From NCBI RefSeq assembly GCF_001194135.2, contig NC_069000.1, forward strand, positions 28,661,979-28,705,523: a stretch of 43,545 nucleotides of DNA, given 5' to 3'. Under the pieces are notes generated by a model. It saw nothing but the letters and a program-made list of their open reading frames with translations. It was not told the DNA's origin and did no database searches. Position 1 is the first letter of the stretch. Every line of letters starts with the position of its first letter. The position numbers were made by a program, and so were the translations under genes. The stretch comes from Octopus bimaculoides (taxonomy: Eukaryota). Positions 1 through 43,545 of the stretch are shown here, piece by piece.

Positions 1-318
1 TATATATATATATATATATATATATATCACTCTGACTGAGCTGGAAAGTCACAGTAGGTGACTTCAATAAAGAAGGCCATGTGTAATCCCTTGACAAGGA
101 CCTCATCAACCAAATCCTTATATGTGGATTTGTTTAGCTGGTGAGAAATAACAAATGTGTACTCCAAGGCTGTTGTAAGTTCAACATGTATCTATGTCAG
201 ATAATTCTTCAAGCAAACTATACATATGTGCACATTATATATATATAATGTATACATATGTATAGTTATTGTTATTATCAATTATTTAAATTTGTTGCTG
301 ATAATAACAACAACAACA

Positions 319-350
<32 letters not shown>

Positions 351-492
351 ATCTTTACGAATATTTACTTTGAATATTTACTCATTCTTATATATATATA
401 CATATATATATTATGCACTGAAATTGTTTTGAATTTGGTGCAGGACTATTTAAGACAATGGATTACAAGGCGAGATGGATTTTTCATTTTAG

Positions 493-553
493 GTGAAGCA
501 AGACCTGCAGGGGAGAATTGAGGTGCTAGCTAGAATTCAAAATCATGATCCAG
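493..553 (+). other. Candidate internal coding exon (VKQDLQGRIEVLARIQNHDP)
   Basis: Acceptor ttttcattttag| and donor cag|gtacat; only one of three frames is open. No homology recognised. Confidence 0.25.
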
Positions 554-736
554 GTACATCTGTTACATTATTCTATGGCTTTTTAGTTCAGATAATGTTA
601 AATTCTGCTTGTTTGCCCGGTTTCTGTTGGCCCGTTACATATTTTCAGTGAGATTAGTGGTTAAGTTGGGGGTTTTACTTTCATTCTCTAACAAGCTGGT
701 GCTTTGTGTACCCTCTAATATAATTATATATATATA

Positions 737-785
<49 letters not shown>

Positions 786-1210
786 CAATTAAGCAGCCAT
801 CAAGTCTAAAGACAGGAATCACACACCTACTAAATTCTTGATGCCACAACCAGCCATCAAAGGTCTCTACATGCTTTGGGGCCTTTCAATCCATTGCCAT
901 TAACACCTACCCCACCTTTACATTATATTCTTTGTATATTTTATCATTTGGAATATACATAATGTGCACATAGGAATTCCATACATAGATCCAGTGACGA
1001 AAGCACAATACCGTGGATGACGCCTGGTACCTGTAAGTAGTGAACGTGCTCTGCAGGCACATACCTGCGAGTTACCCGAAACAAAGTTTGAGTACTGCAT
1101 TTTAATGCTGCCAATCTTAAATTTAATTTAAATTTAACTTATACCCATTCCTAATAATTCCTCAAACAGAAACAATGTAAAAAGAATGAAGTAACTTGCC
1201 TAGAAACACA

Positions 1211-1360
1211 TTTTTTTTTTTTTCCTCTCCTTGTATGTTCTTTCATTCAGAAAAAGAGTGTGTACTCAAAATGTAAAACATTTCCTTCGTCTTCATATTA
1301 TATCCTTTTGCACCATATACAATATATATATTTATACATACACATATAAACATACATACA

Positions 1361-1396
<36 letters not shown>

Positions 1397-2318
1397 NNNN
1401 NNNNNNNNNNNNNNNNNNNNNNNNNNNNNNNNNNNNNNNNNNNNNNNNNNNNNNNNNNNNNNNNNNNNNNNNNNNNNNNNNNNNNNNNNNNNNNNNNNNN
1501 NNNNNNNNNNNNNNNNNNNNNNNNNNNNNNNNNNNNNNNNNNNNNNNNNNNNNNNNNNNNNNNNNNNNNNNNNNNNNNNNNNNNNNNNNNNNNNNNNNNN
1601 NNNNNNNNNNNNNNNNNNNNNNNNNNNNNNNNNNNNNNNNNNNNNNNNNNNNNNNNNNNNNNNNNNNNNNNNNNNNNNNNNNNNNNNNNNNNNNNNNNNN
1701 NNNNNNNNNNNNNNNNNNNNNNNNNNNNNNNNNNNNNNNNNNNNNNNNNNNNNNNNNNNNNNNNNNNNNNNNNNNNNNNNNNNNNNNNNNNNNNNNNNNN
1801 NNNNNNNNNNNNNNNNNNNNNNNNNNNNNNNNNNNNNNNNNNNNNNNNNNNNNNNNNNNNNNNNNNNNNNNNNNNNNNNNNNNNNNNNNNNNNNNNNNNN
1901 NNNNNNNNNNNNNNNNNNNNNNNNNNNNNNNNNNNNNNNNNNNNNNNNNNNNNNNNNNNNNNNNNNNNNNNNNNNNNNNNNNNNNNNNNNNNNNNNNNNN
2001 NNNNNNNNNNNNNNNNNNNNNNNNNNNNNNNNNNNNNNNNNNNNNNNNNNNNNNNNNNNNNNNNNNNNNNNNNNNNNNNNNNNNNNNNNNNNNNNNNNNN
2101 NNNNNNNNNNNNNNNNNNNNNNNNNNNNNNNNNNNNNNNNNNNNNTTTTTTTTTTTTTCCTCTCCTTGTATGTTCTTTCATTCAGAAAAAGAGTGTGTAC
2201 TCAAAATGTAAAACATTTCCTTCGTCTTCATATTATATCCTTTTGCACCATATACAATATATATATTTATACATACACATATAAACATACATACATGCAT
2301 ATATATATATATATATAT
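1211..2318 (+). repeat. Identical direct repeat of about 175 bp on both sides of the first N-gap (probable unmerged contig overlap)
   Basis: 1211-1396 and 2146-2318 are identical apart from homopolymer and TA-run length, and they flank gap 1397-2145. Confidence 0.85.
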
Positions 2319-2639
2319 GGGAGAATTTACGAAAAAAACAACAACAGATGAGGACAGGTGGTGTAAACATACAAAGTTTTATACTTTAAATATATTCCTC
2401 TTATTATCATCAAAGAATGTATATATGCATTTTAATACTCAAACTGTTTTTTAACATTTTCTATTATTCTCAAAGACTTTTGATAATCTTTTTCTAAAAA
2501 AGTGAAACCGGTTAAGTAAATAAATATCTTTAAAATAAGTGCATTTTCAAACCTTCTTTCATATATATTTCCACTCGTACGGTATTCCACAACTTTACTT
2601 TATTATATATATATATATTTATAATTATTTCAAGGCTGT

Positions 2640-2709
2640 ATATATGTATATATACTCTTATACTTGTTTCAGTCATTTCTGCAGCCATGCTGGAGCACAG
2701 CCTTTATAT
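2640..2709 (-). mobile_element. SINE 3'-tail remnant (copy A)
   Basis: ctcttatacttgtttcagtcatttctgcagccatgctggagcacagccttta. Same tail family as the SINE tails at 24385, 27715, 35591 and 38450. Confidence 0.8.
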
Positions 2710-3227
2710 AAATATATATATGTATATTTATATATATATACGTGTCATCATCACTAAATATTGTAATTTAGTAAAATGATAGTATTTAAAATCGTTGTTG
2801 TTAAGTAGTTTTCATAACTTCCAAAGGTCCCTGTCACTGGTCCCCGTATCACATGTGTTGTGATGATCTACTTTCAAACTAATTTGTGAAATTAAGCAGG
2901 ATGTATTTTAATCTGTATAATATTTATTTAAGCAACTTACCAGACATATTATTGCAAATTCTTTTGAAATCTCTCCCTGACAAGTTTATTCCACATTGTG
3001 ATTGTATTTCTATAAGGACTCAGCTGAGAACAGAACTCCAATATCATCTCCAACATAGAAGTTTGGATTACAAATGATTTTCAGTCTACTGTTAATGGAC
3101 TAACCAATTTACTTACCATACAATATATATATATTTATACTAATACAAGCATACACATATATACATTTCAACAATCAACATATACACGTTAAACGTACTA
3201 AACTATAAACTACCAACTTGTTTCAAC

Positions 3228-4151
3228 ATGAATGCAACCCATTTGTCTGATCCTGTTATGTTTTCAAGATTAGTTGTTTTTAGTATCATACCATTCTTCC
3301 TAATTGTGGGACTCATTGGTAACATGTTTGTGATATATATTTATGTACGCCAATCCCAGAAAAGCAACGTAGAAACATTCATCCTTGTACTAGCTGTCAT
3401 TGATCTCATTGGATGTATCTTTGGAATGCCTCTGGAAATGGCTGAACTTTATCCTGCAATTCAATCAAACTATTTGTGTAAAATATACAAGTTTATTGTC
3501 TACACCAGTTCTGTCATGTCGTCCTTCATTCTTCTCACAGTTTCCATTGAAAGGTTCAGAAAAATATGTTGTCCACTTGGAAAACAAATTACCCAAAATC
3601 TACGTCAGGCACTTATTGTTTACATAACAATAATATCGGTTGTACTACTCATACCAACTGTTACCTTTTTTGAAGGTGTTCCCTTTACCTATGAAAACAA
3701 GACATACATGATATGTGACCTTGACCTTAGAAGGTCATCTGTCTGGTCATATACTCTATCAATCGTAATTGTTCGCTTTATACTTTTCCTAACCATGACT
3801 GTACTTTATTCCTTTATTTGGAAGACTATTACTCAGCATCTCAGGAAAAAGCAAGGTAAAGAAGAAGCTCCCAGACAACAAGGAATCAATCGCACAATCA
3901 TTGTACTTATCTCAATCTCTGTTTTGGATTTTGTCAATTTTTCACCAACATGTGTCTTCTTTGTCATACATCCATACTGTAAAGATTCTAATTTGTTGCA
4001 GATCTTTAAATTAATTTTATATCGTGCTTGGATACTAAACCCCTCCTTAAATCCCATGGTGTATGGATTCTGCAACAAAAATTTCCAGAAAAGTTTTGTA
4101 AATATTTTTACTAGGGATAAAATTATTTTTGAAATGGAAGAGAAATTTTAG
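3228..4151 (+). CDS. Class A (rhodopsin-like) 7TM orphan GPCR, 307 aa, intronless CDS
   Basis: Seven hydrophobic segments. TM1 GN (GLIGN), TM2 LAVID, TM3 Cys (YLCK) plus ERF (DRY variant), ECL2 Cys (MICD), TM5 Tyr (VLYS), TM6 Pro (NFSP), TM7 NPMVY, then a helix-8-like FCNKNFQ. N-glycosylation sequons NAT and NKT. No stops. Confidence 0.93.
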   Translation: MNATHLSDPVMFSRLVVFSIIPFFLIVGLIGNMFVIYIYVRQSQKSNVETFILVLAVIDLIGCIFGMPLEMAELYPAIQSNYLCKIYKFIVYTSSVMSSFILLTVSIERFRKICCPLGKQITQNLRQALIVYITIISVVLLIPTVTFFEGVPFTYENKTYMICDLDLRRSSVWSYTLSIVIVRFILFLTMTVLYSFIWKTITQHLRKKQGKEEAPRQQGINRTIIVLISISVLDFVNFSPTCVFFVIHPYCKDSNLLQIFKLILYRAWILNPSLNPMVYGFCNKNFQKSFVNIFTRDKIIFEMEEKF

Positions 4152-4262
4152 GATTTGGTTTACACCACACATTCAATAGAGAGGAATTCTTTCAAGTAGA
4201 AGAAACATTTTCTTTGCTGACCATTTCCTGAGAAGAATACTATTTTCTTTCTNNNNNNNNNN

Positions 4263-4336
4263 AAATTGGAAAGGTTTGATTTCAAACCATGCCAGCATGG
4301 AAAGTGGATGTTAAATGATGATGATGATGATGATGA
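4263..4336 (+). mobile_element. RTE-type 3' tail fragment ending in (GAT)n
   Basis: ccatgccagcatggaaagtggatgttaaatgatgatgat matches the LINE tail at 7195-7230. Confidence 0.75.
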
Positions 4337-5420
4337 ACCTTTTAAAATATGCTGTTTATATCCTTGATCCAGTGTCAGTCTAAGGTCGGTTAGTATCAGA
4401 AAGGCCTATTTGAACACCTCAAGTTTCTCTGTTACATATTTATTCTAGCTTCTGTTGTAGTTTTATACTTTCTCTCGACCCATAACTGTGTATCAAAGTT
4501 CTCTTTTAAACTCCAAACTATTTGGAACCTACAGTTTCTGAATTACATATTAAATCTGCATTAAAAACATACTGGAAAAAAGAAAACAAAATTGTTGCTG
4601 TTGGTGTTGTCGCAGTCATCATCATTATTATTACCACCGTCATCATCATCTTCATCATCATAACTCTTTTGTAAACTTTTCCCTCCTTGAGTTTGTTGGT
4701 CAAGTTTTCTACACAGAATTATGTTATTCCTGTCTTTGTATCAACTTTTTTAAATCACAGTTTTAGACTGGCCAACCCATGGAGATCATCATTAATATCT
4801 GCACCTATGCTTGTTATATGTTCCTAACAATGGATTCACTTCTTTTGTGCAATTCATTTGTCAGAGAAAGGATTTAAAATTAATCTCTTGCGCTTTTAGC
4901 AATTCTAAGACAATTTAAAAAATAGCAATTAAAATTCTCTTTCAATGAAAATGTTTGATATTCTTTAATGAGCAAAAAATTATTTTGAAACCCAGCAACT
5001 CTTCAATCTTGTATTTTCATACATCATTAGCAACTTTTATACTTATTTAAGAAATAAACACTTCTAGTGTTGTGATTAACATTGTTCTCGTCTCACATTT
5101 CAACATTTATTTACGTGTCTTTGGTACAAGCAATGTATTATATATATGTGTGTGCGTGTTAATATGTTTGATATCTTCAATTTATGGAATGCATCCTGTT
5201 TGTAAACGTATTAAACCTAGTAATTTTATGTTTTGGAGATTGTCGTTAATGGATGTGTTGAATTTTACATATATTTTCCTATTTTGTTTAGTTCCACATG
5301 ACTCCAAATTGAGAAGACTTATTTTATCCAACACTTTAGGTACTTATTTCAAACCCTGCCAAAGCCTTCATTTTATCTAACCCTATCCAGAGGTAGAGAA
5401 CATAAAGTACCATTCAAGTA

Positions 5421-5867
5421 CCTGAGATGCTGAGTAATGGTCTTCCAAGTGGGGGAGTGAGGTGCAGTCATGGTTGGGAGAATTATGATGAGAACAATTA
5501 AGGCTGATGGAGTATGTAGCCAGGCTCCTGACCTTCTAAAGTTATTATCACATACCATGTACATCTTGTTTGCATAGGTGGGGGGAGCACTTTCGGGAGG
5601 GTAGCAGTTGGTACGATTGGTACAACCGATGTTGTTGTTGGGGAAACAGTGAGTGTCTGACGTGGATTTTGGGTGATTTGTTTTCCAAGTCGACAGCATA
5701 TTTTTCTGAACCTTTCAGTGGCAACTGTGAGAAGAGTGAGGGACGACATGATAGAGCAGGTGTAGACAATGAACTTGTATGTTTTGCACAAGTAATTTGA
5801 TTGAATTGCATGATGGAGTTCAGTTTCCGGAGGCGTTCCAGGGATACATCCAATCAGATCAATGACA
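5421..5867 (-). pseudogene. Inverted, truncated GPCR paralog fragment (end of TM2 to start of ICL3), A>G hypermutated on the + strand
   Basis: The reverse complement aligns to 3395-3845 (451 nt versus 447 nt) with one in-frame 3-bp deletion and one 1-bp frameshift in a T6 run. ORF-track pieces 5498-5791 (KFIVYTCSIMSSLTLLTVATERFRKICC) and 5373-5699 (WKTITQHLR) match the GPCR. TM1 and TM6-7 are absent. Confidence 0.92.
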
Positions 5868-7246
5868 CTGAAATTAACATGGAAAATATGCAGAAAACAA
5901 CCTTTGCCACACTCCAGGGAGAAAAACTAGAAGTAGTTGATAACTTCTGCTACCTAGGTGACCAAGTTTGTAGCGGGAGAGGGTGCACTGAAAGTGTAGC
6001 TGCTAGAATAAGAATAGCCTGGGCAAAGTTTAGAGAACTCTTACCACTGCTGGTGACAAAGGGCCTCTCACTCATAGTAAAAGGCAGACTGTATGACGCA
6101 TGTGTACGAACATCCATGCTACAAGGCAGTGAAACATGGGCCGTGACTGCTGAGGACATGCGTAAGCTTGCAAGAAACGAAGCCAGTATGCTCCGGTGGA
6201 TGTGTAATGTCAGTGTGCATATTCGACAGAGTGTAAGTACCTTGAGAGAAAAGTTAGACCTAAGAAGCATCAGTTGTGGTGTGCAAAAGATACGATTGCG
6301 CTGGTATGGACATGTGGCAAGACTGGATGAGGATAGCTGTGTGAAAAAGTGCCACAACCTAGCAGTTGAGGGAACCTGGGGAAGAGGTAGACCCAGGAAG
6401 ACCTGGGATGAGGTGCTGAAGCATGACCTTCGAACTCTAGGCCTCACCGAGGCAATGACTAGTGACCGGGACCTTTGGAAATATGCAGTACGTTAGAAGG
6501 CCCGGCAAGGCAAGTGCGTGCATAATCTGTGACCTCTGCCAGAAGTGTAGCCAGCTCACTAATTCATATTTTTACTTCACTGGACACTAAACTCTGCTTG
6601 CGAAGACCTGTTGGGGCAAGTGAATTTTGGAATTTGAAATTTGAAATCTGAAATCGAAATCGAACCAAATCCGATGACTGGCACTAATGCCAACCTCTCC
6701 TTCATTGGACACTAAACTCTGCTTGCGAAGACCTGTTGGGGCAAGTGAAATTGAAATCATAATTGAACCATACTCGATGACTGGCACCTGCGCCAGTGGA
6801 GGACTAACAGCACTGTCTCAGCGTGTTCATTACCAGAGCAGCTGTCTGGCTTCCGTGCTAGTGGCCTGTAAATAGCACCATTTGAGCGTAATTGATATCA
6901 GCGTTGCCTTCAAGCACTTGTGCTGGTGGCACGTTAGAAAATCATTCAAGTGAGGTCATTGCCAGTGCGCTGGACTGGCTCCCGTGCAGGTGGCACGTTA
7001 AATACACCTTTTTGAACGTGCCCATTGCCAGTACCGTGTGACTGGCCCTCGTGCCGGTGGCACGTAAAAGCACCCACTACACTCTCGGAGTGGTTGGCGT
7101 TAGGAAGGGCATCCAGCTGTAGAAACTCTGTCTGATCAGATTGGAGCCTGGTGCAGCTTTCTGGCTTGCCAGTCCTCAGTCAAATCGTCAAACCCATGCT
7201 AGCATGGAAAGCGGACGTTAAACGATGATAATAATAATATAATAAT
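5868..7246 (+). mobile_element. 5'-truncated RTE-clade LINE (C-terminal RT region, 3' UTR and GAT/AAT tail)
   Basis: Open frame about 5873-6496 contains LEVVDNFCYLG, ARIRIAWAKF, LYDACVRTSMLQGSETW, RLRWYGHVARL and GRGRPRKTW, typical of the RTE ORF C-terminus. The 3' UTR has internal repeats and ends ...gcatggaaagcggacgttaaacgatgataataat. Confidence 0.9.
6581..6749 (+). repeat. Two identical 44-bp direct repeats in the RTE 3' UTR
   Basis: tggacactaaactctgcttgcgaagacctgttggggcaagtgaa occurs at 6581-6624 and 6706-6749. Confidence 0.9.
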
Positions 7247-7260
7247 ATATATATATATAT

Positions 7261-7332
7261 ATATAAAGGCTGTGCTCCAGCATGGCTGCAGTCAAATGAC
7301 TGAAACAAGTATAAGAGTATATATACATATAT
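7261..7332 (+). mobile_element. SINE 3'-tail remnant (copy B, inverted near-identical twin of 2640-2709)
   Basis: The reverse complement equals 2640-2709 except for a 2-bp (ga) indel, with the same truncation point. Confidence 0.85.
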
Positions 7333-8359
7333 GTATATATATATACATATATGTATATATATACATATATATATACATATATGTATATATATATACATAT
7401 ATGTATATATATATACATATATATATATACATATNNNNNNNNNNNNNNNNNNNNNNNNNNNNNNNNNNNNNNNNNNNNNNNNNNNNNNNNNNNNNNNNNN
7501 NNNNNNNNNNNNNNNNNNNNNNNNNNNNNNNNNNNNNNNNNNNNNNNNNNNNNNNNNNNNNNNNNNNNNNNNNNNNNNNNNNNNNNNNNNNNNNNNNNNN
7601 NNNNNNNNNNNNNNNNNNNNNNNNNNNNNNNNNNNNNNNNNNNNNNNNNNNNNNNNNNNNNNNNNNNNNNNNNNNNNNNNNNNNNNNNNNNNNNNNNNNN
7701 NNNNNNNNNNNNNNNNNNNNNNNNNNNNNNNNNNNNNNNNNNNNNNNNNNNNNNNNNNNNNNNNNNNNNNNNNNNNNNNNNNNNNNNNNNNNNNNNNNNN
7801 NNNNNNNNNNNNNNNNNNNNNNNNNNNNNNNNNNNNNNNNNNNNNNNNNNNNNNNNNNNNNNNNNNNNNNNNNNNNNNNNNNNNNNNNNNNNNNNNNNNN
7901 NNNNNNNNNNNNNNNNNNNNNNNNNNNNNNNNNNNNNNNNNNNNNNNNNNNNNNNNNNNNNNNNNNNNNNNNNNNNNNNNNNNNNNNNNNNNNNNNNNNN
8001 NNNNNNNNNNNNNNNNNNNNNNNNNNNNNNNNNNNNNNNNNNNNNNNNNNNNNNNNNNNNNNNNNNNNNNNNNNNNNNNNNNNNNNNNNNNNNNNNNNNN
8101 NNNNNNNNNNNNNNNNNNNNNNNNNNNNNNNNNNNNNNNNNNNNNNNNNNNNNNNNNNNNNNNNNNNNNNNNNNNNNNNNNNNNNNNNNNNNNNNNNNNN
8201 NNNNNNNNNNNNNNNNNNNNNNNNNNNNNNNNNNNNNNNNNNNNNNNNNNNNNNNNNNNNNNNNNNNNNNNNNNNNNNNNNNNNNNNNNNNNNNNNNNNN
8301 NNNNNNNNNNNNNNNNNNNNNTATATATATATACATATATATATATTTGTATATATACA

Positions 8360-8445
8360 TGTATTGTTTGAGACCCCCTTCGGTCATGACTGACCATGGG
8401 ATTGCACCTAGAAAGTTACCCTCCCAGGCACAAGTCCGGGCAAGG
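8360..8445. mobile_element. Truncated interspersed repeat of unknown class
   Basis: gagacccccttcggtcatgactgaccatgggattgcacctagaaagttaccctccc: recognised from memory as a common octopus repeat end; only one copy in this window. Confidence 0.35.
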
Positions 8446-8460
8446 TTGTTGTTGTTGTTT

Positions 8461-8712
8461 AGTGAGGGGAATTTGCCTGTATTGCGGGAAACGGATTTGC
8501 TCTTTATGTAGAGTGGTTCTCCTTCTAAAGGTCAAACTCGTCTGTCCAATATAGTTGTATCCACAACCCGAGCAGGTTATTACATAAATTGGTTTCTCGG
8601 AGGCACAAGTGAAACTAGTTTAATTGTGAACCTCTGTCCTTGTTTGAAAAGGGAATCTGAGCCTTCAAGTAAGTTGAGGCAGGGTCCACAGTTTGGGCAT
8701 CCACATTTTTTT
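8461..8712 (-). mobile_element. Penelope-like element fragment: Cys-rich linker plus GIY-YIG endonuclease (frameshifted)
   Basis: Manual minus-strand translation gives KKCGCPNCGPCLNLLEGSDSLFKQGQRFTIK, a 1-nt frameshift, then SFTCASEKPIYVITCSGCGYNYIGQTSLTFRRRTTLHKEQIR. IY...CxxC..YIGQT...R...H is the GIY-YIG signature. Not present in the ORF track. Confidence 0.8.
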
Positions 8713-8819
8713 AAACTTTACAAATCAACCATGAAACCAGCGTGTTTTTATGTGGTACTAGTGCAAGTGCATGTTATGTGCCACAGGCATGAGGGCATCT
8801 TATGTGGCACAGGCATACA

Positions 8820-8972
8820 CCGGAGTGGTTGGCGTTAGGAAGGGCATCCAGCTGTAGAAACTCTGCCAAATTTAGATTGGAGTCTGGTGTTGCCATCCGG
8901 TTTCACCAGTCCTCAGTCAAATCGTCCAACCCATGCTAGCATGGAAAGTGGATGTTAAACGATGATGATGAT
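8820..8972 (+). mobile_element. RTE 3'-tail copy (truncated LINE or SINE tail)
   Basis: cggagtggttggcgttaggaagggcatccagctgtagaaactctg...gatgttaaacgatgatgat, closely similar to 7087-7230. Confidence 0.85.
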
Positions 8973-8979
8973 AGATGTA

Positions 8980-9280
8980 AGCATAGCTGTGTGGTTAAGA
9001 AGTCTTCTTCACAACCATGTGACCTTATGATTAGTCCTGATGTGCAGCCTCTTGCGTAGGTGTCTTTTACTGGGCCTAATAAAACTTTGTGAGTGGATTG
9101 GGTTGACAGAAACTGAAAGAAAACTGTGAGTGGGAGTGTGGGAGAAAGAGAGAGAGAGTCTTTGTGCCTGTATTTGTCCCCCATCACTACTTCTCAACTG
9201 GTGTTGGTGTGTTTATGTCCTCTGTAACTTAATGTTTCTGCAAAAGAGGCCTATAGAAAAAGTACCAGGCTTAAAAAGAA
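8980..9280 (+). mobile_element. Degenerate tRNA-derived SINE
   Basis: Head gctgtgtggttaagaag, body gagtggattgggttgacagaaactgaaaga, and the ggtgttggtgtgtttatgtcc segment shared with other copies in the window. Confidence 0.7.
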
Positions 9281-10974
9281 AATTTGTACTTCTGATACAG
9301 TGTAAAATAAAGTGCAAAACCAACACAGAGAACTGGTGCAGGCTTTAGAATTTTGTATTTTTTGTATAGTTGGGACTTAATCCTTGTCATAATTCAACGC
9401 ATGTTAGCAAGGAGGCATGATACTGCAAACTCTTGCTCCTCACTGTGCCAATGATATCTCATTCAGCTGCAGTTTTTATGCAAATAAAAGGTAATTGTTC
9501 TAAGTTTAGGAATGATTGATCTACGTTATGTTTTTGATCAGTACAATCTCCAACTATCATCAGATATCTTATTTCTGAAGGTGTATTTGGTATCAAACAT
9601 TAGAAAAATTATGATCTGAAGATAAAATAAAATATAATCTGATAAATTGTTTCAAAAGAATTTAACAATTAGTGTTGATTACTAGCTTCCAATAATCTAA
9701 CCATGTTGCACTGTTGCTTGCATTAGCAAAACAGAAAAAGGAAAAAAGGATAATAATCATGTAAGATGGTTTAAAACCCCATCAGTCATTTTTCTAATAC
9801 AGTTATTTATTCAGCAGTTTACCCTAAAACCTTTATAATTTCAACACTGAAAATAAGAAATCTCTCACCCAAAGTACCTGTCCTACATCTATTTCAACTC
9901 TCATCATCTCTGATCTCATGTCAATAGTGTTATACAAAGAAGCCTGTCTTAACCTAGTTGAGCAATGATAAGACAGACTCAGACTAAACCCATTCTTCCC
10001 CTACCCCATTTCTCTTCTTTCTCACATTTTCCTTCACTTGTCTTCTCTTTTCACATAACACTTCATCTTAGGAATCTTATTTCATCTAGATGTCATGATT
10101 AATATGCAATGACTAACATGTCAGAACTATCTGTCTCTGATGACCTTTACTGCAGAATGACATATGACTAATACAATCAAATCTGCATCAAAGAGATTTG
10201 GGATTTCTCTTTAGAACCAGAATCTAGAGTTTTGCAACATTTTTCTTTCTTTTTCTTCTCTTGAAGCGGAGATTTTGGGGTTTTTTTTTCTTTTGCAAAG
10301 AAAACATAAGGCTAGAATTTGAATTAAGATATACAACTATTGAATAGTGATGCTTTTGCAAACTGTGTGTTGACAAGTCTTCTGAAAGTACTATTTTAAA
10401 ACATATTTGACAGAAAGCTATATCTGTCTCCCTATAGTTCATCTATATAGTCAAACTCCAAATACAATCAGTCCTTTCCTTAAAAAAGAAAAGGAATTTT
10501 TCTGTGGAACTACCCTTGTTCATATATTCTCATTATTAAATTTTGTCTTTAACTGAGCTGAGTTAATTTGAGTGAGCAAGTAAGCTTCAGTCAGTGAGTA
10601 AACCTGAACCAGTAAGGAAACTTGAGCCAATAAATAACCTTGAACCAGTAAGGAAACTTGAGTCAAGAAGATAGATCTCACTTTCTCTCTGAATGTGGGT
10701 GTGTATGGTGCATGCTAGACAGAAGCATCGCCTTGAGGTTATTGTGAGCTCACAAGGGGACAGCAATTGTCAAAGGATTTTTAGATGGGATATGTAAATT
10801 TTCTTAAAAATGAGATATGTAAATTAGGTACAATACATATATTTGAGACACATTCTCAAAAAATGAAAAAAGAACCCTTCATTAAGATAAAAATATGAAT
10901 ATGAAGTACACAGTGTTATGAGTAAGAGTAAACACGAATGATGATGCATCAAAATCTAATGTCCTTTTCTAATA

Positions 10975-11735
10975 TACAAGGATGGGCTGAAAAGTTCATA
11001 GGCTGACTATGAAAGAGTGATGCTAGACCTGTGAAATCTTGCATTAATTTCAACTCTATTAATAACTGCGTTATTTCTTTCCAGATAAACTGACATCTGA
11101 CTGTTCAAAGAAGACTTCAAAAAATACCTAGTAGTGACTTCTCTTGAAAAAGCAACAAAATTTGATAGAAAAAGATGCCAACATGGTTACTACATTAAGG
11201 GATGACACTCCAGCTTTATCAACAATTTGAAATTGGGGAGCTGAATTTAGGAGGGGAAGGGGAAGTGTTGAAGATGACCCAACGTATAGACATCCTGCAA
11301 TTGTCACAACTGAAAAAATATTGATCATGTTCACCACATGGTGATGGATGACAGGTAACTGACTATAAAGTAAATAGCCAATGCTATTACTATATTCTTT
11401 TAGAGAGTTGCGAATATTCTGCACAATGAACTTGCATGATGAAGGTTTTTACTTGGTGGGTACCATGTCTTCTGACATCTGATCAAAAGTGCATCAGGCT
11501 GATCACAACATGGGAAAATCTGACAGATCCAGCTGGTTTCCTTGAACATTTTTTAAGCCAAGATGAGTGTTGTCTTCATTGCTTTGAGCCAGAGACAAAA
11601 AGACAATCTGTGTGGTGGAAACCTCTTTCTCCACTCATGTGCTCCAAAGAAGTACAAGGTCATTTCATCTGCAGGGAAGGTGATAGCCTCAGTTTTTGGG
11701 GGTGCAAATGGTATTGAGTTTATCAACTATCAACA
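10975..11735 (+). mobile_element. Mariner (irritans/Himar1-like) transposon, 5' part, degenerate and 3'-truncated
   Basis: TA followed by a TIR-like caaggatgggctgaaaagttcataggctgac. Translated pieces WWVPCLLTSDQK (WVPREL motif), SQDECCLHCFEPETKRQS (first catalytic Asp region) and KVISSAGKVIASVF. Confidence 0.8.
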
Positions 11736-12224
11736 AAATCAGCTTCTGTTTGTTTAAATTTTTAAATTTTTTGTAAAATATAGGATGGAGGAAGGTTTTT
11801 TTAAAAAACCTTTTTGTGAAAGGGAGTTGCTAAGTTAGAAAAAGTTGAGAACCCTTAACTGTTACATAACCATATTTCTAATGAGTACATGTACTCTAAT
11901 GAATATTCAATACAATCAAAATTTTGGAGGGATTTAGCAAAAAATTTGTAACATTATACATATATTATGTTTGTGTTGATCAACTGAATTTTGTGGTATC
12001 ACTCATACTGTAATGAGACTTTAACAACAATTCTAATTTAGATATCAACACTTTAGTATGGGCGGTGGCACACACATTAGTATTAAAAGAAATATTTGTA
12101 TAGCCTGTTTTAGTTTTTTTTTTTTTTTTTCTCAGGAAATTCTACATCACCTATATAAACAAAAAGTCGTCACTGCCGTTGATATCACTACCGTCATCCT
12201 CCTCCTCCTCTGTATCATCATCAT

Positions 12225-13190
12225 CATTGTTATCATTATTCATTTAACATCAATTTTCCATGCTGGCATGGGTTGAACAATTTTATGGGGTCTGGCTTGC
12301 TAGAGCTGGATGTCCTTCCTAATGCCAATCACTTTCCAGTTGGTACTGGGTGTTGTTCCATGCCACTAGTACTAGTGAGGTTGCCAGCTAACTTGCAGGA
12401 CAGAAAAAGAACAGGAGTTGGGGAGGAAGAAAAAAAATAAACAGAAAGACAGAAAGACATATGACTAAGTGGAACAAAGATTTGAGAAAGAGAGGTAACT
12501 TTATGCCAGATTTTGAGAGGCTAAAGTATGATAGAGGGACAAACACAGGAGTTTTGACAGAGAGAATATATATGGTTATCCAACCCTTGGGAAGATGATA
12601 ATGATGGCAGTGATGGGGTGCCAGAGCAAACTCTCAAGGTACAAGGTGAGCAGAAAGGAGGATACAGACAGTGGATTGGGGGAAGGGGAGGCAGTTTTAT
12701 GAGAGTGTGAAGGGAGAGTAACAGATGGCAAAAGGCAGTGGAGTGGGGAAGGAGATGAATGTAGTTAGTAATGAACAAAGGTAGAGATGTGGTTGATGGG
12801 AAATATTAGTATGAGGGGAAGGAATAGTGAGGAAAGAGGATAGATCAGAAGGTGAGAGGATGGTGTGCAAAGTGTAAAAGCAGTAGAGGGGGAGATGTCA
12901 GGGGTGGCTATAGTGAGTGAGGTTTGATGGAGGATATGAAAAGGTGTTGAAAATGATAGCAGATATGCGAGGTGTTAATATGGAATATGGTAGAGAAGTG
13001 AGGTAACTGAAGGCACAGTAAGGAGGTGATTGGTGAAAACGATTGGAGGTGGGCTAGATCATGAGAATAAAAGGTGAAAAGGTTTTGGCAATGGGAAGGT
13101 AACTTGTAGTACAGAGAAAAAAGCAGGGAGGAGTGATATGTGCCAATTTTGCTCTCAAGTGGTTACAGCCACCGAGGAGTGACATAAATA
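12225..13190 (-). mobile_element. Putative internally deleted RTE derivative (5' UTR-like segment joined to a 3' tail)
   Basis: An RTE tail in minus orientation at about 12225-12400 (catttaacatcaattttccatgctggcatggg, ggatgtccttcctaatgccaa) is followed by about 750 bp of purine-rich DNA ending in tcaagtggttacagccaccgaggagtgac. I recall that end as resembling an octopus RTE 5' terminus (unverified). Confidence 0.45.
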
Positions 13191-13309
13191 GAGAAGTGAT
13201 GAAAGGCAGAGTGTTAGAGGAATGAAATGTGAGGAATATTTGATGAAATAGAATGGGTTACAAGCATAAACAAAATGCTTTTTGAATGTCATTTTTTGCT
13301 ATGATGGCC

Positions 13310-14345
13310 AGTCTTCTTGAGCGCTGCAAATTGCCAACCCGGTCATACCTTTGTCATCTCCTCTGAGAGGCTCAGCATCTTGAAATCAGCCCTCACTACT
13401 TCACTTCATGTCTTCTTGGGCCTTCCTCTTTCATAAATACCTTCCACTTTAAGTGACCAATTTGCATCACATGACCAAACCAGTGCAGACTTCTCTCTTG
13501 CACACTATATCTCTCAATACTCCAGCACTTTACCATACATGTACACTGATGTTGCACATACAATGGAGCATACTAGTTTCAATCTCCCTAATTATCACAT
13601 GTCCTCTGCATTCACAGCTCACATCTCAATACTATGTACCATTGGTGTTTGTACATCAAGGAGAGAGAGAGAGAGAGAGAGAGTGAGTGAGAGAGACCTT
13701 TTGTAGCCAACAGAGGTAACAGTTCTCTGAACATTTTCTATCATATTCTTATTCTAACAACTATACTTTCAGAACATCCTCTTCTGCTAATTAGGCAATT
13801 GAAACCATTTATGACCTCTAGGGAACCTCCAGAACATTTGAGAAAATATATTTCCCATGTGTCTTTAGTATTTATTACTCTTGCACATCTTCCATACACA
13901 AAGACTACTTTCTCTGTTAACCTTCCTACAGCACCTTTTGTGTCCATAATTTGCACTAGGTAGCACTTCCATGTCTCGTTCTTTTCAGAATCAGCAAGTA
14001 CAAGCTTTTCATTATCTATCCATACACACTTCTCTCTCATAACTTGATTCTCTCTTATACACTGTCTTGCAATCTAAAACACCAGACACCTCAGAAATTC
14101 ATGCCATAAGATGCTGGCAGACCTCTTTTTGCTTTTGTTCTTGTTGAATAATGTCATCCTTATTCTCACTCTTTCCAAGCCTCACTATTCCACCATCATG
14201 TCACCCTTCGTCTGGCTGAAACTTTGTCCCAGCCATAGATTTCATCAGCTGCTCTCAGTAGATTGTCACATAAGAACTTCTAGTTGTCCTGTGAGTTATA
14301 CATTACTATCTCCTCCCTATTCTAGTCAAATGCTTCAGTTAGAAC
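13310..14345 (-). mobile_element. Old, heavily decayed RTE LINE fragment with internal deletion of the RT core
   Basis: ORF 13741-14040 contains MREKCVWIDNEKLVLADSEKNETWKC (pre-RT region) followed almost directly by GSLEVINGFNCLISRRGCSESIVVRIRI, homologous to LEVVDNFCYLG...GCTESVAARIRI of the 5868 copy. Minus-strand WFGHVMQ and GRPKKT remnants lie at 13400-13500. Confidence 0.75.
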
Positions 14346-15275
14346 ATCTATAAATTTCTGAGTGTTTGAAGGATCCCCCCTTTTTGAGATAGGTTTGCAC
14401 CACTGAGTCCACCTAGCCCTAACTCTGAAGTCACTAACTGCTAACCTACGTTGAGTTGAACATTCTTCACAAGGGAAAGACTTCACAAGCATCTGCCTAT
14501 CCCTCTTTCTGATGAGAATGTAATCAATCTGGCTTGTGTGCCCACCAATTGATAGATGATCAGGTGATTGGCTGGTTTCCTGAAGTCAGTGGTGCAGATC
14601 AACAAGTCATTTGTTGATCAAAAAGTCATTTGCCTCATGGAACTCCAGTAGTTTTTCAATATCTCTAAGATCCCATAATCATTGTGTCTTTTTTGTTTTA
14701 TCTAGGACTACATTGTTTAAGTGTCTTTTTTAAAAAGACACTTGGGTTTGATTGATGGAGATTTAGCTGTAATTTCTAGCAGGTTGCATGATCACATAAA
14801 GGCTCCTATTTTGTTAAACGCCTCATGTATGTGTGAATGCTTTATTCCATGAACTACTCAGCTAGATAGCTATGTCACTAAAAGAAAAAGAAAAACCATA
14901 CAAGCATAAAGATATGCCAACATTTTGAATATTAACACTATCTTACTTTAACTTTATATTAATTAAGCTGTAAATGCCCCTAGGTGCTAGAAATTGTAGC
15001 TAAATCTCCTTCAAATCACACCATACCATCTTAGAAAAGATTACATTGGATAATGAGGACATTAGTTCTTCAACTCTAAAGTTTTATTATTTGCAAGTCA
15101 ACAAAAAAGAACCTATGCTTGAAACCACAATAATGTTGTTTAAAGCAGTGTTATCAGAAAAAAAGAATCTGGCTTCCTTGTCTGTTTCACCCTGTCTTTA
15201 CTAGGCAGAGTATCAACAAAACAATGGTACAAAGTGAGATAAAAAAAAGATTACTCTTGATAAAAGATAATGAAA

Positions 15276-15498
15276 TTTGTGGTAAAGATTGTTTGCCAAC
15301 ATAACATGGCAGTCCTGGTTTAGGATGAATGTTGCTGTAATTTAGCCCCAGGAGACATTGTCTCCAGCTGGCTATACGACATGATCTGTGTCCTTATATT
15401 TTTGTGGGGGTGCTAGATTCCCTTGTTCGAAAATTACAGTAACATTCGTCCTAAACTAGGATTGCCATGTCATGTTGGCAAACAATCTTTACTACAAA
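15276..15498. mobile_element. MITE-like fold-back element with 68-bp terminal inverted repeats
   Basis: 15276-15343 is the near-exact reverse complement of 15431-15498 (tttgtggtaaagattgtttgccaacataacatggcagtcctggtttaggatgaatgttgctgtaattt), with an 87-bp core. No clear TSD. Confidence 0.75.
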
Positions 15499-15971
15499 GT
15501 ACTGTTGCTGAATATCTCATGTTGTGAGATTTAAAAATAGTAATTTTATAATGAAATTTGCTGAATACTGAATGATATAAAAGGTTCAGCTTTACCACTG
15601 ACTGAGTTTATTGGTTTTGCATCCCATCACTAAAGCAAGAATCAAGAACTTAAATATGTACATTTTCTAAAATGGAATCATTTCATCATGTCTGTTTGAT
15701 CAGGATGGAGTGATCTGGGGTTCATCAACAACAGTAACAAACTCTTTGTGGGTTGAATTCAGATGTATATGTGTGTGTGTGTATACACGCACACACACAT
15801 GTATGTGCTCACCACATATATATATATTCATATAACTATCTCCCTCTCATTAAGTGAAAAGCGCTTTATTTAATATGTGACATTAATAAAAATCTGTAAA
15901 TGTACAAACATCCAGATTTCTGAGTACCTTAATTTTTTTCTATATAATTTCTGTACATCACCTCCAAACCT

Positions 15972-16020
<49 letters not shown>

Positions 16021-16024
16021 TATA

Positions 16025-16343
16025 GGCACAGGCATGTCTGTGTGGTTAAGAAGCTTGCTTTGCAACCATGAGGGTTGGGTTCAGTCCCACTATTCAGCAT
16101 CTTGGGTAAGTGTCTTCTACTAAAGCCCTGGGCTGGCCAATGCCTTGTGAGTGAATTTGATAGCTGGAAACTGTGGGAGCCCATCATGTACATATATGCG
16201 TTTGTGTATATATGTGTTTGTGTTTGTCTCACATCAATAAGTACCAAACTTAAATAAAAATTAAGTACAGGAGTTGATTTGTTTGACTAAAACCTTCAAG
16301 GTGGTACCCCAACATGGCCACAATCCAATGACTGAAACAAGAG
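16025..16343 (+). mobile_element. tRNA-derived CORE-like SINE, near full length
   Basis: Head ggcatgtctgtgtggttaagaagcttgct, B-box-like gggttcagtccc, CORE-like cttgggtaagtgtctt, tail catggccacaatccaatgactgaaacaag. Confidence 0.8.
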
Positions 16344-16345
16344 AC

Positions 16346-16384
<39 letters not shown>

Positions 16385-16816
16385 ATACACTCACACACAC
16401 ACACCCAACCCATACCCCCCCATACATACGTATACACATACCTACACATACAATGCTTAAAACACCTATTTAAGAATATAGAGGGGGGGGGGCGGTTATT
16501 AAAGCAATCTATATTCTTCTCTTCAGTCATTCATATATATATACACACCAAGCAAGATCTGTTCATATACAACAGAATCTTACGACACCTTACACCCACC
16601 ACCAACGCATAGATCCACTCCAACCCCAACCTTAATCTACCCCTTTGTGCTTGACTAAATAACTGACATTTATTCATGCTAATTGAAAATATTCAAGGGT
16701 CATGATGGGGCATGGGATCCTGGGATTGGGGAATGAAATGCCTCAATATGATAATAAATTCTTTCTGGTAGGCCCCTGCATTGCAAACAAATCATCATCA
16801 TGAAGCTACTGAATGG

Positions 16817-17123
16817 GACTTATTCTTTGTAAGCCTAGTACTTATTCTATCGGTCTCTTTTGCTGAACCGCTAAGTTATGGGGACATAAACACACCAGCA
16901 TCGGTTGTCAAGCAATGCTAGGGGGACAAACACAGACACACAAACATATACACATATATATACATATATACGACGGGCTTCTTTCAGTTTCCGTCTACCA
17001 AATCCACTCACAAGGCTTTGGTCGGCCCGAGGCTATAGTAGAAGACACTTGCCCAAGGTGCCACGCAGTGGGACTGAACCCGGAACCATGTGGTTGGTAA
17101 GCAAGCTACTTACCACACAGCCA
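16817..17123 (-). mobile_element. tRNA-derived CORE-like SINE, best-preserved copy, lacking the extreme 3' tail
   Basis: Minus strand reads ggctgtgtggtaagtagcttgcttaccaaccacatggttccgggttcagtcccactgcgtggcaccttgggcaagtgtcttctactatagcc. Confidence 0.85.
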
Positions 17124-18228
17124 CAGCAACATAAAGCAGTGGAGATCGAAACAAAGATGTGTACACATAATTTCAATATACCCCTGCAAATCAGAACAAG
17201 AACTGAGATAAAATTTTTCTCTATCAACTTCATGTGTAAAAACAGATAAAGCTGAGCTCCATGTCATGTGACATCAGCAAACCCCAGACATGGTGTTTCA
17301 AAATGATGTTTGCCTCTTCAGTAGTAAATAATGTCTTGGTTATTTGGATCTGAGCCTGAACTTCTATTTTGGTAGTTCACTGATTTCACATGGAGCTAGG
17401 CCCAATGTGTTTTTATACACAAAACTTATAACAAAAATATTTTCTTAGACAAAATTTCTTTGTGTATGTCTTTCCTGTTCTAGTATACAAGACTGCACAT
17501 GTCTTCATATGAAGTTTTTAATAATATAAAGTATGTATTATCTTTGATGAGTTTTTTTTTAACAAAGATGAAAGTGATCAGTTCAATTCCTATTTCAAAC
17601 TAAAAAAAGGCCACAGAACATAATATTTAAAAGGCTAAAAATATAAGTTTATTAGACATAATGATGTGACACTGTATAATGTATTTATACTACAGTGTGT
17701 AGTGAGTACACACACACATTAGATATATAGACAAAGAGAGAGGGTGGTAAAGAGGGGGTACAAAGAAATTTGTATACAGTATGTTGTGTAGCAAGAACTA
17801 GATAGAACTGCTCTTTCTTAAGGGGGTAAGGTGTGATTTAGGAGTTATTTCTAGCAAACTGAGCAACTATGCAGAAGCACTCTCACTGGTTTCAATGGAT
17901 CCTGTTTATTATTAATTCAATAAGGCACACATACAATAACAACAGTTTAGGGAGAAGGATTGCAATGAAAGCAAAGTATAGCCATGACCGGAGAATAGGC
18001 AGCAAAGCAACAAGCAACTGTTCCTTTGTAACTAGTTACAATGACAACGAACACACCCTCTACTCACTGCATCTCATATCCATATCCAATCAACTTCTCT
18101 ACCATAACTACCACTACCAAGAACACCCCTAAGGCTATCACTGTTATTTAGCAGTAGCAGCAGCAGCACCATCACCACCAACATCATCACCATGGGGGGA
18201 GGGGGGGGCTACAAGAGTTTCTCTACAT

Positions 18229-18416
18229 CAGTGGTTCTTAATCAGGGTTCATATAAAATTTTGTTAAAATTTATCTGAAATATATTGGCTACACCTCTAC
18301 AATTACTAATGATATTTGATTATAAAAATATAAGATTTTATTTAGATATCTAATGGCTATGAGGGCCAAGCGGAGTAAAATAGAAATCAAAGGGGTGAAA
18401 TGGTGAGGAACCACTG
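18229..18416. mobile_element. hAT-type MITE
   Basis: TIRs cagtggtt...aaccactg. Flanking 8-mers ctctacat and ctctacag match at 7 of 8 positions (TSD). Confidence 0.75.
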
Positions 18417-18549
18417 CTCTACAGTCACTAGACCTGCTTGAAACAAGGTCAAATCACCCTCATCATAGAATACACTGGATAATGTAGTCCAGGATAGTCA
18501 CAGTTGCTATGCTTCTGACCATAGCCACAATGATCACCACCATCATTAC

Positions 18550-19047
18550 CATGTGGCTGTTGGGTAAGAAGCTTGCTTCACAACCACATGATTCCAGGTA
18601 CAGTCCCACTGCATGGTACCTTGGGTAAGTGGGATCTTTGTAGTTATCGTCACTGCATGTCGAAATCTTAAAAATAATTTTTTATTGCAATACACTCAAG
18701 GATTTTATAAAATAAATGATCTTTCTCATATCTCCTTCTCCACATAAGTTCACAAAGATAAGAGTCAACCATGGAACAGTGTGTCCCACACCCGCATTTA
18801 TTTCCATGCTTTAAAGATGCTCAGGTACTCTCAATTTGTTGATTACACTCCTTGTGCGTATGCGCAGCATCTTTGGTTACTACAGAAACAGAGTTCTTTG
18901 CAATCAGCTATGGAACACGTGGTGCCTATTTGCTTAATATACTAACAGAACTTCGCGGTGATGTGCAAAATACTTGCTTCTGATTGGCTAAAATAACCAA
19001 ATTTTGCAAATTTTAAAGGCTAATAACTTTTCAATGATGAAGCTTGT

Positions 19048-19091
<44 letters not shown>

Positions 19092-19200
19092 ACGGCCACT
19101 TGACGACCGCTGTTGGTGTGTTTATGTCCCTGTAACTTAGTGATTCAGCAAGAGACCAACAGACTTAGTACATGACTGAAACAAGTAAAAGATAAAAGGT
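18550..19200 (+). mobile_element. SINE interrupted by an unidentified insert of about 400 bp (18632 to about 19035)
   Basis: The SINE head ends at ...ccttgggtaagtg (18631). The SINE body and tail resume near 19036 and run to gactgaaacaagtaaaagataaaag. Confidence 0.65.
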
Positions 19201-19575
19201 AAAAGATTATTACCATGCCTAGCTGTGAGAGAAATAAGAATGTAAACATGCTTTTGATGTGAGCAGAAAAATTAAGAAGGCAGAAATATCCAGATGAACT
19301 CTCACAGTTTGTTAACCACTCTTTAAAAGACGTAAATGGTTTCCATCCCTAGTAATAGCATAGAATATTCATCATCCTCATCATGTCCATTTTCCATACT
19401 TGCATGGGTTGGACGGTTCAATAGTTGGCCAGCCAGAGAGCTGTCCAGGTTTCATTTATCTGTTTTGGCATGGTTTCAATGGTTGGGTGCCATTCCTAAT
19501 GGCACCCAACCATTACAGAATGTGTTGGCTGCTTTTGTATGGGTGCTTTTATGTGGCGCCAGCATGAGTACTTTT

Positions 19576-20771
19576 TATTGGGTCATCCCATATATAATGC
19601 ACTGTTTTCAATTGCTTGAACAAAAAGTTGGAGGGGAATGGGATAAACTACCTGCATCAACTTGCTATAAAAGCAGGTAGTAATTTTACTTTGTCCTTAT
19701 TCTTAGTGCAAACTTTGAAGGGTGCAGTTTTAACAGTTATGTTTTCAAGTGACAAAGGAGCATATTTGGCATATTTTGCTTTATAAGTTTAATAAAGGCA
19801 ACTATGCAATGGAAAGTGTGAGGAATATTAATGCAGTATAGGAGCATTGGACAATAAGCGTAAGCCAGTGTCAACGGTGGTTCCAGAAATTCCAAGCCGG
19901 AAACTACAGCCTCGAAGATGAGCCTTGTCCTGGAAGATCTGCAGAGCTCAATGAAGACGTTCTGCAAACCCTGATGGAACAAAATCCCATCGTAACTATT
20001 GAGGAACTAGCAGAGAAGCATGGATTTGGTCATTCAACCTATCATCGACACCTGCGTGCCATCGGAAAAGTCAACAAATTAGGTCAATGGGTTTCCCACA
20101 AACTTTCCAAGTATAATTATATGCAGAAAGTAAATGTGTGCTCCTCTTTGCTATCATGTCCCACGAATGAATCTTTTTTGGACCGAATAGTGACTGGTGA
20201 AAAGAAATGGAGTCTATAAAAATGTCAAGCACTGAAGACAGTGGGTAGGGAAAGAAGAAGCACTAGCACCCCTGGTTAAAGAAAGCCTTCACCCACATAA
20301 GGTGTTGTTATCTGTTTGGTGGGATATGAAAGGTTTAATCCACTTTGAACTTTTAAACCCAAACCAAATGATAACAAAGGGAGATCTACTGCGAACAGCT
20401 TGAGCGGCTTATGACCATCTTTTGTTTCAAGAGGATGACATTCCAAAAGCTGGAGAAGTTTGAATGGGAAACAATGCCCCACCACTCCCACCATATTCAC
20501 CAGACATTGCCCCATCTGATTATCATTTATTCTGCAGTCTTCATTTGGACGGAAAAAATATGAATTCTGTAGATGAGGTAAGAACAGTTCTGGAGGAATA
20601 TTTTTCATCACGGACAAGTGAACTTTGGAAGAGGGACCTTGCAAATCTACCAGATAGTTGGAAGAGCATTGTAGAAAGTGTATTTTAGATTATAAAAGAA
20701 CTTTGTTTATCTTAATTTTGAAAAATAAAAGAAGTATAAGAAAACCACATTATTAATAAGATGACCCAATA
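19576..20771 (+). mobile_element. Near full-length decayed mariner transposon with both TIRs and TA TSD
   Basis: TIRs TA-ttgggtcatcccatatataatg and cattattaataagatgacccaa-TA. Transposase pieces QRWFQKF, GQWVSHKL (WVPHEL), DRIVTGEKKW and PPYSPDIAPSDYHLF, with several frameshifts and stops. Nested in a minus-strand RTE tail repeat (about 19370-20810). Confidence 0.9.
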
Positions 20772-20919
20772 CATGGCACCAGTATAAGTGCTCTTTATAT
20801 GGTGCCGACATAAAGGTCTGGTGTCTAATTCAGCCATAAATCAGGCTAGCACTGTAGTTGATAAATTAATTTGCATTTTACATGATTACAGATAGTTAAA
20901 TAGATTAAGAAGTTGAAGT

Positions 20920-21030
20920 CTGAGATGTGCTACCAGGGTATGGCATCTTGAACAAGTGTCTTTTACAATGGCTTCAGGTCAACCCAAGCCTTGTGAGCAC
21001 AAGTGGGTAGATGGAAACTGTACGGAAGAT
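20920..21030 (+). mobile_element. SINE head/CORE fragment
   Basis: ggcatcttgaacaagtgtcttttacaatggcttcaggtcaacccaagccttgtgag...gtagatggaaactg. Confidence 0.65.
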
Positions 21031-22229
21031 GTTTTAATGGACTGTACTTGTAGTTTAAAAGGTGCAAGCTTGTCACACTGTGCCACACTTATCCTGTATT
21101 GTACAAATTATATTAAGTGTATATGTGTCTGAGAAATACTCAACCACATACACTGATTCTAGGAGCAAGTAGTTCAGTTTATTGATACTCATTGTTAAAA
21201 CCAACGAAGATCCATTCTTGTGCATGTGTATATGAAGAAATGGGATTAACATTTTATGTTGTTTTTCTTTATTTTCTATCTCTGAAGCAAGAGGAATTGT
21301 TAATTGCATTAATAAATAAACAACCATTGGGTTCTTGATTAATATAAGGCATAATTAAATCATCACCAACACTTCCATCACATCTCACTTCTAAAAAGAA
21401 AAGAAAAACAAATGAAAGAAAACTAGTTTTGAATAGGTTAAGTCAAAACTAATTGATCTTAGGAATCTCTAGGGTGAAATAAATATATAAATAAATTTTG
21501 GAATAATTAATTCAGTAATTAATTATCAGAAAAGGAAGAATGAGAGAAAACTAGAGAAAGAAAGGGCAAGTGAAAGAGAGGGAGTGAGACACAGAGGGAG
21601 AGAGAGACTGTTGAAGTCTTATGATTTATTAAGCTGATAATGAAGTTTCCATTAAAAACACCATGGTATTAGGGAGATGTAAAATAAGCGAAGAAATCTC
21701 ATTTGTATATGGATTTTTTTTTTGTCATATCCTCAGCCCCAACTGAGTAGATTATGGTGAAATACATTCCAGCCATGACAATTTCAACTTACTTTGAAAA
21801 AGTATATTCTAATATTCAAATGTGTCATACTATACTAGTGCACGACCCATTGTTTTATGCCTGGAATAAGTAATGTTTCATTGAAATGTAGGTGTAAATA
21901 AAAAAAAACCTTCAAGGAAAAGAAGGTAAAACAATATTGATAGAAAAGAAACATTTAATAGATCAAAATACATATTAGTTTTTAACTGCTTTCATTTCTT
22001 TTTTGTTTACACACGTGTGCACACACATACACAACATTATATACAACTAACCTCACGACGAAAAATTTTAACAATCAATGTCTGTAAATGCAATATTTTT
22101 AGTGAATCAAACATTTTCATGATTGGGATGCCTGTAAGATGCTGTTTACATCTGCTAGAATCCCAACTCTAGCCATGTGCAACATACAACTAAGGATGTG
22201 TGAACACATTAGTAGTATTGTAAAGATAG

Positions 22230-22310
22230 TACCGTAAAAACTCATGTAATTCACGTACTTTTTTCGTAAAAACAAAAATAAACTTTAGCGAGTGCATAAA
22301 TTACATGAGT
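22230..22310 (+). mobile_element. Possible DNA-transposon end with a subterminal inverted repeat
   Basis: taccgta start, followed by actcatgtaatt (22240-22251) and its reverse complement aattacatgagt (22299-22310). Confidence 0.35.
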
Positions 22311-23069
22311 AGATCGTTTTCTGGATTTTTTTTAGAAATTCCTTTTGTTGAAAAATTGACGTACAAATGTAAACATTCATATGAGAAGTTGACTCATTTA
22401 ATGTCAGAATAGGTTATTAGAGAAAAAATATAATTAAGTTGACTTTATTTATACTGGATGGTATAATGCTTACTTTTTTTTTTATAAATTTACTAAAACC
22501 TTTAAATGATTAACAACTTTTTGAAGTTTGACTTTCATACTGGTTATTATGGTACAGGCCATATTTTACTGCATCTAACGCTGTGTCATTAAGAAGTTCA
22601 TTTTACAACCACATAATTTCAGGTTCAACTCAGTGGTGTCTTGAGCAGGTATCTCCAATCATAGTCTTGGGCTGTTGTTGGAGTGGAATTGGTGTGTACA
22701 TGTGTTTACATGTCTGTTTCCAAATTAGTCCAGGACAGATATGAGTGGATTAGCATGGCCATAGTCCAATGATTGAAACAAGTAAAAGAGTAAAAATTCT
22801 GGGCCCTTTTGCTAAAAATGTAAAAATGTCTGTATTTATAGAATGATAACTTTATCACTGTTTTGAAAAATACCATCAAGGCTATATTTTGCAGATGAGG
22901 TTAGTATATGACTAAAACACGTCCAGAATTATCTCACATGCACCTCCCTACCAAAGAATGAAAATATAATATAGATTGATAATATAAATTAATATTATTT
23001 ATTTTTCAACATCACATATTTATTTCTAATGACATTTTTACTGTTCTATGGGCTAAGCATCTTATATTT

Positions 23070-23385
23070 TTATTTGTTTCAGTACTTAATTTTTTAAAGC
23101 CTAGTATTTATTCTATCAGTCTCTGTTGCTGAACCACTAAGTAATGGGGCTGTAAACACACCAGCACCAGTTGTCAAGTGGTGATGGGGCGTGGCACACT
23201 GAGATAGATTTATACATATATATGGTGGGCATCATTCAGTTTCTGTCTACCAAATTCACTCACAAGGTTTTGGTCAGCCCAAAGCTAAAGTAGAAGACAC
23301 TTGCCCAAGGTGCCACACAGTGGGGCTGAACCTGGACCTGTGGGTTTGGGAAGCAAACTTCTTACCACCCAGTCATGCCTGTACC
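23070..23385 (-). mobile_element. tRNA-derived SINE
   Basis: Same family as 16817-17123 (agaagacacttgcccaaggtgccacacagtggggctgaacc). Confidence 0.8.
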
Positions 23386-23932
23386 TATGTTCAGATAGAC
23401 TTACTGCTTTTCATGCAAACATCATCTTGGAATAATTTAATTTCCTAACAAATTTTATTTTTCTAAGTCAATAAATATACAATATTGTATTTACTTTGCA
23501 ATTCATTCATTAATAATTTAGCAGATATGGTGAAGACTACAATTTAGTGATGAAGTAAGAATGCAATCAAAAACATTAAAAAAATTAGAGGAAGGTGTGA
23601 TTTGATAGGGATTTGGTTACTATTTCTAGCAGGGCAAGTGACTGCATAGAAGTTGACATCTTAGCCTATTTGATCAACATGCTTATTAACAAATGGGAAG
23701 AGAAGAAACAAGTACAATAAAGTTGATTTAAATCATTTCTTTTCAAGACTGTGAAAGTGAGGGCAAGATGCTAATTATATCATCATGGCCAAATTTTGGT
23801 TTCCCTTACAAGTATAATTTTCAAAAAATTTTCACTAGGGAAAAATTGCAAATGTCATCATAAAGTATTTACTCCAATATAGAAGCTAAAAAAGAACAGT
23901 TCAAACACACCATTACAGTTTCAAATCTTTTC

Positions 23933-23986
<54 letters not shown>

Positions 23987-24384
23987 NNNNNNNNNNNNNN
24001 NNNNNNNNNNNNNNNNNNNNNNNNNNNNNNNNNNNNNNNNNNNNNNNNNNNNNNNNNNNNNNNNNNNNNNNNNNNNNNNNNNNNNNNNNNNNNNNNNNNN
24101 NNNNNNNNNNNNNNNNNNNNNNNNNNNNNNNNNNNNNNNNNNNNNNNNNNNNNNNNNNNNNNNNNNNNNNNNNNNNNNNNNNNNNNNNNNNNNNNNNNNN
24201 NNNNNNNNNNNNNNNNNNNNNNNNNNNNNNNNNNNNNNNNNNATATATATATATATATATATATATATGTAGAGAGTGTAGGACAAAACAGCCTCAGACA
24301 AAACCCCCATAGTTAAAATGTGAAAGCGGACAAAACCCCCTCAGTTATATTTTTGGGTCATTATTGCTTCCCCCCCCCCTTTTT

Positions 24385-24445
24385 TTACTTGTTTCAGTCA
24401 TCAGACTGTGGCTATGCTGGGGCACCGCCCTGAAGAACTTTTTGA
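24385..24445 (-). mobile_element. SINE 3' tail fragment
   Basis: tttacttgtttcagtcatcagactgtggctatgctggggcaccgccctgaag. Confidence 0.7.
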
Positions 24446-24742
24446 CGACTATCTCAAACCCACAGCCACTCCTGCGCCTTTAACTTCTTAATTTATCTAT
24501 GTTATACAAAAACATTTCACTTAACCCTGGAATTTCTACCTTTGTAAGTAGGCTGTAACATCCTTGGCACTTATGTGAATTTTTATTACCTTGGTAACTA
24601 TTTATTTATTTATTTTTTCCATGTTATTTATGCACACTGAAAAAATACACATACATTTACATATATATGCACACATACATACACATATATATACATACAT
24701 GTGTGTATATATAAATATATATATTATTTATACATACATATA

Positions 24743-24808
<66 letters not shown>

Positions 24809-25338
24809 NNNNNNNNNNNNNNNNNNNNNNNNNNNNNNNNNNNNNNNNNNNNNNNNNNNNNNNNNNNNNNNNNNNNNNNNNNNNNNNNNNNNNNNNNNNN
24901 NNNNNNNNNNNNNNNNNNNNNNNNNNNNNNNNNNNNNNNNNNNNNNNNNNNNNNNNNNNNNNNNNNNNNNNNNNNNNNNNNNNNNNNNNNNNNNNNNNNN
25001 NNNNNNNNNNNNNNNNNNNNNNNNNNNNNNNNNNNNNNNNNNNNNNNNNNNNNNNNNNNNNNNNNNNNNNNNNNNNNNNNNNNNNNNNNNNNNNNNNNNN
25101 NNNNNNNNNNNNNNNNNNNNNNNNNNNNNNNNNNNNNNNNNNNNNNNNNNNNNNNNNNNNNNNNNNNNNNNNNNNNNNNNNNNNNNNNNNNNNNNNNNNN
25201 NNNNNNNNNNNNNNNNNNNNNNNNNNNNNNNNNNNNNNNNNNNNNNNNNNNNNNNNNNNNNNNNNNNNNNNNNNNNNNNNNNNNNNNNNNNNNNNNNNNN
25301 NNNNNNNNNNNNNNNNNNNNNNNNNNNNNNNNNNNNNN

Positions 25339-25384
<46 letters not shown>

Positions 25385-25680
25385 ATCTTTATTTTTCACA
25401 TTATTTTCCACATTTAATCACAGACATCTTTATTCTGATGTATAATTTTATATTATATATTTGACATTCTATACTTGACTTTATAAGTTTTATATATGTA
25501 TACTAATTTATATTTATAACTTATAATTTATATTCTTATAATCCTTAATTTCGTAAAGTTTAATTTTTTAATTTTTAATGATTAATTTAACGCTTGATTT
25601 TAAGGTAATGTAAAATTAGGTTAACAATATTTTGAAAAAGAACTTGAAGATACGTTGGTAGAATTGTAAATCTGATGATT

Positions 25681-25711
<31 letters not shown>

Positions 25712-26022
25712 GATATATACACACACATATACATACACATATATACATACATATATACATATAAATATACATATATATACATAAATATACATACACACAC
25801 ACATATATATACACATATGTATACATACATATACATAGATACATATACATAGAAAATTATATCATAGTGAAAGTCATAGAAATGAAACTAATATATATAT
25901 ATGTGCGTGTGTGTGTATATACATACATATTTATATATACGTACATATATACATACGTACATATATACATACGTACATATATATTTATATATACATACAT
26001 ACATACAGATATATATATATAT
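25681..26022. repeat. Compound CA/TA/TACA microsatellite arrays
   Basis: Directly visible; they produce the spurious YI/CV-rich ORFs. Confidence 0.9.
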
Positions 26023-26204
26023 GTAGGAAGAATTCAGAAAAAAACCCAAAAGACGAAGACAGGTGGTGTAGAAAACAAACAGATGTATTAGTATAACACT
26101 CGGGAAGTGAAAAAGTCTTAATAACGTTTCGAGCCTACGCTCTTCCACAGAAAGGAACACAGAAAGAAACAAGGAGAGGAAAAGAAGAATGTATAGTGGC
26201 TAAT
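26023..26204. mobile_element. Interspersed repeat resembling a Penelope-type terminal sequence, with a shorter copy at 2319-2369
   Basis: Shared gaagaattc/gagaattt...gacaggtggtgta segment in both copies. The minus strand contains gaagagc-gtag-gctc-gaaacgt (hammerhead-like stem II plus GAAAC). Confidence 0.4.
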
Positions 26205-26239
26205 ATATATATATATATATATACACACATACATACATA

Positions 26240-26562
26240 GTAAAAGTATTAATAGTTTCACTATTAAAACTGAAAGTATTATCTCACATTACAATAGAGA
26301 TGTTATTGTTTCACTTTTGACACGTAATACTGAAATAGTGTAAGAGATAAGAAATTGCTCTGGATTTGTAATAGGGAAGAAGCTGAAAATTCTTTTCGCC
26401 CATGACACTCCATGGACCCTAAGTAAGGCAAGTGTAAAATTTGAAGGAAATCAGTTGGGTAGTTCTTGAGTTTTAGTGATGCACACATACAGACACAGAC
26501 AGACAGACAGACAGACACACACACACACACACATTCTCAGTTCTCTCTATATATATATAGAT
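26240..26562 (+). mobile_element. Helentron/Helitron-associated non-autonomous element (DINE-1/HINE-like)
   Basis: gtgtaaaatttgaaggaaatcagttgggtagttcttgag, an internal (ACAG)n/(AC)n microsatellite and a terminal tatatatatagat. This architecture is typical of HINE-like repeats. Confidence 0.5.
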
Positions 26563-26565
26563 AAA

Positions 26566-27002
26566 TGCAGGTGTGACTGCATAATTAAGAAGTTTGCTTC
26601 CTAGCCACATGGTTTCAGGTTCAGTTTTACTGCAGGTATCTTGTCCAAGTGTCTTCTACTATAGCCTCGGCCTGATCAAATCTTTGTAAGTGGATTTGGT
26701 AGATGGAAACTGAAAGAAGTTCTATCTGTGTGTGTGTGTATGTCTCTCTCTCTCTCTCTCTCTCTTTCTTCTTGTTTTGACATTGTGTGATAGTATTAAA
26801 CAGTTGTAAAAGATCAAATGGTTGTCAGTGTTATACTGGCAGTGTCATTCATTTCCAATATCCTGCAAGAACATGACTGGCCATGGGGAAATGTTACTTT
26901 GCTTGGAAACAGGTGAGGGTTGATGGCAGGAAGGGCATCTGGCTGTAGAAAAGCTACTACAATAAAACACCATACAACCCATGCAAGCATTGGAAAGTGG
27001 AT
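26566..27002 (+). mobile_element. SINE with tRNA/CORE head and RTE-type 3' tail
   Basis: Head at 26566-26730. The tail ggcaggaagggcatctggctgtagaaa...ccatgcaagcattggaaagtggatg is homologous to the RTE tail. Confidence 0.7.
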
Positions 27003-27009
27003 GGTGAAT

Positions 27010-27292
27010 GTTTTAATCATTGGACTGTGGTCATGCTGGGACACCACCTTGAAGGGTTTAATTGAACAAATGAATCCCAGTACTTATATTTTAAGTCTGT
27101 TACTACTAAGTTCCAAGGACACAAACAGACACAAAGAATTACACACATAGTTTTGTCTTGGAAATCCATTCATAAGATATTGGTTGGCCTAGGGCTATAG
27201 TAGAAGACATTTGCACAAGGTTTTGCACAATGGGATTGAACCTGAGACTGTGCTACTGCAAGGGAGCTTCTTAACCACACAGTCATGCCCAT
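27010..27292 (-). mobile_element. tRNA-derived SINE
   Basis: Tail gtggtcatgctgggacaccaccttgaag; head ggctatagtagaagacatttgcacaagg...cttcttaaccacacagtcatgcc. Confidence 0.7.
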
Positions 27293-27714
27293 GCCATAAA
27301 ATGTGTGCATTACCAATAAAATTACAACCCTAACAGATTTCTAGTCCATTGCTTTAATATATGTTGATATTAAAAATATTCATTTCAGAGGAGCTATATA
27401 TAAATTAGGCTCAATATTGTTGAGTAAATTTTTAAAGTGCCCCAGCATGGCCATAGTCCAATGACTGAAATCTATAAATGAGCAAATACATACATACACA
27501 CATATATATGCAATTATTTTTGTATCTACCTATAAGTGTGTGATATATATATATATANNNNNNNNNNNNNNNNNNNNNNNNNNNNNNNNNNNNNNNNNNN
27601 NNNNNNNNNNNNNNNNNNNNNNNNNNNNNNNNNNNNNNNNNNNNNNNNNNNNNNNNNNNNNNNNNNNNNNNNNNNNNNNNNNNNNNNNNNNNNNNNNNNN
27701 NNNNNCATATATAT

Positions 27715-28036
27715 CTTTACTTGTTTCAGTCATTAGACTGTGGCCATGCAGGGGCACCACCTTGAAGAATTTTTTGTTAGATGGATCAACTCCAGTGCTT
27801 ATCTTTTATTAAGCCTGGCACTTATTCTATTGGTCTCTGTTGCTGGACAACTCAGTTACAGGGATATAAACATGCCAACATCAGTTGTCAAGCAGTAGTG
27901 ACACACACACACACACACACACATGTGATGGGGTTTCTTACAGTTTCTGCCTGCCAAATCCACTTACAAGGCTTTCATAGGCCTGAGGCTATATAGTAGA
28001 AGACACTTGCTCAAGATGCCATTACCATACAGCCAC
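27715..28036 (-). mobile_element. tRNA-derived SINE with partly deleted head
   Basis: Family tail and body motifs as in the other copies. Confidence 0.75.
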
Positions 28037-28046
28037 ATCTTCCCCA

Positions 28047-28096
<50 letters not shown>

Positions 28097-29149
28097 GATA
28101 TATACATATACACACACATGCATAATCTAGAAATGTTCATCTAATTAAAAAAAATAGAAACTAGGCCAGAAAAATGGAAAGCGTCAGTGAGCCATTGAAT
28201 TAAAGAAGTTTAGCTAGGCAAAAGGAATGATTTATGGCGGCTAAATTACCATTAAATAGTTTCCAGTCAGCCACAGCTGCTTCACAGCAACTTAGTTTAA
28301 GTATAAAGTAGATTTTGCTACTCATCTACACCTTATAGAACAGAGAAGGTAAACTTTTAGTGACCTAAGATTCGGTTTCCATTCCAGAATGTGAGATCTC
28401 TCATTTGATGATGTTGGCAAACATTTACCTTATATTCACTTGATGTATGTCAGCTGGTTTAAGTTCCAAATGAGAAAACTCTTTTTACTTCACTCACCCT
28501 GCCAATGTTTTAAAATAAAGACTCAAACATTACAACTCACCCTAATTCTCATCACCACTACCCCTCTCCTCTTCAATGTTTTGCTTGCTTCCCATGCAAT
28601 CCATTGCATGGGTCACAGTCTGAATCAATTCTTTAATCAGAGTTACTGCCCTCCAACAAAGGTCAGAGGATCAAGTCTTATACATTTCCTTTTTAGGCAC
28701 AGTTTCTATAGCTTGATGCCTTTCTGAACAGTAATATAATGTACTGGGTGTATTTTATAGCACCAACACTAAAGAGGTTACCATTTCCCCAACAAGACTA
28801 AATGGTCCTGTAAACCGTCATCTCCACTTATTTGCCACTTTACAAAGTGTACTGAGTACATCTTATCATAGCACCAGATGTAGTAACAGTGCCTTGAACT
28901 TATAAGATGAAGGAATCTTCACTACTCTCTGTTGAGCTAATTCATGTAAAGATTGGCCATGTCAGGATTGGAGCAAGAGGAAGTGAAACATTCATGATCT
29001 TTTAGCAGGACCTACACAACTAATAGGACAAAGGAAGCAAAATCTCAATAACTGCAGACCAGTTAAACAGAGTCAACTATTCTATTGACATCAAAGAATG
29101 TACACAAGCCATCTGATGGGCTGCCTTGCACTTTAGCAAATTGCACTTA

Positions 29150-29565
29150 CACAGGCACAAAACTGACTGATGATAAGACGTTTGCTCCCAACCACATGGT
29201 TGCCAGGTTCAGTTCCGTTGCGTAGTACCATCTTGTATTCCAGCCCTAGGCTGACAAAAGTCTTGTGAGTGAATTTGGTAGGTGGAAACTGAAAGAAGCC
29301 TGTCATACATGTGTGTGTGTTACAGTCTCCTTGCCCTGACATTGCATGATAGTCATAAATGAGTGCCACTATTATGCAAGGAGTGTCTTTCATTTCCAAT
29401 CTTCCATGAAAATATGGATGATCCCAGGAAAATATTACCTAAATGGAAACAGGTGAGGGATGACAACAGGAAAGCCATCCAACTGTAGAAAATCCACCTC
29501 AACAAATTTTTATCCAACCCATACAAGCAAAGGAAAGAGAACACTAAAACAATGATGATGATGAT
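29150..29565 (+). mobile_element. SINE with tRNA/CORE head and RTE-type 3' tail
   Basis: Head tttgctcccaaccacatggttgccaggttcag; tail caggaaagccatccaactgtagaaa...atgatgatgatg. Confidence 0.7.
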
Positions 29566-29824
29566 GTTGGCTTGCAACCAACCCAAGTCTACTTTAGAAA
29601 ACATTTGTCTAAGATGCCATGCAGAAATCTTGGATCCATAACCACACAACTGCAAAGTTACATGGCATGCTTTTATTTTATTTTATTTTTGCTTAGTCAG
29701 GAAGAAAGGGAATAGTCCATGATTGATGGGAGGGAGTGAAAAGGTAGCAAGTTTCCTTAAACTGCGGACTGAGCTCACTCAAATGCCTACAATAGAATGA
29801 AGTCAACTAAAAACAACCAGGGAC

Positions 29825-30128
29825 CAGGTGCGTGACTGTGGCTTTGAACTGATTGAAACCTCATGCCCTTTTCCTGATTTGGCCCCAACTGACTATCATC
29901 TGTTCCCCCAACATGAAAAAACACTTGGCTAGTAGGAACCAGTATTGCAGTGATGGTGACATCATATCTGCTATTATCGACTTTTTTGACCAATGGGATG
30001 AAAGCTTCTTTGCCAATGGGATCCGAACATTGCAATTCTAATGGAAGAAGTGTGAGGACCACAAGGGGGACTATGTTGAAAAATAAACCTCATTTGGTCA
30101 TGTTCCATGAGAGTATCTTGGTCAGCCT
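29825..30128 (+). mobile_element. Mariner (irritans-like) 3' fragment with partial TIR
   Basis: RDCGFELIE, PDLAPTDYHL, NMKKHLA...DFFDQWDESFFANGI and KGDYVEK. Ends in ttggtcagcct, complementary to the aggctgac TIR seen near 11000. Confidence 0.8.
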
Positions 30129-30559
30129 CCCCTCATATTAGGGTAATGGATTAAGTAGACTGAGACAGAACAAACACCTCCATCTGATGCAAGAATATTC
30201 CTGGGACTGTATACCAAACCAAAAACCAGGCTTGAATAGTACACTATTCTGGGCTTAACAAGAACAATATATAATGTCTTTTTCAAATTCTGCAGATACA
30301 ATTTTTTCAGAAAACAGACCAGAAATGTGACACAAACAAATTAGTATATTAGTATAAAAGATTAGCAATAACTTTCTATGCTATTTCTTTTCTTTTTGTT
30401 TTTAATGTATATATTTTCATTTTTTTAAACCTCCTTATGATCAGTGTGTAAAAGGACAACTCCAAGTTTGAATCAAAGAGTATAAGAAGTATGTTGACAA
30501 AGATACAATGCTAACTCTAAACCAGCCCTACAACAGACACTCTCTATATGGTTGTTCCA

Positions 30560-30955
30560 CCTGTTAGAAAAGGCAGCAAAATCTCCCTCAAATCACACAC
30601 ATTCCTAACTTTCTTAAATACAGGACATCAAATAATGTAACCCTATATTCTGGCACTCCCGTCAAATATGACAATGAGGGTTCTAGTTGATCTGCTCATT
30701 GTAACAGCCTGCTCGTGAAATTAACACACAAATGGCTGAGTACTCCACAAACATGTATATTCTTAACTTAGTTCTCAAGGAAATTCAGCGTGACACAGAA
30801 TGTGATAAGGCTGGCCCTTTGCTCAAGAACACAAAGTGATATTGGAAATTGAACTCACGACCTTACCCCTAAAAATGGGATAGTAACAAATGGGATGCCT
30901 TTGATAACAGGCCAGCTAAATCCAAGTTGACCTGGGGTTAGCAACAACAACAAAA
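30560..30955 (+). mobile_element. SINE-like repeat with (AAC)n tail, carrying a nested second repeat (about 30650-30860)
   Basis: gcagcaaaatctccctcaaatcacac head and gacctggggttagcaacaacaac tail. Related pieces at 14985, 37430, 40010, 41935-42120 and 42960. Confidence 0.55.
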
Positions 30956-31836
30956 ATAACTGTATTTTAATGTAAAAAGTAATTTAATCTGTTAATTTTA
31001 TGCCATATTTCTATCATTGTAAAATGGGTGTGTATGGCTTGTTTAGTAAGTCTATCCACACCCATCCATAAAAATGACACATTAAATATATCAGCCAAAT
31101 GGAAACTCTACATCATGGTCTTTCTATTTGTTAGAAACAACAGTCAAGTCTCTTTAGTTATACTCAATAATCTTTACAGAAAAAAGGATTCTCACAGCTG
31201 GAATACCTTTGAGCATAAATTGTTTGCTCCACTAATACTGACCTGGGGCTATTATATCATCATCATCATCTGATGCTTACATGGGTGTGTGTGTATTTTT
31301 CCACATACATTATATCTCACATAGTGATGGAAATGCAAATTGCTAAGGAGAAAGTAAATGAAGACTGCAGTGTTCAATGCCCTTCTTAAGGACATTAGGA
31401 ACAACATCAAGTGGAAGTAGGGAAATGGATGGATTCCAACTGGGAATGAGAAGGGGGCATGTTTTGATTCACGCACACACTCTCTCTCTCTCTCACATAC
31501 ACACTCACACACACAGAGAGTCATTAGTACACTTATAGATTGTACAAGCAAGAAGTAGAAAGCAAGTGGGGTGGGAGGAGGAGTTGATGAAAGACATAAA
31601 ACCAAATGAAATTTGTTCCAACTAGGAATGGAAAATAGAATTTTCGGATTTGCAGAGAAAAATGTGTAACTAATGACATTAAAATGAGAAATAAATGAGT
31701 TTAAGATAGATTAAAAAATAATAATACTAATGATAATATAAATCATACATCCATACAAACACATATCCAGTTGCTGCTATGTGGCTCTTAAGTTCAATGT
31801 CTCCTTTTATAAACTAGACAGTCTTCTTTGTGGGGC

Positions 31837-31874
<38 letters not shown>

Positions 31875-32552
31875 AGAATGTGTGGTGTGTGCTCACTCCA
31901 CAGATGTCTATAAACACACAAAGTCCAACCAGTTCCCCTGCCCCTTACACTACCAATTGACCCCACCTACCTATCTAACCTAGGTCCCTACTTATCAATT
32001 TATGCTTCATTTATCTCTTTTCTTCAATAAGCATCTGATGCTTTCCCAGCTTGATATTTGATCTCAAGAAACTGTGGTACACCATAGCTGGCTTTGTCCA
32101 GCTGGTTGACTCCATATATAGAGATGAAGGTGGATGGGGTGATATTAAAACTCATTAATCAAAAGATTGGTGTGAAGCTGTTTGGTTTTAATGGGGGATG
32201 TTTTGTGCTGAGTAAAGAACCATGAAAAAGGTAAGAAAAAAAAAAACAGTAAATATGCCTACTTTTAGCAATAAAAATACCTTTATAAAAAAAAAAAAAA
32301 TGAAAACCATGAAGAGGCCAACTGAAACAAAATTTTAAAAATTACACCCTAGGAGTAAACAAGCCTTCTTAGAACTTGGGCTATCCTTTGATCAGTGACA
32401 GTGCAATATATATAGAGTAACTTTATATTAAGGAGGGGAACATACAATTTCCTGTAATTCAGACTGCCTCATGGTTCCATAGTAAACATTTTATTTAAAC
32501 TGTTTATAAGTTTATAAGAATGTTATAAATCATAAATTTATAAGATGCTCTA

Positions 32553-33525
32553 ATAGAACATCCATGTTTAAGTAGGGATATTACCTCTTGGTATTAATAC
32601 TGCCTCTGTTGCTAATACATATTTTTTAACAAGCTCACTGACAAATCGTGACGTCAGTGCCTGTTCTGGCCCCGTGGGAAGATGAGGGATCTCTTCAGTT
32701 TGGCTCACAGAAATTTTAATAATTTTTTTTTAGCTAAACAGTTTGAAACTTTGTATACTGGTGTAATTTCTCACTCTGAACACAGTTTACTTTCAACGTT
32801 TTTGACAAAATTTCATATTTTAGAAGCTATTTCGTGTTAGGGTTGTAATATTTGGGTAAATTAAACCAATCAACAACATGTATTCAGCTGAAGAAATCTA
32901 CTGCTGCTTGCAATAGTAATCGAAGAGCAACAACTTCCGGGTTATCTTTACTAACACACTGAATAATCCACATGTGGTTGAAAAATACATTTAGCAGAGA
33001 TGACCTGGAAGTTGTTGCTCTTCGATTACTATAGCAAATAGCAGTAGGTTTCTTCAGCTGAATACACAGAAGTGATTACTTAAAATTACCCAAATATGAC
33101 AACTTTAACATGAAATAACTTCTAAAATATGAAATTTTGTCAAAAATGTTGAAAGTAAACCATGTTCAGCAATTACACCAGTATACGAAGTTTCAAACTG
33201 TTTAGCTAAAAAAAAAATTTTTTTTAAATCTGTGAGCCAAACTAAAGAGATCCAAGATGAGTTGCTGCTATCTCTAGCAGTCAAGCATCCATCATTGACA
33301 AGACCAAGAAAAGTTGAAATCACATGATCTGGTGGTCTTGGCACTGGAAGTGGCAGAGATTTATCTCCCTGTTAGTAATATAAACAAGAGAGCATTTTGC
33401 ACCAAAAGCCAATATGAGAGTTTCTCTCATGGTATCTATCTACCACAGTATAGTTTGTTTTCATAGAACATCCATGTTTAAGTGGGGATTAACATTACCT
33501 CATGATACTGTCTCTGTTACTAATA
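32553..33525 (+). repeat. Diverged direct repeats of about 64 bp flanking the fold-back element
   Basis: atagaacatccatgtttaagt(a/g)gggat...actg(c/t)ctctgtt(g/a)ctaata at 32553-32617 and 33463-33525. Confidence 0.75.
32687..33253. mobile_element. Fold-back DNA transposon or MITE: arms of about 265 bp, 36-nt loop, perfect 8-bp TSD
   Basis: 32687-32954 is the reverse complement of 32991-33253 with scattered mismatches and small indels. Termini GGATC...GATCC. AAGATGAG lies at 32679-32686 and 33254-33261. Confidence 0.88.
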
Positions 33526-34324
33526 TATAAATATATAATTTCTATAAGAATTTGTTTGTAGTGCTAGCTAGTGCTGAAAAGTAATATGATTAGGAAATTG
33601 ACAAGTAAAACAACTTCCTTTTTGTTCCCTTATAAAATTTTAGAAAGATTTTGTGCCTAAATGAAAAAAAAAAATAATAATAAGAGTTAATAATTACAAT
33701 TTCATTCAGCTATGATCTTTACCACATTTCTATTATTTGTAAGGCTGATCAACTATAGAATGAAATCAAAGACATAAACTACAAGAGATAAAGCATATAT
33801 ATTTATACTATATCCAAGATAATTGGTTAAATATTTTAAGTTAGTGACTATATGCACGCATGTATATATGTGTATGTCTGTGTGCATATCTACTGATATC
33901 TATCAATGTGTCTGTGTGTGCGTGAGTCTGTGTGCATGAATGTGTGTGAGTTTGTGTACATATATGTCTATATTTAAGTATATAATTATAATTAAGGGTG
34001 CTGGAGGGACAATGTCAATATGCTAGAAGTAGATGTCAAATGTCTACAAACCAAGCTTCCCACATGTCTTAACTTCTTTTAATATTTTCTTTTTTATATA
34101 TATTTTTCATTTTTTCTTTTTAATTGTGCGAATGTGTATGTGTGTGAGTATATGAATATGTATGTATATATTCTATATGTATATGTGTATGTGTGTGTAT
34201 ATATGTGTATGTGTATGTCCTGTGTCTAGTGCATAAGTGTGACTTTCATGCATACATCCCCTTCATTTATACGGATATGCATGTATTTGTATATGTACAG
34301 GTGTAGGTGTGTGACAAGAGAATG

Positions 34325-34416
<92 letters not shown>

Positions 34417-34599
34417 TGCATGTGGGAGTGTGAATGTATGCCTGTCCAGCAAGATGGATATAGGAAATATAAAGGGAAATAAGAGAATGAAAATAAAAAT
34501 GAAAATATATGTAAGATGTTATAGTTGCAATTCCATTATTATCCATGGTATGTAGATTCCGATTGGAGTTTATATTTTGATATTACAAGTGGATAATGT

Positions 34600-34800
34600 G
34601 GAGACATAAATTCCATGTGCTGTTCATTCAAAGACCCCTTTCATGAAAAGCACGTCTGCCTATGGGGAAATATTATCTTGTGATAAAGCAAGTGAGGGCT
34701 GGCAACAGGAAGGGCATCCAGTTGTAGAAAATCTGCCTCAACAAATTCCATTTGACCCACGCAAGAATTGGAAAAGGATCATCGAAATGATGATGAACAT
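34600..34800 (+). mobile_element. SINE body with RTE-type tail
   Basis: ggctggcaacaggaagggcatccagttgtagaaaatctgcc...gaaatgatgatg. Confidence 0.7.
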
Positions 34801-35129
34801 GATGGTAATGATATATGTATGGATATATATTCTTTCTTTAGAATCCACAAATCACTGGGGTAGCTGCTGTTATTCTCTGACTAGGACTATGAATTCAAGT
34901 TCCACCATATGCACTATTCTCTGGTATGACAATAAGAGTATATTCTTTTATTCTTTCAGTCATTTCAGTAGGAAGACGGTGGCCATGCTGGAGTACTGCC
35001 TTAAAAAACACAAAGTTGACCTGGACAGGATTTGAACACAGAGTAATGACTGTTAGAACAATTATTGTCCTACATTCTATCCAGTACTCTAATGACTGCA
35101 CCAATTTGCCACTCTGCATATTATCTCAA

Positions 35130-35335
35130 ATTTTGGTACAAGGCCAGCAATTTCTGAAGAGGAGTTAGTCAATTACATTGAACCTAGTACTTGACTGGTA
35201 CTTATTTTATCAACCTTCAAAAGATGAATGGCAAAGTCGACTTTGGCACATTTTGGACTCAGAACACAAAGACAGGCAAAATGCTGAGAAGCATTTTGCC
35301 CAGCATACTAATGATTCCGCTAGCTCACTGCTTTT
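35130..35335 (-). mobile_element. SINE with a Nin/Deu-like central domain
   Basis: ggtacttattttatcaaccttcaaaagatgaatggcaaagtcgac is the reverse complement of a ...catccttt....gtcgataaaat.agtacc-type DeuSINE/Nin domain (from memory). Confidence 0.5.
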
Positions 35336-35590
35336 GTATAATTCAGCATATTAAGATTTGTTAAAGCTTTACCAATGTAGCTATACTGTAGCAAAAACAT
35401 ATTACAGATAGGTGAGACCTTTGAATTATTCTTGTCATGAAGATAAAAATAACAGCTAACAGTTGTCAAGCTGGAAAAGATGAAAAGGGTACAACCAAAT
35501 GTATAACAAACAACAGAATTTTGAAAGATGTTCTTTTCTTAGACTGCACTTTCAATACTCTCTGTATGGTATGGACATCTTAAAAAATGT

Positions 35591-35953
35591 TTCTGTCATT
35601 AGACTGCAGCCATGCTGGAGCACCACCTTGAAGAATTTTTGGTTGAATGAATCAACTCTATTACTTATATTTTCTTTTTTAAGCCTGGTACTTATTCTAC
35701 TGCTCTGTACTGCCAAGTTATAGGGATGTAAACACACCAACACCAGTTGTTAAGCAGTGGTAGGGGACAAGCACAGACTCAAAGACACACACACACACAT
35801 TTTTACAACAAGCTTCTTTCAGTCTCTGTCTACCAAATCCACTCATAAAGCTTTGGTCAGCCTGAGGCTACACAGTAGAAAGGTGCCACACAGTGAGACT
35901 GAACCTGAAATCATGTGGCTGGGAAGCAAGCTTCTTACCACATGGCCATGCCT
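35591..35953 (-). mobile_element. tRNA-derived SINE, near full length
   Basis: Tail gtcattagactgcagccatgctggagcaccaccttgaag through to head gggaagcaagcttcttaccacatggccatgcc. Confidence 0.8.
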
Positions 35954-36365
35954 CTCTGTAAACTTCCAACAATATTTTTATTTTGAATATAACCTTTAAC
36001 ATTTCCATGGGGACTGCTGGTGGGAGATAATCTATAATAATAAATGCCAAAACGAATTTCTTTGTGTCAGTGTGTCATACTTTGACCCCTTCTCTCACTT
36101 TTCAATGACACTTCTACTATTCCTCTTGCTGGTGTGAGAGTAATGGTAGGTATAGAGATGGTGAGAGCAGTAGTAGATTGCTGGTAAAGATGGTAATGGG
36201 GTGATAGTAATAGTATGTGCTGTAGTTGTGATAGAGGTGGAGGTGATGGTGGTAGCGGTGGAGTCAAAGGTGTTGATGTGGTGGTGTCAGTAGTCTGAAT
36301 GGTGTATGTATAGCAGTTGTGGCAATGGTGTGGTACTAATGATGGTGATAGTTGAAAAGAAAACA

Positions 36366-36368
<3 letters not shown>

Positions 36369-36423
<55 letters not shown>

Positions 36424-37196
36424 NNNNNNNNNNNNNNNNNNNNNNNNNNNNNNNNNNNNNNNNNNNNNNNNNNNNNNNNNNNNNNNNNNNNNNNNNNNNN
36501 NNNNNNNNNNNNNNNNNNNNNNNNNNNNNNNNNNNNNNNNNNNNNNNNNNNNNNNNNNNNNNNNNNNNNNNNNNNNNNNNNNNNNNNNNNNNNNNNNNNN
36601 NNNNNNNNNNNNNNNNNNNNNNNNNNNNNNNNNNNNNNNNNNNNNNNNNNNNNNNNNNNNNNNNNNNNNNNNNNNNNNNNNNNNNNNNNNNNNNNNNNNN
36701 NNNNNNNNNNNNNNNNNNNNNNNNNNNNNNNNNNNNNNNNNNNNNNNNNNNNNNNNNNNNNNNNNNNNNNNNNNNNNNNNNNNNNNNNNNNNNNNNNNNN
36801 NNNNNNNNNNNNNNNNNNNNNNNNNNNNNNNNNNNNNNNNNNNNNNNNNNNNNNNNNNNNNNNNNNNNNNNNNNNNNNNNNNNNNNNNNNNNNNNNNNNN
36901 NNNNNNNNNNNNNNNNNNNNNNNNNNNNNNNNNNNNNNNNNNNNNNNNNNNNNNNNNNNNNNNNNNNNNNNNNNNNNNNNNNNNNNNNNNNNNNNNNNNN
37001 NNNNNNNNNNNNNNNNNNNNNNNNNNNNNNNNNNNNNNNNNNNNNNNNNNNNNNNNNNNNNNNNNNNNNNNNNNNNNNNNNNNNNNNNNNNNNNNNNNNN
37101 NNNNNNNNNNNNNNNNNNNNNNNNNNNNNNNNNNNNNNNNNNNNNNNNNNNNNNNNNNNNNNNNNNNNNNNNNNNNNNNNNNNNNNNNNNNNNNNN

Positions 37197-37250
<54 letters not shown>
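36369..37250. repeat. (GA)n microsatellite flanking an N-gap
   Basis: Directly visible. Similar (GA)n at 23936-23986 and (TA)n at most other gap edges. Confidence 0.9.
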
Positions 37251-37253
<3 letters not shown>

Positions 37254-37734
37254 GAAGTAGGGTAAGGGCAAGCAGCAGACAGATAAACAGAAATGAGAAA
37301 TACTTACTAACATACTAAATAATTTCAGCAAATAAAGAATCCCTTTTTGAACAACTTTTAGGGTGTCCTTCAAGTGAGAGGCTTCTCCAAGTGGTCATTT
37401 GAAGCAAAGAAGGAGCCTCAATGCAAGTGTCTGACCTGCTAGGAACAACAGCTAAATCTTACTATTACTTCATTCCATAATTCATCAGTCATTGTAGGCA
37501 TAACTTGCTGTGTGTACAAATCATAATATATTTTATAATTGTTATTATAAGGCCTTGTGCCTATAATAGAAAGGATAATTATTATTTTTTTCCATGAGAA
37601 AGACAAGACACATTGGACAACTTAGTTCTGCTATTCAAAAATGTGAGATGGTTATGGCTGGAATATATCTTACCTGATCATTAGTGTGATTAGTTAGTGT
37701 CCATAGGTGTGTGTGTGTATTTTACCATTCATAT

Positions 37735-37880
37735 TGTGTGGTAAGAAGCTTGCTTCCAACTACATGGTTCTAGGTTCAGCCCCACTGCATGGCACCTTGG
37801 GCAAGTATCTTCTATTATAGTCTCAGACCAACAAAAGCCTTGTGGGTGGATTAGGTAGACAGAAACTGAAAGAAGCCCAT

Positions 37881-37882
<2 letters not shown>
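37735..37882 (+). mobile_element. SINE head/CORE
   Basis: tgtgtggtaagaagcttgcttccaactacatggttctaggttcagccccactgcatggcaccttgggcaag. Confidence 0.8.
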
Positions 37883-37923
<41 letters not shown>

Positions 37924-38329
37924 CATGTGTGTATGTAAACAATTATAAATAAAGGCAAAAGAAAAAAATTTTCTATGCCAATATGCTGAAAAAATAAACT
38001 TTATATCGTCTAACCACATACAATATTTTTCACTATAAATACACAGTGTGTTGAAACAAGGTTAGATGATATAAAGTCTATTTTTTCAGCNNNNNNNNNN
38101 NNNNNNNNNNNNNNNNNNNNNNNNNNNNNNNNNNNNNNNNNNNNNNNNNNNNNNNNNNNNNNNNNNNNNNNNNNNNNNNNNNNNNNNNNNNNNNNNNNNN
38201 NNNNNNNNNNNNNNNNNNNNNNNNNNNNNNNNNNNNNNNNNNNNNNNNNNNNNNNNNNNNNNNNNNNNNNNNNNNNNNNNNNNNNNNNNNNNNNNNNNNN
38301 NNNNNNNNNNNNNNNNNNNCCCCCCCCCC

Positions 38330-38495
38330 CAATTGCTTGATAACTGTGTTTACATTACCGTAACTTTGCGGTTCGGCAAATGAGACTGAAAGAATAAGTA
38401 CTAGGCTTACAAAGAATAAGACCTGGGGTTGATTTGTTCAACCAAAGGTAGGTGGTGCTCCAGCATGACTGCAGTCAAATGACTGAAACAAAAAA
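38330..38495 (+). mobile_element. SINE body and 3' tail
   Basis: agaataagtactaggcttacaaagaataag...ggtgctccagcatgactgcagtcaaatgactgaaacaa. Confidence 0.8.
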
Positions 38496-41116
38496 AAATA
38501 TATGAATAGTAAAATGTCTCAACACCATGTTGCAACTATCACAGTAAGTTTGTTCTGCTGTACATGTGTTTGCCAATTCGGCAATTAATTAATACCCATA
38601 CCATATGCACCCGTTAGCTGCTATTCAGTTTATTTACTTTGTTATTATTTTAGCTAGTTGCTGTTACCAGCAATCAGTAAAGTCATTTGTCCCACATGTT
38701 CCTTCACTCTCCCCCTCCCTCTCTCCACTGTTGAGATCTGTTTCAATATTTGCTTCAACACACAATGCCTGATCAAATCTCTTACCAAAAATATACAAGG
38801 ATATATAATATGATTCTTTTAATGGTTTCACTCATTGAGTCATGGCCATGTTGGGGCAATGCCTTCCAAGATTTCATTGATCGTGTCAACACAAATACTC
38901 ATTTCCACTTTGCTGCTAATTTTATCAATCTCTTTTTATCGAGCCACTGTGCTACGGCTTTGACATTAAAAGATTTATCTCAACACTGGGTACAAACACA
39001 AACATAGATATACACATACATATGTGTATATAATATCTATTTGTATATAATACATATGTGTATATAATATCTATTTGTTAGCTATCATCATCATCTTTTA
39101 ACATCCGTCATCCACACTGGCATTGGATGGATGGTTTGATTGAACTGAGGATTGCTTCAGCTCCATACATGCATGCATGTATCTATGGATGCATACATAC
39201 ATCATCATTATCATTTCACACCCTTCTTCTGCTGGCATGGGTTGGATGGTTTATTATAGCTCAAGCCAATTTTTGCCCTCCTACATGGCTCAACCACATA
39301 TTTTGGCACTCTGTCATCAACTGTGTAAGGCTCAACATTTGAAGATCAGCCTTCAATAATTTACCCCACAATTCCCTCCTTCACAACTTCCTTACACTTT
39401 AAGTGATTAGTACTTCTTTATGTAACTGTCCACCTCCATCTGCATCACAAGGCCAAACCAGCACAGTCTCCTCTCTTCATCTAATTCCTCTTATGCCCAA
39501 CTTCTCTAAATTTTCCTCCATCGAACAACAGTGAAAACTATAAATTGATTATTAACATTTTTTCAACTAAGATTGTACAGTTAACCAAGGAAGCTCCTAA
39601 CTGGCTGTAACTTTGAGCATGAAAAAGAAATGTGATGCAATGGATTGCAAATAAGGCTAATGAACTTTCTAATGGAACAAGAATTTGAATCATCTGAACA
39701 TCTGACTGAAGGCCACATTTTATTGCAACAAGAACAAAAACAGACCTTCTGAGATTATTCTATCTCCTCTTACTTAATTACAGCTTTGCTAGAAGATACT
39801 TGTCTAAGGTACCTTGTAGTGGGATTGAACCAGGAATTACATAACTGTGAAGTGTGCCAAATTTTACTTGATTTTATACCATTAGAACACCACACTACAT
39901 CCCAACCTTGCTGGGACATTACTTTTAGTAAAAGTACACCTCCTGCCACCTGAAAAAACACATTTTTTAGAGAACCTTTATGGAGAGCTTCTATCTTTGT
40001 GATTGTTGTAGCTGATAGAAATAGCAGCCAAATCTCCCTCAAAACCACATTTGTCTTTACCATTACCAGATTAAAAATGCTAAAGGTGTAAAACATTTAT
40101 TCATTATTTAATAGCATGAATAAATAACATTTAATGAAGGAAGGAAGTGAAAACCAGCTTGGTGCTTGGGAAAACATCTGGAAAAATACATGCATGCACA
40201 CACACAAACAGAGGGGGAGAGGGAGATAGAGGAAGAGAGAAACTGCCCAAGGGGAAACTATCAAAAGAAGAACTCTCTTGTTACAGGCAAGTAAAAACAA
40301 AGTGTGTGGAAATTAAGTGAATGTAAGAATTTTAAATAACTAGTTCCATCAAGACCAAGAGAAGGGCAGTGACTAAATGGTTTGTGTGAATCATTTGTGT
40401 CATTTTGAAGTTATATGGAAGAACAATGAAGATGGAAGATGAAATAAAGTTATTTATTTCAAATCAGATATACACATAAACAAACACATACATATCCATG
40501 CACTAAACAGTTGCTTGACTTATTAGAAAGAGTAGCTAGATTTTTCATCAAATCACGCTATAAATTTGAGTCTCTACATGTACACACTATAAATGTCTTT
40601 AAAAGGAACAGACACATTGGATGATAGTAGTTTGAGATTACACTCAAAATAAAACTGAAATACTTTCAATCAAAGGTTTAATCAATACTTTTCTAAGTGT
40701 AAATAACAGCGACACAACTATATTTGTATATAATCACAAGAATCAACAAAGAATGGAAAATGATGGTCTGATCAGAAAGAGTTAATTTAACTAGCAGGTA
40801 AAATAGAGGTATTGGTGTAGAGTCTCCAGAGATTGGCTGGACAAAAAAACCCTACCAGATAAAAAGTATGAAGTCTGAAAAAATTCAGTTAATTTGATAA
40901 AAGAACTCAATATTTTATGTAAATGATGTTGCAACATTGATGCTGTGTCAGTGAAGCTGTAGCAGTGATTGTTAGTGATGCTAAGCCAGTAATGTTGTGA
41001 TGGTAAGGCTGTTCTGATGTCAGTTGTGGCTGTCATGGTGGGCAGTGATGCTTGGGCAGTGATGTTGTGGCATTGACTGTTGTGATGCTAGGCTGGTTAT
41101 GTTGTATACTGTATAG

Positions 41117-41367
41117 CAGTAGTTCTCAACTATTTTTTACCTAAGGACCCCCATCATATTCATTTTACTCAGGTGGACCCTCATAACCATTCAATCTTTA
41201 AAAAATCATATATTTTTATGATTAAATATAAAAAGGAAAGGTATAAAAAAGATTGTGAAAATATTTTGTGTATTGTAGAAGTATAGGGAATTTATTGCAC
41301 AAAATTTTAACAATGAAATCTTATGTGGACTTCCAAGGGTCATATGAACCCCGGTTGAGAACGACTG
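41117..41367. mobile_element. hAT-type MITE
   Basis: TIRs cagtagttctcaact and ggttgagaacgactg. Flanking 8-mers ctgtatag and ctgcatag match at 7 of 8 positions (TSD). Confidence 0.8.
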
Positions 41368-41934
41368 CTGCATAGGTTCTGCTATGGTAGTGACAATGTC
41401 AATATGAAACTATGTAGACTTTTGTCTCACAATTAGATTTTCCCACCCTCACAACATACACTAACTTAAATATTTATACAAATCTCATAAAAATTCACCC
41501 TTCTTTGCATGTAGGTTCTTAGTCATTCCTATGTTGCATTTCTTTCTTTCATCTGCTTTTATTACATCTTTTATACTTTCCTTTATTTTTAAATTTGTTC
41601 TATATTCTAGTTTCCACCCACACTTCATATATCTAAAATGGAGCAATGATAAACAAATAAGCAAAGAAAATAATAGAAATAAATCAGTAAAATTATAAAT
41701 AAAATAAAATATATACTATAATACACACACACACATACATACAACTCTTTCTCAGAGTTTCTGGTAGCAGAGAAAAAACAAAACATCATTATTACCCCAA
41801 AATAAATAAATATATATTTTTATTTCATTCTGAATATATATCTTCAGCTGCTTTAAGATAATAATAATAAAAAAAGAATCATTATAACTTCAATTACACA
41901 CACATACATGCATGCAGGCTCTATGTGGTTACTC

Positions 41935-42120
41935 AATTTGCTAGAAATAGCAACCAAATCTCTCTCTCAATTCACACCCTACCACCTTAGAAAAGAAAAT
42001 GTGGGGTAATATGACCTTGGGTTCTCTAGGCATTGTAAAGAGACAAGATAGTCACAGCAGAAATGCCTTGATCATAGCTCTGTCCAGTCAGGGCTCACCT
42101 GGGGTTAAACAGAACAACAC
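41935..42120 (+). mobile_element. SINE-like repeat with AAC-rich tail
   Basis: ctagaaatagcaaccaaatctctctctcaattcacaccctacc...gggctcacctggggttaaacagaacaac. Confidence 0.6.
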
Positions 42121-42607
42121 GGATATAGATATATACATAAATGTACCCCTATATAAACACAAAGTTTCACATATACACAAAACCATGCACACACACACTT
42201 ATTCTCCATTGCTTTGAGAAATATTTTGAATTCTTAAGCCATTTGACAAGTTTTTCTTTCTTTATTTCCATAAGATGGTGTGCTGTGGCAAAATAATTTA
42301 TAGCTAACACAAGTTAACAATTATAAGCATTTCCTGTTGTATTGGAAGGGAAGGAGGAGCAGCAAACAGAGGTTTATCTTAACCTATGGAATTAGAGGGG
42401 AGAAGGAGAAGGAGGAAGAATGATAAGAGACAAATAAAGAAAAAAAAAACAGGGAAATGTGTGTGTGTGTGTGTGTGTGTTGCTTTGATGTTCAGTGATC
42501 AGAAAAGAAGTATGTGGTCACCTTTATACCTGAGGTGACTTGTTGGACTTCTGAGAAGTTCTTTCTGTATAAGGAACAATGAGAGAACCTGTATACTCTA
42601 GCACACA

Positions 42608-42816
42608 TAGTGATTCTCATCCATTTTCTACCTATGGACCCCTTTGATTCCTATTTTACTGAGATGGACCCTCCTAGACATCTAATGTTCAAATAACCTA
42701 TTATATTTTTATAATTAAATATTATTATGAATTGTATAATAATGATTATTAAAATATTTAGTTGCAGATAAATTTTAACAATAAAATCTTATATGGACCC
42801 CGGTTGGGAGCCACTG
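42608..42816. mobile_element. hAT-type MITE, same family as 41117-41367, more decayed
   Basis: Shared ttttacctatggacccc...ttttactgagatggaccctc and aatcttatatggaccccggttgggagccactg. TSD unclear. Confidence 0.65.
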
Positions 42817-43545
42817 TCTAGCATAAAATCCCTTTTTTATACCAACCTGCCTAAGATTGCTCAATGTAAAATGTTGGAATGTAACCAAAACCTCCAAAGA
42901 TCATATTATGAGGTTTTAGTTTCAACAAACAGCAGCCACCAGTTAAAGGAGGAGCTTCTGAGTGATTATTCCACCTGTTAGAAGCAACAGTCAGATATCC
43001 AACAAATTACACCTTAGTGTCCAGAAAAAATGTAAGCAAAGGATGTAGCTATGGCTCAAATAGGTCAAAAAAGAAAGGTGCACCATCAGGTTGATAAGAC
43101 CTCCTTAATAAGTACATAGTGCTGGTCAAGGAATTTTTCAGTTACCAGCCTTACCTTTTACCTTTTTACTTGCTTCATTCATTAAACTGCAGCCATGGCT
43201 CTTATGAAATATTACTGGTTTCGATTGTAGGTCCATGGTACCAAATATTAATACTTCAATGTCAAGGAGTAAATATACAAAAAAAGTAGGAAATATATAT
43301 AAAAAAAAAACAATTGGAAAATTGCGGACATTTTCTTAAGTATAAATAGAATATGAGAGCAAACTGTTGAAATTTCCAGTTTTGTCTTCCTCCCTAATTT
43401 TCTCTTATTTCCCATTTTTCAACTTTGCATTTTTAATGTTTGACAAGATTGCCATACACATCGAAACTAGAAATGTTTTATGTCACTTCAAGTAGCCACA
43501 TGAAGAGACTTATCCTGTCCAATTAAAGGAGGAAAAAGTTTTAAT

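What the first reader, a model, noticed from the sequence alone, without database searches (positions are those of the whole stretch)
5421..5867. GPCR pseudogene carries an ADAR-type A-to-G hyper-editing signature fixed in genomic DNA
Seen directly, by hand alignment of the reverse complement of 5421-5867 to the intact gene at 3395-3845. There are about 80 substitutions. On the GPCR-sense strand 49 are T>C (A>G on the + strand), versus 5 C>T, 4 A>G and 4 G>A. That is 49 of 164 Ts (about 30%), often in clusters (ttt>ccc twice). The changes ignore codon position and wreck TM helices: ALIVYITIISVVLLIP becomes TLTVSPTTTSVVPIVP, and TMTVLYSFIWK becomes TMTAPHSPTWK, so the copy is the derived state. 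Only 3 of 49 changed As have a 5' G on the edited strand, against 38 of 164 (23%) available. Established: ADAR hyper-edits long dsRNA in clusters, disfavours a 5' G, inosine is reverse transcribed as G, and coleoid cephalopods have exceptionally high A-to-I editing. Inference: this segment is a DNA copy of a hyper-edited antisense GPCR RNA, meaning RNA editing became heritable. An alternative is deamination of the DNA strand in a GPCR mRNA:DNA hybrid, which would give the same strand polarity.
Basis: partly seen in the sequence, partly recalled or inferred. Interest (0 to 1): 0.93.

Follow-up and report, generated by a model that had tools for sequence, protein, structure and literature searches.

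The report
ADAR-type A-to-G hypermutation in octopus DNA
An inverted fragment of an octopus receptor gene lying next to the intact gene has about 30% of its adenines on one strand changed to guanine, in the pattern left by the RNA-editing enzyme ADAR; two more such tracts in nearby octopus DNA suggest that RNA editing of hairpins can be written into the heritable genome.

Summary
RC(5421-5867) aligns to the intact 7tm_1 GPCR gene at 3395-3845 with 80 substitutions. Of these, 49 are T>C in gene sense, which is A>G on the + strand.

An O. sinensis ortholog polarises 44 of 59 copy-lineage changes as A>G. Changed As have a 5' T or A (54% and 45%) and rarely C or G (9% and 8%), the ADAR preference. 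The tract is limited to the segment complementary to the gene: spacer, upstream flank and the abutting 5'-truncated LINE all have symmetric spectra. The gene arm has 0 of 34 possible synonymous A>G changes, so the event was a block, not gradual drift.

Scanning about 204 kb of octopus DNA found two further cases. In O. sinensis (L002), both arms of a 690-bp hairpin are hit on the same strand (32.5% and about 19% of As), while loop (2.4%) and flanks (1-1.4%) are not. A paralogous segment that lost one arm (L006) is unaffected, so resident DNA was changed after the duplication.

Best reading: ADAR hyper-editing of a + strand hairpin transcript, written back into germline DNA, probably through reverse transcription.

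The parts
3228..4151 (+). Intact intronless GPCR gene (307 aa, rhodopsin-family 7tm_1). It is a member of an octopus-expanded family and the nearest known relative of the copy.
   Evidence: ORF. Pfam 7tm_1 E=2.6e-32. 17 octopus paralogs or orthologs. T>C-tolerant matching gives 24 incompatible residues against 31 or more for any other paralog.
3395..3845 (+). Gene arm of the inverted repeat (codons 57-206). It carries no A>G excess.
   Evidence: Alignment. The gene lineage has 14 changes with no bias. 0 of 34 synonymous A>G opportunities were used, against about 10 expected.
3846..5420 (+). Spacer, the 1,575-nt loop of the putative hairpin: end of the CDS, the sequence downstream of the stop codon, and a SINE/LINE-type tail at 4262-4336. 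It is orthologous to O. sinensis and not hypermutated.
   Evidence: Synteny with L001 3516-5018 and 5126-6297 at 85-87%. Transitions for 4263-5420 are 14/11/14/12, symmetric in every 200-nt bin.
5421..5867 (+). Inverted GPCR fragment (GPCR sense on the - strand) with A>G hypermutation on the + strand: 49 of 164 sites, 44 of them polarised as derived. It is absent at the orthologous O. sinensis site.
   Evidence: With the gene arm the + strand RNA pairs at 419 positions (-657 kcal/mol), against 368 (-507 kcal/mol) for the - strand.
5868..6496 (+). 5'-truncated non-LTR retrotransposon (LINE): the C-terminal about 210 aa of ORF2, from an RT-PHD-C-terminal domain family. It abuts the copy within 5 nt or less and is not hypermutated.
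   Evidence: tblastn to a second LINE in the window starts at nt 5873. Homologs carry PF00078 and PF00628; the closest, P0032, reads GAINTENMQKTT where the window has TEINMENMQKTT. Transitions against the O. sinensis LINE are 18/16/12/16.
6497..7262 (+). LINE 3' UTR with internal direct and tandem repeats (6557-6752; about 65-nt units at 6779-7069). The family's 3' tail (CCCATGCTAGCATGGAAAGCGGACGTTAAACGATGAT...) decays into AAT/TA microsatellite.
   Evidence: Sequence. Repeat families D12-D15 and D18. The same tail occurs at window 4262-4336 and 8906-8977 and in L002 at 7793-8110.

Best explanation
A 447-bp internal piece of the neighbouring GPCR gene (or of a very close paralog) was duplicated in inverted orientation 1.6 kb downstream of the gene. 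It sits exactly at the 5' end of a truncated LINE. This happened in the O. bimaculoides lineage after its split from O. sinensis.

Any + strand transcript that runs from the gene through the copy folds into a hairpin of about 450 bp. ADAR, which is exceptionally active in octopus, deaminates about 30% of the adenosines of such a duplex and avoids those preceded by G.

In one event the edited sequence of the copy arm was then written into germline DNA. The most likely route is reverse transcription of the edited transcript, which carries a LINE 3' tail, followed by replacement of the resident copy by the cDNA (RT-mediated gene conversion). Edits in the gene arm were either not included in the tract or were removed by selection as a block.

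Shown: the spectrum, context, polarity, tract limits and architecture; and, at a second locus, that resident DNA of both hairpin arms changed after a duplication while a hairpin-less paralog did not.

Inferred: that ADAR is the enzyme, that the substrate was RNA, and that an RT carried the change back.
For: (1) The change is A>G only and on one strand: 49 against 4-5 for every other transition class. 44 of 59 polarised copy-lineage changes are A>G, and the other 15 match the 14 on the gene lineage.
(2) The 5' neighbour order is T, A >> C, G (54, 45, 9, 8%; P=1.9e-6) and the 3' neighbour is flat. This matches universal upstream-G depletion and the reduced downstream-G preference reported for octopus (PMC5625713).
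(3) The tract equals the complementary segment. The upstream flank (14/11/14/12) and the abutting LINE (18/16/12/16) are symmetric; the copy is 47/8/7/10.
(4) The edited strand is the GPCR-sense transcript strand. The changes turn A:U into G:U, so the + strand hairpin keeps 419 pairs against 368 on the - strand.
(5) The change came as a block: 0 of 34 synonymous A>G in the gene arm against about 10 expected, P about 1e-5. Three arms of different ages all show a similar level, 19-33%.
(6) Independent locus L002 (O. sinensis), with the collinear paralog L006 as outgroup: A>G per A is 1.4% in the left flank, 16-24% in the left arm, 2.4% in the loop, 32.5% in the right arm and 1-4% beyond it. Left-arm private changes are 20 of 24 A>G on the + strand, right-arm private changes are 82 of 100, and L006 private changes are 9 with no bias. 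5' G is depleted (4/60 and 1/19).
(7) In the L002 arms there is almost no - strand A>G (1 and 0 changes), which fits editing of one transcript.
(8) Third case, L005 7090-7479: 58 of 171 As changed, 5' G 0/18.
(9) The signature occurs in two species and in two separate assembly records, GCA_001194135.2 and GCA_006345805.1.
Against: No read-level, population or RNA evidence could be obtained, so everything rests on assemblies.

No transcript spanning gene and copy has been shown, and an AATAAA lies at about 5053 between them.

The write-back step has no demonstrated precedent in animal germlines. RT-mediated conversion is established in yeast (my own knowledge).

The copy is not a clean derivative of the adjacent gene. 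There are 31 non-T>C differences, several clustered at gene position about 3705-3760 and resembling paralog P0003, so the partner or its history is not fully known.

No target-site duplication could be found for or against a single insertion of copy plus LINE.

O. sinensis breaks at the very same nucleotide with a different insert, and this is unexplained.

LINE tails are so common that their presence downstream of both hairpins (n=2) is weak evidence for the RT route.
Confidence: 0.55

Rival explanations
1. Born-edited chimeric retrocopy. While a LINE was integrating 1.3 kb downstream of the GPCR stop codon, its reverse transcriptase switched template from the LINE RNA (at the position now 5868) to a local antisense GPCR RNA. 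That RNA had been hyper-edited in a duplex with GPCR mRNA. The copy was therefore never unedited in DNA.
For: The copy abuts a 5'-truncated sense LINE within 5 nt or less, and the edited strand is the LINE-sense strand, the geometry expected for a template switch. The LINE part is unedited, as expected for a single-stranded part. The change came as a block. The copy is absent in O. sinensis.
Against: It needs an antisense GPCR transcript, for which there is no evidence. It needs a special explanation for landing 1.6 kb from the nearest relative among at least 17 paralogs. No target-site duplication was found. At L002 the left arm is resident DNA shared with paralog L006 and was changed after the duplication, which a born-edited insertion cannot explain there.
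Confidence: 0.2
2. ADAR deaminated the DNA itself. RNA from one arm of the nascent + strand transcript hybridised to the displaced non-template (+) DNA strand of the other arm, and ADAR converted dA to dI in that RNA:DNA hybrid. Replication then fixed G.
For: It gives the same strand polarity, duplex-limited tracts, unedited loop and flanks, and action at the resident locus. ADAR activity on the DNA strand of hybrids, and ADAR roles at R-loops, are reported (Zheng 2017, Jimeno 2021, Shiromoto 2021, as cited in PMC10209271; PMC7955049 listed).
Against: In ordinary R-loops the hybridised DNA is the template (-) strand. Essentially no - strand A>G is seen in the arms (1 and 0 changes at L002; 2 in the window copy), so an unusual 'trans-arm' hybrid has to be assumed. 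Converting 20-33% of dA in one episode, while escaping hypoxanthine repair, is far beyond anything reported. That last point is my own knowledge.
Confidence: 0.15
3. This is not ADAR. An error-prone DNA polymerase with a WA>WG signature (Pol eta type) synthesised the copy during the duplication or repair event and left T:dGTP misincorporations.
For: The WA motif (A preceded by A or T) coincides with the observed 5' preference. The copy lies at a retroelement junction where repair synthesis occurs.
Against: 45-54% of WA sites changed, far above Pol eta error rates of a few per cent (my own knowledge). A>G:A>C:A>T is 49:2:3, whereas Pol eta and somatic hypermutation give many transversions at A. 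All other classes sit at background. At L002 both arms of resident DNA changed on the same strand and the loop between them did not, which a single synthesis tract does not produce.
Confidence: 0.04
4. Artefact. The Gs come from edited RNA or cDNA contaminating the assembly, from polishing with RNA-seq reads, or from a misassembled paralog.
For: No raw reads could be examined. The window has many N gaps (4254-4262, 7436-8321).
Against: The tract lies in a gap-free stretch, 4263-7435, between orthologous non-coding flank and a LINE. It carries 15 ordinary substitutions and 2 indels beside the A>G changes, as an old genomic resident should. The same signature appears in two species and two separate assembly records. 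At L002 the edited and unedited paralogs sit in one assembly 1.1 Mb apart.
Confidence: 0.04
5. Selection, not mutation. The hairpin is a functional RNA (an hpRNA or siRNA precursor, or an editing-guide sequence for the GPCR), and only substitutions that keep pairing as G:U wobble were tolerated.
For: Inverted duplication of a gene fragment next to its founder gene is how hpRNA and proto-miRNA loci arise (my own knowledge). 94% of positions still pair in the + strand RNA.
Against: Wobble-preserving C>T at G:C pairs would be tolerated equally, but it is at background: 2 of 66 in the window copy against 44 of 164 for A>G, and 7 against 82 in the L002 right arm. Selection for pairing does not predict upstream-G depletion.
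Confidence: 0.02

Closest known systems
ADAR hypermutation of retroviral genomes that contain inverted or antisense sequence, recovered as A>G in proviral DNA (Hajjar & Linial 1995; Felder et al. 1994; cited from my own knowledge, not retrieved here)
   Same: A long intramolecular or sense/antisense duplex in an RNA that is later reverse transcribed. Up to tens of per cent of As on one strand become G in DNA.
   Different: Those are exogenous or vector retroviruses whose life cycle includes reverse transcription. Here the targets are a cellular gene fragment and resident genomic repeats in the germline. At L002 the change happened at an existing locus, not in a new insertion.
APOBEC 'DNA editing' footprints in endogenous retroelements (PMC4866542, PMC2873906)
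   Same: Strand-biased, clustered, motif-specific deaminase hypermutation fixed in genomic copies. It is detected by comparing copies and polarising with a consensus.
   Different: APOBEC deaminates C in single-stranded cDNA and gives G>A with GG/GA context. Here the change is A>G with upstream-G depletion, confined to double-stranded (complementary) segments, and it includes non-retroelement sequence.
RNA hyper-editing of long hairpins in Octopus bimaculoides transcripts (Porath et al. 2017, PMC5625713)
   Same: Same organism, same substrate type (long, nearly perfect inverted repeats), same motif, and a similar density of changed As.
   Different: That is a difference between RNA and DNA. 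Here the Gs are in the genome assembly itself.
Proposed mechanistic coupling of A-to-I editing to A>G DNA mutation ('mutational replacement', PMC10209271; deaminase-driven reverse-transcription mutagenesis, PMC11817618)
   Same: It postulates that edited RNA is copied back by a polymerase with RT activity, or that ADAR acts on DNA:RNA hybrids.
   Different: Those proposals rest on site-wise statistical correspondences or on cancer and immunoglobulin spectra. Here there are whole hyper-edited tracts with duplex-defined borders and a natural hairpin-less control.
Repeat-induced point mutation (RIP) of fungi (my own knowledge)
   Same: Hypermutation aimed at duplicated sequence in the germline, which inactivates the copy.
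   Different: RIP is C>T on both strands, acts on DNA repeats in any orientation and uses DNA methyltransferase-like enzymes. Here the change is A>G on one strand and only in inverted (hairpin-forming) repeats.
hpRNA and proto-miRNA loci born by inverted duplication of a target gene fragment (Allen et al. 2004; Wen et al. 2015; my own knowledge)
   Same: The architecture: an inverted fragment of a gene next to, or able to pair with, its founder gene.
   Different: No evidence here for small RNAs, and the substitution pattern is mutational rather than structure-preserving selection.

Membership tests
ADAR hyper-editing footprint | A>G on one strand only, with other classes at background | tested here: met
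   49 against 4-5. Polarised 44 of 59. L002 82/100 and 20/24. L005 58/113.
ADAR hyper-editing footprint | Upstream (5') G depleted; U/A preferred | tested here: met
   Window: T 54%, A 45%, C 9%, G 8%, P=1.9e-6. L002 right arm G 4/60, P=1.9e-8. L005 G 0/18. Reference motif in PMC5625713.
ADAR hyper-editing footprint | Dense clusters: tens of per cent of As in a long duplex | tested here: met
   30% (window), 32.5% and about 19% (L002 arms), 34% (L005). Median spacing 6 nt.
ADAR hyper-editing footprint | Confined to the double-stranded (complementary) region | tested here: met
   Window spacer, flank and LINE are symmetric. L002 loop 2.4% and flanks 1-1.4% against arms 16-33%. Sparing of the last 18-25 nt at the duplex ends is only suggestive (P=0.07 and 0.19).
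ADAR hyper-editing footprint | The arms are co-transcribed and edited in RNA, and the change depends on ADAR | not testable with these tools
No genetics are possible.
LINE-mediated retrocopy or chimeric retrocopy (template switching) | A foreign RNA-derived segment fused to the 5' end of a 5'-truncated LINE in the same transcriptional orientation | tested here: met
   Junction at 5867|5868. LINE homology starts at nt 5873 or before. The edited strand is the LINE-sense strand.
LINE-mediated retrocopy or chimeric retrocopy (template switching) | Target-site duplication flanking the whole insert | tested here: inconclusive
   The 5' flank ...ACCATTCAAGTA has no match after the tail. The tail runs into AAT/TA microsatellite, another repeat and an 886-N gap.
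LINE-mediated retrocopy or chimeric retrocopy (template switching) | Dispersed insertion, unlinked to the parent gene | tested here: not met
   The copy lies 1,576 nt from its nearest relative among at least 17 paralogs.
APOBEC DNA editing of retroelements | G>A (C>T on the cDNA strand) with GG/GA context | tested here: not met
   G>A and C>T are at background, 2-5 changes.
Repeat-induced point mutation (RIP) | C>T transitions on both strands of duplicated DNA | tested here: not met
   The change is A>G on one strand, and C>T is at background.
Pol eta / somatic-hypermutation-type A:T mutagenesis | WA hotspot, a large share of A>T and A>C, and per-site frequency of a few per cent at most | tested here: not met
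   The WA preference is present, but A>G:A>C:A>T is 49:2:3 and 45-54% of WA sites changed.
hpRNA or proto-miRNA locus (inverted duplication of a target gene) | An inverted fragment of a gene able to pair with the founder transcript | tested here: met
   Arms 3395-3845 and 5421-5867; 419 of 447 positions pair in + strand RNA.
hpRNA or proto-miRNA locus (inverted duplication of a target gene) | Small RNAs produced from the hairpin; substitutions preserve structure irrespective of type | tested here: not met
   Small RNAs were not testable. Wobble-preserving C>T is not enriched (2/66 against 44/164). There is no Rfam match in 2500-9500.

The most novel reading that the evidence does not exclude
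In octopus germlines, ADAR hyper-editing of hairpin transcripts is written back into the resident genomic locus as a block, by RT-mediated conversion or by direct deamination of hybrid DNA. This creates a recurrent, duplex-guided A>G mutational process that remodels inverted repeats, including fragments of cellular genes. It would be RNA-to-DNA flow of editing information and an animal counterpart of RIP.
Probability: 0.45. Interest if true: 0.95.

Novelty: new variant of a known kind. Interest (0 to 1): 0.82.

Why it matters
Whether RNA editing can feed back into the genome has been argued for years from indirect statistics: edited sites tend to become genomic G. It is also argued from contested models of somatic hypermutation.

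Whole hyper-edited tracts in germline DNA would turn that question into something testable genome-wide. The tracts found here have borders set by RNA duplex geometry, and there is a natural control in a paralog that lost one hairpin arm.

If real, three things follow. It is a new mutational force in cephalopod genomes, which combine extreme ADAR activity, abundant long inverted repeats and active LINEs. It is a built-in way to defuse long perfect dsRNA. And it is a caveat for editing surveys, because sites already converted to G are invisible to them.

It also shows how a coding fragment can be destroyed in a single step.

Tried and rejected
- Exact-protein look-ups of the window gene and of paralogs P0003 and P0005 returned nothing. 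So there is no DNA for those paralogs and no second O. bimaculoides assembly of this locus.
- Target-site duplication around copy plus LINE: none recognisable, because the 3' side is microsatellite, another repeat and a gap.
- Empty-site search: the sequence right of the O. sinensis break does not occur in the window. No synteny resumes within 8.6 kb downstream of the break in O. sinensis.
- Orthology of the two LINEs: rejected, given 78-81% identity against 85-87% for the flanks, many indels, and a PHD segment absent from the window copy.
- An intact paralog that already carries the Cs: rejected.
- CpG decay as the source of G/A differences at L002: rejected, because the complementary class is missing (1 against 23).
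- Sparing of duplex ends: not significant.
- Base-composition profile alone: suggestive only.
- Protein search with the inferred unedited ORF1 of the L002 element: no hits.
- Rfam scan of 2500-9500: nothing.
- Window 37735-37936, which looked like G>A hypermutation: ordinary CpG decay plus microsatellite misalignment in a SINE.
- Seven literature searches found no description of ADAR-type tracts fixed in cephalopod genomic repeats.
Full report
**1. The observation**

The window comes from an octopus. The gene product is identical to a database cluster whose relatives are all from O. bimaculoides or O. sinensis. ORF 3228-4151 (+) is an intact 307-aa rhodopsin-family GPCR (Pfam 7tm_1, E=2.6e-32).

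The repeat finder reports the inverted pair independently (I11 and I12). A computed alignment of RC(5421-5867) to 3395-3845 has 451 columns, 81.4% identity and two indels. The 80 substitutions are:

| Class (gene sense) | Count |
|---|---|
| T>C | 49 |
| C>T | 5 |
| A>G | 4 |
| G>A | 4 |
| transversions | 18 |

- T>C hits 49 of 164 Ts. Against the complementary class, the binomial P is 1.1e-8.
- On the + strand the change is A>G. The 5' neighbour of changed As is T in 20/37, A in 23/51, C in 3/32 and G in 3/36 (P=1.9e-6). The 3' neighbour is flat.
- The changes ignore codon position and produce F/L>P, I>T, Y>H and V>A in the helices.

**2. Direction of change and the parent**

Three lines of evidence bear on this.

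- The orthologous O. sinensis locus was fetched (L001/L002). With its gene as outgroup, 59 changes fall on the copy lineage: 44 T>C and 15 others, evenly spread. The gene lineage has 14 and the O. sinensis lineage 29.
- The copy therefore groups with the O. bimaculoides gene and arose after the species split. It then took on about 41 extra T>C changes above a normal background.
- Across 16 paralog proteins, 27 of the copy's 51 amino-acid differences are never seen, and all are of T>C type. The remaining differences are ordinary family variation.
- Allowing for T>C, the neighbouring gene is the closest known relative: 24 incompatible residues, against 31 or more for any other paralog.
- The fit is not perfect. 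A cluster of differences at gene position about 3705-3760 resembles paralog P0003.

**3. Surroundings**

- Synteny with O. sinensis covers window 2744-4244 and 4263-5420 at 85-87%. It stops exactly at 5420|5421, the border of the copy.
- O. sinensis has no inverted GPCR fragment there. It has a SINE with a longer LINE nested in it.
- In the window the copy abuts, within 5 nt or less, the C-terminal about 210 codons of a non-LTR retrotransposon ORF2. This is followed by its 3' UTR and tail, all in + orientation.
- No target-site duplication could be recognised.

**4. The tract is limited to the complementary segment**

Transition counts against O. sinensis are:

| Segment | window G / Osin A | window A / Osin G | window C / Osin T | window T / Osin C |
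|---|---|---|---|---|
| Spacer and flank 4263-5420 | 14 | 11 | 14 | 12 |
| LINE 5908-6427 | 18 | 16 | 12 | 16 |
| Copy 5421-5867 | 47 | 8 | 7 | 10 |

- The edited strand is the strand of the GPCR mRNA.
- Each change converts an A:U pair of the gene/copy duplex into G:U.
- The two arms therefore still pair at 419 positions in + strand RNA (-657 kcal/mol). On the - strand they pair at only 368 (-507 kcal/mol).

**5. A block, not drift**

If a site-by-site process had acted on both arms, the gene arm should have kept its synonymous A>G changes. It has 34 such opportunities. About 10 would be expected at the copy's context-specific rates, and none is observed (P about 1e-5).

**6. The signature recurs, with a natural control**

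A self-comparison of all octopus DNA fetched (about 204 kb) put three things at the top for single-class dominance: the window pair, an inverted pair in O. sinensis L002, and an element in O. bimaculoides L005.

*The L002 hairpin.*
- The right arm is 6423-7108, a retroelement ORF1 in sense orientation.
- The loop is 6306-6422.
- The left arm is the reverse complement, split by a later 614-bp insert.
- The left arm keeps an intact CX2CX4HX4C zinc knuckle (CYHCRKKRHVRVNC). The right arm reads CCHCGGRGRIGVNC.

*The L006 control.* L002 has a collinear paralog, L006, 1.1 Mb away. It is 96.4% identical over 8.2 kb of flank. It keeps the left arm but lacks most of the right arm, so it has no long hairpin. 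With L006 as reference, A>G per A site along L002 is:

| Region of L002 | A>G per A site |
|---|---|
| Left flank | 5/365 (1.4%) |
| Left arm | 11/67 and 10/41 (16-24%) |
| Loop | 1/41 (2.4%) |
| Right arm | 86/265 (32.5%) |
| Next 300 nt | 5/116 (4.3%) |
| Further out | about 1% |

*Three-way polarisation.*

| Lineage | Private changes | Of which A>G on the + strand |
|---|---|---|
| L002 right arm | 100 | 82 |
| L002 left arm | 24 | 20 |
| L006 | 9 | no bias |

- Upstream G is depleted in both arms: 4/60 and 1/19.
- A>G on the - strand is essentially absent: 1 and 0 changes.
- The left arm and its flanks are shared with L006, so resident genomic DNA was altered after the duplication. It was altered only where it can pair, and only in the paralog that can form the hairpin.

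*The L005 element.* L005 7090-7479 has 58 of 171 As changed relative to the consensus of three other copies, with 5' G at 0/18. An assembly gap lies just upstream, so its partner status is unknown.

*Short pairs.* Short SINE-sized inverted pairs, which are mostly independent insertions, do not show the signature.

**7. Mechanism**

The enzyme signature is that of ADAR: the spectrum, the motif, the density and the duplex limits. Octopus has the strongest RNA hyper-editing of long hairpins among the animals surveyed, with universal upstream-G depletion and a weak downstream-G preference (PMC5625713).

How the change reached DNA is inferred, not shown.

- *Favoured route.* The + strand hairpin transcript is edited, then reverse transcribed, and the cDNA replaces the resident sequence in one tract.
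  - This explains the single-strand polarity in both arms.
  - It explains the untouched loop and flanks.
  - It explains the block character and the change of resident DNA.
  - A sense LINE tail lies downstream of both hairpins and could recruit the LINE reverse transcriptase. Such tails are common, however, so this point is weak.
- *Direct deamination of DNA in RNA:DNA hybrids.* This remains possible. It needs an unusual hybrid with the non-template strand, because no template-strand changes are seen.
- *Born-edited retrocopy.* For the window alone, a chimeric retrocopy made by template switching at the LINE 5' end is not excluded. It does not explain the position next to the nearest relative, and it cannot explain L002.
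- *Other rivals.* Pol eta-type synthesis errors, selection for wobble pairing, CpG decay and assembly artefact are each contradicted by specific counts. These are listed under the rival explanations.

**8. Comparison with what is known**

- APOBEC G>A footprints in retroelements are the established case of deaminase hypermutation fixed in genomes (PMC4866542, PMC2873906).
- ADAR-type A>G hypermutation of retroviral genomes carrying inverted sequence is known from experiments (my own knowledge).
- A mechanistic link from editing to A>G DNA mutation has been proposed from site-wise statistics (PMC10209271; PMC11817618).
- Seven literature searches found no description of duplex-limited ADAR-type tracts in cephalopod germline DNA, nor of a hairpin-less paralog control.

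I therefore rate this as a new variant of a known kind. There is a substantial chance that the in-situ write-back is something categorically new.

**9. Limits**

- Everything rests on public assemblies. Reads, populations and RNA could not be examined.
- The exact origin of the inverted copy is unresolved.
- The identical breakpoint in O. sinensis is unexplained.
- The route from RNA to DNA is not established.

Noticed in passing
L002 5016-7108 (O. sinensis CM016864.1, about 3 kb upstream of the orthologous GPCR): A 690-bp hairpin made of a retroelement ORF1 region. Both arms are A>G hypermutated on the same strand (32.5% and about 19% of As), while the loop (2.4%) and flanks (1-1.4%) are not.
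   Followed up: yes
L006 13901-24020 against L002 3844-15174: Collinear paralogous segments 1.1 Mb apart on one chromosome, 96.4% identical over 8.2 kb and including a second copy of the GPCR locus. L006 lacks right-arm positions 120-751 and has the loop segment in flipped orientation, as if the arms had recombined and a deletion followed. It shows no hypermutation.
   Followed up: yes
L005 7090-7479 (O. bimaculoides CM046602.1): The 3' part of a non-LTR element with 58 of 171 As changed to G relative to three other copies, and 5' G at 0/18. An assembly gap begins about 200 nt upstream, so whether it has an inverted partner is unknown.
   Followed up: partly
window 5420|5421; L001 6297|6298; L006 about 21080: Synteny between the species ends at exactly the same nucleotide, yet different sequences follow: a GPCR fragment plus LINE in O. 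bimaculoides, and a SINE with a nested LINE in both O. sinensis paralogs. It may be an insertion hot spot or an older shared break. This is unexplained.
   Followed up: partly
window 5413-5425 and 5868-5878, read on the - strand: In GPCR-sense orientation the fragment is flanked by splice-site-like sequences: ttaatttcag|TGTCATT and CTCAG|gtacttga. The acceptor-like part lies inside the LINE. This may be chance.
   Followed up: no
window about 5505-5560 (equivalent to gene 3705-3760): A cluster of non-T>C differences makes the copy read SGAWL..., like paralog P0003, rather than SSVWS as in the neighbouring gene and its O. sinensis ortholog. It could be a short conversion tract or a slightly different parent. 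Few A>G changes fall in this stretch.
   Followed up: partly
L003/L004 (O. bimaculoides CM046606.1, about 90.88-90.92 Mb); L006/L007 (O. sinensis, about 19.30-19.35 Mb): The GPCR paralogs form same-orientation tandem arrays with roughly 8-20 kb spacing inside a gene call with a Diphthamide_syn hit that spans the whole locus. The window's ortholog (L002) lies inside a Cob_adeno_trans gene call.
   Followed up: no
window 6557-7069: The LINE 3' UTR carries a 125-nt direct repeat (6557-6627 and 6682-6752, 87%) and five units of about 65 nt (6779-7069). The O. sinensis relative has fewer units.
   Followed up: no
window 1211-1383 and 2146-2318; N runs at about 1397-2145, 4254-4262 and 7436-8321: Identical 173-nt copies lie on either side of an N gap, and there are several other gaps. 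These look like scaffolding artefacts of a short-read assembly. None touches 4263-7435.
   Followed up: no
window 37735-37936: A SINE copy that looked G>A hypermutated in pairwise comparisons. Against four other copies the changes are CpG decay plus microsatellite misalignment, so it is ordinary.
   Followed up: yes
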